Positions 1 through 59,211 are shown, counted from the stretch's first letter. The stretch: 59,211 nt of DNA from Thermococcus sp. (GCF_017656495.1 NZ_JACDNS010000012.1:1-59211), one strand, 5' to 3'. Program-made: numbers and translations. Notes: generated by a model from the letters alone, not told the origin.

Positions 1-212
1 CCAACAAGCTCCTTAGAAGTGTTATAACGGCGTATCTCGAGTCCACCGCCTTCCCAGGCTAGGCTACCCCGGCTCCATGAGAGTGTTGGGTTGAGTTTTT
101 ATAAACCTTACCGGCAAAAACTTTATTAACCTTTTATTACTAAAATATTTTCGGGCTCTAATCAAAGAGAAGATTTAAATGGAATGAGAAACATAGATAA
201 AATTGAAGGGAG

Positions 213-1400
213 GTGACAGAAATGGTCGGAATTCTCGTACAAGAAGTTATGACTGACAAGTTTGCAAAGATTGACATAAATGCCCCACTTTCTGAAGCAA
301 TTGGAATTTTTGAGACAGAAAACCCAGATTTAATTCTTGTATTTGATGGAAAAACCTACAAAGGTGTTGTTACTCAAGACTTATTAATTAGATCCCACTT
401 AAAATGGGATCCGACAAAAGCCAAAGTTAGGGATGTTTACAAGCCTGCCCCTGTTGTAAAACCTACAGATGATTTGAGCTTAGCTGCAAAGCTGATGTTG
501 GAGACTGACTTAAAATCACTACCTGTTGGGGAAGATAAGTCCAACATTTATGGTATAATAAGTGATATCTCACTTTTGGACAGGGTTGTTAAGGAAGAAT
601 TTGGTAAAAAACAGGTAAAAGAGTTTATGACTACAGATGTGATAACCCTAAAGCCAGATGATACTGTTGCTAAAGCCTTAGCAACGATGAGAGACCACAG
701 CATCTCAAGGATCCCAATTGTAAATGAAGAAGGGAAACTTGAAGGATTAGTAACCCTCCACGACTTAATAATCCGCTTCATAAAGCCAAGGTTCAAGGCC
801 CAATATGGAGAGCTTGCAGGGGAGAAAATACCACCATTCTCAACCCAGCTAAGGGAAGTCATGATGAGGGGAGTTATCACAATACTTCCAGATGCAACTA
901 TAAGAGAAGCCGTTGCCACAATGATAGACAATCACATTGATGGTCTAGTGGTTGTTAATGAAGAAAATAAGATTGTTGGTGTCTTAACAGTCAAGGATTT
1001 ATTGCTTCCAATTTCAAGGATGGTCGAAAAGGAAGCTAAGTTCTACTTACAACTTGGAGGAGATGCTCATTTATTGAGTGATTTCACAAGAGAGAGGATT
1101 ATCAGTGACATAAAAAAGTTCGTTGATGGGTACGCCGATGTTCTTGGTAATGAGGGAATTATTTACCTTCACATAAGGAGGTTCAATGAGAAGTTTAGAG
1201 GAGTTCACCTCTACCAAGCAAGAATGAGGGTTGTAACGGACAAAGGAGTTTTTGTGGCAACCGGTGAAACATGGGGGGCAATTCAAGCAGTTCATGATGC
1301 ATTGAGAGCTATTGAAAGACAGCTACTTCAAAAAGTGGAGTTACAAAGAGATTTAAGATATGCCAAGAGGTTCCTTGATAAGCTTGAGCTCTGGCGTTGA
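213..1400 (+). CDS. CBS-domain protein with four CBS motifs and a C-terminal domain of unknown function
   Basis: 395-aa ORF with repeated CBS-like blocks (for example GIISDISLLD, GLVTLHDLI, GVLTVKDLL) and an RBS-like GGGAGGTGA upstream. Family assigned from motif memory only. Confidence 0.55.
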   Translation: MTEMVGILVQEVMTDKFAKIDINAPLSEAIGIFETENPDLILVFDGKTYKGVVTQDLLIRSHLKWDPTKAKVRDVYKPAPVVKPTDDLSLAAKLMLETDLKSLPVGEDKSNIYGIISDISLLDRVVKEEFGKKQVKEFMTTDVITLKPDDTVAKALATMRDHSISRIPIVNEEGKLEGLVTLHDLIIRFIKPRFKAQYGELAGEKIPPFSTQLREVMMRGVITILPDATIREAVATMIDNHIDGLVVVNEENKIVGVLTVKDLLLPISRMVEKEAKFYLQLGGDAHLLSDFTRERIISDIKKFVDGYADVLGNEGIIYLHIRRFNEKFRGVHLYQARMRVVTDKGVFVATGETWGAIQAVHDALRAIERQLLQKVELQRDLRYAKRFLDKLELWR

Positions 1401-1408
1401 ATTCCTCA

Positions 1409-2515
1409 TTATTCATATTTCATGAATTCCTTTTCTATCAATTTTCTCTGTTTTTCGCTCAGTGCATCTAAGCTTACAACAAAGATTAAGGTTCCATTCT
1501 CTGCTATAACTCTATCTTTAAGACTCAATAAAAACTTAAACGCAGACTCAAATCCGTTCTCCAGCATCAAGTATTCAAATGCATCAATATACACCACGTT
1601 ATATCCCTGTTTTAATCCTTTTGTAACAAGATCTATTAGGATGTCTATTTTGGTTGGAGACATGGCAAAAATCCTTGGATTGCTATCAATAGTACCCTCT
1701 TTGATTTTTGTTATCCAGTAAATGAGCATATCATTTTCCATAGAAAACATGCGTGGATCTTTTCTAGTGATCATAATAACGTTGTTCTCCGAAAATAGGT
1801 TAGGAAACGTTCGTTTAACCTCATCGGGATTTGTAAACAAGTAGAAGTTTCTTGAAGCTATTGCTCTTTTCTCTCTCCTAGGAGGTGTTATGGGATAGAA
1901 TACAAATTTAATTGCTCCAATTGCCATTATCACTCTAAAGACTGCTCCCATGAGAAATCCATATGGGGCAAACCACTTTATGTTTCGGGTAAATGGATAT
2001 GTAAGGTTTAGCGCTCCAAGAAGAAACATCCCCACTGGGAAAAGCATTGCTACATAATCTTTTTTCGGGACATGAGCGTAAAGAACTCTTGCTGTATACA
2101 TATTTGCAAAGCCATATACTGCCAGAGGGAACAGCATCTTTAATGTGAAGCTGTAAGGCAGATTGGAAATTTTGGTGGTGGACATTATAAAAACCCAAAT
2201 ATAAGCAGCTGAAGAAAAGATAGCAAAGTACATTACGTCCTTTACTTCTGAAGTTGGCTTTTTTATATGAATGGCCCCCCACAGAAGAATAAATCCAATG
2301 AGGAATGCATTTACCATTATTAAGACTTCTTCTACTGCCGGATTTATCTGAAGCCCCAAGGGTCTAATGACGTAATTCTCAGCTTCTATGGCATTTAAAA
2401 AGAAAGCCAAAGACAGCAAAAGCCAGCCTTTTTCTTTGGTTTTAGTAAACTTGTAGGCTACTACAACGAATATAATCCATCTGGATATAAAACTTAAAAA
2501 AGGAATCACATCCAA
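1409..2515 (-). CDS. polytopic membrane protein with a C-terminal cytoplasmic DUF835-like domain (degenerate RecA/KaiC-like)
   Basis: 368-aa ORF with about 6 hydrophobic helices at the N-terminus. The C-terminal 140 aa (VVYIDAFEYLMLENGFESAFKFLLSLKD...LIFVVSLDALSEKQRKLIEKE) resembles the archaeal DUF835 signature as I remember it. Confidence 0.4.
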   Translation of the reverse strand: MDVIPFLSFISRWIIFVVVAYKFTKTKEKGWLLLSLAFFLNAIEAENYVIRPLGLQINPAVEEVLIMVNAFLIGFILLWGAIHIKKPTSEVKDVMYFAIFSSAAYIWVFIMSTTKISNLPYSFTLKMLFPLAVYGFANMYTARVLYAHVPKKDYVAMLFPVGMFLLGALNLTYPFTRNIKWFAPYGFLMGAVFRVIMAIGAIKFVFYPITPPRREKRAIASRNFYLFTNPDEVKRTFPNLFSENNVIMITRKDPRMFSMENDMLIYWITKIKEGTIDSNPRIFAMSPTKIDILIDLVTKGLKQGYNVVYIDAFEYLMLENGFESAFKFLLSLKDRVIAENGTLIFVVSLDALSEKQRKLIEKEFMKYE

Positions 2516-2521
2516 CCTTTC

Positions 2522-3775
2522 TCACCTTTCAATTATTTCCTTATGTTGCTTAACAGTAACTAAACTGTTGGAAGGGATATTTTTATCAACTATCACTCCT
2601 GGGCCAACAAATGAGTTGCTTCCTATCTTTCTTCCGGGGTATATTGAAACATTTATTCCGACTTTGACATTGTGTCCTATGATTGCACCTAATTTTCTTC
2701 TCCCACTGTCTTCAAGCTTGCCCTTTACTTCGACCTTTATAGTCTTATTATCGTGTCTCAGATTCGCTGTTATGGTTCCAGCTCCTAAGTTTGTGTGCTC
2801 TCCAATAATTGAGTCGCCAACGTAGTTTAAGTGTGGAGCATTACTGTGATCCATTATTATTGAGTTTTTAATCTCAACTGCGTTTCCAATGTGACAATGG
2901 TTGCCGATGCTAGTATAGGGCCTTATGAAGCAGTTGGGACCAATTTTACAGTTCTTTCCAATTTTCACTGGACCAACGATATATGCGCCGCTTTTAACAA
3001 CTGTTCCCTCTCCAATTTCAACAGGAGGTATTATTGTTGCCCCCTCTTCCACAATTCCTCTAATCTCATGCCTTAAATGATTCTTGAGGATGTACTCGTT
3101 CAAATTGAGCAAATCCCAGGGTCTTCCAATGTCATTCCAATAGCCATCATAAACTGCATAGGCAACTTTTCTGCCTGCTTTTATCATAAGGTTAATCGTG
3201 TCCGTTATTTCATACTCACCGCGCTTGCTCACTGGAGTTTTTTCAATGAATTCAAAGACATCTGGCTTGAATAAATAAATTCCTAGATTTGCATATCCTC
3301 TGACATTTCCGGGCTTTTCTTTAATTTCTCTGATGTAGTCTCCTTCGACTTCAATTTTTCCAAAATGGCTTAGGTCTTCAAACTCCTTGACCAAAAGGAC
3401 AGCATCTGCCTTCCTAAATGCTTGAAGAAGAGCTTTCACGGCATCTCTCTCAAAATAAATATCTCCATTTACCGCCAAAAAGGACTCCCCTTCAATATAC
3501 TCCTTTGCAGAATATATTGCCCTCGCAGTGCCTTCTCCTTCAACTTGCTCCACATAGGTGATAGGTTTGCCATTGTACTCATCGCCCAAAAACTCAATCA
3601 ATTTCTCTTTCTGATATCTGACGATGATTATGAATTCATCAACAAAGGGGTATAAATTATCGAGAACGTACTCTATAATTGCCTTATTTGCAACTTTCAG
3701 CAGAACTTTTGGTCTGTCATCAGTTAAAGGCCTCAACCTTTCGCCTTTCCCAGCTGCAAGTATTACACCTTTCAA
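2522..3775 (-). CDS. sugar-1-phosphate nucleotidylyltransferase fused to a left-handed beta-helix acyltransferase domain (GlmU/ST0452-like)
   Basis: The N-terminus MKGVILAAGKGERLRPLTDDRPKVLL is the nucleotidyltransferase G-loop. The C-terminal half is rich in hexapeptide repeats (IGEGTVVKSGAYIVGPVKIGKNCKIGPNCFI). Its stop overlaps the uppP start by 4 nt. Confidence 0.65.
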   Translation of the reverse strand: MKGVILAAGKGERLRPLTDDRPKVLLKVANKAIIEYVLDNLYPFVDEFIIIVRYQKEKLIEFLGDEYNGKPITYVEQVEGEGTARAIYSAKEYIEGESFLAVNGDIYFERDAVKALLQAFRKADAVLLVKEFEDLSHFGKIEVEGDYIREIKEKPGNVRGYANLGIYLFKPDVFEFIEKTPVSKRGEYEITDTINLMIKAGRKVAYAVYDGYWNDIGRPWDLLNLNEYILKNHLRHEIRGIVEEGATIIPPVEIGEGTVVKSGAYIVGPVKIGKNCKIGPNCFIRPYTSIGNHCHIGNAVEIKNSIIMDHSNAPHLNYVGDSIIGEHTNLGAGTITANLRHDNKTIKVEVKGKLEDSGRRKLGAIIGHNVKVGINVSIYPGRKIGSNSFVGPGVIVDKNIPSNSLVTVKQHKEIIER

Positions 3776-4584
3776 ATTAACACCCCCAATAACGAAGCAA
3801 CCACCGCTATGCTACCAAATACTATACAGAACTTGGAGAAATTTAACTTTTCTGCTAATTTAAGCATTCCCTCAAGTGTCAGTAAGCTTATGATAAATGC
3901 GCTCAGTACAGCCACTAGAGATACTGTGATAGGCTCATTTACAGCTTGGAGTTCTAAAAATAGAGCGCCAAAGATTGTCGGAACCGCCATTAAGAAGCTA
4001 AGCCTCACAGCTTTTTTCTGGTCAACTCCAAGCAAAAGTAAGGCTCCAATAGTCATTCCTGAACGCGAGATTCCTGGTAAAATAGCCACACCTTGGGCAA
4101 TGCCTGCAATCATTGCCTCCACAATAGTCACTTCTTCTTTCCTCTTCTTTGGAACAATTTGTCTAAATTCATCTTTGGGCTTTTCCTTGCTCTTAGCTAG
4201 GATTATTCCAGTTAATATCAAGGCAAAGCCCACTATTCCATTCACAGCCTCAGTGTTTAGTGACGCAACAATTGTCTTGAATGCTTTGTAAAGTGGAAGC
4301 CCAACCACTGCGGTAAAGAGCGTTGAATAGAAGAGAAATGTCTCCTCCTCCCCCCATCTAAACGTTACAAGATTCATTAGAATTCTTCCCAGTTCATATC
4401 TGAATTTAAATAACACTGCAAAGAGAGTTCCGAAATGAAGGAGCAGGGCATAGGAGTAAGCTTTTTCTGGGGAAACTCCAAAAAAGTTTATCAGTGCTAA
4501 CATTACCTGACCAGAACTGCTTATCGGTAGCCATTCAGTAAATCCCTGCAATATGCCCATTATAATTGCCTCGATGTAATCCAT
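3772..4584 (-). CDS. uppP: undecaprenyl-diphosphatase (UppP/BacA family)
   Basis: Opens with GILQGFTEWLPISSSGQVML, which is the characteristic UppP start, and has 7-8 TM helices. Its start overlaps the downstream nucleotidyltransferase gene, so the two are likely an operon. Confidence 0.7.
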   Translation of the reverse strand: MDYIEAIIMGILQGFTEWLPISSSGQVMLALINFFGVSPEKAYSYALLLHFGTLFAVLFKFRYELGRILMNLVTFRWGEEETFLFYSTLFTAVVGLPLYKAFKTIVASLNTEAVNGIVGFALILTGIILAKSKEKPKDEFRQIVPKKRKEEVTIVEAMIAGIAQGVAILPGISRSGMTIGALLLLGVDQKKAVRLSFLMAVPTIFGALFLELQAVNEPITVSLVAVLSAFIISLLTLEGMLKLAEKLNFSKFCIVFGSIAVVASLLGVLI

Positions 4585-4667
4585 AACAAATCACTGGTTG
4601 AGTATTTAAGTGCTTGGAAAAATAAACTTTTCGAGAAAAAGCTTTATACTGTTCGGCTAATCTAATT

Positions 4668-5501
4668 TTGGTGGTGAAGATGAGGATTACAATTCTCTTT
4701 GAAAACCACAGTGGATTTAAGAAAGGCTTTTTTGGAGGGCACGGCTTTTCGGCTTTAGTGGAGCACAAAGGATACAAAATATTAGTTGATACAGGAGTTG
4801 ATGGTGAAATTTTATTGAAAAATATGAACGCATTAGGAATTAAGCCCGCAGATATTGATTATCTCTTCTTAACTCATGGGCATTACGATCACACAGAGGG
4901 CTTAAAAGCTCTTCTTGAAGCGAGAGGAGGAAAGAAGCTGACAATCATTGCTCACCCAGAAATATTTGTCAAGAGAGTCGCGTTAAAGCCGCATTTAAGA
5001 GATATAAGTTTGCCGTTCAAGAGAGAGCAACTTGAAGAATTGGGAGCAGAGTTCATATTGACTAGAGATCCCATCCAAATTATTGAAGGCATTTATTCAA
5101 GCGGAGAAATTGAGAGAGTTACATGGGACAGAGCTGTTGGATACAAGATTGAGAATGGAAAGCTCGTGAAAGATGAGGTAAAGGATGACATGGCTCTAAT
5201 TCTTGACTTAGGTGATAGCATAGCAGTAATAACCGGTTGTGGACATAGTGGAGTAATTAACATAGCCATGCATGCTCAAAAGCTCATGAACAAACCAATC
5301 AAAGTTCTCATCGGTGGATTTCACTTAATCGGTGCAAAACCTGAGATCTTAAAAGAAACTGTTGAGAAACTAAATGAGTTAAAAGTTGAGAAGCTTTATG
5401 CTGGCCACTGCACGGGATTTGAAGCAATGAGCTCTTTCATGATTGAATTTGGAAAAGCCTTTGAGCCTCTTTACGTAGGCAAAGCTATTGAGCTGGGATA
5501 A
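4668..5501 (+). CDS. metallo-beta-lactamase-fold hydrolase
   Basis: Contains [11 protein letters not shown], the HxHxDH motif, plus downstream His and Asp ligands. 277 aa. Confidence 0.6.
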
Positions 5502-5547
5502 ATTATCCATAAAATCCTTTTTAAGGCAACTTTTTCTCCTTTTAACC

Positions 5548-6612
5548 ATGTATGAACTGACAGAGGACTACAAACTTAGAAAAATCACAAAATTTGAGCT
5601 TGATATGATTAATGAGCGAGATGATTTACTGATTATTCCTCCTTCATCTAAAGCTGGTCCTTGTGGAAACGACTGTGTATTCTGTTATCTCACTCAAAAT
5701 CCTCCTCAGATGATTTATCGAGTTGCCAAGCATGACACCTTAAACGACCCCGAGTTAGAAAGGAGAATTGCCTACGCAAGAGAGCATTACGATTTGTGGA
5801 TTCGCGTTACTGACACTTCCGCAAATGTTCGGTTTGATGAAAAGCGTATAGAATCACTCTACAAGGCTGGCTTAGATGAGATTCAGATTTCTCTTCACAC
5901 TACTAAAAAAGATGTTAGGATAAGACTCATGCACAACAGAAATGCTGGAAAAGTCATTGATTTAATACCAAAAATTGTGGAGCACTTTAGAATGATTGCT
6001 GATATAATTCTAACCCCCGGATATAACGTCAATGATATTGGGGAAATTTTAGATGACTTAGACAGTTTTGGAGTTCATGAAGTTAGACTTTTCCCTGTTG
6101 GGATTACGAAGTTTTCGAGAACGAGAGCATTGACGAGGGGGGAGCTTCTATTTGTGAAAAACGTTGCGTTGGAGAAGCAAAAAGAACTAGATATTGAAAT
6201 AGTGATTCCTCCGATATTCCAAGCTCTTTTAGGGGAGTTCACAACTGGCTTGGAACCTTTTGACATTGAGATGAATATTCCAACGTATATCCTAACGGGC
6301 GAGCTTGCATACCCGGAAATGAAGCGCTTATTCCCAAAGCTCAACGTTGTCATGGTTAAGAATGAAGTATTTGGTGGAAATATTGGCACAGCTGGACTTT
6401 TGACGGGATATGACGTATTGAGGACTGTTAAACAACTGCCGGAGGTTGACTTAGGCATTCTCCTTCTCCCGGAGGTCATGTTTCATGGCGACATTACTTT
6501 AGACGGCTGGAAGAGAGAAGAACTCTTTAACAGAATCCTGATTGAAAAAGGTTATATCGTTGAGACTGCGCTTGAGCCTCAAGATATCCCAAAGATTTTG
6601 GAGAGATTCTAA
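5548..6612 (+). CDS. radical SAM domain protein
   Basis: CGNDCVFC (CxxxCxxC) sits near the N-terminus. I moved the start to the ATG at 5548 (MYELTEDY). The listed ORF began at a TTG inside the end of the previous gene. A TATA-like TTTTTAAGG lies about 27 bp upstream of 5548, consistent with a leaderless mRNA. Confidence 0.55.
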
Positions 6613-6669
6613 CTCCAAAGCTTTAAAAACCCATCTGCAAAACCTAAGAAAGGCGAGACGAAGAAAGAG

Positions 6670-7731
6670 GTGAGAGAAATGAAAAATCCTTTTGAAAAAA
6701 TGCCAACTATCCTTTTAGCTGACGAGCTTATCGATAAAGCCTTTAGGAGAGCTGAAAAAGCAGCATCATCATTCACCCCGCGAGGGAATAAAATAAGCAA
6801 AGCGAGACAGAGGGAGGAGCTTAGAATAAGGACTGTTTCAAACGTCATTAGGGATAATCTGAGGAAAATCCTTGACAGAACTCCTGGTGTCTCAACTCTG
6901 CCTCCATTCTATCAGGAGCTAGTCGATACACTCGTTGATAGAAAGATGTTCCATAAGGCTTTAGCGTCTGTGAATTGGGCAATAAAGACAATAAGAACGC
7001 TTGAAGAGAGATATGTGGAAAAGATTAGATATTCAAGAGACCCAAATGAGATCGCTCAGCTTAGAAGGCAGTTTTACGGAAGAGTTGCAAGCGTCATTAA
7101 GGACATAGCAGACAACTTGGAGTATCTCAACAAGGCTAGAGATGTTTTGAAGGACTTACCTGTTATAGACCTCAGCTTGCCAACCATTGTCATAGCTGGA
7201 CATCCAAATGTTGGAAAGTCAACTCTTCTCAGGCAGCTCACAAATGCGAAGCCAGAAGTGGCGAGTTATCCCTTCACAACCAAGGGAATTAACGTTGGGC
7301 AGTTTGAGGAGCACTGGCTCAAGTATCAGGTGATAGACACCCCTGGTTTGCTTGACAGACCTTTAAGTGAGCGCAATGAAATAGAAAGGCAGGCAATTTT
7401 AGCATTAAAGCACCTCGGAAAAGTGATAATTTACATCTTTGACCCATCGGAGTACTGTGGATTTCCACTTGAGGAGCAGATGCATCTCTTCGAAGAGATT
7501 TATGAGGAGTTCAAAGAGTTCCCATTCATAGTTGTTTTGAACAAAGTTGATGTAGCTGATGAAGAAAAGATAAGGAGAGTTGAAGAGTTCTTGAGAGCTA
7601 GAGGGATAGAGCCTATAAGGATTGTGGCTAAAGATGGACTTGGAGTTGACGAAGTTAAAAAGAAAATATTGGAAATTCTAAGGCCAGAACTAGAGAGGGC
7701 AATTTACGCTCCCAAAGATGTTCCGCAGTAA
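6670..7731 (+). CDS. NOG1-family GTP-binding protein
   Basis: GHPNVGKSTLL is the G1 motif and DTPGLLD is the G3 motif. An N-terminal helical NOG1-like domain is present. 353 aa. Confidence 0.65.
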   Translation: MREMKNPFEKMPTILLADELIDKAFRRAEKAASSFTPRGNKISKARQREELRIRTVSNVIRDNLRKILDRTPGVSTLPPFYQELVDTLVDRKMFHKALASVNWAIKTIRTLEERYVEKIRYSRDPNEIAQLRRQFYGRVASVIKDIADNLEYLNKARDVLKDLPVIDLSLPTIVIAGHPNVGKSTLLRQLTNAKPEVASYPFTTKGINVGQFEEHWLKYQVIDTPGLLDRPLSERNEIERQAILALKHLGKVIIYIFDPSEYCGFPLEEQMHLFEEIYEEFKEFPFIVVLNKVDVADEEKIRRVEEFLRARGIEPIRIVAKDGLGVDEVKKKILEILRPELERAIYAPKDVPQ

Positions 7732-8618
7732 GGACAAAACTCTAGGTATATTGGCTTCATAGCATTGCATTTTTCACATTTCTCCTTCAGTTTTACTCCA
7801 CAATTCGGACAAAAGATATAATCGTCTTTTATTGGGAATCCACAACTATAACACTTGTTTTGTCCAATTCTACGCTTGTAAAGTTTTTCAAGCTTGAAGT
7901 ATTCTTTTCTGATGTAGTATAAAGCTAAAACCGTTGCTACGGCACCAAAAAGACTCAAGCCAATTACTTGAAAAGTGTTCCAAACTGCTTGAACTATTAA
8001 GTAAGCGAACAGGAGGGATGAATAAGCGACTAGAGATACAGCATAGATGTTCTTATAACGTCTGAATATGAGAAACGAAGCCAAAAATACAGGAATTACA
8101 AAAATAAGCTTCAAAGCCAAAACTTTTGCCCGGTAGGCAGAGTAGGCATTTCTGTACTCTTGATAAGCCTTTTCTCTCTGCTGATCAATCTGTTGGTTAA
8201 CGCTGTTTAGCTGTTTTTCTATATCTACATATGCCCTCTCAATGGCTTGAAAAGCTAAATATGCTTTTTCATATTCCTTTTTTGCCCTTAAATACTCATT
8301 TTTAATCTCTTCTGTCGCGTTGCCACTCTCTAAAGCAACCCTATATTCTTCACGCTTGAAAATATAGAGCTCATTTGCCTTTGTTAAATTGGTCTTTGCT
8401 TCTTCATAGAGACTCCTAAAATGCTTAAACATGACTAACAATCTGCTCCGGTTTTCCAAAAGCTCTTTAGACACATACTTAGATTCATAATCTCCAAAAT
8501 CTGGTCTTTCAATGGCATTGTTGAGTTCGCTCAGAAAATTTATGCTCGCTAAAAGGAGGAACAAGACAAAAGCGCTCGCTAAAATCTTTTCAATTCTGCT
8601 ATACTCCACAAATCTCAC
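7704..8618 (-). CDS. membrane protein with an N-terminal coiled coil, two TM helices and a C-terminal double zinc ribbon
   Basis: C-terminus reads CYSCGFPIKDDYIFCPNCGVKLKEKCEKCNAMKPIYLEFCPYCGTSL. The central region is a heptad-rich coiled coil with two hydrophobic helices. Confidence 0.45.
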   Translation of the reverse strand: MRFVEYSRIEKILASAFVLFLLLASINFLSELNNAIERPDFGDYESKYVSKELLENRSRLLVMFKHFRSLYEEAKTNLTKANELYIFKREEYRVALESGNATEEIKNEYLRAKKEYEKAYLAFQAIERAYVDIEKQLNSVNQQIDQQREKAYQEYRNAYSAYRAKVLALKLIFVIPVFLASFLIFRRYKNIYAVSLVAYSSLLFAYLIVQAVWNTFQVIGLSLFGAVATVLALYYIRKEYFKLEKLYKRRIGQNKCYSCGFPIKDDYIFCPNCGVKLKEKCEKCNAMKPIYLEFCPYCGTSLGA

Positions 8619-8710
8619 CAGCTAAACATAAGTCCACATTGTATATTAAGTTACCCTACAATCATGTGCAAAAGAGTCAGCAAAAGTAAAATTATAGAAG
8701 AGGTTCAAAA

Positions 8711-9106
8711 TCAGGCGCTCTTCTCCTCTTTTATCAAAACAGCGTTAACAACACCATCTTGCCCTGGTCTTGAGGTGACGATTGCCTTCCCAATTTCAGT
8801 CTGAATAATTGCGCCTTTTGTAATGATGTTTCTTCTAACGTACTGCCTGTTTGCTGGGTTCTCGACGACACCGAGTATCTTTACCTTTTTGCCCTTTCCG
8901 CCGTCGAAGACGTTTGCATAGAGTGCCTGAACAAGTCTTACCTTTCTGTTTCCACCAAATGTTCTGATGATCTTTCTCTCTTCTTTGTATTCGCCAACCC
9001 TAGTAAAGGCTGGCTCTCTTCCAAGCTCCCTCTTTCTCTTCTTTCTTGCGAGGACAATTCTTCCACCTGAAGGCTTTTTGAGTGATCTTCCTTGCCAAAT
9101 TGCCAT
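8711..9106 (-). CDS. rps8e: 30S ribosomal protein S8e
   Basis: [16 protein letters not shown] is the canonical S8e N-terminus. I trimmed the start to the ATG at 9106, which has GAGGTGA 6 nt upstream. Confidence 0.8.
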
Positions 9107-9222
9107 ATCTCTCACCTCATGATGATCCTAATCCTAAGGGCATTTTAAGGAGTTTGTTTATAAGCTTTTTCCCAGAAAAGATTTAAAACACTTTGGATAA
9201 ATTACTGATTAAGGTGGTAGTT

Positions 9223-10158
9223 ATGGGAGCTATAAATGCCTTTGCCAAAACTATCGAGACCATAACCAAACATCCAAAACTTCTGCTCATACCCCTTGTT
9301 ATTGCACTCCTAATTGCACCAATCTCAGCTTATCTCCTGAAGGACTACACTATGCTGTTTACGGAGGAAATGCAAAAGAACCTTGAGCAAAAACAAGAGG
9401 GAAATGTTATAGTTGAGGAATATGGTAGCATAATTTCAAAAGAGGACATGGAAAAATTCATGGATTACATTAAAATTCTCTCCCTTCTGGGAGTTCTCTC
9501 GGCATTGCTAAATGCAATCGGCCAGTATGCGGTTATAAAAGGAATTCTCACAGCGGAGAAAGGGGAAGAATATTCCCTCTCCCAGCTCTTCATAGAAGGT
9601 TTCAAGAACATGATTAAAGTATTCCTTGTAAACCTCATCATAGGGCTAATTGTGCTTGTAATAATGATGGTTCCGCTTATTTTGGTTATCATACCTCTAG
9701 TAGCCGGAGCAATGACTGAGTCTGAGGGTCTTATCATAGCAGCTGTTCTCCTTGTGATACTAATTGAGCTTCCGCTGGTTTTCTTCCTCTTTGGACTGAG
9801 TTCAATGGCAGTTCCAATATATGTCATCAAAGGCTCAATAGGGGCAGCATTTGAATGCTTTAGTGTAGCCTTCAAAAACAAGCTCTCAACTTTAGCGTTT
9901 GGGATTCTGTTGTTGATTTCTGTAGTTCTGATCATGATAGTGCCAGGCTCTTTCATGGGGCTTGCAGCATTGGGAGCGTCGGGATTTGTAACACAGCTGC
10001 TCTTGAATTTAATTGAAGCACCGTTTCAAGCTTTGATGCAAGCCGTGATGTCCATTGGCGGTCTAATGCTTTATCTCGAACTTACAAGGGAAGAAAAAGA
10101 CCTTGAAGAGGAAATCTTGGAAGAGGTGCAGAGGGAGTTTAACGACTTTGGAGTCTAA
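9223..10158 (+). CDS. polytopic membrane protein of unknown function (paralog A of a tandem pair)
   Basis: Hydrophobic throughout, with an acidic C-terminal tail. Start set at ATGGGAGCT, which is preceded by AAGGTGGT. The N-terminus aligns residue by residue with the next gene. Confidence 0.45.
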   Translation: MGAINAFAKTIETITKHPKLLLIPLVIALLIAPISAYLLKDYTMLFTEEMQKNLEQKQEGNVIVEEYGSIISKEDMEKFMDYIKILSLLGVLSALLNAIGQYAVIKGILTAEKGEEYSLSQLFIEGFKNMIKVFLVNLIIGLIVLVIMMVPLILVIIPLVAGAMTESEGLIIAAVLLVILIELPLVFFLFGLSSMAVPIYVIKGSIGAAFECFSVAFKNKLSTLAFGILLLISVVLIMIVPGSFMGLAALGASGFVTQLLLNLIEAPFQALMQAVMSIGGLMLYLELTREEKDLEEEILEEVQREFNDFGV

Positions 10159-10216
10159 AGTTTTCCACCTTCATCTTCTATTCTTTTCTCCTCATATATA
10201 GTAACATTTTTAACCT

Positions 10217-11050
10217 ATGGAGTTGCTTTTAATTATGGTGATACTTGTGGGAGCTGTAAAGTCTGTAGAGAACGCCATTAGCATGCTCACAAAAAATCCA
10301 GCCCTTGTTTTAGTGCCTATCTTGATAGCATTCATCTTAGCCCCTATCCACACTCCCAACAACACTAACTTTCACTTTTCTCAAGAAAGTGTCAATGTCG
10401 CAAAGGAGCAAGTGAGAAATTTTGTTCACGATTTTGTAAGAAATGCTGTAATTTTTGGAATTTTAACGTCTATTATGCAAGCAATTTCGAGCTATTCAGT
10501 TAGTAGAGGGGTTTTGGACATTATCAAACAAAAGGACTATCAAATAACACAGACTGTATTTGAAGCTCTTAAAAATCTGCCTCAAGCGGCTTTTTTGAAT
10601 ATTCTTAGCTGGATGGTTACCATTTTAGCGGTTGTCCCACCATTCGCGTATCTCTACAGCGAAATAATGAAAGCGGAATCCTTCACGATACCCGGAAGCG
10701 TCATGGATAATTTCTTTTTCTTGGCAATTATATCTTTGCTTATCTTACTTTATGTTGCTCCGGCATCTCTGCTTCTTATACCAGCATACGTGAAAACGAA
10801 ATCTGTAAGATCAGCGCTTAAGGTTTACAGACTTGCACTCAACAGGCTTTCCTCAACCATTGGCTTTGGAATTCTCATCTTTATAGCCATGATGATTATA
10901 AACCTCCCCACAATACTCACAAGATTTATTGACAACCAGTTTCTTGCCGGCATAATAGGGGCTCCCTTTAATGGACTAAGCAACGCCTTTTCGATGACTG
11001 CTGCAACCCTGTTTTATCTATCCCTAACAAAAGAAGTAGAAGAAGAGTAA
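10217..11050 (+). CDS. polytopic membrane protein of unknown function (paralog B)
   Basis: MGAINAFAKTIETITKHPKL aligns with VGAVKSVENAISMLTKNPAL. The true start may be the GTG at 10244 or the ATG at 10235. Confidence 0.45.
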   Translation: MELLLIMVILVGAVKSVENAISMLTKNPALVLVPILIAFILAPIHTPNNTNFHFSQESVNVAKEQVRNFVHDFVRNAVIFGILTSIMQAISSYSVSRGVLDIIKQKDYQITQTVFEALKNLPQAAFLNILSWMVTILAVVPPFAYLYSEIMKAESFTIPGSVMDNFFFLAIISLLILLYVAPASLLLIPAYVKTKSVRSALKVYRLALNRLSSTIGFGILIFIAMMIINLPTILTRFIDNQFLAGIIGAPFNGLSNAFSMTAATLFYLSLTKEVEEE

Positions 11051-11052
11051 GT

Positions 11053-12789
<1,737 letters not shown>

Positions 12790-12835
12790 TTACAATTTCT
12801 TCTTTTCTAACTTTGGAGTATAAAAGAAAAAAGGA

Positions 12836-13246
12836 TTAAGCACTTTCTTCATTAAAATGAACTCCTTCTTTCTCTTTTCCATTATGAATTTCCTTAATTT
12901 CAAAAACCTTGAGCGGGACTCTCTTTAAGGCCTTTCCAACAACAGCCTTTGCAATCCTCTCTGCATGCTCTAGGCTCTGGGCATTGAAGACTTTAAGAGT
13001 CAAATAAATTCCAACTAAACCAACACTCCCAATAACGAAAGCACTCTCAAACGGGCTTCCACACACAGGACATTGGGAGTAGCCAATTTCAACCTTAACG
13101 AAGTCAAGCTTTTCTTTATTCAAAGCCTTCGCAACCTTCGATACGGCAACATTTATCGCATCCTCTGGTGTCTCAACGTCTCTCACAATTATTGGAGCCT
13201 CCAAAACAACGATGTAATCACCCATTTTTCCCACCTCGTCACTCAC
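12836..13246 (-). CDS. UPF0212/DUF555-family conserved archaeal protein
   Basis: 136 aa with the CPVCGSPFE motif. Its start overlaps the upstream gene by 4 nt. Confidence 0.5.
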   Translation of the reverse strand: MSDEVGKMGDYIVVLEAPIIVRDVETPEDAINVAVSKVAKALNKEKLDFVKVEIGYSQCPVCGSPFESAFVIGSVGLVGIYLTLKVFNAQSLEHAERIAKAVVGKALKRVPLKVFEIKEIHNGKEKEGVHFNEESA

Positions 13247-13530
13247 CCGAAGGCAAAGAGTCTGTTGTCTTCACCTTTAAACACTCCAAGCCTAACTCCA
13301 GCATCAATAAAGCCGTGTGCATAGTTCAAAGCAGCGAAAGCAGTCACATAATCACCTTTCTCGTAGTAGTATATGGCATCACTGTAGTAGCTTTTTGCCA
13401 TGGTTAAAAAGTCTTTCGCAACAGAATAGAGGAGGCTTTTCTCATGTACTGCTATTTCAAGGTTCTCAAGGGCCTGTTTTGTTATTTCAAAGTATTTCTT
13501 GAGTTTCTCTTCGGTTATCTCTCGCTCCAC
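13243..13530 (-). CDS. small conserved archaeal protein (DUF357-like), translationally coupled to the DUF555 gene
   Basis: 95-aa ORF starting at GTG with an ATGA overlap onto the downstream gene. It is helical and aromatic-rich (YYSDAIYYYEKGDY). Confidence 0.4.
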   Translation of the reverse strand: MEREITEEKLKKYFEITKQALENLEIAVHEKSLLYSVAKDFLTMAKSYYSDAIYYYEKGDYVTAFAALNYAHGFIDAGVRLGVFKGEDNRLFAFG

Positions 13531-13587
13531 CGGTCTCGCCTCAGCTATAGCTAGCTTGAAATCCTTATAAACCTTGCTTATTCACTA

Positions 13588-14574
13588 ATGATGAGTGAGG
13601 TGATATCTATGTACACGCTCATTGATTTATTCGCTGGTGCAGGGGGATTTAGCAGAGGATTTAAGGAAGCAGGATTTAAGATTTTAGCAGCTATAGAGAA
13701 TTTTGCCCCAAAGGCTGAAACCTACAAGTTCAACTTCCCTGAGGTTAAGATGTATGTTGAAGATATTAAGAAGATTCATACTATAGATGTCATGAGAGAT
13801 GTTGGAGTGCCAGATGTAATAATCGGTGGACCTCCATGTGAGCCTTACACAGCTGCAAATTTGAAGAGAAAGGAGAACCCCCTTGATAGGCTCTACAATG
13901 ACCCGATTGGACAGCTTGTTTTACACTTCATTCGCTTTGTGAAAGATTTTCAGCCAAAGATATTTGTCATGGAGGAAGTGCCTCAAGTTATGGAAGGTGA
14001 GCTAAAAGATGCTTTGAGATATGAGTTTGAGAAAGCTGGTTATGAGGAGATCTACTTTAACATCTTGGATGCTCAAGATTACGGAACCGCCCAGAGAAGG
14101 AAGAGGGTGTTCATCTCAAACATTCGCATCAAGCCTAAGAGGGTTAAGGAAAAGCTGACAGTCTGGGATGTTATTGGAGATTTACCTGATCCAAGGCTAC
14201 CTGAGGCGTTAGAAATTCCCAACCACAGATATGTTCCGTTATCACCAAGGAAGCAGAGGAAAATCATGCGCCTTAAATGGGGAATGGCAATGCATAAGTT
14301 TGGAGACTCGCAAAGGAAGTTCACGAACTGGGTTAGACTTCATCCTTACAAGGTTGCACCCACAGTCAAGGGTGGTAGCAGGTTCATTCACCCCTTTGAT
14401 GACAGGCTTTTAACCGTCAGAGAGCAGGCAAGGTTGATGGGATATCCAGATTACCATATATTCCTCGGTGGAAGGGATGTGCAGTATGACAGCGTTGGGG
14501 AAGCAGTTCCCCCAACAGTCGCAAAGGCTATAGCTGAATACGTGAAGGAGAAACTTGATGAAGGCGATTATTAA
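13588..14574 (+). CDS. C5-cytosine methyltransferase (DNA or tRNA m5C, Dcm/Dnmt2-like)
   Basis: Motif I is DLFAGAGGFSRGF. Motif IV is GGPPCEPYT, which has a PC catalytic Cys in a Dnmt2-like PPCxPxT context. An ENV-like MEEVPQV and QRRKRVFI (motif VIII) are also present. The protein is short (about 320 aa). Confidence 0.65.
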   Translation: MMSEVISMYTLIDLFAGAGGFSRGFKEAGFKILAAIENFAPKAETYKFNFPEVKMYVEDIKKIHTIDVMRDVGVPDVIIGGPPCEPYTAANLKRKENPLDRLYNDPIGQLVLHFIRFVKDFQPKIFVMEEVPQVMEGELKDALRYEFEKAGYEEIYFNILDAQDYGTAQRRKRVFISNIRIKPKRVKEKLTVWDVIGDLPDPRLPEALEIPNHRYVPLSPRKQRKIMRLKWGMAMHKFGDSQRKFTNWVRLHPYKVAPTVKGGSRFIHPFDDRLLTVREQARLMGYPDYHIFLGGRDVQYDSVGEAVPPTVAKAIAEYVKEKLDEGDY

Positions 14575-14585
14575 GATTAGCGAAA

Positions 14586-14597
14586 GATTTATAATCT
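14586..14597 (+). promoter_or_regulatory. BRE/TATA-like element (AAAGATTTATAATC) about 30 bp upstream of tRNA-Val
   Basis: An AT-rich TATA-like box lies at the expected distance from the mature tRNA 5' end. Confidence 0.4.
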
Positions 14598-14624
14598 CTC
14601 TTTTGCTTTAACTTTGTCGGGAAT

Positions 14625-14701
14625 GGGCCCGTGGTCTAGTTGGTTATGACGCCGCCCTTACGAGGCGGAGGTCCGGGGTTCGAATCCCCGCGGGCCCACC
14701 A
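14625..14701 (+). tRNA. tRNA-Val (anticodon UAC), encoded CCA included
   Basis: Cloverleaf folds by hand. Acceptor is GGGCCCG/CGGGCCC. D-arm is GTCT..AGAC-like. Anticodon stem is CCGCC/GGCGG with loop CTTACGA. T-arm is CGGGG-TTCGAAT-CCCCG. Discriminator is A followed by CCA. Confidence 0.85.
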
Positions 14702-14882
14702 GAAAGCCCAAAAACGCTTCCCATCATTTTTAACCTCTCAAGATTTATAATGTCTAATTTTCTTGTATAATGTACAAAAGCATTTTTACACAAATGACAA
14801 TATTTACACAAAGTTTATTTATACAATGAACTCATATCCTTTACAATTAGCTCTTATTTTTAAAGCAATGGGAGGGGATAGT

Positions 14883-15134
14883 ATGGTTTCATTTCCAGAA
14901 TTTATTGGAGTTATTGTGGGGTCATTTGATGCAATAAATAGGACAGAGAAATTTAAATGGAAAATAAGTGTAGTGTTATGGCTATCTGGGTTAGCACTTT
15001 CACTTCTTGGCAGCTATTTTAACCCAGAGTTTGCTGTTAGTTCATTTATGAAAAGGTTACTTGTGCAGTATATTGTCGGATTTTTTATTGGTGAGCTGGC
15101 TGGAATAGCAATTAGAGCATTTTTAAGAAAGTGA
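14883..15134 (+). CDS. small two-TM membrane protein in a low-GC segment
   Basis: Start chosen at ATGGTT, preceded by GGGAGGGG. About 84 aa. The surrounding 500 bp is clearly more AT-rich than the rest of the window. Confidence 0.3.
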   Translation: MVSFPEFIGVIVGSFDAINRTEKFKWKISVVLWLSGLALSLLGSYFNPEFAVSSFMKRLLVQYIVGFFIGELAGIAIRAFLRK

Positions 15135-15215
15135 AAGACAAAAACAAAAAGAGTTCAGTGTCTTTGTTCCAATATTGTCCCCTAAATTAGCTATTAAAAA
15201 TTAAAAGATTCATTA

Positions 15216-16370
15216 TTAAGTAGGCTTTTTATCCTCCTCAGGTGGCTTCCAGTTCTTGGTTATCTTCGTAACAGCTTTAACTATCTGTCTCTCCTGTGGA
15301 TTCTTTTCAACAAGCTTCTCAAGGAAAGAAATCAACTCATCGTAAGTAGGTTTATCAATTGGGAAGGGCACCCTATCCTTTCCACCAACGGCATAAGCAA
15401 ACTTGAAAGGATCGGGAGGATGAGTAACTGGGTCTCTCCATGAAGGATGGACATCATACACAAGCTCCAATACAAGAGACAAAGCCCTTAGTGTGCTTGG
15501 GCCAAGTCCTTTAAGGAGCAAGAACTCCTCGTAATTATTCACACTTAGCTCCCTTGCAAGCTCCAAAGCCCTTTGGTTCAGCTCAATCTGTCCCAGACTT
15601 TTATATCTCCTAACTATATCGAACAGATTTAGTTTTTCATAGGGTTTGTAGACAACCAGCGGTTTGTAGCCTTTTGCAACTGCTGTAAGAGTTTTGAGCT
15701 CTCTCTCAAGCTTTCTCGAATCTTCTTTTACGAGATCTAGCAGAGTTTTTTGGTATTCTCTCGTATTTTTATCAACAGTATTCAGCGCATACTCAAGCTT
15801 GATTCCGCTTATCCCTTTGTGAGGCTCCAGCGTAAAGCTCTCACTATCGAACCAGTGATATCTCCTTGCAAGCTTGACCTTCGGATTCATGCCTTGCTGG
15901 ACAACTGCCCAGTTTCCTTCTTCATCAAGGAAGAAGACATGATGATAGAGCTGGTAGCCCGTTTGCAGAGCAACTGTGTCAACTTTGGCAACTAATCGGG
16001 AAATTCTGACGTATTCACTGCTGTCGAGTTCATATTTCTCACATATATCTCTCAATTGAGCTGGAGTTTCCCTGCTCTTGGCACCTTTTCCTCCAGCGGC
16101 TTTTATGCCGAGCTCTTCCTTTGAGAGAACTTCCTTTAAAATTCCGGTTGTTACAGTTGTGCTTCCCGACGAATCCCAGTCCATTCCAATGAGATTGTTC
16201 AAAGCTTGGAACCAAACTGGATCGGCCAATCTTTCAAGAACTCCCTTTGTGCCGTATTCATCAACCAAAAGAATAAGCACTAACCTTGCCAATCTTCTCA
16301 TACGTGCAGCCAGCCAAGGCGGAACATGGCCACCATGCAAGGGAAGCTCAGCAATGCCTCTTCTCATCAC
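15216..16370 (-). CDS. DUF763-family conserved archaeal protein
   Basis: 384-aa soluble protein. The N-terminal block RGIAELPLHGGHVPPWLAARMRRLARL matches my memory of DUF763. Confidence 0.5.
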   Translation of the reverse strand: MMRRGIAELPLHGGHVPPWLAARMRRLARLVLILLVDEYGTKGVLERLADPVWFQALNNLIGMDWDSSGSTTVTTGILKEVLSKEELGIKAAGGKGAKSRETPAQLRDICEKYELDSSEYVRISRLVAKVDTVALQTGYQLYHHVFFLDEEGNWAVVQQGMNPKVKLARRYHWFDSESFTLEPHKGISGIKLEYALNTVDKNTREYQKTLLDLVKEDSRKLERELKTLTAVAKGYKPLVVYKPYEKLNLFDIVRRYKSLGQIELNQRALELARELSVNNYEEFLLLKGLGPSTLRALSLVLELVYDVHPSWRDPVTHPPDPFKFAYAVGGKDRVPFPIDKPTYDELISFLEKLVEKNPQERQIVKAVTKITKNWKPPEEDKKPT

Positions 16371-16430
16371 TAATGTATCTGCTTTTGAAGTTATTAAGCT
16401 TTGAGAGAAAACCTTAAAAATTCACTGCCG

Positions 16431-17564
16431 ATGCTCAAACCGATGCCGATGAAAAAACTTAGCGAAATTTTTGCAGAGCTGCTCAGGGAGAAGGGAATAG
16501 ACAAGATAGGCATGCTTTCAAAAAGATACAGAAAGTCAAGGAATAAGCTTCAAGATATAGCGTTGGATGTTCTTGAAGGTAAGGGAGCTATAGTTGAAGT
16601 TGATGAACCTACGGCGATAGCTTGGGACTTAAGCGGAAGACGAACGGAGGGAGCAAAATGCGCCTATGCCCCATCATGCATAGCAAAGAAGTTTAAGATG
16701 CTCATTTCCCCCGAAGATTTAAGAGCAAGGCTTCCAAATGATTACCCCTACTTTATAATTGACCTCATGCACTGGGAAAAGCACACAGAAAAGGAAAAGA
16801 ATAAGGTTGCCCTCCAAGCTGCTCAAAGTTATGGTGTTTTGAGGGATTACCTCTGGAGCGAGCTTTTAGCGTTAACATGGGTCAACGAAGAGTTTAAAGA
16901 AAAAGCACATTTTCCTCTTGACAGGGTTACTGCTTATGAAGGTCCAACTGCAGAGTTTTTAAAGGAGAAGGGTATTGATGAAGTTGTCCTCCTCGATCCG
17001 AGAGCTGAGGAAGTTTTAAGCGAAAAAGACTTCAGTGTTGGGGGCTTTATCATTGGGGGAATTGTTGATACCGGTGGAACTAAGAAGGGGACCACTGCAA
17101 AGATTGGAGAAGCCCTTGAAAGTGAAGGAATCAAGGTTAGAAGGAGGAAAATCGTTCTTAGGGGAGACATTATTGGGGTTCCAGACAGGATAAATCATAT
17201 ACTCAAAATTCTCCTTGAGATGCTCGTAGAAGGCAAAAGCATGGAGAAAGCAATTCTTACAGTGCAGTCACCATTACATGCAAGGTGGCGCCTAAGGAAG
17301 GAACTGCCGAAGCATAAGAGGAGATATCTGATAGACGGCAAAAAGTATCTGGTTGTTGAAAAGGAACTTTTCGATGAGTATTCAAAATGGCTCAACATCC
17401 GGTGGGAGGACTTTGTACAGGTGCTGAGGGAACTTAACTTTGTCGCCCTTGAGAGAAAGAGAATACATCATTTAAACAAAATCTCAATGCCAAGAGTTAT
17501 CAACGGAAAGTTTTACAGGGTTATTTTGCTAAAGAGAGCGGCTTTGCTTTGCTATAATTGTTAA
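16431..17564 (+). CDS. tRNA (purine9-N1)-methyltransferase Trm10-like (SPOUT) with N- and C-terminal extensions
   Basis: FIIDLMHWEKHTEKEKNKVALQAAQSYG and FIIGGIVDTGGTKKGTTAKI..GIKVRRRKI align with the yeast Trm10 SPOUT core (VVIDCAFDELM...QVTRAY and YIVGGIVDKNRYK...GIPTRRLPI). Alternative ATG starts are at 16443 and 16449. Confidence 0.6.
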   Translation: MLKPMPMKKLSEIFAELLREKGIDKIGMLSKRYRKSRNKLQDIALDVLEGKGAIVEVDEPTAIAWDLSGRRTEGAKCAYAPSCIAKKFKMLISPEDLRARLPNDYPYFIIDLMHWEKHTEKEKNKVALQAAQSYGVLRDYLWSELLALTWVNEEFKEKAHFPLDRVTAYEGPTAEFLKEKGIDEVVLLDPRAEEVLSEKDFSVGGFIIGGIVDTGGTKKGTTAKIGEALESEGIKVRRRKIVLRGDIIGVPDRINHILKILLEMLVEGKSMEKAILTVQSPLHARWRLRKELPKHKRRYLIDGKKYLVVEKELFDEYSKWLNIRWEDFVQVLRELNFVALERKRIHHLNKISMPRVINGKFYRVILLKRAALLCYNC

Positions 17565-17576
17565 AGGAAAGAAAAA

Positions 17577-20240
17577 TCAAGCAAAGAATAAAATCACCGC
17601 ATCCTTAACTACGGCAGTCTCTACTTCTTCTCCTTCACTGAACACTGCCTTCCTGAGCACTATGTCATCTTTGCTGAGCTCAACCTTTTGCTCTTCGATT
17701 TCAAATTCTACTTTTCCGCTCTCTTTGAGTGCCTTTGCGACTTCCTCAGCATTTTGCTTGAGGTATGCAACAATCTTTGGAACGAGCTTTCCATATCTTG
17801 GCCCCACTGTCCTAAAGTTGGGCTTAATCTCGACGATTCTTTCCTCAAGCTCAGGCTCACCCTTTATGATTTCAAGCTTCTCAATGTTCATTGTTCCTGC
17901 GATATCTTTCTCTATTGCTTTGAGCATCTCATAGCTGTCAGTTGCATAAATTGCCACATGTTTGAGCTTTGCATTTAAGGCTAAGCCGTGTGAGTTCTTG
18001 TATCTCCTCATTGCACCGATAATCTCTCTTGCAAGCTCTCCGAGTTTTTCAGCCCCCTCGTCAATTCTTGCTTCATTGTAAGTGGGCCACTCCAAGAGGT
18101 GGATGCTCTTTGCTCCAACCTTGTCCTTAAAGACCTCTTGATAGAGCTCCTCAGTTATGTGCGGCACGAATGGTGCAAGGAGAAGCAAGATGTTGTAAAG
18201 CAGCTCATATAATGCCACTCTTGCCTTAAGCTTACTCTCTTCGTCGTTTCCATAAAGTCTGTGCTTGATCATTTCGAGGTAGTCATCTGCAACCTCGTGC
18301 CAAATGAAAGTCATAAGCTCTCTTGTGAGCAAGTTGAAGCGGTAGATTTCCATCTCATTTGTTGCGAACTTGATTAAGCGGTGAAGCCTTGAGAGTATCC
18401 ACTTGTCAAGAGGCTCGAGTTTGATGTCCTTGTTTGCGTTGTAGTCCAGATCTTTGATGTGCCTCTCCGCAAAGCGGAAGATGTTCCAGAGCTTTTGGAG
18501 GAAGCGGAAGTTGTAATCAACTGTTTCCCACTTGAACGGGTGGTCTTCTCCAGGTGGAGCCAGTGCTGTCCAGAGTCTTAGGGCATCGGCACCATACTTT
18601 GGAATCACTTCCTCTGGTGAGACAACGTTTCCATAACTCTTGCTCATCTTTCTGCCATCTGGACCGGCTACCATTCCGTTGATCAGGATGTCATGCCACG
18701 GCTTTTGTCCAGTGAGAATGTAAGTTCTGAATATCGTATAGAACGCCCATGTTCTGATGATGTCTGTCCCCTGAGGTCTCAAAGCTGTAGGGAAGTTGTG
18801 CTTGAACCACTTTTCATCTTTAGTCCACTTTGTTATGACGAGTGGGGTTATAGATGAATCAATCCAGCAGTCGAGGACGTCTTTAACTCCTTCTATATTC
18901 GTTGAACCACACTTTGGACACTTATCCACCGGTGGCTTGTCAAATCTTGGGTCAACTGGCAAGTCCTCTTCTCTTGCCGGGATGATCTCGCCACAGTCCT
19001 TACACACCCAGAATGGAATTGGAGTTCCAAATACTCTCTGTCTGCTGATAACCCAGTCCCAGTCCATGCTCTCTGCCCAGTCCTTAAGCCTTAGGAACAT
19101 ATCCTCTGGGAACCATCTTATCTGTCTCGCAACTTCCACAAGTTCCTCTGTGAACTCCTTCACCTTGATGAACCACTGCTTCTTGGGTAATAACTCAATT
19201 GGAGCCATACAGCTACTTCTCTCTGTGTGCCTTAGCACTCTGTGCCTTATCTTCTCCTTTTTATATAGCAAGCCCATCTCTTCCAAGTCCTTTGCAATTG
19301 CTTCCCTTGCTTCCTCTGTCTTCATGCCCTTGTATTTACCGGCAACTTCTGTCATTCTTCCATATTCGTCAATCGCAATAATCACCGGCAAGTTGTAGCG
19401 CTTCTGCCACACTATATCCTGTTCATCACCGTAAGTACAGTTATAGACAGCTCCAGTTCCAAAGCTTGGGTCAACATCTTCGTCGGCTAAGATTGGAACT
19501 TCTCTCTCAAAAATCGGAAGCTTTACCTTTTTGCCCACTAAATCCTTATACCTTTCATCTTCTGGGTGTACAAATACAGCTACACACGCGGGCATAAGTT
19601 CTGGTCTTGTTGTCGCTATCGGAACATAACCGCTATCATCAGCAAGCGGGAGCTTTATGTAGTAAAGGAAGCCATCCTCCTCCACATAACCTACTTCAGC
19701 CTTAGCTAAGGAAGTTCTACAGTTTGGACACCAGAATACAGGGTGCTCTGCTTGGTAAAGCAGACCTTTCTTATAGAACTCAAGCAGAGATTTCTGCACT
19801 AAAGCCTTGTATTCGTCATCCATCGTGTGATACTCCAAATCCCAGTCAGCAGAATAACCAATTCTGATAAACTGGTTTCTCATTGCCTCAATTGCTTGCC
19901 ATGTCCACTCGATACACTTCTGCAGAAACTTCTCTGGCTCATCCTTGCTTATGCCGAACTCCTTCTCCACCTTGAGCTCCGTTGGGAGCCCATGATTATC
20001 AAAACCCTGTGGGAAAAGAACGTTGTAGCCCCTCATTCTCTTATATCTCGCCACGATATCAATCCATGTGTGACTCAGCACGTGACCTAAGTGAAGGGTT
20101 CCGCTTGTGAATGGTGGTGGTGTATCAATTGCATATGGTGGCTTTTTCTCATCAAGCTCATACTTGTAAATCTTTTCATCTAACCAGAACTTCTGCCACT
20201 TAGTTTCAACTTCTTCGGGATTATAATTCTTCGGCAGCAT
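17577..20240 (-). CDS. valS: valyl-tRNA synthetase
   Basis: MLPKNYNPEEVETKWQKFW is near-identical to the Pyrococcus ValRS start. PPFTSGTLHLGH is the HIGH motif and KMSKS is present. 887 aa. Confidence 0.9.
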   Translation of the reverse strand: MLPKNYNPEEVETKWQKFWLDEKIYKYELDEKKPPYAIDTPPPFTSGTLHLGHVLSHTWIDIVARYKRMRGYNVLFPQGFDNHGLPTELKVEKEFGISKDEPEKFLQKCIEWTWQAIEAMRNQFIRIGYSADWDLEYHTMDDEYKALVQKSLLEFYKKGLLYQAEHPVFWCPNCRTSLAKAEVGYVEEDGFLYYIKLPLADDSGYVPIATTRPELMPACVAVFVHPEDERYKDLVGKKVKLPIFEREVPILADEDVDPSFGTGAVYNCTYGDEQDIVWQKRYNLPVIIAIDEYGRMTEVAGKYKGMKTEEAREAIAKDLEEMGLLYKKEKIRHRVLRHTERSSCMAPIELLPKKQWFIKVKEFTEELVEVARQIRWFPEDMFLRLKDWAESMDWDWVISRQRVFGTPIPFWVCKDCGEIIPAREEDLPVDPRFDKPPVDKCPKCGSTNIEGVKDVLDCWIDSSITPLVITKWTKDEKWFKHNFPTALRPQGTDIIRTWAFYTIFRTYILTGQKPWHDILINGMVAGPDGRKMSKSYGNVVSPEEVIPKYGADALRLWTALAPPGEDHPFKWETVDYNFRFLQKLWNIFRFAERHIKDLDYNANKDIKLEPLDKWILSRLHRLIKFATNEMEIYRFNLLTRELMTFIWHEVADDYLEMIKHRLYGNDEESKLKARVALYELLYNILLLLAPFVPHITEELYQEVFKDKVGAKSIHLLEWPTYNEARIDEGAEKLGELAREIIGAMRRYKNSHGLALNAKLKHVAIYATDSYEMLKAIEKDIAGTMNIEKLEIIKGEPELEERIVEIKPNFRTVGPRYGKLVPKIVAYLKQNAEEVAKALKESGKVEFEIEEQKVELSKDDIVLRKAVFSEGEEVETAVVKDAVILFFA

Positions 20241-20471
20241 GTTATCAACCTCCAGCGTGATGTTTCCTTATATGGTGGGTTTGTTTAAAAAGCTTAATCT
20301 CCTCTCTTAAGCTAAGGAGTTCCTCTGAAGAAAAGGCTTTTCTTGCATTAAAATCGACTGGATGGTGCCAGCTAATGCATTCACTTTTAAAATTACCAAA
20401 AGCCTCAAAGAGTCTTTCGATTGACGATAGGCACCACCAAAAAATAAAAATGAACTCGGAGTTTAAAAAGT

Positions 20472-21224
20472 TTAAGGTGCAACTCCAACAAGCCAGTATC
20501 TTCGGTCGTTAGGGCTTAGAGATCTTTTAAGATTGCCGTATATTTTCACGTCTTCAAAGTACTCTTTAGCTAAAAGCTTCATCTCTCTGACTGTGTAGAT
20601 ATTGAGTACATCATGGACAAAGAAGGCTTTAACCTCTCCATTCGGCTTGATAATCTGAACAAGCCTTTTAAAATGCAGTTTTTGGGTTGCTGGTTCAACT
20701 TCACGCCAGTCTGTTATTATTAGCTTTTCTTCGCCTTTTTCTGCATCCCATACTATTGGCTTATCACTCCCTCCATAATACCAGCACGGAAAATCCGCAA
20801 CAAACACTCCTCCTGACTTTAATGCTTTAATTACAGAATTAAATAATTGTTTAATTGCATTTTCATCGAAATACATGATACTTGAAAAGAACATTGTCAC
20901 TGCATCGAATTCCTCTTCAAAGTCTATATCAAGAGCATCGCCGTGGATGAACTCAATGTTAAGACCTTCTCTCTCAGCTTTCTTCTTAGCAACGGTCAAC
21001 ATCTCCTCATGAAGGTCAAGACCGGTAACTTCATAACCCCTCCTCGCCAGCTCAACCGTTGGAATTCCAGTCCCGCAAGCTAAGTCAAGAACCTTCTTGA
21101 TTTCTCTTTTTGCATCGTTCTTGAAAATTTCCTCGACGAAGTCTATCTCCTCCCTAACCCGCTCTACCCTGTGTCGATAAATTGCATCGTAATACTCAGC
21201 TAAAACGGTGTAAAGCTCATACAT
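20472..21224 (-). CDS. class I SAM-dependent methyltransferase
   Basis: VLDLACGTGIPTVELARRGYEVTGLD is motif I plus the acidic loop. 250 aa. Confidence 0.6.
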   Translation of the reverse strand: MYELYTVLAEYYDAIYRHRVERVREEIDFVEEIFKNDAKREIKKVLDLACGTGIPTVELARRGYEVTGLDLHEEMLTVAKKKAEREGLNIEFIHGDALDIDFEEEFDAVTMFFSSIMYFDENAIKQLFNSVIKALKSGGVFVADFPCWYYGGSDKPIVWDAEKGEEKLIITDWREVEPATQKLHFKRLVQIIKPNGEVKAFFVHDVLNIYTVREMKLLAKEYFEDVKIYGNLKRSLSPNDRRYWLVGVAP

Positions 21225-21327
21225 AGCACCACCAAAGAAATGTGAAAAAGGATTCTTATAAATTTGAGGTAAACCTTAGGCTAAAAGTTATTAACCTCTC
21301 TGCATACTGTTAAACGGTGGTGTAAAA

Positions 21328-21837
21328 ATGTCCCATGAGGAGCACAGAGCAAAAGCTCCCAAGAAGTTTAAATTTGCAGTTATAACGGTCAGCGACACTG
21401 CAAGTGCCGGTAAAAGGGAAGACCTAAGCGGTTATTACATAATTGAAGAACTGAAGAAAGTAGGGAATGAAAACGTTTACTACAAGATTGTTCCAGATGA
21501 AAAACTTGCAATCCTCAAAGCAGTGCTTGAAGCCCTTGAAAAGGCCGACGTGGTAATAACGACAGGGGGAACAGGAGTAACGAGGAGAGATGTCACAATT
21601 GAAGTAATAAGACCCCTCTTTGATAAGGAGCTCCCAGGTTTTGGTGAGATCTTTAGATTGAAGAGCTTTGAGGAAATTGGGACCGCTGCTGTGCTGACAA
21701 GGGCAACAGCTGGAATTGTAAGGGACAAAGAAAGCAAAGTGGTCTTTTGCTTGCCAGGCAGCTTGAATGCCGTGAAAACTGGGATTGAAATAATCAAGAG
21801 AGAGGCCTATCATATCCTAAAGCACGCAAGAGAGTGA
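21328..21837 (+). CDS. moaB: molybdenum cofactor biosynthesis protein B (MoaB/MogA family)
   Basis: FAVITVSDT...GGTG is the MogA/MoaB fold signature. The gene sits directly upstream of moeA. Confidence 0.65.
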   Translation: MSHEEHRAKAPKKFKFAVITVSDTASAGKREDLSGYYIIEELKKVGNENVYYKIVPDEKLAILKAVLEALEKADVVITTGGTGVTRRDVTIEVIRPLFDKELPGFGEIFRLKSFEEIGTAAVLTRATAGIVRDKESKVVFCLPGSLNAVKTGIEIIKREAYHILKHARE

Positions 21838-21884
21838 GATAGTTACATAATCTATTGTTTTAATTAAGCAATTCGGTGATTCAA

Positions 21885-23075
21885 ATGCGCGAATTCAAAA
21901 AGCTCATGCCATATAAAGAGGCATTCCAGCTCATGATTAATGACATCAGTGAAATCCTAGATGTTGAAGAAGTAAGCCTGGACGAAGCCCTCGGAAGGGT
22001 TCTCGCTGAGAACGTGAAGAGTCCAATAGATTCGCCGCCTTTCGACCGTTCAGCAGTTGATGGCTACGCTGTAAGAGCTGAAGACACTTTCCAAGCGAGA
22101 GAATATGCCCCTGTTGAATTAGAGGTCATAGATGAGATAACTGCAGGGATGGAAAGCAAGGCAGAGGTCACACACGGAAAGGCTGTAAAACTCATGACGG
22201 GAAATAAACTGCCGAAAGGCGCTAATGCCGTCATCATGCAGGAACACGTAAAAAGGGAAGGGAACAAAATCTATGTATTGAGACCTGTTGCTCCGGGACA
22301 GAACGTTGCCTTCAAAGGTGAAGACATAAAGAAGGGTCAAATTATACTCAAGAAAGGACAAATCCTCAGACCTCAGGATGTGTCCCTCCTAAAAAGCGTT
22401 GGAATAAAGAGGGTGAAGGTTAAGAGAAAGCCAAGAGTTGGAATAATTGTCACGGGAGATGAGCTCATTGAAGAACTTGATGAAAGAGCTCTTGAAAGCG
22501 GTAAAATCTTGGAAAGCAACTCAATAATGCTGAAGGGCTTGGTTAAGCAGTACTTCGGAGAGCCGGTGTTTTATGGGGTTTTACCTGACGATGAAAGCAT
22601 TATCAGAGAAAGGCTTGAGAAAGCTAAGAGCGAGTGTGATCTGGTTTTAATCACAGGAGGTAGCGCATTTGGAGACAAGGACTTTGCCCATAGATTCGTT
22701 AATCTGCTCTTCCATGGAACCACAATAAAGCCAGGGAGACCTGTTGGATATGGGGGAAGAGTCTTTGTCATGAGTGGTTATCCAGTTGCAGTTTTTGCTC
22801 AGTTCCATCTTTTCGTCAAATACGCTCTTGCAAAGCTTGTTGGAGCAAACTTCAAGCCAGCTAAAGTTAAGGCAAAGCTGACAGCAAAGGTTTCATCAAC
22901 TTTGGGAAGGTATGAGTTTGTCAAGGTTTGGTATGAGGATGGAAAAGCAAAGCCAATAAGGAAAAGTGGAAGTGGGCTGATAAGCTCTTTAGTGGAGAGC
23001 AATGGATACATAACGATTCCAGAGGACAGCGAGGGTTACCTAGAAGGAGAGGAAGTTGAGGTAGTGCTTTACTAG
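21885..23075 (+). CDS. moeA: molybdopterin molybdotransferase MoeA
   Basis: MoeA N-terminal domain (LSLDEALGRVLAE, DRSAVDGYAV) and a C-terminal MoCF-binding domain are present. Start trimmed to the ATG that has GGTGA 5 nt upstream. Confidence 0.75.
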   Translation: MREFKKLMPYKEAFQLMINDISEILDVEEVSLDEALGRVLAENVKSPIDSPPFDRSAVDGYAVRAEDTFQAREYAPVELEVIDEITAGMESKAEVTHGKAVKLMTGNKLPKGANAVIMQEHVKREGNKIYVLRPVAPGQNVAFKGEDIKKGQIILKKGQILRPQDVSLLKSVGIKRVKVKRKPRVGIIVTGDELIEELDERALESGKILESNSIMLKGLVKQYFGEPVFYGVLPDDESIIRERLEKAKSECDLVLITGGSAFGDKDFAHRFVNLLFHGTTIKPGRPVGYGGRVFVMSGYPVAVFAQFHLFVKYALAKLVGANFKPAKVKAKLTAKVSSTLGRYEFVKVWYEDGKAKPIRKSGSGLISSLVESNGYITIPEDSEGYLEGEEVEVVLY

Positions 23076-23281
23076 TCTCTATTCTTCTTTCCTATATTCC
23101 CAATTATTTCCTTTGCTCCTTCAGGAAGAAAAGATGCATCTTGAAAATTCTCAACCATCTCTAAAATTTCTCTCCTCTCTTTCTCCCTTTCATCAAATGC
23201 CTGCACAATGGCATCATGCCTTGCCCAAGGTATTAATTCTTTGATAGGGTCAGACTCCTTACGAGAAGGAGCAACGCTCAT
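23072..23281 (-). CDS. possible small acidic protein (69 aa), hypothetical
   Basis: ORF only. It overlaps the moeA stop. I see no clear RBS. Confidence 0.2.
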   Translation of the reverse strand: MSVAPSRKESDPIKELIPWARHDAIVQAFDEREKERREILEMVENFQDASFLPEGAKEIIGNIGKKNRD

Positions 23282-23461
23282 TTCTTTAACACCCAGAAAT
23301 AAGATTGCGTCTGGGCTAAATAAGCTTTTCTCTGCATTTTTTGCAGAATTTAGGGCTAAATCTACAAAATTTGAAGAGTATCTAAATGTTCATTCTGAAT
23401 TCGGTAAATAGTTTAAAATTCAAACATTGGGTTCTGATTAAGATTCCAAGGGTCTTAATTT

Positions 23462-23794
23462 TTATCTCTTCAAAGTTTTCAGGGCTTCTGCAAACCTCTG
23501 AATTACATCGTCAGGTGCAAATCTCTTTGGAGTTCTCTTGAGCCTTGGCTCTTTTCCGTTTATATACTCCTCAAGAACTCTTATCCCCTCTTCCCACGCC
23601 TCGGTGAGGTTATTCACGGGATCAAAGAGTTCATCAACATAATACCAGCTTTCAGTCTTTCTATCATAGACCATTATCACGGGATAAACTTCATCATCTT
23701 TACAAGGGCATTCTGAGTCTACACTAAGTTCAATAATGAAATCTCCCACCTCAATGTAGCCTTCCTCTCTCAGTCTCTCCTTCCACTCTTCCAT
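23462..23794 (-). CDS. hypothetical 110-aa protein
   Basis: ATG-initiated ORF with protein-like composition. Contains a CPC motif. I do not recognise a family. Confidence 0.4.
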   Translation of the reverse strand: MEEWKERLREEGYIEVGDFIIELSVDSECPCKDDEVYPVIMVYDRKTESWYYVDELFDPVNNLTEAWEEGIRVLEEYINGKEPRLKRTPKRFAPDDVIQRFAEALKTLKR

Positions 23795-23880
23795 GCTCTC
23801 ACCAACTTATGAAAAAGTTTTCATAGATTTAAGGCTAACGCTTAAAGGATTGATTGCTAAATTAGTGTGGGGGTGAAGAG

Positions 23881-24525
23881 ATGAGGATTATAGCGATAAC
23901 AGACATCCATGGTAATGAAAACAAAGTGAAATGGCTCATAGAAAAAATAAAGGATGAGAAATTTGATGTTCTCCTTATAGCCGGGGATATAACTCATTTC
24001 AAAGGAAGGAAAAGTGCAGGAAAGATTTTAAGTTACTTTTTGGAACTTAATAAGTCCATTTATGCCGTAATGGGTAACTGTGACGGTAGAGACGTCTTAG
24101 ATTTACTTGAAGAACTTGGAATCAGTCTTCATAACAGAAGAATTGAGATCAGCGGAATTGGGATTGTGGGATTTGGTGGCTCAAACATAACTCCTTTCTC
24201 AACAATCTGGGAGTTTCATGACGATGAAATCTGGGAGAGCCTAAACAAAAACTACCGCGATGGAGACATTTTGCTTATGCATGTTCCTCCGTACAAAACA
24301 AAAGTCGATAAGACCTTTACTGGGCTCCACGTGGGGAGCAAAGCTTTAAGAAAATTCATAGAAGAAAAGCAACCACCTTTAGTTATCTGCGGTCATATTC
24401 ACGAAGCGAGAGGCATTGATGAAATTGGAAAAACGCTTATAGTAAACCCGGGTCCTCTTTTCAGAGGACATTATGCTGTGATCGACATAAATGAAGAAAG
24501 GAAAGTGAGCATAACATTATACTAG
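23881..24525 (+). CDS. calcineurin-like metallophosphoesterase
   Basis: ITDIHGN, GDITHF, GNCD and GHIHE are motifs I-V of the phosphoesterase family. GGGGTGA lies upstream as an RBS. Confidence 0.65.
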   Translation: MRIIAITDIHGNENKVKWLIEKIKDEKFDVLLIAGDITHFKGRKSAGKILSYFLELNKSIYAVMGNCDGRDVLDLLEELGISLHNRRIEISGIGIVGFGGSNITPFSTIWEFHDDEIWESLNKNYRDGDILLMHVPPYKTKVDKTFTGLHVGSKALRKFIEEKQPPLVICGHIHEARGIDEIGKTLIVNPGPLFRGHYAVIDINEERKVSITLY

Positions 24526-25686
24526 CTTCTTCTCCTTCAGCACTTTTTCCATTCTGTCCATGGCCTCTTCAAGCTTCTCATAAGCTGTTGCATAGCTGAT
24601 CCTTATATAACCCTCTCCGGCTCGTCCAAAAGCACTTCCCGGAACTACTACAACTTTTGCTTCCTTAATCATAAGCTCGCTGAACTCTTTGCTCGTTAGT
24701 CCAGTGTCTTTTATGCGTGGGAAGATGTAGAACGCCCCTTTAGGCTTGACTGTCGGTAGTCCCATCTCATTTAAGCGCTTCCAGACCATCTGCCTCCTTC
24801 TGTCGTATTCCTTGCGCATCTCCTCAACGGCCTTCCAGCTCCTTTCGTCCCTCAAAGCCTTAGCAGCTGCATACTGAACAAACGTCACGGGACAAGTTGC
24901 ATTGTACATCTGAAATCTAACCATCTTCTCAATAACCCACTCTGGAGCAGCGACGAAGCCAAGTCTCCAACCAGTCATTGCAAAAGTCTTTGAGAAGCCA
25001 TTTATTGTGATAGTCCTCTCAAACATTCCATCAAGGGAGGCAATGCTGTAGTTCCTAACGCCATCATAGACAAAATACTCGTAAACCTCATCGCTCAAAA
25101 TAATCAAATCATGCTCGACTGCAAAATCTGCAATCTCTTCAAGGTCTTTTTTAGTTAGAACTGACCCAGTTGGATTGTTTGGGCTATTGAGTATCAGAGC
25201 TCTCGTTTTTGGAGTTATGTACTTCTTAAGCTCATCAACATTCAGGCGGAATTCATTTTCTTCATAAGTTGGAACCTCCACGGGCTTTCCTCCAGCTAAA
25301 ATCACAGCGGGAGCATAGCTGACAAACATCGGTGAGGGGATTAAAACTTCATCTCCATCCTTAAGAAATGTTGCAAATCCCATCAGTAAAGCTTGATTAG
25401 CGCCGACAGTTATAATAATTTGCGTTTTAGGGTCTGCATCAATGCCATTATCCCTCTTCAGCTTTTCAGCAACCGCTTCTCTAAGCTCTAAGATTCCAGC
25501 ATTAGGGCTATAATGCGTTAGCCCCTTGTCCAAAGCTTCTTTTGCATACTCTTTGATATGCTCTGGCGTATCAAAATCCGGCTCTCCAATTCCTAATGAG
25601 ATTATTCCCTCAATACCTTGAGCCAAATCAAAAAGCTTTCTAATTTCAGAAGGATTTACACGTTCCAATACATCACTTAGCGCCAT
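24517..25686 (-). CDS. class I/II (aspartate-type) aminotransferase
   Basis: MALSDVLERVNPSEIRKLFDLAQ is the typical AAT start, and SFSKTFAMTGWRLGF carries the PLP lysine. Start trimmed; the ORF-track N-terminal extension is rejected. GGTGA RBS present. Confidence 0.75.
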   Translation of the reverse strand: MALSDVLERVNPSEIRKLFDLAQGIEGIISLGIGEPDFDTPEHIKEYAKEALDKGLTHYSPNAGILELREAVAEKLKRDNGIDADPKTQIIITVGANQALLMGFATFLKDGDEVLIPSPMFVSYAPAVILAGGKPVEVPTYEENEFRLNVDELKKYITPKTRALILNSPNNPTGSVLTKKDLEEIADFAVEHDLIILSDEVYEYFVYDGVRNYSIASLDGMFERTITINGFSKTFAMTGWRLGFVAAPEWVIEKMVRFQMYNATCPVTFVQYAAAKALRDERSWKAVEEMRKEYDRRRQMVWKRLNEMGLPTVKPKGAFYIFPRIKDTGLTSKEFSELMIKEAKVVVVPGSAFGRAGEGYIRISYATAYEKLEEAMDRMEKVLKEKKLV

Positions 25687-25771
25687 GAGAATCACCAAAA
25701 TGAACTCAGCTTTGAGACTTATAATTTTGCCGCTGTAAAATATTCGATTTAGAAAAAATGACATCGAAAAA

Positions 25772-27370
25772 TTACAAATAAACAGCAAACTTCTCCAAAA
25801 CCAATACATTAAGTCTTGCCTTTCTGAAACTGTTAAGGGCATCTCTAGGTGAGCAAACTATCGGCTCACCGTGCATATTAAATGAAGTATTTAGCACAGC
25901 ACCAACTCCACTCTGCTTTTCAAAGAGCTTAATTATGTCATAGTACTTCGGGTTATCTTCTCTTTCAAGAGTCTGAGGTCTCGTCGTGCCGTCAACATGA
26001 ACAACGGCTGGGGCTTCCCTTGCAAATTCTTCTGTGGCATAGTAGCTCATCGTCATAAACTTGTTTGGATATGGGTCAACCAAATACTCGCTAATCCTCT
26101 TTTCTAAAATCGTAGGTGCAAATGGCTGAAATACATCCCTCTTCAAAGCCAAGTTGAGTTTTTCTTTAACGCCCTCATTCCTTGGGTCAGCTAAAATAGA
26201 GCGGTTGCCCAAAGCTCTTGGTCCAAATTCCATTTTTCCTTGGAAGAATGCAACAATTTTTCCATCAATTAGGGAATCAGAAACAAATTTAGACACATCG
26301 TTGATTTCCTCATACATAACTCCCTCTTTCCTCAAAAATTCCTCAATTTCACCCTCAGAGTAAGAAGGCCCCAAATAAACATGCTTCAGCTTAAATGGCT
26401 TCCACTTACCATCTAGTCTTTCAAGCTGTGATTTAACATAAACCGCAGCTCCAAAGGCTAAACCACCGTCATGCATCGCTGGAAACACCCACAAATCTGG
26501 AAAGTGCCTTCTGAGGATCATGTTCGCCTTAACATTCTGTGCAACTCCTCCAGCATAAGCCAAGGGCAGTCCATACTTTGTAAGCTTAAGCCCAAGCTCA
26601 TCAACAATCTTCTCTAGATGCTTCTGAGCTGACGCTGCTATCTCAATGGCTTTTTGCTCTAATTCTCCGCTGAGTTTCCCCCTCTTTAAGTTGGCAGAAA
26701 CTTCCTTAGCTTTCTCAAATGGGAACCTAAAAAATTCAGCTAGTTTTTTAGTTGCTTCAATTCCAACGACTTTAATATGATTCTCAAATGTCAATCCGTT
26801 AAGCTCGATTATCGCGGATAACTCATAGCTTGGCTTTCCATAAGCTGCCAGGCTCATCACCTTGCCCTCATGCCTCATAGGCTTAAATCCCAAAAGCTCC
26901 GTAACCGATGCGTAGAAATCTCCTAAAGAGTCAAGATATGTGCTTTGGGCAATCCTAATCATCTCACCATCTCTGCAGATATAGATTGATGAGCTTAAGC
27001 CATCTCCAGCGGCGTCTATGCTTAAAGCTAAAGCCTCTCTCCAGCCGGAAGTGAGGTAAGCTGAGGCTGCGTGAGCAAGGTGATGTTCAACATAGAGAAC
27101 TTTTCTCTTAAAATCTTTCCCAAAAATCTTCGCTAAGTTCTTTTCAAGCTCCAAAAGACGGGAGCGCTTTCTAAAGATACCAGCAACTGCAATGATTTCA
27201 ACTTCTTCCGGATTTACATCTCCCATTTCAAGCACTTTGGCTATGCTCAGCTCTGGAAAGCCGCGATAGTGCTTAATTCGGTTGAGTCTCTCTTCATTAA
27301 CTGCATAAATTTCTTCATCTTTAATTAGAACTGCTCCAGCATCATGGCCATCGTGAATTCCAAGTATCAT
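25772..27370 (-). CDS. NodU/CmcH-family carbamoyltransferase
   Basis: N-terminal Kae1/ASKHA-like MILGIHDGHDAGAVLI. C-terminal YrdC-like half (FNMHGEPIV). 532 aa. Confidence 0.7.
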   Translation of the reverse strand: MILGIHDGHDAGAVLIKDEEIYAVNEERLNRIKHYRGFPELSIAKVLEMGDVNPEEVEIIAVAGIFRKRSRLLELEKNLAKIFGKDFKRKVLYVEHHLAHAASAYLTSGWREALALSIDAAGDGLSSSIYICRDGEMIRIAQSTYLDSLGDFYASVTELLGFKPMRHEGKVMSLAAYGKPSYELSAIIELNGLTFENHIKVVGIEATKKLAEFFRFPFEKAKEVSANLKRGKLSGELEQKAIEIAASAQKHLEKIVDELGLKLTKYGLPLAYAGGVAQNVKANMILRRHFPDLWVFPAMHDGGLAFGAAVYVKSQLERLDGKWKPFKLKHVYLGPSYSEGEIEEFLRKEGVMYEEINDVSKFVSDSLIDGKIVAFFQGKMEFGPRALGNRSILADPRNEGVKEKLNLALKRDVFQPFAPTILEKRISEYLVDPYPNKFMTMSYYATEEFAREAPAVVHVDGTTRPQTLEREDNPKYYDIIKLFEKQSGVGAVLNTSFNMHGEPIVCSPRDALNSFRKARLNVLVLEKFAVYL

Positions 27371-27503
27371 GATTTCTCATAGATAAGATAGTTTTTAAAT
27401 TTTGACTGATCTTTTGTATGTTGCAAATACCTACAGAAATTTGTTAAAAAGGCAAGAGAAATGTTTAAATTCCACTAAAATGGATTATCTCACGGTGGTT
27501 TAA

Positions 27504-27881
27504 ATGAAGAAAGTAGTAGTCTCGATATTAACGTTGTTTCTCATTGGTGTAACCTTTGCTATGCCCATTAATGCCACCACTTCAACAAGCGATGAGGGAG
27601 GATATGCAGCACTTTCGATAGTATGGTACTACCTATACCTCAGGAATGAGCAAAAATTTGATCAGCTCTATAATCAGAGCATCCAGCTTGGAGTTGACAA
27701 CCAGACTCTAACACTAGCTCTCGAATTAAAGCAGAACGCAACGATTTATTTCAATGAATCAATAGCATATGGACGCCCAGAGGAGGGCAAGCTTCCAATA
27801 CTCTGGAAAATTAGACTTGCATACTTGACAATTAAGGAAGCCCTGGCTGTTCTTGAGAACGCAATACAAACCTTGTCTTGA
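27504..27881 (+). CDS. small secreted or membrane-anchored protein with signal peptide
   Basis: MKKVVVSILTLFLIGVTFA is a signal peptide. GGTGG lies upstream as an RBS. Confidence 0.4.
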   Translation: MKKVVVSILTLFLIGVTFAMPINATTSTSDEGGYAALSIVWYYLYLRNEQKFDQLYNQSIQLGVDNQTLTLALELKQNATIYFNESIAYGRPEEGKLPILWKIRLAYLTIKEALAVLENAIQTLS

Positions 27882-27925
27882 TTTTTATTTCTAAATAAAT
27901 TAGTGAAATTAGAAAAAAGACGAGC

Positions 27926-29368
27926 TCAATAAGTCCTTGCAAACCTTGCAATAAACCTTGCCTCTTTTCCACAGTGAGCACACTTTTTGCCTTCAATTTT
28001 TGCCTCTTCCTCTGGATATGGAATTCCAAGCATCTTTGCATCGAGGATTTCTTCCATCTCAAGCCCACAGCTTTCCTCACCACACCACGGAATTTCAACG
28101 ACTCCCCTTCTGTCTTCAAAGACTTCTTTTGCCTCTTCAAGTGTGTCAACTCTCTTAATGTGGCTGTCGAGGAACTCTTTAGCTCTTGCATAGAGGTTCT
28201 CCATTATTGCATCAAGTGTTTCTCTGACCTTTTCAACAAGCTCAGCTCTCTCAACTGTGAACTTCTCAAGGGTGTCTCTTCTTGCGAGCACAGCCTTTTG
28301 TCCTTCAACATCTCTTGGCCCCACTTCAATCCTTAGTGGAACTCCCTTAAGCTCCCAGTCATAGAACTTCCTTCCTGGCCTTATGTCCCTCTCATCAACA
28401 TGGACCCTTATGCCAGCGGTCTTAAGCTCCTCAGCAATCTCTCTTGCATAGGTGAAAACATCATACGGTGAATCCTTCTTTGGAATTGGAACTATAACCA
28501 CTTGAATTGGTGCAATTGTTGGTGGGAGAACCATACCTCTGTCATCCCCGTGGACAGCAATGACAGCGGCCAAAAGTCTCTCGCTCATTCCATAGGTTGT
28601 CTGGTGAACGTATTCATGGGTTCCATCTTCTTTCTCATACATTATGTTGTATGCTTTTGCGAAGTTCTGCTTGTAGTTGTGCATCGTTCCTATCTGCAGG
28701 GTTCTTCCATCGGGCATTATGACCTCTGCACCGAGGGAGTAATAAGCTCCTGGGAACTTGTCCCACTCTGGTCTCTTTGAGACTATATAGGGTAATGCAA
28801 GCTTCTTAGCCAAGTTGTCAAATATTTCTAGGTCCTCTTTTATCTGCCTCTCTGCATCTTCAAAGCTGTCGTGGGCTGTATGAGCTTCGAAGAATCTGCT
28901 AATCTCTCTAACTCTAATCAGTGGTCTTGTATGCTTTGTCTCGTATCTATAAACATTGACAATCTGGTATATTTTGAAGGGCAGGTCTGCATGAGAGCGA
29001 ATCCAAAGCGCGAACATTGAATACATGGCAGTCTCACTTGTAGGTCTGAGAATTAGTCTCACATCTAAAGGATCGTGACCTGCATGAGTTACCCAAAATA
29101 CTTCCCCCTCAAATCCAGCTATGTGCTCGGCTTCCTTTTGGAACTCGGTCTCTGGAATTAAAGCTGGGAATAAGACTTCTTGATGTCCTGTTCTCTCCAT
29201 CTCTTCATGGATGAACTTTTCGATGTTTCTCATTATCTTAAGGCCATAAGGTAACCAGATGTTCATTCCCTTTACCGGATACCTTTTATCTTGTATTCCG
29301 GCCGTTTCAATAAGCTCATTGTACCACTCGCTGAAGTTGTTCTGCCATTTGTTTCGCTCTACCTTCAT
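27926..29368 (-). CDS. proS: prolyl-tRNA synthetase (archaeal/eukaryotic type)
   Basis: [31 protein letters not shown] matches the archaeal ProRS N-terminus. Class II motifs and a C-terminal zinc domain (CGEESC...CAHCGK) are present. Confidence 0.9.
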
Positions 29369-29470
29369 AACACCACCTACCCCTTAAGACTTCAGAAGAA
29401 GTTTTTAATTTTTCGCTTGGAATCAAAAAGATTTATTAGCTCGTTTCGATAAACGTCTAAAGGTGATAGC

Positions 29471-30472
29471 ATGAAACCAAAAGTTGCCGTATTGTTTAAG
29501 ATGAAAAGTAAGCCACTAGAGGAGCTTAGGAGATATTGTGATGTTGATGTCCTGCTTTATCCCGAGAAAGAAGATCTCATCAGAGTAATCCACCAATATG
29601 ATGCTCTCATAGTTTCACCTCTTAACAAAATTGATAGAGAAATAATTGAGAAAGCCGGGAAACTTAAAGTTATAAGCTGTCATTCAGCGGGTTATGACCA
29701 CGTTGATATTGATATAGCGACGAAAAAAGGCATTTATGTTACTAAAGTGAGCGGAGTTTTAAGTGAGGCCGTTGCTGAGTTCGCCATCGGCTTAATGATT
29801 GCTTTGCTCAGAAAGATAGCTTATTCGGATAAATTTATCAGACAAGGAAAATGGGAATCTCATAAAGTTATATGGAGTGGTTTTAAGGAAATTGAGACCG
29901 TTTACGGCAAAAAGGTTGGAATTCTCGGTATGGGAGCAATTGGAAAAGCGATAGCAAGGAGAGCCAAAGCCTTAGGAACTGAAATTCTATACTGGTCAAG
30001 GAGCAGAAAAGAAGACATAGAAAAGGAAGTTGATGCAAAATATCTGCCCTTTGAAGAGGTTCTCAAACAGAGCGACATCATCGTTCTGGCACTTCCGGCG
30101 ACAAAAGAGACATACCACATAATTAACGAGGAGAGACTCAAGCTCATGGAAGGCAAATACCTTGTAAACATTGGACGTGGAGTATTGGTTGACGAAAAAG
30201 CTGTGATTAAAGCTCTCAAAGAAGGAAAGCTGAAAGGCTATGCAACAGATGTCTTTGAAAAGGAGCCTATCCAAGAGAGTGAGCTGTTTGAAATGGAATG
30301 GGAGACAGTTTTAACACCTCATTACGCTGGCCTCTCTAAAGAATCAATGGAAGATATGGGATTTCAAGCGGTTAAAAATCTGCTCAAACTTCTAAGAGGG
30401 GAGATTCCAGAGGATTTAGTAAACAAGGACGTGCTAAAAGTCAGGCCAATTGAAAGCATAAAAATGCTATGA
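29471..30472 (+). CDS. gyaR: D-2-hydroxyacid dehydrogenase (glyoxylate reductase-like)
   Basis: GILGMGAIGKAIARRAKALG is the NAD Rossmann motif, with a catalytic His/Glu/Arg arrangement. 333 aa, as for Thermococcales GyaR. Confidence 0.7.
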   Translation: MKPKVAVLFKMKSKPLEELRRYCDVDVLLYPEKEDLIRVIHQYDALIVSPLNKIDREIIEKAGKLKVISCHSAGYDHVDIDIATKKGIYVTKVSGVLSEAVAEFAIGLMIALLRKIAYSDKFIRQGKWESHKVIWSGFKEIETVYGKKVGILGMGAIGKAIARRAKALGTEILYWSRSRKEDIEKEVDAKYLPFEEVLKQSDIIVLALPATKETYHIINEERLKLMEGKYLVNIGRGVLVDEKAVIKALKEGKLKGYATDVFEKEPIQESELFEMEWETVLTPHYAGLSKESMEDMGFQAVKNLLKLLRGEIPEDLVNKDVLKVRPIESIKML

Positions 30473-30481
30473 GGTGATAGT

Positions 30482-31483
30482 ATGAAACACCTAATTAAGG
30501 AACTTAGAGAGATAACCCAGATCCCAGGGATTTCTGGATATGAGGAGAAAGTTAGAGAAAAGCTTATTGAATGGATTGAGCCTTTCGCTGATTATAAGGT
30601 TGACAGGATGGGCAACCTAATAGTTGAGCTTGGAGAAGGGGATGAAAAGGCAATTTTCATGGCACATATGGACGAAATTGGAGTTCTAATTACAGGGATA
30701 ACAAATGATGGAAAGCTGAAGTTCAGGAAAATCGGCGGCATTGATGACAGACTATTGATTGGTAGACATGTGGATGTGATAACAGAGAATGGAAAGCTCG
30801 ATGGAGTTATAGGAGTTACACCAGTTCACCTCAACCTCGAGAGGAAGTTTGACACGATTCCTTGGCATGCATTGGAGATCGATATTGGTGCAGAATCAAA
30901 AGAGGAAGCCCTATCACTGGGGGTCAAGCCTCTGGATTATGCTGTATTCAAAAAGCACTTTGCTGTTTTAAACAATCGCTATGTTGCAACTCGCTCTCTT
31001 GATGACCGCTTTGGTGTTGTTGCACTGTTTGAGGCTATCAAAGATTTAGTTGATCACGACTTGAATGGAAAATTCATTTTCGCCTTCACCGTGCAGGAGG
31101 AGATAGGGCTTAAGGGCGCTAAGTTTTTGGCGGAGCATTACAGCCCAGAGTTTGCTTTTGCCATCGACTCCTTTGCGTGCTGCTCCTTCTTAACGGGAGA
31201 CGTTAAATTAGGCAGAGGTGCTGGGATTAGGGCTGTGGACAACTCAGCAGTTTACACAAGAAAACTCGCAAAGAGAGTTGTTGAGATAGCTGAGAAGAAC
31301 GGGATACTCCTTCAGATAGGTGTCACCGGCGGAGGGACTGATGCCTCTGTGTTCCAGCACAAAAGCGAAGTTCTTGCCTTAAGTGTGCCGATTAAATATC
31401 TGCACAGCGAGGTGGAGATGCTTCACTTGAATGATTTAGATGCCCTGATAAAGCTGATTGAGGCAATAGTGTTTGAGCTTTAA
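30482..31483 (+). CDS. M42-family (TET/FrvX) aminopeptidase
   Basis: IPGISGYEEKVRE, AHMDEIG and FTVQEEIGLKGA are characteristic of M42. Confidence 0.75.
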   Translation: MKHLIKELREITQIPGISGYEEKVREKLIEWIEPFADYKVDRMGNLIVELGEGDEKAIFMAHMDEIGVLITGITNDGKLKFRKIGGIDDRLLIGRHVDVITENGKLDGVIGVTPVHLNLERKFDTIPWHALEIDIGAESKEEALSLGVKPLDYAVFKKHFAVLNNRYVATRSLDDRFGVVALFEAIKDLVDHDLNGKFIFAFTVQEEIGLKGAKFLAEHYSPEFAFAIDSFACCSFLTGDVKLGRGAGIRAVDNSAVYTRKLAKRVVEIAEKNGILLQIGVTGGGTDASVFQHKSEVLALSVPIKYLHSEVEMLHLNDLDALIKLIEAIVFEL

Positions 31484-31497
31484 ATGGAGGTGATTAA

Positions 31498-32262
31498 TTG
31501 CTTAAATATATCAGCTATTTCGCAGTTGGTGTTTTCATAGGAATCTTAGCTGCTCTTTTCGGATTGGGCGGGGGTTTTTTGATAGTCCCCACACTTAACC
31601 TCTTGGGAGTTGAGATTCATCACGCTGTAGGGACGTCATCAGCAGCTGTTGTGTTTACTTCGCTTAGTTCTGCTTTAGCGTATTCAAGGCAGAAAAGAGT
31701 TCATTACAAAGCTGGACTCCTATTGGCAAGCACTGCAATAATCGGAGCATACATTGGGGCTTGGATGACATCTCTGCTGAATCCAGCACAGCTTAAGGTG
31801 ATCTTTGGTGCTACGTTAATACTCGTTGCAATTAGGATTTACCGCAAGAAGACAGCAGAGCCAAGTGAAGTTAAGTTAGAGGATGTTAAAATAAATTACA
31901 AGCTCGTTCCAGTTGGTGGATTTTTCGCTGGAATAGCCTCAGGGCTACTCGGCGTTGGAGGGGGAATAGTAAATGTCCCATTCCTTGTTTGGCTTGGAAT
32001 GCCAATTCACTATGCCGTTGCAACTTCAAGCTTTGCAATAGTTTTCACCGCTACAACTGGGGCAATCAAGCATTACATGATGGGAAACGTTGAAATTCAG
32101 TGGCTTGTTCTTTTGGTTCCTGGCTTAATAATCGGGGCACAGCTCGGAGCGAGGATAGCGAAGAGAACTAAGGCTTCAAACTTGAAAAAAGCATTTGCAG
32201 TAGTTTTAGCTTTATTAGCCCTGAGAATGATTTTAAAAGGTCTGGGAATTGCAGTTCCGTAA
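31498..32262 (+). CDS. TauE/SafE-family anion exporter (paralog 1)
   Basis: Internally duplicated 4+4 TM architecture with GGGFLIVP and GVGGGI.NVP motifs. TTG start with GGAGGTGA RBS. Confidence 0.6.
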   Translation: MLKYISYFAVGVFIGILAALFGLGGGFLIVPTLNLLGVEIHHAVGTSSAAVVFTSLSSALAYSRQKRVHYKAGLLLASTAIIGAYIGAWMTSLLNPAQLKVIFGATLILVAIRIYRKKTAEPSEVKLEDVKINYKLVPVGGFFAGIASGLLGVGGGIVNVPFLVWLGMPIHYAVATSSFAIVFTATTGAIKHYMMGNVEIQWLVLLVPGLIIGAQLGARIAKRTKASNLKKAFAVVLALLALRMILKGLGIAVP

Positions 32263-32293
32263 TCTTTAAAATCGTTCTTTTGTACTCTTTTTC

Positions 32294-33049
32294 ATGCTTC
32301 AGTATATCCTCAACATCTTCATTGGCTTTTTCATAGGTTTGATCGCTGGTCTATTCGGGATTGGCGGAGGTTTTCTAATAGTCCCTGTTCTAACTCTCAT
32401 GGGGTTGTCTATTCATGATGCAATTGGAACAAGTTTGGCATGCATATCTATGAGTTCTTTTGCATCTGCTTATGGGCATTTGAAGCGAAAAAACGTTCTT
32501 TTCAAAGTTGTGGTGTTAAAGGAAGCATTTTCAATCCCATCTGCATTGTTTGGTGCCTATATAACTGCATTCCTAAATACAAGGCAGTTAAGTGCGATAT
32601 TTGGTTTTGCTTTGATATACGTCGCATACAAGCTGATTAAAAAGCCCGAGATAGTCTCAACAAAAAAGAGGGTTAAAGTTGACTATAAGAAGGTTCCATT
32701 GGTGGGTATTATATCTGGCTTTTCTTCTGGGCTTTTGGGGATAAGCGGTGGAATTTTAAATGTTCCGCTGTTTTATTCGTTAGGGCTTCCAATTCACTAT
32801 GCCATTGGCACCTCAAGCGTCGCTTTACTCTTCACAGCTTTAGCAGGAGTAATTGGACATTACACCCTTGGGCAGGTTCATTTTGACAAAGCAATATTGT
32901 TAGCTCCAGGGTTGATATTAGGAGGTTTTTCAGGGGCTAGGCTTGCTCATAGCACACACCCAGAACGTCTTAAGAGTGGATTCTCGCTGATACTCATCAT
33001 AATCGCAATTAGGATGATCTTAAAAGGTTTGGGGTTTTCTGTGCCTTGA
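32294..33049 (+). CDS. TauE/SafE-family anion exporter (paralog 2)
   Basis: Same architecture and motifs as the upstream gene. Apparently leaderless: a TATA-like box lies about 28 bp upstream of the ATG. Confidence 0.6.
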   Translation: MLQYILNIFIGFFIGLIAGLFGIGGGFLIVPVLTLMGLSIHDAIGTSLACISMSSFASAYGHLKRKNVLFKVVVLKEAFSIPSALFGAYITAFLNTRQLSAIFGFALIYVAYKLIKKPEIVSTKKRVKVDYKKVPLVGIISGFSSGLLGISGGILNVPLFYSLGLPIHYAIGTSSVALLFTALAGVIGHYTLGQVHFDKAILLAPGLILGGFSGARLAHSTHPERLKSGFSLILIIIAIRMILKGLGFSVP

Positions 33050-33134
33050 TTGTTTCATAACCTAAGTCAGCTAACTATTTGCCATGGCATTCTTGAGCCT
33101 GGGCTTTGCTCTGGTGATGCCTATCGATAATTCT

Positions 33135-33617
33135 CTAACTCTTTCTTAGCTTTATGTACAACAAAAGTGCAGCAAAGCTTACCAAAAGCTCTGCTATTAT
33201 CAGAGGTAAATCATACGGATAGTAGAGCCTGTGAATATGTATAAGGCTTGGAATAAAGAGCATGAGAGCTAATACCATGCTTACTGGACAAAGTATTAGG
33301 AAGTCTTTGAATGAAAAGTTAGGGTTTATGTCAGCAACCACAAGTTTGGAAATATAGTATGAAAAGGATACTAACAGTGCAGCAAATATTAAATAGCCCC
33401 CAATTACTTTCTTCCCAAGTTTTTCACGGTTCCAAAAAGCGTATATGAGAACAAGTGGTATGGTTCCTACATAAGCTTCCAGCCATGCTGACAAATCTTT
33501 TAGGAAGCCATAGGGGGCATCGAAGTTGGCAAAAGCTACTGCTCCAGGTTGAAGAACAGCCAAAGCGAGGAGATTAACTAAGAGAAATTTAAGTTGTTCC
33601 CTCTTCAAGAACGTCAC
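33135..33617 (-). CDS. hypothetical membrane protein (160 aa, 4-5 TM)
   Basis: Hydrophobic ORF only. Confidence 0.35.
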   Translation of the reverse strand: MTFLKREQLKFLLVNLLALAVLQPGAVAFANFDAPYGFLKDLSAWLEAYVGTIPLVLIYAFWNREKLGKKVIGGYLIFAALLVSFSYYISKLVVADINPNFSFKDFLILCPVSMVLALMLFIPSLIHIHRLYYPYDLPLIIAELLVSFAALLLYIKLRKS

Positions 33618-33737
33618 CCTATCAAATTTTAATTTTGCAGTATTTATCCTTTTTCTTATCGTTTCAAATTCAAAATCTTGGAATTTTCTTGCTCAAAAAG
33701 GTTAAATACTAGAAGAGCAAATCAAAATCAATAAGTG

Positions 33738-33755
33738 GAACGTTTCGAAACGTTC
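33738..33755. promoter_or_regulatory. perfect 18-bp palindrome GAACGTTTCGAAACGTTC, candidate operator
   Basis: Exact dyad symmetry, located about 55 bp upstream of the ATG at 33810 and just upstream of a TATA-like TAAAATAAG. Confidence 0.45.
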
Positions 33756-33809
33756 TTTTCACCGGGTTCCTAAAATAAGTCAAAATCACACTCATAATTG
33801 GTGATGTCC

Positions 33810-35003
33810 ATGAGATGGGGTGCCTTGGCACTAGTAGTGTTGCTTCTTGGAAGTTTGATACCATTAAGCATGGCCCAAGATGAAGCCAGCAATACAACAG
33901 AGATTCAGCAATTAACCCTTGACAATGCAACAAGGGAGCAGATAATTGCAGAACATCTTATTAACCAACTTATGAAACTAAGTGAGTTTACTGAAAAAAG
34001 AGTTGAACCAATAAAGGACAAGCTTCCTGAGAACTCAACAATATTAATTCACTATGAGAAAGCAGAGGAGTATAAGGAAAAAGCACTTGAAGAATTCAAC
34101 AATGGTGATTATTACAACTCAATACTTGATGCGTTAACTGCAATGCACCACTACAAGATTGTTCTGAGAGAGTTAAAAGAAGGAAAAGAAAAAGTTGAGA
34201 AGGCAAGAGAGTGGATAAGAGCTGAGATAGTGAGAACAATTCAATACTTCAAATTCGTTGAGAAGACAATCCACATGGCTGAAAAAGAGGGAATTGACGT
34301 TAGCGACTTGACAAGGCTTTACAATGAAACAAGGCAAGCATATAAGGTTGTGTTAGAGGATATTAAGGCAAAAGATTTTGAAAAAGCAAGAGAGGATCTT
34401 CAAATAGCAAAGGAAAAGAAAGCACAGCTTGATGAAGAATTAAGGAAGGTTAGAAAAGAACTGGCTTATGCAAATGCTGACAAAATTGTGAAAGAGTTCT
34501 TAATTAGAACTGAAAAAGGCATAACTTTTGCAGAGAGGGCAATACAAGAAGCAAAGAAGAGGGGGATAGACACATCAGAAGCAGAAGCTAAACTTGAAGA
34601 GATAAAAGCTATTTACGAACAAGTCAAAAACCTAGCAGAACAAGAAAAGTGGGAAGATGCTCTAACAGTGATAATTGAAAACAAGCCAAAGATTGACGCA
34701 TTTTTCAGGAGCCTCAACAAGATTCACGAAAGAGTGGTTGAGAAGAAGATAAAAAGAGACGTTAGTGCATTCCTCAGAGAGATGCAAGATAGGATTAGAA
34801 AAGATGCCAGAGCATTACAAGAGCTCAAAAACAGAGGAGTTGACACAAGAAGAGCTGAAATTGAGCTTAGAACTGCTGCACAAGAGTTACAAATAGGATT
34901 GAGACTGCTCAAGGAAAGGAAGCCAGCCCTAGCAAGAGAACACTTTGGCATTGCATTGAGACTGCTCTACAATGTTGAGCAGTTTATCCTCTTTCACTCC
35001 TGA
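33810..35003 (+). CDS. secreted coiled-coil protein with signal peptide
   Basis: MRWGALALVVLLLGSLIPLSMAQ is a signal peptide. It is followed by about 370 aa of heptad-rich, Lys/Glu-rich helical repeats. Start trimmed to the ATG preceded by GGTGA. Confidence 0.45.
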   Translation: MRWGALALVVLLLGSLIPLSMAQDEASNTTEIQQLTLDNATREQIIAEHLINQLMKLSEFTEKRVEPIKDKLPENSTILIHYEKAEEYKEKALEEFNNGDYYNSILDALTAMHHYKIVLRELKEGKEKVEKAREWIRAEIVRTIQYFKFVEKTIHMAEKEGIDVSDLTRLYNETRQAYKVVLEDIKAKDFEKAREDLQIAKEKKAQLDEELRKVRKELAYANADKIVKEFLIRTEKGITFAERAIQEAKKRGIDTSEAEAKLEEIKAIYEQVKNLAEQEKWEDALTVIIENKPKIDAFFRSLNKIHERVVEKKIKRDVSAFLREMQDRIRKDARALQELKNRGVDTRRAEIELRTAAQELQIGLRLLKERKPALAREHFGIALRLLYNVEQFILFHS

Positions 35004-35029
35004 GTTTTTCATTTTTTGGAGGTGATTAA

Positions 35030-35866
35030 ATGAAAAGAATCATGGCTTTAATTGGCCTCGCTTTGCTTGTGATTCCACCATTAGTTAGTGCCGAATTTAC
35101 AGTTTCTGATTTGGAACTTACTGTTTATAGGGATGGATACGTTGAAGTTTATTATCAAATTATTCCAAGTGACTATGCTGTTCAAATAAGTGTTCCTCTT
35201 TTAGGTGAGAATTATGAAAATCTCATTATAGAAGATGAAAATGGAAACCCTCTCAATTTTGAGGTTTCCGGAAATAATGTAATAATTTATGTTAACGATG
35301 CCCAACTTATAAAAGTCTCATATTACACTCCCGATTTAACTTCTAAGCAGGGGCTTGTTTGGACTTTAAATGTCTCGTCTCAGTATTCATTTAAGGTTGT
35401 GCTTCCTGAGGATGCAATAATCGTTGATTTGAGTGATATACCCCTTTTAATAAGCTCAAATATCATTTCTATGCCCCCAGGAAATCAAAGTATATCATAC
35501 ACTTTAGAATACGGCATAGAAGAGAGATCTCAAAATGCAGTATATTATCTCCTTGCAGGGATTTTGGTTATTAGTGCAGTATTCATCGGAATAAAACTAA
35601 TTTCCAATAAAAAGCCCTCTAAGAGCATTAAAATTGACAGAGAGGCATTTTTAAAAAAGATGGAAAGATTTGACCTAAATGATGAAGAAAGAAACGCACT
35701 GCTATATATCCTCGAAAAAGGCGGAAGGGCAAGTCAAGCTGAAGTCAGGAGTGCTCTTGGGCTTCCAAAAACTACAGCATGGAGGATGTTCAAACGCCTT
35801 GAAAAACAGGGATTGGTTAGGATAATCAAAGGAAGAAAAGAAAACTGGGTGGAGCTTAGACCTTAA
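35030..35866 (+). CDS. membrane-anchored transcription regulator-like protein: signal peptide, extracytoplasmic beta-rich domain, one TM helix, cytoplasmic winged HTH
   Basis: The C-terminus LNDEERNALLYILEKGGRASQAEVRSALGLPKTTAWRMFKRLEKQGLVRI is a MarR/TrmB-like wHTH. A hydrophobic helix (LLAGILVISAVFIGIKLI) precedes it. GGAGGTGA RBS present. Confidence 0.5.
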   Translation: MKRIMALIGLALLVIPPLVSAEFTVSDLELTVYRDGYVEVYYQIIPSDYAVQISVPLLGENYENLIIEDENGNPLNFEVSGNNVIIYVNDAQLIKVSYYTPDLTSKQGLVWTLNVSSQYSFKVVLPEDAIIVDLSDIPLLISSNIISMPPGNQSISYTLEYGIEERSQNAVYYLLAGILVISAVFIGIKLISNKKPSKSIKIDREAFLKKMERFDLNDEERNALLYILEKGGRASQAEVRSALGLPKTTAWRMFKRLEKQGLVRIIKGRKENWVELRP

Positions 35867-38061
35867 TGAACTCTTGCTCCCAATTTTACTTCTTTATCTG
35901 GCACAAGTAAAGCTACATTCTTACCGTCATCTGCAGCCAAAAGCATTCCTTGGCTTTCAACTCCTCTAAGCTTCTTTGGTTCGAGGTTTGTTATAATCAC
36001 AACGTATTTGTTGACCAACTCCTCTTTGCTGTAGTACTTCTTAAGTCCCGCAACTAACTGTCTAACTTCGCTTCCGAGGTCAACTTTGACGATGTAGAGT
36101 TTATCCGCATTTGGGTGGTCTTCAACTTCGATTATTTTTCCAACCCTTAGGTCGAGCTTTGCAAACTCATCAAACTTCACGTACTCCACTTTTTTCTCCT
36201 CCTTTTTCTTTTCCTTCTTCTCAAGTTTTTCCTTGTAAATGCTCTTAAGTATTGCCATTGCTTCATCCTTTCTCTCCTTGCCGAACTTCTCGAGGGTAAC
36301 CTTTACGACTTCATCCATCTTATAGTATTTTTCAAGAAGAAGCTTTGCACTCTCTGGATTTCCTCTGGCGATGTGTTTGACTATGAAGAATATGATGTCC
36401 TCATCAGTGACTTTCCTAAAGAGTATTTCAGCTTTTCTAACCTTATGTCCAGCTGGAATTTCGGTGAATTCCCACTTTTTAAGCTCCTCAAGGTTTAAGA
36501 GGTGCCATATTTTTTCGCTCGCATCTGGGAGGAATGGCTCAATGAGTATTCCAAGGGCTTTGACTATCTGGAGGGAAACATTAACTGTTGTTGCTGTTCT
36601 CTGTTTGTCAGTCTTTGCGGTCTTCCAAGGCTGCTGGTAATCGAAGTAGCGATTTCCAAAGGCAGCAAGTGCCATTACCCTCTTCAGTGCATCTTTGAAG
36701 CGGTATTTTGTTATTAGCTCTCCGACTTCCTCAAATGCCTTTTCGATTTCCTCGAACGCTTGTCTATCTAATTCATCAAGCTCTCCTCTCTCAGGAACTT
36801 TTCCGTCGAAATACCTGTTAACAAAGGTTAAAGCTCTATGGACAAAGTTTCCGAGGATGTTAACCAATTCCTCGTTTATCTTTGCTTTAAAGTCCTTGAA
36901 GTTAAAGTCTGAATCCCTCGTTTCGGGCATTATTGCCGTTAGGTAGTATCGGAGGTAGTCAGCGGGAAATTCATCTAAGAATTCATGAACCCAAATAGCC
37001 CAGTTTCTGCTGGTTGAGAACTTTTTACCCTCCAAGTTGAGATATTCGTTGGCTGGAATATCATAAGGCAGTAACCACTCAAATTCTCCGTTCCCATCTT
37101 TAAACTTTCCATAGCTCATTAGGAAAGCTGGCCAGAAAATTGCATGGAATGGTATATTGTCCTTTCCGATAAAATGGATTATTCTTGTTTCTTCTCCGTC
37201 ATAATTTGATAACCAGTACTTTTTCCATTCTTCTTCTTTGCCTATGCGTTTGAAGTGCTCAATTGTTATCGATATGTAGCCTATTGGGGCCTCAAACCAA
37301 ACGTAGAGGACTTTGCCTTTCATATCCTCGTCTTCAATGGGTACCGGAATTCCCCAGTTCAAGTCTCTGGTTATAGCTCTCTCTTCGAGTCCTTCCTTTA
37401 TCCATCCAAGAACGGTATTCCTAACGTTGGGCTTCCAGTGTTCATTACCCTCAATCCACTTTCTAAGCTTTTCCTGGAAGTCTTGCATTTTAATATAATA
37501 GTGAGCAGAATCTTTGAAGGTTATGGGATTTCCACATATATTACACCTTGGATTTATCAAAATTTCAGGAGTTAGCGGTCTACCACAAACTTCACACTGG
37601 TCTCCTCTCTGCTCTTCAGCACCGCAATATGGACAAGTTCCAATTACATATCTATCAGGGAGGAACATTTTATCATGCTCACAATAAGCTTGCTTTGTTA
37701 TCTTCTTTACAAGATGTCCATTCTCAAGGGCTTTTAGGAAGAAATCCTGGCTGACCTTGTAGTGAACTGGCAACTCTGTCCTTCCAAAGTAATCAAAGCT
37801 TATTTTAGCCCTTGCAAAAGTGGTCTTTATGTGTTCATAATAGTAGTCAACAATCTCTCTCGGACTCTTGCCTTCTTTTAATGCCCTAAATGTTATCGGT
37901 GTTCCATGTTCGTCAGTTCCACAGATATAGATGACATCTTCTCCTTTTAGTCTGAGATATCGAACAAAGATATCCGCTGGCAGATATGCTCCAGCCAAAT
38001 GTCCTGCATGGATGGGGCCATTAGCGTAAGGTAGGGCTGATGTTACCATATATCTTGTCAT
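35863..38061 (-). CDS. metG: methionyl-tRNA synthetase with C-terminal tRNA-binding (EMAP/Trbp111-like) domain
   Basis: VTSALPYANGPIHAGH is the HIGH motif. Two zinc knuckles are present (CPYCG, CEVCG), and KFSTSRN is the KMSKS motif. The C-terminal OB-fold region reads LDLRVGKIIEVEDHPNADKLY. Start set at the ATG with GAGGTGAT upstream. Confidence 0.9.
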   Translation of the reverse strand: MTRYMVTSALPYANGPIHAGHLAGAYLPADIFVRYLRLKGEDVIYICGTDEHGTPITFRALKEGKSPREIVDYYYEHIKTTFARAKISFDYFGRTELPVHYKVSQDFFLKALENGHLVKKITKQAYCEHDKMFLPDRYVIGTCPYCGAEEQRGDQCEVCGRPLTPEILINPRCNICGNPITFKDSAHYYIKMQDFQEKLRKWIEGNEHWKPNVRNTVLGWIKEGLEERAITRDLNWGIPVPIEDEDMKGKVLYVWFEAPIGYISITIEHFKRIGKEEEWKKYWLSNYDGEETRIIHFIGKDNIPFHAIFWPAFLMSYGKFKDGNGEFEWLLPYDIPANEYLNLEGKKFSTSRNWAIWVHEFLDEFPADYLRYYLTAIMPETRDSDFNFKDFKAKINEELVNILGNFVHRALTFVNRYFDGKVPERGELDELDRQAFEEIEKAFEEVGELITKYRFKDALKRVMALAAFGNRYFDYQQPWKTAKTDKQRTATTVNVSLQIVKALGILIEPFLPDASEKIWHLLNLEELKKWEFTEIPAGHKVRKAEILFRKVTDEDIIFFIVKHIARGNPESAKLLLEKYYKMDEVVKVTLEKFGKERKDEAMAILKSIYKEKLEKKEKKKEEKKVEYVKFDEFAKLDLRVGKIIEVEDHPNADKLYIVKVDLGSEVRQLVAGLKKYYSKEELVNKYVVIITNLEPKKLRGVESQGMLLAADDGKNVALLVPDKEVKLGARVH

Positions 38062-38230
38062 CGTTATCACCTCGAAAAACTAACGTTATTGGCTTTATAA
38101 GTGCTGTGAAATTTAAACATTACGGTGAGTTATTTTTAAGGGATAAAAATATGCTTAGTTATGCATAAACAAATGTCATAATCCACCGAACATTATTTAA
38201 CATAAGAGCAGAAAGTCTTTTGGTGGTTAC

Positions 38231-38584
38231 ATGAAAGCACGAGTAAGGGAGAAATTTAAATTTGATGCAGCTCATGCAGTTGTTATTAACGGGGAGCCAG
38301 AAGAAATCCACGGTCATACTTTCAGACTTGAGGTAGTTGTGGAGGGAGAGCTTAGAGAGGGGTATGTAATTGATTTTCTAGAGCTCAGAAAGATTGTTGA
38401 AGATGTTATAGCTAACTTAAGGCATAAAAATCTCAATAGGTTTTTTGATAATCCCACCACTGAAAATATAGCACTGTGGATTGCTCAAAAGATTAGAGAG
38501 AAACTGCCTTCAAATGTCAGACTTCAGAGAATTATTCTTTGGGAAGGAGACGAAAATGGAGTTGAGTTTGAATTTGAAGAATAG
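38231..38584 (+). CDS. 6-pyruvoyl-tetrahydropterin synthase family protein (PTPS/QueD-like, Cys-less)
   Basis: KFKFDAAH and HGHTFRLEV match the PTPS zinc-binding His triad layout. 117 aa. Confidence 0.6.
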   Translation: MKARVREKFKFDAAHAVVINGEPEEIHGHTFRLEVVVEGELREGYVIDFLELRKIVEDVIANLRHKNLNRFFDNPTTENIALWIAQKIREKLPSNVRLQRIILWEGDENGVEFEFEE

Positions 38585-38599
38585 AAAAGAAAGTAAGAA

Positions 38600-39925
38600 T
38601 CACTTTCCAGCAATCTTGACATCCTCAAAGGCAACCCATGGTGTTATTGTCGTTCCGTGGAATGGAATTACCTTCTGCTCTTTGCTGATTGCGTAAATCT
38701 GATTGATTAGTTCGTAAACATTGCCGCTCATCATGAAGACTGTTGAGCCTTTGACTTCTCCGTTCTCAATTAGGAAAGCCGGATTTGCTACAACGGCAAA
38801 GTTTCCATTGTCCGGGTTACTTGAGTGCGCTCCTTGGAAGCCATCAACAAGATAACCATGCTTAATCTCAGATATCAAGTCGCTTAGGCTTTCTTTTCCT
38901 TTCTCAATGACAATGCTATGGAAACCTATGCCAACTCCACCTGTTGAGAGATTTCTTGTTCCATTTCCTGTGCTTTCTGTCCCATAAACTTTAGCCCAGT
39001 AGTTGTTCCATACGAAGCCTTTGAAGATGCCATTTTCAATGAGAATGTTCTTTCTCGTTGGAACTCCTTCATCGTCAGCTATAACTGGCTTTAAGCTGAG
39101 CTCATGGAACGGATCGTCATAAATCGTCAAGAGCTCACTTGCAATTTTTTGCTCGACTTTGTTAAGCAGTGGTGTTGTTTCTTTAATTACCCTTTCACCA
39201 CTGAAGGCTGGGAAGAGGGCATAACTTAAAAGGGAAGCCATCGCCCATGGCCCAACTATCACCTTTGCTTCTTCGGTCTTGCTCTTCTCAACATTGTAGG
39301 CCCACTTAACTTTTTGGGCAACTTCTTCAACAATCTTTTCAACCTCAAGGTTCAAGTTGAGCTTGGCATCAAATTCAAATATTCCCGGTGTTACATTGCC
39401 GTTCTTTCTTCCTATAAGCTGGAGATAAAAGAACGCTCCTCCCCCTTCTTGAAAGACATCTATACCATGGGAGTTTACTATTAAGCTCTCGCTCCACTGA
39501 GCACCGCCACCACCGCCAGCAACAACAAAGCCTTTGTCCTTTTCTAAGGCAAGCTTGATAGCTTTGGTTGCTAAGTCTACAAAGTAATCTGGAGAAACCT
39601 CTTTAACTTCTTTGCTTATCTTCTTTGGCTCTCTATATTTGTCAGGCTCCGGAAGTGAAATCCATTTCTCGTCGGGAGCATTGAGCTTAGCCATCTTGTA
39701 TGCTTCTTCAATTGCCTTCTTGATTTCCTCTTTATCCTCGCTGTCAATTATGCTTATCCCTATGCGTTTATCTATTATGCCCCTAATTACAGTAATTGTT
39801 CTTTGCCTCACAGAGGAAGTTGAGACCTCATTAAGCTCAATGTTAACTCCAACGTCTCTGTTTCTATACACAGCAATCTCAAGCTCGTCAAAAAACTTTT
39901 CTCCATAGCGGATGAGCTCTTCCAT
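38600..39925 (-). CDS. pmbA: PmbA/TldE-type partner of the TldD metalloprotease
   Basis: It is a paralog of the upstream gene but lacks the HExxxH motif. GGGTGA RBS present. Start trimmed to ATG. Confidence 0.65.
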   Translation of the reverse strand: MEELIRYGEKFFDELEIAVYRNRDVGVNIELNEVSTSSVRQRTITVIRGIIDKRIGISIIDSEDKEEIKKAIEEAYKMAKLNAPDEKWISLPEPDKYREPKKISKEVKEVSPDYFVDLATKAIKLALEKDKGFVVAGGGGGAQWSESLIVNSHGIDVFQEGGGAFFYLQLIGRKNGNVTPGIFEFDAKLNLNLEVEKIVEEVAQKVKWAYNVEKSKTEEAKVIVGPWAMASLLSYALFPAFSGERVIKETTPLLNKVEQKIASELLTIYDDPFHELSLKPVIADDEGVPTRKNILIENGIFKGFVWNNYWAKVYGTESTGNGTRNLSTGGVGIGFHSIVIEKGKESLSDLISEIKHGYLVDGFQGAHSSNPDNGNFAVVANPAFLIENGEVKGSTVFMMSGNVYELINQIYAISKEQKVIPFHGTTITPWVAFEDVKIAGK

Positions 39926-39930
39926 TTCAA

Positions 39931-41301
39931 TCACCCGATAATTATTCCTCCATCAAATCTCATGTGAGGTCCTCCGGAACTAACAAATGCTGTCTGTCCC
40001 TTTCCACAGAAACCTGTCTCAATTCCAAAGTCCTTTCCCACAGCAGTTATCTTCTTTAAAGCTTCAATTGCGATTCCACTGATGGAAGTGTCTCTTATTG
40101 GCTTCGTAATCTCGCCGTTCTCGATCATATAGCCCTCTTGTACACCAACTTGGAATGCTGAATTGAGCTGAGCTTGACCTCCTCTAAAGTCAACGACATA
40201 ATAGCCGAACTTAATATCCTCAATCATCTCCTCAAAGCTCCAGTCACCGGGCTCAAACACTGTGTTGCGCATTCTGATAATTGGTGGAAAAGTGTAGTCT
40301 TGAGCTCTCGCATGTCCGTTTGGCTCAATTCCCCACTTGTGGGCATATTCTCTATTGACCATGAGTTCCTTCAGAATTCCGTTCTCGATGATGTGAATAT
40401 CTTTAACGGGAACGCCCTCATCATCGTATTTGTCGTTTCCAAAGCCGCCATCGACAATTCTCTCGCTCATTGTAACGAACTCAGGTGCAATCTGCTTACC
40501 CATGAGATCCTTAAACGGTGAGTTAATTGTAAGATCAGCCTCAGCCAAATGACCTAAAGCCTCGTGAGCAATGATTCCAACTATAATTGGTCCCGCAACA
40601 ATCGGGAATTCTCCTCTCTTTGGTGCAACGCCGTTAAGCTGAGCGTGGAGCTTCTTTAGAACTCTTTGAGCAACAACTTCATTGGTTTCCTTTGTTTCAA
40701 ATATCTCCCAGCCATAATCCACCTGCCCTATTGAGTCTCTGCTTGCAGCTAACTTATCTCCTTTCTTTCCAGTTGTCCAGATGTACTGGACAAGATAGTT
40801 GACGTCCCATTTTATATTTGTTCCTTCGTTTGTGAGGAGAATCTTTTCACCGCTTGCATCTTCATAGCGAATCATTGTGGACTTGACGACTTTATCTTCC
40901 TTAAGGAGTTTTTCAAGTTCTCTGAGATGCCCAATTTTGTCATCAATGTTAACTTCAACGGGTTTAATCTTCATCTTGCTCTTTACTATGTCTTCAACGG
41001 GCTTTATTTCCGCAAGCTGAATCTTTTCTCTCTTTGCTTTTGCTCCAGCTTTTGCTAACTTGTATGCCTCTTCAATTGCCTTTTCTAAGTTCTCTAAGCG
41101 GTTGGTTGAAGAAAATCCCCAAGCTCCATCTGCAAGAACCCTTATTGCAACTCCTCTTTGGATTTTTCCAGTGAAGGTCACAAAAGTTCCATCCTTAAGT
41201 TCAAGATTTGTTTTTTTGAGGTTCTCATAGCGTAGCTCTATGTATTCTGCTTTCAAATTGTTCATAGCCCACTCAAGGGCTTTTTCGAGAACATCTTGCA
41301 T
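39931..41301 (-). CDS. tldD: TldD metalloprotease
   Basis: AHEALGHLAEAD is the HExxxH motif, in a TldD/PmbA fold. GAGGTGG RBS present. Confidence 0.75.
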   Translation of the reverse strand: MQDVLEKALEWAMNNLKAEYIELRYENLKKTNLELKDGTFVTFTGKIQRGVAIRVLADGAWGFSSTNRLENLEKAIEEAYKLAKAGAKAKREKIQLAEIKPVEDIVKSKMKIKPVEVNIDDKIGHLRELEKLLKEDKVVKSTMIRYEDASGEKILLTNEGTNIKWDVNYLVQYIWTTGKKGDKLAASRDSIGQVDYGWEIFETKETNEVVAQRVLKKLHAQLNGVAPKRGEFPIVAGPIIVGIIAHEALGHLAEADLTINSPFKDLMGKQIAPEFVTMSERIVDGGFGNDKYDDEGVPVKDIHIIENGILKELMVNREYAHKWGIEPNGHARAQDYTFPPIIRMRNTVFEPGDWSFEEMIEDIKFGYYVVDFRGGQAQLNSAFQVGVQEGYMIENGEITKPIRDTSISGIAIEALKKITAVGKDFGIETGFCGKGQTAFVSSGGPHMRFDGGIIIG

Positions 41302-41443
41302 ATTGACCACCTCAAATTTATCTCTGAAGTAATTTACATTACCACAATATAAAAGGATTTTGCGCAGATTTGAACACTTAAATACTCATCTGAAGGAAGT
41401 CTTTTTAGGGGAGTAAAACTAGATTACACCGGAGGTGAGGGAT

Positions 41444-41785
41444 ATGAAAGCCGAAATTAATGAGTTCATTGACAAGGGAACTTATAGGAAAGCCCCATTG
41501 TTTGAAAGTGAGCTTCCTGAAGGGAGTTACGCTCAAATAGTTGAGATTAAACCAAAGCAAACTGTTCCAAAACACTATCATGAAAGACAGTACGAGCTGT
41601 TCTACATAATAAGTGGAGAAGCAAAGCTTGGTATTGGAGAGAAAGAGTACAATGCAAAACCTGGAGACATCTTTTTGGTCAAGCCTAAGACTGTTCACTG
41701 GGTTATCAATGAAAATGAAGAGCCGTTTAGGCTTTTTGTTGTTAAGCTGAACTACTTCGGAGATGATAGCGTTTGGCTTGAGTGA
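41444..41785 (+). CDS. cupin-domain protein
   Basis: HYHERQYELFYIISGEA and VHWVINE are the two cupin motifs. GGAGGTGA RBS 5 nt upstream. Confidence 0.55.
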   Translation: MKAEINEFIDKGTYRKAPLFESELPEGSYAQIVEIKPKQTVPKHYHERQYELFYIISGEAKLGIGEKEYNAKPGDIFLVKPKTVHWVINENEEPFRLFVVKLNYFGDDSVWLE

Positions 41786-41788
41786 TTT

Positions 41789-43033
41789 TCAAATTCCTTC
41801 TTTCTCCGCTTCTGATGTCAAGATAATGCTTTCATATCTGACAAAGTAGTATAAAGTAACCCCGAATCCAGCGAGCCATGAGATAATCATCAGCTGATAT
41901 GGCTGAAGGATCTCTAAGAGAACTCCGACAATTGCCATTCCTATTGGAGTCGTTCCCATTGCAAGCATTTCAAATACTGAGAACACCCTTCCCCTAAGCT
42001 CACTCGGCACCATCTTCTGCAGTTTTGCCGAAATCGGGACATTCACGAGAGCATTCAAGATTCCTAATAAAACATCAATAGCTACAAATGCTATAAAGAG
42101 ATACGATACTTCCAGGCTTATGAATGGTGAGCACAGCAGAGTTATTACTAAGAACAAAGTTAGCTCCATGAACAGAGCTTTGAACAGCAACATCTCTGCC
42201 CTGTTGCCGAGCTTTGTCATTATTAGAGCATTTCCAAGCAGCATGCCCACCATTATAGCGGTTTCCAATGCACCGAACTGCTGAGCTGAGAAGCCAATTT
42301 GAATCCTGAAGACGTAGGGCAAAACGACGGCTCCAATTGGGTTGAAGAGGAAGTTGATGAGCAGGGCATAGCTCATTAAAATCATTAAAGCCTTTTTTGT
42401 TTTGATGAATCTCAATCCCTCCAGCAAATCTTCTTTGATTTCACTTATACCCTTCAGTTCTTTTGTTTTCCATTCATAATGGATGAACATCTCAAATAGT
42501 CCAGAGCCAAAGAATGAGACTGCGTTTATTAAGAGCGCTAACCTTATGCCTCCAAAAGCGTAGATAATGCCACCTAGGAGTGGCCCAGCTATCCTTGCTA
42601 TTATGCCAAGAGTTTGAACCGTTGATGTAGCTCTCGTAAGCTCATCTTTTTCAACCAGATCAGCAAACATGGCGCCTGTCGCCGAGGCAAAGAAAGCCCC
42701 CATTATGCTCATCAAGATCTGCACAACTAAGAGTGTCTTGAGATTAAGCAGTCCAAAAGCTATTACTCCAAAGAGCAGAATACCTCTCGCTATGTCGAGC
42801 CACACCATAAGGACTTTTCTGTTGTATCTATCGCCCACAACGCCCGCAATTGGTGATAGGACCAAGCGAGGAACCAGCTCGGCTATGAGGAAGATGCTCA
42901 TCATTGCACCGCTTTTCGTTACATCAAGGACGTAGAGGGGCAATGCTACATCTTGAACCGCCCAGCCGAGCTGTGAAATGAATCTTCCTATGGCGTAGAG
43001 CCAGAAGTTCTTCCCAAGGTTGAGCATCTCCAC
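41789..43033 (-). CDS. MFS transporter
   Basis: 12 TM segments, with GVVGDRYNRK in loop 2-3 matching the MFS signature. Confidence 0.65.
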   Translation of the reverse strand: MEMLNLGKNFWLYAIGRFISQLGWAVQDVALPLYVLDVTKSGAMMSIFLIAELVPRLVLSPIAGVVGDRYNRKVLMVWLDIARGILLFGVIAFGLLNLKTLLVVQILMSIMGAFFASATGAMFADLVEKDELTRATSTVQTLGIIARIAGPLLGGIIYAFGGIRLALLINAVSFFGSGLFEMFIHYEWKTKELKGISEIKEDLLEGLRFIKTKKALMILMSYALLINFLFNPIGAVVLPYVFRIQIGFSAQQFGALETAIMVGMLLGNALIMTKLGNRAEMLLFKALFMELTLFLVITLLCSPFISLEVSYLFIAFVAIDVLLGILNALVNVPISAKLQKMVPSELRGRVFSVFEMLAMGTTPIGMAIVGVLLEILQPYQLMIISWLAGFGVTLYYFVRYESIILTSEAEKEGI

Positions 43034-43075
43034 TAACCCCTTTGGATTTTTCCAAAAATTTAGAAGGAAAACATA

Positions 43076-43663
43076 TCAGATAAGCTCAATCGTTATCGAG
43101 CCATTTACCGTGCTTACATTCACCTCGTATTCACCCGTGCCTATGGTGTCGGTATCAATCATGCGAACGCTTCCGTTGACGGTGCCTATCACAGCATTGC
43201 CTTCAAGCTCCTCTATCGTGAGCCTTATTGGTCCGTTTACAGTGTTCGCCTTTAGGGATTCTGCCCTGCTCAAGGATGCCTTGATTCCACCGTTGACCGT
43301 TGATATAATACCAGCCATGCACTTCTCCAATATTATTCTCCCGTTAACGGAATTAGCGAGCTTAAATTCGACTTCTCTACCTTCTATTGTGCCGTTCACG
43401 TTTGTGGCGCTTACGACAGCCCCTTTTGGAACCTTAACCCTAATCTCCGCCCAGCCATTTGAAGATTTCTCAAATATTCCCAAGATTTTCTTCTTTTTGG
43501 GCTCCTCTTTGATGATGAGCTCGTCTCCAAGCTCTTCAACTTCAACGTTAACTTCGCCATGAGTGATGTACTCCACCTCAGCACAGCTCTCATCCCATCC
43601 TTCAACTGCTATGGTGCCGTTTTCTATGTTTACCCTAACCTTTCCAACGCTTTCAAATATCAC
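43076..43663 (-). CDS. DUF4097-like beta-helical (putative adhesin fold) protein
   Basis: Repeated VNG.I/TVNGSI strands. GTG start with GGGGTGAG RBS. Confidence 0.5.
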   Translation of the reverse strand: MIFESVGKVRVNIENGTIAVEGWDESCAEVEYITHGEVNVEVEELGDELIIKEEPKKKKILGIFEKSSNGWAEIRVKVPKGAVVSATNVNGTIEGREVEFKLANSVNGRIILEKCMAGIISTVNGGIKASLSRAESLKANTVNGPIRLTIEELEGNAVIGTVNGSVRMIDTDTIGTGEYEVNVSTVNGSITIELI

Positions 43664-43669
43664 AATTTC

Positions 43670-44968
43670 TCACCCCAGATACTGCATCAGCTCGTCTAAG
43701 AGCTCTTTTACACGTTTGTTCAGCTTTACTTTGTCTATTCCCAAACCTTCAATAAGCTCGGTGCTCTGCTCTTCCACAATCTCTTTTGCTTTCTCAAGAA
43801 CTAATTTGTAAGCTTGGGAGCTTTCGATGGAGTAACTCTTCTCGCCGACCCTAATTCTAACCTTTCCTTCTCTAGCCGAAATAACGACATCTTCAATGCG
43901 TATCTTGGCTCTACCCCTTCCTACGGTTATTGAAATCTCACCGGAGCGAAGTGAGACGTAATCCGTTCCCAAAGCCAAACTTTCATTTCCGCTCCTGTAT
44001 ACGACCCTCCCATCGCTAACCTCTATGGAGTAATCCTCTGTCTGAACTTTCAGCCTGTCTCCAACTTTCGTAAGCTGGAAGCCGTTGGTAAGCTCTTTTA
44101 TGGTGAGCATCTCACTTGATGGTTTATCTGGATGTCCCTCACGAATTCTAATTGGACCTATTCTGACCTCCTCACCGCTCGGCGTTTCTATAACCTCGAT
44201 GAACGGCAGCTTCACATATTCGAAGCCTTCGCCCTCGTAAACCTTTATGAAGCCAAGGTCCACCACAGTATCGCTCTTGTTCTTCTTGTAGAGCCTGTCG
44301 GGATTTATTAGCTCATTTACCCGCTCTACGAATGCTGGATCAGAGGAAGTTCTCTTACCGGCTATGTTAACAGAGGTCCAAATTGCAACTGGAGAGATGA
44401 GTCTCTTTCTAATCTCGCCTAGCGGTGTCTTTGCTATGACTTCAATATCCCCATCTATTATCCATCCAGCCTTTTTCTTTCCAAACTTTATTGGATATGC
44501 CTTACCGTCACCTTGAACTTTTACATCACCAAAGTTAGCTCCTTTAAATTCGTAGGCTTTTCCTTCAACCTTTAACTCAAATCTCTCCTTGCTGAACTTT
44601 GCTGTTAGGACTCCAGCTATCGCCAGAACAACAGCATAAGCAAATGCAGTTCCAGCGTAACCGCTTAGCTTAGGTGACATTCCAAGCCACTTCCCGAAGA
44701 ACAGGAAGATACTTGTCCAGAACGATGCCTTCGCTAAAGCAAATATGATGCCGCTGGGGGTCACTCCCAGCCATTTACCGACACTTAACAGCTCAAAGGC
44801 AAAAATTAAGCCTATTATTGCGTAGACCATGTAATCACTATAAGGGGTTAGCTTGAGAGGTCCCTTTAGGAGCCAGAGGATTAGCATTAATGCCGTTAGC
44901 GTTTTTAAATATTCAGCAAGTTTGAATCGCAAGCTTTTTTCCTCAAAAATACTATAATCCCACTTCAT
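43670..44968 (-). CDS. membrane protein with 4-5 N-terminal TM helices and a C-terminal DUF4097-like beta-rich domain
   Basis: Hydrophobic N-terminal 140 aa. The C-terminal repeats (SIEVSDGRVVYRSGNESLALGTDYVSLRSGEISITV) resemble the downstream gene. Its start overlaps the arsR stop (ATGA). Confidence 0.5.
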   Translation of the reverse strand: MKWDYSIFEEKSLRFKLAEYLKTLTALMLILWLLKGPLKLTPYSDYMVYAIIGLIFAFELLSVGKWLGVTPSGIIFALAKASFWTSIFLFFGKWLGMSPKLSGYAGTAFAYAVVLAIAGVLTAKFSKERFELKVEGKAYEFKGANFGDVKVQGDGKAYPIKFGKKKAGWIIDGDIEVIAKTPLGEIRKRLISPVAIWTSVNIAGKRTSSDPAFVERVNELINPDRLYKKNKSDTVVDLGFIKVYEGEGFEYVKLPFIEVIETPSGEEVRIGPIRIREGHPDKPSSEMLTIKELTNGFQLTKVGDRLKVQTEDYSIEVSDGRVVYRSGNESLALGTDYVSLRSGEISITVGRGRAKIRIEDVVISAREGKVRIRVGEKSYSIESSQAYKLVLEKAKEIVEEQSTELIEGLGIDKVKLNKRVKELLDELMQYLG

Positions 44969-45381
44969 TCTTCCACCTCCCCCAAAGCAGAGATAATTTC
45001 AAGCAAGCGTAAAAGCAAGCGACCATTTTCGGTAATCTCATACATTTCAACACTCCTCACCATTCCAGTTTTTTTGAGGAGCTTGAGATGGTGAGAAACG
45101 GTTGGACTCTCAACTCCCAAGGCGTCTTTAATCTCCTTGAAAGACATAGGTCTCTTCGAGAGCATCTTGAGAATCTTAATTCTATCTGGATTAGCAAGGC
45201 TTTTGAGAATCTTTGCGGCTTTCTCTTCATTCAGCTCCAAGCCCCCAGTTTCAAGCTTCTTCCTTAGACGCATCTTAATGGATAGCATTATCTCATCTAC
45301 TGGGTCTATGCTTTCCTCAAGCACCTCCAACCTTTTCTTAAGTTCTTCAAGTTGTCTCTTCAAGTCCTCCATTTTCATCAC
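44965..45381 (-). CDS. ArsR-family winged-HTH transcription regulator with N-terminal coiled coil
   Basis: LANPDRIKILKMLSKRPMSFKEIKDALGVESPTVSHHLKLLKKTGMV is a canonical ArsR/SmtB HTH. It is the first gene of a three-gene operon. Confidence 0.65.
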   Translation of the reverse strand: MMKMEDLKRQLEELKKRLEVLEESIDPVDEIMLSIKMRLRKKLETGGLELNEEKAAKILKSLANPDRIKILKMLSKRPMSFKEIKDALGVESPTVSHHLKLLKKTGMVRSVEMYEITENGRLLLRLLEIISALGEVEE

Positions 45382-45395
45382 GATACAAAGTTTTG

Positions 45396-45415
45396 TAGTA
45401 CACTTTTCTGTACTA
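45396..45415. promoter_or_regulatory. inverted repeat TAGTACA-N6-TGTACTA between the TATA box and the arsR start, candidate autoregulatory operator
   Basis: Perfect 7-bp arms. TATATAAAAA lies about 20 bp distal. Confidence 0.45.
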
Positions 45416-45518
45416 AAATTGAGTGTTTAGTATATAAAAATTTATCGATTAAGATTGAACACATCACTTTTGAGCACTGACACCAAAAAGATTTTAATGC
45501 TCAAATTGAGTCCAGAGC

Positions 45519-46399
45519 ATGAACATTCCAGAAATGCTCTCTTTGATGACAGTTAGATTTTTGCTGAAAAGGATAATTAAATCACGGAAACCTTTTTCTG
45601 TGGTTAGATTTCTAGCCAGCGACATTCTTCTAGCATTTTATGTGTTCTCAAATGTTGCTTCGAAGAACTTGGCATATTTAATGGAGATTAGGACTGTTTT
45701 CATTTATGTGTTTCTGGTGATTAGCATTTCCTTTATTGGCGCATACCTCTATGGCATCAGATTGAAAGACGAAAAATGGAGGGCTGCTTTAATAATCCTC
45801 TCAATATATCCAAATACCGTCGCCTTAGGATTTCCAATAGCGAGCTTATTTTTGGGTGATTTGACTCCAGCAATTATTTATGCAAGCACAAATACCCTCA
45901 TAGTTCTGCCAATTTCAAGCTTCATAGCTGCTCACTACTCAGGTGGCAGTGCTTCATTGAGGGAAACAATCAAAAGAGCATTGAAATTTCCCCTGTAAGT
46001 GCGAATTTACTCGCATTAGTCTTCGTTATTGGAGGAATAAAACTTCCCTCCCAATTCATTGATATCTTCCATAAAATCGGATGGTGGAGCATTCCGCTGA
46101 TTTTGATTTATTTTGGATCCATGATAAACCTGAGAAAGTTTGAAGTGAGAAAACTAGCTGAAGTTGCAGCTTTTAGGATGTTCCTGCCTTTTATCTTTGT
46201 CTCTCTAACTCTCAAAGCTCCGGAAGAGATATTTTGGGCAGTTCTCATTGAAGCATCAATGCCTCCGGCTATTGTTGCCAATGTTATCCTAGCTCAGTAC
46301 AGACTTAAAGAGGAAGAGGCTATTGGGGTAACTATCGTGCTGACGCTTTTAGCTATCATGTTATTCTCTATACTGAGAGCTTTTGCTAAACTCCAATGA
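45519..46399 (+). pseudogene. auxin-efflux-carrier (AEC) family transporter gene disrupted by a frameshift
   Basis: Two ORFs (45519-45998, frame 0; 46103-46399, frame 2) together span about 300 aa of AEC-like membrane protein. Frame 2 stays open backwards from 46103 to at least 45971 and encodes AEC-like sequence (ALVFVIGGIKLPSQFIDIFHKIGWWSIPLILIYFGS). This implies a single frameshift near 45960-45998. Confidence 0.5.
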
Positions 46400-46689
46400 T
46401 AGCTATAATAGGTCAGCTTTTCGAACATCTATATTTGAGCAAAGGTTGATAAACAAACTTCTAAAAGACTCGTGACTACTATTAGTACATAGTTCCAACC
46501 AATTCCGAAAAATTTTCAAAAAGAGACTGAAAATTGTAGAATTTCTTGAAATTTTTACAGAATATTGCCATATTTTAGATGAATATTTTGTCTGTTTAGA
46601 CGATTATGGAAAAAAAGCAAATAAATGTAAAGTGACTTAAGAGAAAAGTAAGATTGCACTATAATGAGTACGAATCGAAAACCATCACA

Positions 46690-46736
46690 AACCAAGAAGA
46701 GAGGAGCTCAGATAGGAACTCACTCTCTTCTTGGTT
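46690..46736. other. stable hairpin (14-bp perfect stem ACCAAGAAGAGAG/CTCTCTTCTTGGT, 19-nt loop) in a 380-bp gene-free AT-rich region
   Basis: The complementarity can be read directly from the sequence. Confidence 0.5.
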
Positions 46737-46780
46737 GTGTTATATAAATTAAAAAAGTACAGATTTGGATGGTGTGATGT

Positions 46781-47194
46781 ATGGGATTTTTGAACAAACT
46801 GAAAGATGCGGCAAGCAAAATGGTTAGGCAACTCAAGCATGTTGAAGTTGAGCTTACAGCGGAAGAACTTGTACAAAAGTGGGACAGACTGAAGTTCTAC
46901 AGGCCGGAAGTGTTTGTAGATGAAAGATACAGCAAATATTGGGCAGAAATTAATAGAGTCATCGAAAAGGAAGTCGAAGTTGGATTATTCCACAAATCCA
47001 AAAAAACGGTTGTTGAGATCGAATACACGCATATCTATGAAGAATATGAATATGAATATGAGGAAGAGGAAGGATGGTGGGAGGAGCGTAGGGAAATTGG
47101 AACATTGACCTTAAGTCCTAAAGACAAGGTAAAGATTCGCCTAACCGAGGCAAAATATGAAGAAATGCTTCAGAAGGAGGGGAAAGTGTTATAG
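46781..47194 (+). CDS. hypothetical acidic protein (137 aa) with a Glu/Tyr-rich stretch
   Basis: ATG ORF. TTATATAAATT TATA box lies about 36 bp upstream. Confidence 0.4.
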   Translation: MGFLNKLKDAASKMVRQLKHVEVELTAEELVQKWDRLKFYRPEVFVDERYSKYWAEINRVIEKEVEVGLFHKSKKTVVEIEYTHIYEEYEYEYEEEEGWWEERREIGTLTLSPKDKVKIRLTEAKYEEMLQKEGKVL

Positions 47195-47369
47195 GAGATC
47201 GATTGATATGAAAAGAGAGGCATTGCTACTACCGGTCCTACTTTTTCTTTCATTCCCCTTTCAGTTCCAGGTGCATACATTAACACAGATGATTCGATAG
47301 AGTATTAAGAGGTGTTAGTACCGTATCAAGCAATATGGAGAGATTAAAATATATCCTGGGGGTTTGGGA

Positions 47370-47954
47370 GTGAAAAGAGAAAAAACTCTCTTTTTGATAG
47401 TTCTGCTTGGAATTGTTTTAGTTGTTAGTGGATGTACCCAAAACGGCATACCCACTGAAACACAAAAAACACAGGCTCGTGAAAGTACAATCCAGCAGAC
47501 TACAACACAAACATCTCCAACACAAACATCAAGTGAAGTACAGATCAAAAAAGGTGTTGAAACCGTCAGTATATTTAATCAAACTTATGCAGTGAACATG
47601 TCCCTAATACCTCCTGCATATCAGAAATGCCTCCAAAAAGCCCCTGAAGTTATCAGAGCATATTACGAAGCTGTGAAAAATGAGCAACCGGTCTTGGACT
47701 ATTTTGACTTGAGAATAGTGGATAATGAGTCCCTCGTTGAACTTCATAATGCCCTCTATCAAGCAGTTGATTTTTCAAAGCTTGAGATAAGCGATCCAGA
47801 ATGTGTTATGGCAAATACAGAACTTGTTGCGTGTAAATACCACTACTCCGCAGAGATAACAAAAGATGGGGAAAGCAAGAGCATTGAAAGAAACTACATA
47901 ACATTTCTGTCATCAGATGAATGCAAGATAATCTGGACGGAGGAGGAAAAATGA
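47370..47954 (+). CDS. lipoprotein (lipobox VVSGC) with Thr/Gln-rich linker
   Basis: Signal peptide plus Cys. GTG start proposed after a GGGGG/GGGAG tract. Its stop overlaps the next start (ATGA). Confidence 0.45.
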   Translation: MKREKTLFLIVLLGIVLVVSGCTQNGIPTETQKTQARESTIQQTTTQTSPTQTSSEVQIKKGVETVSIFNQTYAVNMSLIPPAYQKCLQKAPEVIRAYYEAVKNEQPVLDYFDLRIVDNESLVELHNALYQAVDFSKLEISDPECVMANTELVACKYHYSAEITKDGESKSIERNYITFLSSDECKIIWTEEEK

Positions 47955-50602
47955 GAAAAGTTGTCTTTTTGCTCTTTTTAATACTGCTAACCTCAACACT
48001 AAACGTAACTACAAACGCAACTGCTCAGAATCAGAGCATGTACATAGACACTGACGGAGACGGCCTTACTGACCGGGACGAGGTAAACGTTTACAACACC
48101 CATCCGGGCCTGTTCGACACGGACGGCGATGGTCTCGGAGACGGGGAGGAGGTTCTGCTGGGGACTAATCCCTTGGTTAAAGACACGGACGTTGACGGCC
48201 TGTGGGATGGAGAGGAAATAGCTATTGGAACGAGCCCCTTACTCAAGGACACCGACGGGGACGGTCTTACCGATTACGCCGAGGTCGTTTACATTCCGGA
48301 GAAATACAATCTAACTCCTCCAAATCCCCTCGATCCGGACACCGACGACGATGGCATGAGCGATGGTATGGAGTGGGAAAGGTGGCACGTCACTTTTAAG
48401 TTTCCAGAAGGTTACCTAAACCCAGACAAAGACGGGGACGGCATCAGAGATGGAGCAGAAGTGTACACCTTTACGTGGAACGGTGAGCTGTACACGTACT
48501 ACTGCGATGTAACACCTGACTGCGACATGGACATGCTATCCGATGCGGAAGAGCTAGAGCTGGGAACGTCTCCGGTTTACCACGACACCGATGGTGACGG
48601 CCTGCTGGATATTCTTGAGCTCAGGTTCGGATCGAGCCCCTTCAAAAAGGACACAGACGGAGATGGACTTTCAGATTTTGAAGAGGTGTTTCCCCTTCTG
48701 GCCTATGAGTACAAGCTCACGGAGGATATAAGTTCAATCGTCGGCAGAGAGCCACCGGAGTGGTGGGACGAATCCTGGAAGGGCCTGTTCATAGGACCCT
48801 TGAACACCACCTATATCTGCGTTCCCACGATGGAGGAGCTGGAGCAGGCCCTTGAGCTTAACCGATACCCGATGGACGTGGTGAGGAAGTACATTAGAAC
48901 GGGCCTCCACAGCTACCTCAGCAACGTTTACACGCAGGACTACGCGGAGCGCTATAGGAAAGGGGACGTATACAGCGACAACGCCGTGTGCTACCTCGGT
49001 ATCCCCACAGACCCCACCAAGTATGATACTGACGGCGACGGTCTGAGCGACTACGAGGAGCTGAATTATCATCTATCGTGCACTGATCCAGGATGCTACC
49101 TAGAAGTGAGCTGGCTCATGCTTGACCCAAACGACCCTGACTCGGACGGGGACGGGATAATAGACTCGCTGGACATAGTTCCCGTAAACTATGATATAGA
49201 CGGGGACAAGCTAATTGAGCAGGATACCTGTGCGTACTTCACGGATTGCGACGGTGACGGGTTATACGACTACTGGGAGCACCTCCTGAAAACAGACCCC
49301 AAGAACCCCGATACCGACGGAGATGGTCTGACCGATTACGAAGAGGCCGGAAGCGTTTGGTCCAACCTTGATGAAAACGGAACACCGCACTGGATTTACA
49401 GCGACCCGCTCAACCCCGACACCGACGGGGACGGCTTCACTGACTTCGAGGAGCACGAGGGTTGCCTTTCGTGGTGGGACTGCGTCGTGAACCCCGACCT
49501 CCATCCCAACGCAAAACCCAACGTCCAAAAGCCGGAATACAACAAAACAGAGGAGATAGAAGTTCCGCCTAGGAAGACATGGTTTTACAACGCTACTGTA
49601 AAGATAAACGGCAGAAAACTCGATTCGTCCATCGTCTTGTTGGAGACCGACAGCTTCTCCATCGAGGTTGAGGCGTCCCCACTGAAAGTCGTTATGGGCA
49701 ACAAAACGATTGAGAAGCCCGTTCAGAAGATATACCTATTGTCCCAAAAGCTCGGAAACTTTGAGGTTCAGGGGGATACTTTCTCCAAAACCTTCACCCT
49801 TGAGAACTTCACTGAGATAGGCATCGAGTTCTTGAACATCCACATTAGGGTGGATTACGGAAACTTCTTCGCCGACTTGAATTACGACTTAACCTTCAAG
49901 TACAAGGCCCTCCCAGAGGTTAAGCTCGATGAATCAACGTGGGATGAAAACCTCGACGTTGGAAAGCTCGTCTTTGAATGCCGCTTCTGCAAAAACGCCA
50001 CTATTATAGTGCCCGGGGCACTCGTCAATGGAAAGAAAAAGAGAGTCATTGAACTGGGAAGAACCACCCCGCTGAAGTATATTTATGCGAGAATAATCCC
50101 CCACCGCTACACCATAGCAAGTGAAAGCGATGTTGGAACGATTTACACGAAGTACGAGAACAGTGTGGAAGTTCTTAAGACTGGTAAAGACATCGGTCTT
50201 CTAACTGCCAAAGCCGTCGAAGCCAAGAGCCTGGGTTCAAAGATTATCTACGGCATGGTGGCAACGGCAAAGGGAATAAAAACCATAATTGGTGGAGTCG
50301 AAGCCTTCATTCCAGAGGACGAAAATGCCGAGGTTGAAAAGCCTGAAGGTGTTGATACTCCAACATCAGCGAAGTTCGATAAAGAGGCATTTAAGAAAGG
50401 ACTTCTCAACTGGATAAAAGAAAAGCTCATCGATGCGACTTTTGATTATGTAACACAAAAGGCTGTTGAGTATGCCGATGCCAAGGAGCTTGAAGCAAGA
50501 AGACATAAAACCACTTATCACGTGACGGTTAAAGCATGCAACGATTTTGGCTGTAAAGTATACAGCTTCACAGTGGAGGGATATGCATATGACTTTGACT
50601 GA
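47951..50602 (+). CDS. large secreted calcium-binding protein with numerous thrombospondin type-3-like D.DGDG repeats
   Basis: Signal peptide MRKVVFLLFLILLTSTLNV. There are more than 15 DTDGDGLTD/DSDGDGIID repeats. GGAGGAGG RBS present. The body is high-GC. Confidence 0.7.
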   Translation: MRKVVFLLFLILLTSTLNVTTNATAQNQSMYIDTDGDGLTDRDEVNVYNTHPGLFDTDGDGLGDGEEVLLGTNPLVKDTDVDGLWDGEEIAIGTSPLLKDTDGDGLTDYAEVVYIPEKYNLTPPNPLDPDTDDDGMSDGMEWERWHVTFKFPEGYLNPDKDGDGIRDGAEVYTFTWNGELYTYYCDVTPDCDMDMLSDAEELELGTSPVYHDTDGDGLLDILELRFGSSPFKKDTDGDGLSDFEEVFPLLAYEYKLTEDISSIVGREPPEWWDESWKGLFIGPLNTTYICVPTMEELEQALELNRYPMDVVRKYIRTGLHSYLSNVYTQDYAERYRKGDVYSDNAVCYLGIPTDPTKYDTDGDGLSDYEELNYHLSCTDPGCYLEVSWLMLDPNDPDSDGDGIIDSLDIVPVNYDIDGDKLIEQDTCAYFTDCDGDGLYDYWEHLLKTDPKNPDTDGDGLTDYEEAGSVWSNLDENGTPHWIYSDPLNPDTDGDGFTDFEEHEGCLSWWDCVVNPDLHPNAKPNVQKPEYNKTEEIEVPPRKTWFYNATVKINGRKLDSSIVLLETDSFSIEVEASPLKVVMGNKTIEKPVQKIYLLSQKLGNFEVQGDTFSKTFTLENFTEIGIEFLNIHIRVDYGNFFADLNYDLTFKYKALPEVKLDESTWDENLDVGKLVFECRFCKNATIIVPGALVNGKKKRVIELGRTTPLKYIYARIIPHRYTIASESDVGTIYTKYENSVEVLKTGKDIGLLTAKAVEAKSLGSKIIYGMVATAKGIKTIIGGVEAFIPEDENAEVEKPEGVDTPTSAKFDKEAFKKGLLNWIKEKLIDATFDYVTQKAVEYADAKELEARRHKTTYHVTVKACNDFGCKVYSFTVEGYAYDFD

Positions 50603-50644
50603 GCTTTCTTTTCTTTGCTTGTCCATACTTTGGAGGTGGAATAG

Positions 50645-53182
50645 TTGAGAAAAACCCTGCTGGTGTTGTTGCTGGGGGCTATGGTACTGGTAGCTGGATG
50701 TATGGGAGGAACAACCGAAAAGACAACATCGGGAGAAGAAACCGGAGCAGTTAGTGAAACTCAAAAAGAAACACCCCAAACCTCCACAGTTCAAGAAAGT
50801 TCAGAAGGAACGGAACAAGGGGAAACCACCCCACAGCCCCAAGAAGTTGTCACAGACATGGATAAAATAGGCTCAAGAAGTCACGTTGACCTTCTTGACT
50901 TTAACGGTGTTAAAGGGATTAAAGTCTATGTGGAAGGTTCCACTTGGGTAAGCGATGGAAACGCATACAACACCCGCTTTACCTACGCCCCGATGTTCTA
51001 CTCCGGTGGAAACCTCTACGTCTACCAGTACGCCGACGAGAGTTTCTCCTATGCCTACCAGGATGGGAATTTGAAGGTATATCCGTTCGTGGTTATTGCC
51101 GTGCCGGTGAATGCTGTGGACTTTACTATGGGCGGTCCCTCTGGCACGATACTTGTCGTATCAGACGATGGAACGCTCCACTTCCTGTCATACGACACGG
51201 ACGAGACGAAGAGATGGCCTGAGGACAGTCCGAAAGTTGTCTACTTCAGCAAGGTAAAAGTTCATGAGACATGGAATTTGGGAGTCAAGAGGGTTGCCGC
51301 CGGCTCGGACGGGGACGATGAGTACGTTTACTACATAGCATGGGGCAATAACAAAGCATACATCATTGGAATGTCCGCTGAAGAGACAATCAAGCTCGCC
51401 GATGGTGAGGGAGAAAAACCACAGCCAAAGGAGTTTGCCTTTGATTCGCCGATAGACGACGTGCTGATTGGAAAGAATGGAATTTACGTTCTGAGCGGTG
51501 GCAAGCTTTACGTCATCAACATCGTCAACGGTCCAGAAGGCCTTGAGGTTACAGACTCTGTTGAGATGCCTGGAGCTCATCAGGTGTCCCTCGATACGAG
51601 CGAATACTCCGATTACTTAGCCCTCTATGATGGGAGTACCGTCTTAGTAATTCGTGTCTCGAAGGGAAGGATAAGGGACAAAATGGACTATTCCCTGGAG
51701 GGATTCGATAGGGTTCAGATATACGTCAGGTCGAGCGCCATTGATCTTACTGCCGTGAAGGGAACCCACATGGTGTTCTACGATGTCGGCATCGAAGGGG
51801 AGATCAAGTTCGAGGAGATTGGATACGTCGAGCTTCCCGCTGAACCAGTGTGGTTCGAGGGCTCTTATCCTTATGGGGATACAACAGTGGTGCTCTGGGA
51901 TAAGGAGGGCAAATACTACCAGCTGGCCGCCAAGCTTGAGACCGGACAGATAACAGAAACCCAGGAATCTGGAGAAACAGGAACTGGAGAGTCTGGTTAT
52001 GAAAGCGAAAGTTCTGAAGAGTCCAGCTCCAAGGCATCCTCTTCAATAGAGAACAGCCTTAAAGACTTCCTTGAGAACGCCTACACGGTCGAAGGGCTTG
52101 TTTACACTAAAGACGGCTACAACTACCGCGGGATAAAGATAACACCCAAGACGGGCAAACTGTACTACTTCCCGTACGGCTATGAGGATGTTGTGTTCCT
52201 CGTTCACGAGGACAAGGTTCTTAGCATAGTTCCCTGGGATTCGGATTTCTTTGACGGCAAAACCGATAGCCCGGTTATCAATCCCTATGATCAGGGAAAA
52301 ATTGACTTAACTCTCCTTCCAGCAAAGGCAAAGCTCTACTATTCCATTCCAAACGGTGACTATGCGGCAATGGTAGACGAAAATGGAATGCTTCATATTC
52401 TCATGGGCCTCGAAAGGCACTCTGAAAACGATATTGACTGGTACACTTTCAATAGCAACGTTGTTTACGACTTTGACGCCTCAGGAATAACGATTCAGTA
52501 CTTCTGGTCGAGCTACCTGTTCTTTGCATGGAAGGACAACGAGCTCAGGATTTACATCTATGACTCGGACAGCGCCTACAAGATGTGGAACGAAGGTGCG
52601 AACATAACGGTCGAGCCGAGAGTTTACGAACTGCCTGGCAAGGTGAGAGAAGTCAACCCGTACATCGGAGATCAGTTCATCGTAGTCTTAACCGACGAGG
52701 GAACGTACGTAATTCCAAATCCACTCGGGTACTACGGGGAGGACACCAACGTTTACCAGATTGACGACCGCGTAGAATTCATTGGGGCTTACCACTACTG
52801 GTACCTCAGTGAGCTTGTGGCTTACTCAAATGATCAACTGTATGGCCTAAAGGTTGAGTATTCAGAGAGTCAAAGAACTGTTGGCGTGAATAAAGGGCCA
52901 TATGTAGCTGTTTCAGACGTTGTTGGTCTGTATGGTGCCTACGACCAAGACAGCTATCTCTCTGTTTCCACCTCCAGCGGAACACTCATGGTCTATCAGC
53001 ACGCATGGAACGACCAGACACAATCCTACGAGTTCGCCCTCAGGAAGACGTTCTACCTCCTGGCACCACTGGTGAGCTTCACCTTTGACTACAGACCAGA
53101 ATGGGACTGGACCAAGGTGCTCGGTCTTGGAGCTGACGGTTCCTTCTACAACTTCGAGATACAGGGACCGGGTGAGGGCTGA
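50645..53182 (+). CDS. large lipoprotein (845 aa) with Ser/Thr/Glu-rich linkers and beta-rich repeats
   Basis: TTG start after GGAGGTGG. Lipobox LVAGC. GC content is higher than the genome background. Confidence 0.5.
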   Translation: MRKTLLVLLLGAMVLVAGCMGGTTEKTTSGEETGAVSETQKETPQTSTVQESSEGTEQGETTPQPQEVVTDMDKIGSRSHVDLLDFNGVKGIKVYVEGSTWVSDGNAYNTRFTYAPMFYSGGNLYVYQYADESFSYAYQDGNLKVYPFVVIAVPVNAVDFTMGGPSGTILVVSDDGTLHFLSYDTDETKRWPEDSPKVVYFSKVKVHETWNLGVKRVAAGSDGDDEYVYYIAWGNNKAYIIGMSAEETIKLADGEGEKPQPKEFAFDSPIDDVLIGKNGIYVLSGGKLYVINIVNGPEGLEVTDSVEMPGAHQVSLDTSEYSDYLALYDGSTVLVIRVSKGRIRDKMDYSLEGFDRVQIYVRSSAIDLTAVKGTHMVFYDVGIEGEIKFEEIGYVELPAEPVWFEGSYPYGDTTVVLWDKEGKYYQLAAKLETGQITETQESGETGTGESGYESESSEESSSKASSSIENSLKDFLENAYTVEGLVYTKDGYNYRGIKITPKTGKLYYFPYGYEDVVFLVHEDKVLSIVPWDSDFFDGKTDSPVINPYDQGKIDLTLLPAKAKLYYSIPNGDYAAMVDENGMLHILMGLERHSENDIDWYTFNSNVVYDFDASGITIQYFWSSYLFFAWKDNELRIYIYDSDSAYKMWNEGANITVEPRVYELPGKVREVNPYIGDQFIVVLTDEGTYVIPNPLGYYGEDTNVYQIDDRVEFIGAYHYWYLSELVAYSNDQLYGLKVEYSESQRTVGVNKGPYVAVSDVVGLYGAYDQDSYLSVSTSSGTLMVYQHAWNDQTQSYEFALRKTFYLLAPLVSFTFDYRPEWDWTKVLGLGADGSFYNFEIQGPGEG

Positions 53183-53679
53183 TGGAAGCACAGCTTATAG
53201 TTCCGGTGCAAGAGATAGCAAGGGGAAAGCCGAAGTTCGGAATATGGGCAGTGGTCGGGGACAGGGTGTACTACATCAGAATGAAGGAAGGAACCTGGGG
53301 GGATGCCTTCAGGAGGGGCCTGATCTACGGGGGAGCGTACATCTCAATCTACACGGCCGCCAAAGCGCGGGCGCAGTACGAAGAGGCCGTTCAGAACTAC
53401 CTCTCCTCCATCGAGCTCCCGCCGGACTTCGTGGAGCGTATAGATGACTACGCTAAGGAAAGCACGAGAAGCTTCTCGGCGAGGATTGAGGAAACCTCGG
53501 TCAAGCGCGGAAAGGGCTTCCTCGGCAACGAGGCGAACGGCCAAACACCGGTCGAGCTGAAGTGCCCAAACGGCTCCATTAAGTTTTACGTGGCCACCGA
53601 GACCTTTGAGAAGATAAAGCCGAAGCTCCAGACACTGCCGTTCAGGGAGTACAGGGAAGCGAGGCTCTGGGTCTTCTGA
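53182..53679 (+). CDS. hypothetical 165-aa protein translationally coupled to the upstream lipoprotein gene
   Basis: ATG overlaps the preceding TGA. Very GC-rich codon usage. A T-rich tract follows the stop. Confidence 0.45.
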   Translation: MEAQLIVPVQEIARGKPKFGIWAVVGDRVYYIRMKEGTWGDAFRRGLIYGGAYISIYTAAKARAQYEEAVQNYLSSIELPPDFVERIDDYAKESTRSFSARIEETSVKRGKGFLGNEANGQTPVELKCPNGSIKFYVATETFEKIKPKLQTLPFREYREARLWVF

Positions 53680-53786
53680 GCTATATTCTGTCCTCTTTTC
53701 TTTTTATCATGCTCTGTGATATACTCCGCCCTAAAGGGCGAGGGTTTCAAAAGAAAAACAGAGATTAAAAAAGAAAAACGGAAAAC

Positions 53787-54785
53787 TCATTCAATCTTTG
53801 CTCCACAAATAGGGCAGAACTTTGCTCCTTCTGGAACTATGTGCCCATTGGGACAGCGGTTTATCTTTGCTCCACAGTTGGGACAGAATCTTGCACCTGG
53901 CGGTAGTGGATTACCACAGTTGGGGCATATCTCTTTCTGCTGAGCTGCAGGCTGAGCCGGAGCAGCTGGTTGCTGTGGCTGAGCGGGTGGAACCCCAGCT
54001 CCAGCATAAGGCTGAGCTGGTTGCTGATAAGCTGGAGGCTGCATCAGCTGGGGCATGAGTACCATTCCAGTTCCAATAGCTGCTCCTTGGCTTTTTCCAA
54101 GTTCAGCAGCTACTTGTTTTGCTGTGTCGAGTTGCATGACATACTGGGCATTTCCAGTCTGCATAATCCAGAACAGCCTCTGTCTCCACTCATCCGTTGT
54201 ATTAACACCTTCAATTTTGACATCAACAAGTTCAAGTCCTAAACGCCTGAAATCCTCCAAAAGCTTGACCTTAACCTGCGTGCTCACCATGTCAAGGTTC
54301 TGGAAGAGGTCAACTATTGAGTACATGCTTAAGTGCTTCATCATGTTCTCGTTGAAATATGCCCTGACAAACTTTGTAACGTCGGTTGCATCATAAAGTC
54401 CCTGCCCTCCGACGACTTCCGTTATGAAAAGCACTGGATCAGCTACCTTAAACCAGTAGACCCCGTAGTATTTGATTGGAGCAAGCTCTCTTGTCTGTGT
54501 TTCTCCACCATATCTTCCCTGAAACTGCTTCATGCTGACAAAGATTACAGTAGCCTTGAATGGACTATTACTTCCTCCAACAAGCTTGTAGAGGAGAGGA
54601 AGATTTTGTGTTGTTAGAGTGTGCCTTCCCGGGCCGAGAACGTCGTAAACCTTTCCATCCCTCATGAAAACAGCAACTTCGTATTCATGAACTATCAGCT
54701 GAGAACCCCAAGTTATGACCTCGTTGGGATAGCGCCAGATTATTTCATCTTCTCCCGGATTGACCCATTCGATAACGGTGACCAT
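53787..54785 (-). CDS. SPFH/Band_7_1 (YdjI-like) protein with Pro/Gln/Ala-rich linker and three C-terminal zinc ribbons
   Basis: The N-terminus VIEWVNPGEDEIIWRYPNEVITWGSQLIVHEYEVAVFMRDGKVYDVLGPGRHTL parallels the B. subtilis YdjI start pattern. The C-terminus is CPNCGNPLPPGARFCPNCGAKINRCPNGHIVPEGAKFCPICGAKIE. Start set at the ATG with GGTGAG upstream. Confidence 0.6.
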   Translation of the reverse strand: MVTVIEWVNPGEDEIIWRYPNEVITWGSQLIVHEYEVAVFMRDGKVYDVLGPGRHTLTTQNLPLLYKLVGGSNSPFKATVIFVSMKQFQGRYGGETQTRELAPIKYYGVYWFKVADPVLFITEVVGGQGLYDATDVTKFVRAYFNENMMKHLSMYSIVDLFQNLDMVSTQVKVKLLEDFRRLGLELVDVKIEGVNTTDEWRQRLFWIMQTGNAQYVMQLDTAKQVAAELGKSQGAAIGTGMVLMPQLMQPPAYQQPAQPYAGAGVPPAQPQQPAAPAQPAAQQKEICPNCGNPLPPGARFCPNCGAKINRCPNGHIVPEGAKFCPICGAKIE

Positions 54786-54786
54786 T

Positions 54787-55281
54787 TCACTCACCTACCA
54801 CGAAGCTCATTCTGTTTGAAACTATGGTTTCAAGTTCATTAAGCTTGTCCTCAAGGTTTAAAACTGCCATGCCGAGCCTTGAAGGATCAGCTACAGCCGA
54901 ATTCAAAGCCTTTGCATCTTCAAGTATCGACTGAGCTTTGTCAATCATCATGTAGTCGTACTGGATAAGCTTTCTGAGCTCCTCTTCCTTGAACTTTATC
55001 CTGTCAAAATAGCCTCTGTAGCCTGCCTCAGCATGCAGAATCCTGCTCTGAAGCATCATGAGCTTTTTCCTAAGGTTCTCGATTCCCATAAGCTGCTGGC
55101 AGTTCACCATTACGCATCTCTGCAGAGCTCTTTCAAGCTCCCTCTTTGCCTGTCCAAGTATTTCAGCAACTTTTCCCCTAACTAAACGGTCATCTTCTCT
55201 CAGCAGTTCTTTATTCTTGTAGCCATGAAAACCTGGGATTAGCCTTTCAATATGCTCAAATATACTAAGCTCTTTTCCCAT
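54787..55281 (-). CDS. helical cytoplasmic protein of unknown function (about 165 aa)
   Basis: ORF in the operon. Composition predicts coiled-coil and helical structure. A GAGGTG tract overlaps the upstream stop. Start is uncertain (GTG 55290, ATG 55287 or ATG 55281). Confidence 0.4.
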   Translation of the reverse strand: MGKELSIFEHIERLIPGFHGYKNKELLREDDRLVRGKVAEILGQAKRELERALQRCVMVNCQQLMGIENLRKKLMMLQSRILHAEAGYRGYFDRIKFKEEELRKLIQYDYMMIDKAQSILEDAKALNSAVADPSRLGMAVLNLEDKLNELETIVSNRMSFVVGE

Positions 55282-55291
55282 AGCCATCACC

Positions 55292-56179
55292 TCATCTAAA
55301 ATGAATGCTACCCCTATGACCTCCTATAAGCTGAGATACCTCCCTCTCTGCTCTTGTTCCACTAAAGAGTATTACCCAAGCTCCAGCTATGCCAGGAATC
55401 AGACCACTGAAGAAGCCCCACATCCCTGCAAGCTTTCCAAAGATCAAGCCAAACAGTACTCCAGCACCAATTATTCCAGCTCCCAGTGCACCGGCTTTCT
55501 TTCTTGCTTCCTGAGTTAGTGGGTATGTTGCATTAATCACAACTCCTGTACTTCCATCTACATATCCCAAGAACTTTTTGCCTTCGTAGACATAAAATAT
55601 CTCCCAGATCGGATAGTGAACAAGTCCTTGATAAACAACTTCAAGCTCAACTTTGTCCATTGTGAAGTAATCTCCAGATACCTCAGCTTCTTCTTTAACC
55701 TGTTTAAGAACTTTCTCAACTGCCATTTTTTCAGCCTCTTCCTTTGATATTTCTGGTTCATAGTACTTGCCTTTCTTAACAATACTCTCATCGAAGAATC
55801 TTTTGCCTCTGACAGGAAACGGATAGTCCTCAAGGAGCCATTTGAGTTTATTCGTTGCGGGAATTCCAATAAAGGCAACTTCTTCAGCTGTACTGTCCTT
55901 AAGGTTTGCATGTATGTAGAAGAAGTGCACTGGGAGATAGTACAAAGTTTTGCTTTCAACCTTTGCTCCAACTATATCGGCAGGTGCTCCATATTGCCTT
56001 GAGAGAAACTTGAGCAGTAGCCCAGCAGGGTCTTTATTAATTACTGGGAAGAAAAAGTGATCTCCTACCTTTTCTCTGCTCTGAACTTCAAATGTCGTCC
56101 CGCAGTAGGGACAGGTGGTAACGGTGATTGTATCAGGAACTTTAAATTTGGCTGAACAGATGGGACATTCAACCTCCAT
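55292..56179 (-). CDS. membrane protein with N-terminal zinc ribbon (CPIC...CPYC), central soluble domain and C-terminal glycine-zipper TM segment
   Basis: MEVECPICSAKFKVPDTITVTTCPYCGTTF. C-terminus GALGAGIIGAGVLFGLIFGKLAGMWGFFSGLIPGIAGAWVILF. It is a paralog of the upstream gene. Confidence 0.5.
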   Translation of the reverse strand: MEVECPICSAKFKVPDTITVTTCPYCGTTFEVQSREKVGDHFFFPVINKDPAGLLLKFLSRQYGAPADIVGAKVESKTLYYLPVHFFYIHANLKDSTAEEVAFIGIPATNKLKWLLEDYPFPVRGKRFFDESIVKKGKYYEPEISKEEAEKMAVEKVLKQVKEEAEVSGDYFTMDKVELEVVYQGLVHYPIWEIFYVYEGKKFLGYVDGSTGVVINATYPLTQEARKKAGALGAGIIGAGVLFGLIFGKLAGMWGFFSGLIPGIAGAWVILFSGTRAEREVSQLIGGHRGSIHFR

Positions 56180-56183
56180 AATC

Positions 56184-57170
56184 TCACCTCTCCACCCTCT
56201 CCCCCTTGAGGAACATATAGCCGGAGCCCGCACTTATAGCAGCACCGATTATCATTGGAACTATTGAAACGGGCTCTGAACCTCGGGATACAAAGAACAG
56301 CGTCCCAAGGCCACTAATTAGGATGCCGCCTATCATCCCACCTATGTACTGGGCTTTTCTAAGCATTGTCATTGGCTCAGTTGCAGCAACATCTTTGCCG
56401 TCCCACCCTGCAAAGATGACCTTGTATATCGAATTCCCATACTTGTAATAAACAGTCCATATTGGCAAGAGGAGTAGCCTTACGTTTTCAGGTTCTTTAG
56501 CCTCACATTTGAAGAAATCAATTCTATCTGCCTTAGCTTTATACCTTTCTCTGATTCTGTCAATGGCATCCTCTTTCATCATCATCTTTGCCTGCCTCTC
56601 ATCAAACTCGGTGTTCAAAATTTCCAATTTTATTTTCTGCCATTCATCCTCGTCAAGCTCAAGAAGCTTTTTGGATTTGACATGTGCCATATTACCTCTA
56701 TAATACCTCATAACCTCATCAATGCCAAAAGTTCCAACCTGCCTCCTTGCTGGGCCCATAAGATAAAAGGACTCATGTATGAAATCATGATAATACTTTT
56801 CAACTTCATGACATTCCTCGTGTTCCTCTCCTTCTGAATCGGTGTATGTGTGACACTCTGTTTCCCTCACCATGTACTCTATTTCACCTTCCACGTAAAC
56901 TGAACCGCTCCAATACGGGACATAAACTCCTTCCATATCAACAACTTGTATTTCGTTTTTTATCCTCCTTAAATCAAAGTCCCTTTCAACTCTGTTCATA
57001 AAAGCTTTGTAAATGTCGTTTTTGCTTAGAGAAGGGACAATATAGAGGTTTTCAGTGTGGAGGTTGCCACTGATGTGGTTGGGGTAACCGCAGTACTGAC
57101 ATATTGCAACTATTGTTTCTGGAGAGATTTCTAATGGAGCATTACATCGTTCACACCTGAATGCCTCCAT
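56184..57170 (-). CDS. membrane protein with N-terminal zinc ribbon (CERC...CQYC) and C-terminal glycine-rich TM segment, paralog of the previous gene
   Basis: Same domain order as the previous gene. The central blocks are conserved (ENLYIVPSLSKNDIYKAF versus DHFFFPVINKDPAGLLLKF). Start set at the ATG with GGAAGTGGTG upstream. Confidence 0.5.
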   Translation of the reverse strand: MEAFRCERCNAPLEISPETIVAICQYCGYPNHISGNLHTENLYIVPSLSKNDIYKAFMNRVERDFDLRRIKNEIQVVDMEGVYVPYWSGSVYVEGEIEYMVRETECHTYTDSEGEEHEECHEVEKYYHDFIHESFYLMGPARRQVGTFGIDEVMRYYRGNMAHVKSKKLLELDEDEWQKIKLEILNTEFDERQAKMMMKEDAIDRIRERYKAKADRIDFFKCEAKEPENVRLLLLPIWTVYYKYGNSIYKVIFAGWDGKDVAATEPMTMLRKAQYIGGMIGGILISGLGTLFFVSRGSEPVSIVPMIIGAAISAGSGYMFLKGERVER

Positions 57171-57372
57171 AGGCACCACTTCCTTATTACTACCGTATTT
57201 AAGTATATAAAATCTTCGTAGAGATTGGAGTTAAATCAAATATTAAGTAATTTGACATTAAGGACTAAGAAAGAAAATTTTTTGGTAAACATGGGGATAA
57301 AGTAAAAGGAAAATTCTTCAAATTGGAGCATTTTCTAAAAATAAATCAAAGAGATTTCGAAAACTTTTGATA

Positions 57373-58038
57373 TTAGTACATACTCAACCTTTTGACTAAA
57401 TCTATAAGCTCAGTAAGGCGTCTAATGTAATAATCAGCATCCTCTGTAGGGTTACCAAATCTTAAGACCTGAACTGCCTTAATTCTCGCTCTGTGTGCTG
57501 CTTCCACATCTAGCTTACTGTCTCCAACAACAAGAGCTTCATTAGGGGAGACATTCAGAGCTTTGAGGGATTTCTGAATCAAGTATGGATTTGGCTTTAC
57601 GCCATCGAGATATGAATAATCCTTGCCAAAAACAGCGTCAAAGTATTTCTTCAAATCAAAAAGCTCCAGCACGAATTCTGTGCATTTTTGAGAAGCATTA
57701 CTTACAGCAGCAAGCTTTAATCCCATTGTTTTTAGCTCAGAAAGAGTTTGAGGGACATCTGGAAAGATCTTAATCTTGCCCTCTTTCGCTAATGCTTTCC
57801 GATATTCAAGATTTACATTATCAACAAGCTTCCAAAATTCTACATGATCAATTCCAAGCTTTTCAACATAACTTCGAGGAAGAATTCCTTTAACCATCTT
57901 CCTATATGTCTCAAAATCTACATTTATATCATGCCGTTGGAATATAGGCTCAAGATATCTGCTAAACCACTCTTTTACATCATAGGTCTCGTAGTACACA
58001 AGAGTTTCGTCAACATCAAAGATTAACGCCTTAATCAA
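57373..58038 (-). CDS. HAD-superfamily hydrolase (subfamily IA-like)
   Basis: LIFDVDETL is the DxDxT motif, VSNASQ is motif II, and GDSKLDVEAA is motif IV. Start proposed at the TTG that gives MIKALIFDVDETL, with GGTG 7 nt upstream. The ORF-track start is 58071. Confidence 0.6.
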   Translation of the reverse strand: MIKALIFDVDETLVYYETYDVKEWFSRYLEPIFQRHDINVDFETYRKMVKGILPRSYVEKLGIDHVEFWKLVDNVNLEYRKALAKEGKIKIFPDVPQTLSELKTMGLKLAAVSNASQKCTEFVLELFDLKKYFDAVFGKDYSYLDGVKPNPYLIQKSLKALNVSPNEALVVGDSKLDVEAAHRARIKAVQVLRFGNPTEDADYYIRRLTELIDLVKRLSMY

Positions 58039-58136
58039 TTTGCACACCTCAGACAAGACCGATATCATCACTATTCAGCCGGTTGATCCGTCATCATTGG
58101 CCAAGAAAAATTAAAAGAAAGAAGTTAAAAACTTTT

Positions 58137-58868
58137 TCAGAAGAGATCCTCAAGCTTGACATCAATCTTATCTGGTATAAACGGTAATACATGTCTCGTT
58201 GTCTTTGGTGAGAAAACTTCCCCTCTTTTCACTAGCTCCATAACTTCCTCTTTACTTGGGGCTTTTCTGATAAAGACGTAGTCAATTTCTCCTTTGTCCA
58301 TGTCCTCTTTTGCATCCTCTTTAAGACCATAGTAAATGAGCTCAATCTCCCCTTCAACACTCATCTCATCAAGGACTTTGCTCACAATCTTTTGTTCTCT
58401 TAATCCACCTGGAATCTTGAATGCTTTATCTTTGCCAACAAGAGCAAAGGCAATTTCTCCTTTCTCTGCTAGTTCTTCAGCATTTTCACATTCCTCAATT
58501 GTTAGTCCTTCCTTCTTGAGTCTTTCAAGAACTTTCTCCAAGTCACCTTTGAAAGCCGGATACCAAGTATAAACTTTCACATCATCGCTGAAGTAGTCCA
58601 AAATTACTGATGGTGCCCTCTTAGCTCCGAGCTTCATGAGACCAGCCCATCTGTGATGACCGTCTACAATCAGATACATATCCTCACCGGGAACTTTAGC
58701 CAAAAGCATAGGTTTCCAGAAAACGCCTGAACCAGTAACACTTTCAATAAATGCCTCAAGTTCCTTTTGAACAAGCTGCTCGTGAGGTTTCATTTTTTCA
58801 AGATCAATAAAAACATATTCAACTTTTTTAACAGGGATATCGTATTTTGGAACCTTTTCAACTCCCAT
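58137..58868 (-). CDS. ParB/sulfiredoxin-fold protein, possibly a homolog of the Thermococcus ADP-dependent free serine kinase SerK
   Basis: YLIVDGHHRWAG is the ParB/Srx signature. The size (about 243 aa) matches SerK. Start set at the ATG 6 nt after GGAGGT. Confidence 0.45.
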   Translation of the reverse strand: MGVEKVPKYDIPVKKVEYVFIDLEKMKPHEQLVQKELEAFIESVTGSGVFWKPMLLAKVPGEDMYLIVDGHHRWAGLMKLGAKRAPSVILDYFSDDVKVYTWYPAFKGDLEKVLERLKKEGLTIEECENAEELAEKGEIAFALVGKDKAFKIPGGLREQKIVSKVLDEMSVEGEIELIYYGLKEDAKEDMDKGEIDYVFIRKAPSKEEVMELVKRGEVFSPKTTRHVLPFIPDKIDVKLEDLF

Positions 58869-59159
58869 GAACATACCTCCCAAAAGCTTTACACTATTGT
58901 GAAACATTTTATGAAATAAAAATCTTTTCCTACAAACTTTGCACAAACAAAGTTCAATCAAAATGTTTAGTGGATGATAGGAAAGGATTTATAATTCTCC
59001 TAAGATTTCTGTAAATCTCGAATAAAATGTGATCCAAAATTAATACTCAAGTGAAGAAACATGATCATGAAATAATAAATCAAGAGACATTTACAATTAG
59101 AAAACTAACACTATGAATTAGTCTAAATACTTTTGATCAAAACTTTCATTAGAAAGCTT

Positions 59160-59211
59160 TGGTGGGCCCGCGGGGATTCGAACCCCGGACCTCCACCTTG
59201 TCAGGGTGGCG
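59160..59211 (-). tRNA. tRNA-Val (anticodon GAC), 3' portion only; the gene continues past the window edge
   Basis: The reverse complement reads ...CCACC-CTGACAA-GGTGG-AGGTC-CGGGG-TTCGAAT-CCCCG-CGGGCCC-A-CCA. The T-arm, acceptor 3' strand and CCA (32 nt) are identical to the tRNA-Val at 14625. Confidence 0.75.

Follow-up and report, generated by a model that had tools for sequence, protein, structure and literature searches.

The closest described system to the locus analyzed here is the pspA-ydjGHI (pspA-samGHI) operon of Bacillus subtilis, in which YdjG and YdjH bring the soluble protein YdjI to the membrane (PMC8581546). YdjG carries two N-terminal zinc ribbons, a YpeB-related domain with an NTF2-like fold, and a single C-terminal transmembrane (TM) segment (PMC11237479), and SamI restrains SamGH signaling, a phenotype for which PspA is dispensable (bioRxiv 10.64898/2026.02.06.704340). 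A literature search turned up no paper on an archaeal counterpart of the YdjG/YdjI operon, as the first-pass annotation of this DNA had supposed, and no experimental work on any member from archaea. Here we describe four genes from a Thermococcus sp. contig, analyzed over a window of 59,211 nucleotides (nt), that probably constitute one operon and an archaeal form, independent of PspA, of the YdjG/YdjI (SamG/SamI) membrane module of Bacillus.

The unit consists of four co-directional open reading frames on the minus strand that fill positions 53787-57170 exactly, packed as described in the first-pass annotation, and that are ordered A-B-C-D from 57170 down to 53787. Gene A (56184..57170) encodes a YdjG/SamG-like protein of 328 amino acids (aa), gene B (55292..56179) its 295-aa, likewise YdjG-like paralog, gene C (54787..55281) a soluble, 164-aa four-helix-bundle protein of an uncharacterized family, and gene D (53787..54785) a soluble, 332-aa SPFH protein of the YdjI/SamI type. 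The intergenic gaps, first given as 1 to 4 nt throughout, are indeed 4 nt between A and B and 1 nt between C and D, but the gap between B and C is probably 10 nt and would shrink to 1 nt only with GTG 55290 as the start of C. The start of C was placed at ATG 55281 because 164-aa homologs predominate (93 of the 98 found have the same length as C) and because all of the aligned ones begin MGK/MS.. at their N termini. The sole gap of more than 10 nt lies upstream of gene A, where an AT-rich intergenic region (57171..57372, minus strand) contains a TATA-like element, ATTTTATATA (about 57213-57204, minus strand), and where a GGTG Shine-Dalgarno-like element sits immediately 5′ of the gene A start codon. 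A T-rich tract, gttttccgtttttcttttttaatctctgtttttctttt (53745..53786, minus strand), follows the D stop codon. From a reading of the sequence, the AT-rich region is the probable promoter of the operon and the T-rich tract likely serves the four-gene unit as an archaeal oligo-T terminator. The operon is flanked by housekeeping genes, encoding a HAD hydrolase and SerK. It also adjoins a GC-rich block that holds two large surface-protein genes.

Protein D matched the Pfam family Band_7_1 (PF13421) with 107.5 bits (cutoff, 24 bits; E value, 9.5e-31) over approximately aa 16-204 (nt 54174-54740) and also matched PF01145 (SPFH/Band 7; E value, 2e-21). The B. subtilis-type locus used for comparison was recovered from a metagenome via a primer-derived pattern, and its sequences were then compared directly. 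BLASTP aligned aa 1-308 of D with aa 8-322 of the YdjI from that locus (E value, 3e-26; 26% identity), and the similarity ran end to end, linker and ribbon included, which bears out the likeness to YdjI proposed at first pass. The PQA-rich linker was likewise present, at approximately aa 240-285 (nt 53931-54068). Three zinc ribbons had been reported for D, but only two were counted (C287xxC with C301xxC, and C312xxxH with C324xxC), which lie within aa 287-327 (nt 53805-53927) and jointly gave one match to Pfam DZR (E value, 1.4e-10). A related double zinc ribbon ends the protein encoded at 7704-8618 (DZR E value, 3.9e-11; 38% identity to the cassette of D over 47 aa), such that the shared cassette noted earlier is real. 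A search along the length of D found no hydrophobic segment.

Proteins A and B were related to one another by BLASTP (E value, 2e-7) and by hhalign (probability, 99.1%; E value, 6.8e-19; 242 columns), consistent with the paralogous membrane pair first suggested. Each carries one N-terminal CxxC...CxxC zinc ribbon, C6/C9/C24/C27 in A (aa 6-27, nt 57090-57155) and C5/C8/C23/C26 in B (aa 5-26, nt 56102-56167), and each has a glycine-rich hydrophobic C terminus with a central alpha/beta region in between, which in B comprises two units (about aa 41-107 and 146-220). The N-terminal ribbons and glycine-rich C termini thus agree with the original description, but the single TM helix does not: two adjacent hydrophobic segments were found both in A (275-297 and 301-321; Gly-rich hairpin region aa 275-321, nt 56208-56348) and in B (228-250 and 253-275; Gly-zipper hairpin region aa 228-275, nt 55355-55498), and the AF2 model of B (pLDDT, 83.8) showed a C-terminal helical hairpin. 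Fold searches with this model returned no informative match. Comparison of family profiles with the B. subtilis-type YdjG by hhalign gave 98.2% probability for A (E value, 4e-14; 97 columns) and 97.6% for B (E value, 3.6e-12; 235 columns), and a phmmer search with YdjG as the query returned both A (E value, 4e-11) and B (E value, 7.7e-4). Pfam matches of B to Zn_ribbon_4 and PepSY were both weak. The published YdjG architecture differs from that of A and B in the number of ribbons (two, against one in each of A and B) and of hydrophobic segments (one, against two in each), and the PepSY match is weak (E value, 0.2). We conclude from these profile comparisons that A and B are true homologs of YdjG/SamG.

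Protein C is all-helical, as first described, although its length of about 165 aa is corrected to 164 aa. The AF2 model is a compact four-helix bundle (pLDDT, 86.9; pTM, 0.84) with helices of 19 to 35 residues, and C has no TM segment and is soluble. Two stretches are conserved, IPGFHGYKxKExxREDDRLVR (aa 15-35, nt 55177-55239) and HAEAGYRGYFDR (aa 83-94, nt 55000-55035), the first of which corresponds to the family-defining motif IPG(F/Y)xGYKxKExRRExDxLxR. The family comprises at least 1440 clusters at 50% identity. A Pfam scan of 60 members yielded no common family, the family profile retrieved nothing below an E value of 0.03 from PDB sequences, and no relative of known function was detected in profile and domain searches of Pfam, NCBIfam, and PDB. 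The sole curated model that detected C and its relatives was LIMLP_15305 (NCBIfam NF047596, equivalog), a Leptospira hypothetical protein of similar size, about 170 aa. LIMLP_15305 matched C with 31.9 bits (E value, 1.1e-7), short of its curated cutoff of 210 bits, which makes C a distant homolog rather than an equivalog, and sub-threshold matches were found in 53 of 60 family members (best E value, 3.7e-20). One paper mentions LIMLP_15305, as the neighbor of a noncoding RNA (PMC7567364), and a search of the literature on that family found no functional information. We conclude that C belongs to a large family of approximately 170-aa proteins that lies outside every Pfam model.

One identity suggested for C at first pass was a divergent PspA/ESCRT-III scaffold. 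When the C family profile was compared with PspA by hhalign, however, the probability was 0.16%, none of 60 family members matched PspA_IM30 or Snf7 in Pfam at an E value of ≤1, and the C profile retrieved no PspA, Vipp1, or ESCRT-III chain from PDB. The model also departs from the ESCRT-III fold, being a compact bundle instead of a long alpha1-alpha2 hairpin followed by alpha3 to alpha5. Moreover, in one locus (L098) the gene for a C-domain protein adjoins that for a genuine PspA, and C is therefore a separate component. The same observations bear on the idea that C is a functional stand-in for PspA, that is, a nonhomologous or unrecognizably divergent membrane-binding effector recruited by D to damaged membrane for phage-shock-like repair. 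Such a role would fit the all-helical nature of C and its place in the operon slot beside the SPFH gene where loci lack PspA, as phmmer searches with two PspA sequences found no match in the window or in 94 comparison loci. Against it stand the absence of any PspA or ESCRT-III match in the profile searches above, the short helices of the model, and the co-occurrence of C and PspA in L098. In addition, the N-terminal helix of C has no notable amphipathic character (mean hydrophobic moment of 0.36, within 1 standard deviation of shuffled sequences at 0.31 ± 0.16), and C was rejected as an amphipathic-helix membrane binder. We consider a PspA-like effector role for C improbable.

Gene neighborhoods in other genomes, located with a narrower alignment of the C family, indicated that the linkage of C to D is very strong. 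In 69 of the 70 informative loci, defined as those with enough downstream sequence, the next gene after C encoded a Band_7_1 zinc-ribbon protein, with a median gap of 1 nt. These C-D loci came from Bathyarchaeia, Nitrososphaeria, Thermofilales, Methanocella, Hadarchaeales, Thermoplasmatota, and a few bacteria, among them an Eremiobacterota bacterium in which the two genes overlap by 1 nt. A YdjG-like gene was found within 1 kb upstream in 45 of the 69 loci, and the complete A-B-C-D order was repeated in a relative with a C protein 43% identical (L001), in Aigarchaeota (L008), and in Thermofilales (L017 and L018), such that the co-localization of the four genes predicted by the operon claim was seen elsewhere. 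In Thermococcus sp. LS1, the homologs of A, B, and C bear consecutive locus tags. In L099, the zinc ribbon is borne by C and D terminates in SHOCT; C is tied to D because the ribbon migrates between them. About one-third of the C-D loci were without a nearby YdjG-like gene, many having a small polytopic membrane protein instead, and A and B are therefore not universal partners. One C-family member adjoined a vWA-ArnB_C gene, not an SPFH gene. Two further loci form a link to the operon of Bacillus: the gene for a YdjG homolog from Atopobiaceae (phmmer E value, 9.5e-71) adjoins a TPM/YdjH-like gene, and a Band_7_1 gene is paired with a YdjG-like gene in L011.

The distribution of the module also bears on whether it might be a conflict or antiviral system, or the cargo of a mobile element, instead of serving the envelope as a housekeeping module. 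SPFH and zinc-ribbon proteins are found in some conflict systems, and the GC-rich block with its surface-protein genes lies next to the operon. The module is nevertheless vertically conserved in Thermococcus and Palaeococcus and throughout entire classes such as Bathyarchaeia, and the genes that flank it here are housekeeping genes. Moreover, PADLOC gave no significant match for proteins A to D, the sole match being that of C to Csx1/Csm6 (E value, 0.0065; 14 bits), and a search of 2.9 million viral contigs yielded no relative of C. A conflict or mobile-element origin is very improbable.

Like B. subtilis pspA-ydjGHI, the Thermococcus unit encodes a soluble SPFH protein of the Band_7_1 type in which a low-complexity linker leads to a zinc ribbon at the C terminus (PMC8581546; PMC11237479; bioRxiv 10.64898/2026.02.06.704340). 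The zinc ribbon, alpha/beta domain, and C-terminal TM region of YdjG are common to A and B, and the genes are packed in one operon in both organisms. The Thermococcus operon differs in being without PspA and without the TPM-domain protein YdjH/SamH: phmmer searches with B. subtilis YdjH and the Atopobiaceae TPM protein found none near C-D loci (window and 94 loci), and none of proteins A to D had a TPM match in Pfam. Moreover, YdjG is duplicated, with one ribbon per copy and a hydrophobic hairpin in place of one TM segment, D has a double ribbon where YdjI has a single one, and the SPFH gene is immediately preceded by the gene for an additional, unrelated four-helix protein, C. The hosts differ as well, Thermococcus being an archaeon that has ether-lipid membranes and lacks peptidoglycan. 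Because YdjH contacts YdjI in Bacillus and is absent here, the Bacillus wiring is not simply transferable. D also has the SPFH/Band 7 domain in common with HflK/C-FtsH, stomatin-NfeD, and flotillins, and as in those classical scaffolds, membrane oligomerization is predicted for D and a dedicated partner gene is present. In contrast to them, D has no TM segment or hairpin of its own and no protease or NfeD partner, and its partners, the YdjG-like proteins and C, have no relationship to NfeD or FtsH. Archaeal proteins that combine SPFH, coiled-coil, and zinc-ribbon regions, and that have been discussed together with YdjI, are also encoded in the 'Meth_adaptin' ESCRT-like loci of methanogens (bioRxiv 10.1101/2024.02.06.579148). 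By description, those loci are set apart in centering on a Vps4-like ATPase, adaptin-appendage proteins, and GOLD-domain proteins, none of which were found in the window or among the examined C-D loci.

The likeness to Bacillus suggests a membrane-stress or membrane-remodeling function for the operon, and the best reading is that C may be an obligate partner of the SPFH protein in a membrane-anchored scaffold or stress-sensing complex. The C-terminal Gly-rich helical hairpins would anchor A and B in the membrane, with the zinc ribbons and alpha/beta domains facing the cytoplasm, as their soluble domains are predicted to be cytoplasmic because of the positive-inside rule. A and B would probably pair with each other and serve as a membrane receptor or sensor. 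Soluble D would be recruited to them at the cytoplasmic membrane face, where it may oligomerize into an SPFH scaffold, and C, presumably translationally coupled to D and its stoichiometric partner, would act as an adaptor or regulator of D assembly or signaling. By analogy, the complex may monitor or stabilize the cytoplasmic membrane under envelope stress.

The same components could instead form a signaling device rather than a structural scaffold, with A and B as the sensor, D as a brake, and C as a relay or output that feeds a different pathway. In a Desulfurococcales-like locus, a C-family member occurs together with a vWA-ArnB_C protein and a PPP-type phosphatase, and ArnB-type proteins are members of an archaeal phosphorylation-based regulatory network. 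Zinc ribbons are present on three of the four operon proteins, and SamI is proposed to restrain SamGH signaling independently of PspA (bioRxiv 10.64898/2026.02.06.704340). On the other hand, neither the window nor 80 genome loci showed a kinase, transcription factor, or DNA-binding domain linked to the operon. The signaling proposal overlaps heavily with the scaffold model, and sequence does not separate the two; we regard a mainly signaling role as unlikely, though less so than a PspA-like role for C, and favor the membrane-anchored SPFH module.

Archaeal envelope-stress systems are largely uncharted, and Psp domains are wholly absent from more than half of the archaeal genomes surveyed (PMC9239133). 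The operon is a concrete candidate module that is genetically tractable, since Thermococcus species can be manipulated, and it offers a route to testing how archaea monitor or stabilize ether-lipid membranes. The YdjG/YdjI (SamG/SamI) pair, so far regarded as a Firmicutes accessory to PspA, is much older and more widespread and can exist without PspA, consistent with Bacillus SamGHI acting independently of PspA. The C family is a large family of approximately 170-aa proteins outside Pfam with a clear, testable partner in the SPFH protein. More tentatively, and with somewhat less than even confidence, we suggest that the C family could be a previously unrecognized, near-obligate partner of soluble SPFH proteins of the YdjI/SamI type in archaea and several bacterial phyla, and that together with YdjG-like or small polytopic anchors it may form an ancient, PspA-independent envelope-surveillance complex, the main SPFH membrane-stress module of PspA-less archaea such as Thermococcus.

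Four minus-strand open reading frames occupy the whole of positions 53787-57170 of the 59,211-bp window, which derives from a Thermococcus sp. MAG: A (57170-56184; 328 aa), B (56179-55292; 295 aa), C (55281-54787; 164 aa), and D (54785-53787; 332 aa). NCBI entries H0Z18_08895 and H0Z18_08900 are 100% identical to C and B, respectively. The first-pass annotation had given intergenic gaps of 1 to 4 nt, which holds between A and B (4 nt) and between C and D (1 nt) but not between B and C, where ATG 55281 leaves 10 nt and only a GTG start at 55290 would leave 1 nt. The ATG is favored as the C start because 93 of 98 C homologs are 164 aa long and all aligned ones share an MGK/MS.. beginning. Read by eye, approximately 200 nt of AT-rich sequence containing a TATA-like element precede A and a T-rich tract follows D, the putative promoter and terminator, respectively. 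The operon neighbors are unrelated housekeeping genes, whose products are a HAD hydrolase, SerK (an L-serine kinase), and a large predicted lipoprotein. An Rfam match to C/D-box sRNA sR14 lies at 58047-58101 on the minus strand (51.6 bits; cutoff, 38). Because it runs into the 5′ end of the longest possible reading frame for the HAD hydrolase (57373-58071), the real hydrolase start is probably further downstream. Two big adjacent plus-strand genes (893 and 845 aa) at 47921-53182 have a GC content of 48-52%, against ~40% elsewhere, and may be acquired surface-protein genes; the 845-aa product has a lipoprotein-like N terminus (…LVAGCMGG), and its gene is convergent with D.

A and B had been called paralogs, as was borne out by BLASTP (2e-7) and profile-profile comparison (99.1%, E = 6.8e-19, 242 columns). 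Each has one N-terminal CxxC-x14-CxxC ribbon and, rather than the single C-terminal transmembrane (TM) helix originally described, two neighboring glycine-rich hydrophobic segments, which form a helical hairpin (residues 223-275) after the ribbon and two alpha/beta units in an AF2 model of B (pLDDT 83.8). Fold searches with the full-length B model returned nothing informative. Basic residues border the hairpins of A and B on both ends, which under the positive-inside rule would place the entire soluble part of each protein in the cytoplasm. A reference pspA-ydjG-ydjH-ydjI locus of the B. subtilis type was taken from a metagenome with a pattern from the published ydjG primer (PMC8581546), and the termini of the recovered proteins agreed exactly with predictions from published primers. 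The A-family profile matched YdjG at 98.2% (E = 4e-14) and the B-family profile did so at 97.6% (E = 3.6e-12), the latter spanning the second YdjG ribbon through the end of the soluble domain, and a phmmer search with YdjG detected both proteins (A, 4e-11; B, 7.7e-4). From these alignments and matches, we conclude that A and B are, at the sequence level, homologs of YdjG (SamG), although YdjG has two ribbons and a single TM segment whereas A and B have one ribbon and a hairpin.

D was correctly recognized as a YdjI-like SPFH protein: it matched Band_7_1 at 107.5 bits (cutoff, 24), as well as Band_7 and DZR, and BLASTP aligned it with YdjI (SamI) at 3e-26 and 26% identity over nearly the full length, including linker and ribbon. 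No hydrophobic segment was found in D, and no related solved structure was detectable by sequence. The PQA-rich linker is present, together with four metal-binding knuckles (C287xxC, C301xxC, C312xxxH, and C324xxC) that make two zinc ribbons and not the three first counted; the variant knuckle, CPNGH, is kept in the closest relatives. A 304-aa minus-strand protein at 7704-8618 does end, as previously noted, in a double zinc ribbon like that of D (38% identity over 47 aa), and its remainder matches no Pfam family. As a common mobile domain, the double-ribbon cassette is no evidence that the 7704-8618 protein is linked to the operon.

C is helical and close to the predicted length of 165 aa, and its AF2 model (pLDDT 86.9, pTM 0.84) is a compact all-helix bundle (helices 24-58, 64-82, 99-129, and 133-162), ahead of which lies a short N-terminal helix of no notable amphipathicity. 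The C family has near-invariant loop motifs, IPG(F/Y)xGY(K/R)xKExRRExDxLxR and A..GYxGxFD, and an exhaustive profile search of clusters at 50% identity found at least 1440 at E ≤ 1e-3, of which 797 reached E ≤ 1e-10. No Pfam family covered the 60 members scanned, and the only detection was by NCBIfam LIMLP_15305, a Leptospira equivalog, far under its cutoff; no function for LIMLP_15305 was found in the literature. The suggestion that C is a divergent PspA/ESCRT-III protein failed each test applied, as 0 of 60 members matched PspA_IM30 or Snf7, hhalign against PspA gave 0.16%, and a profile search of the PDB found no such chain. At a variant locus, L098 (702-4039), a C-domain fused to DUF4178 is followed by a bona fide PspA (PspA_IM30) and then by Band_7_1-DZR, which connects the C family with Psp systems and also shows that C is not equivalent to PspA; the reading of C as a PspA analog is disfavored. 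DUF4178 has been reported as a component of PspA operons (PMC11237479) and of PspA/polyamine operons.

When one genome per GTDB species was scanned with the C-family alignment, at least 546 loci encoded a C relative, the best 80 of which are mostly from Bathyarchaeia and otherwise from Nitrososphaeria, Thermofilales, Thermoproteales, Methanocella, Hadarchaeales, Nanoarchaeia, Thermoplasmatota, and a few MAGs labeled bacterial. Reading frames of every locus were searched with HMMs derived from our own alignments for each of the four proteins. A Band_7_1 zinc-ribbon gene lay directly 3′ of C (median gap, 1 nt) in 69 of the 70 loci with sufficient downstream sequence, and a YdjG-like gene lay within 1 kb upstream of C in 45 of 69, in keeping with co-localization of the genes in other genomes. 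The YdjG-like gene is usually a single copy (~248 aa) scoring highest with the B profile; two copies, as in Thermococcus, occur in L001, a relative with a 43% identical C protein, in Aigarchaeota (L008), in Thermofilales (L017 and L018), and in L077. Consecutive tags E3E26_06580, 06585, and 06590 in Thermococcus sp. LS1 confirm adjacency in cultured Thermococcus genomes. We conclude that all four genes are linked. Loci pairing C with an SPFH gene also come from MAGs labeled Bacteroidales, Nitrospirales, Acidiferrales, and Anaerolineae (L064, L022, L070, L081, and L084); L064 has the Bathyarchaeia gene order and may have been mis-binned.

The C-D pair is often flanked by a gene for a small polytopic membrane protein (~115 aa, 3-4 TM), which is absent in Thermococcus. 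This gene follows D in 45 loci (e.g., L021:7503-7841), as in Bathyarchaeia, and elsewhere it is found ahead of C; other examples are L083:3897-4340, L015:5395-5880, and L099:8186-8542. A few loci without a YdjG-like gene carry a relative of this protein upstream of C, and in others without one a small protein with 3-4 TM segments is encoded there. A small membrane protein at the same position in L004 has a weak, subthreshold LiaF-TM match (E = 0.002). None of the 94 loci searched has a PspA or TPM/YdjH homolog within ~6 kb of C, and the window has none either. By the homology and architecture of A, B, and D, we conclude that the operon has the anatomy of the Bacillus YdjG/YdjI pair, without PspA and YdjH and with C added.

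Archaeal locus L099 (4001-8542) encodes a ZnR-C protein, a Band_7_1-SHOCT protein without a ribbon, a helical Cys-rich protein of 311 aa, a protein of 519 aa that has a ribbon like that of A, and the small TM protein described above. This is the same component set with its domains shuffled, and the shift of the ribbon from D to C argues that C and D act together. The C-D pair overlaps by 1 nt in an Eremiobacterota genome, a case that recurs in three separate MAG assemblies (L101, L102). An Atopobiaceae YdjG homolog (phmmer, 9.5e-71) adjoins a TPM gene and, at another locus, Band_7_1-GYF is paired with a YdjG-like protein; both loci are bridges between the archaeal module and the Bacillus operon. 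At L005 (GCA_027048895.1; relatives annotated Desulfurococcales), a 187-aa C-family protein (6001-6564) has no SPFH gene after it; a small 3-TM protein precedes it, and a 389-aa vWA-ArnB_C protein and then a Metallophos phosphatase follow. From this neighborhood, ArnB-like regulatory proteins may be further partners of the C family.

In Bacillus, membrane recruitment of soluble YdjI and of PspA requires YdjG and YdjH (PMC8581546), and in the model proposed by a 2026 preprint, SamI holds SamGH signaling in check and PspA is dispensable (10.64898/2026.02.06.704340). We therefore favor a cytoplasm-facing complex, in which A and B would form a membrane receptor that recruits D as an oligomeric scaffold, C would be a stoichiometric partner of D, and the whole would serve envelope surveillance or stabilization independently of PspA. 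We infer the contacts, topology, oligomerization, and stress function of this A/B-D-C complex. The module could instead be mainly a signaling device, which overlaps with the favored reading; a defense or mobile element is unlikely, as no significant PADLOC match and no viral relatives were found. Coupling of ydjG-ydjH-ydjI with pspA is described as typical of Firmicutes by Ravi et al. (PMC11237479), whose account includes no C-like protein and whose PspAA domain is alpha/beta. SPFH-ZnR proteins are noted in methanogen ESCRT-like loci (Makarova et al., 10.1101/2024.02.06.579148), the gene context of which is unlike that of the present operon. Consistent with the first-pass view that no archaeal counterpart had been described, searches of open-access papers and bioRxiv turned up neither the C family nor an archaeal module of the YdjG-C-YdjI type. 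The C family is a widespread, uncharacterized putative partner of soluble SPFH proteins, and the proposed complex offers a testable archaeal envelope module.
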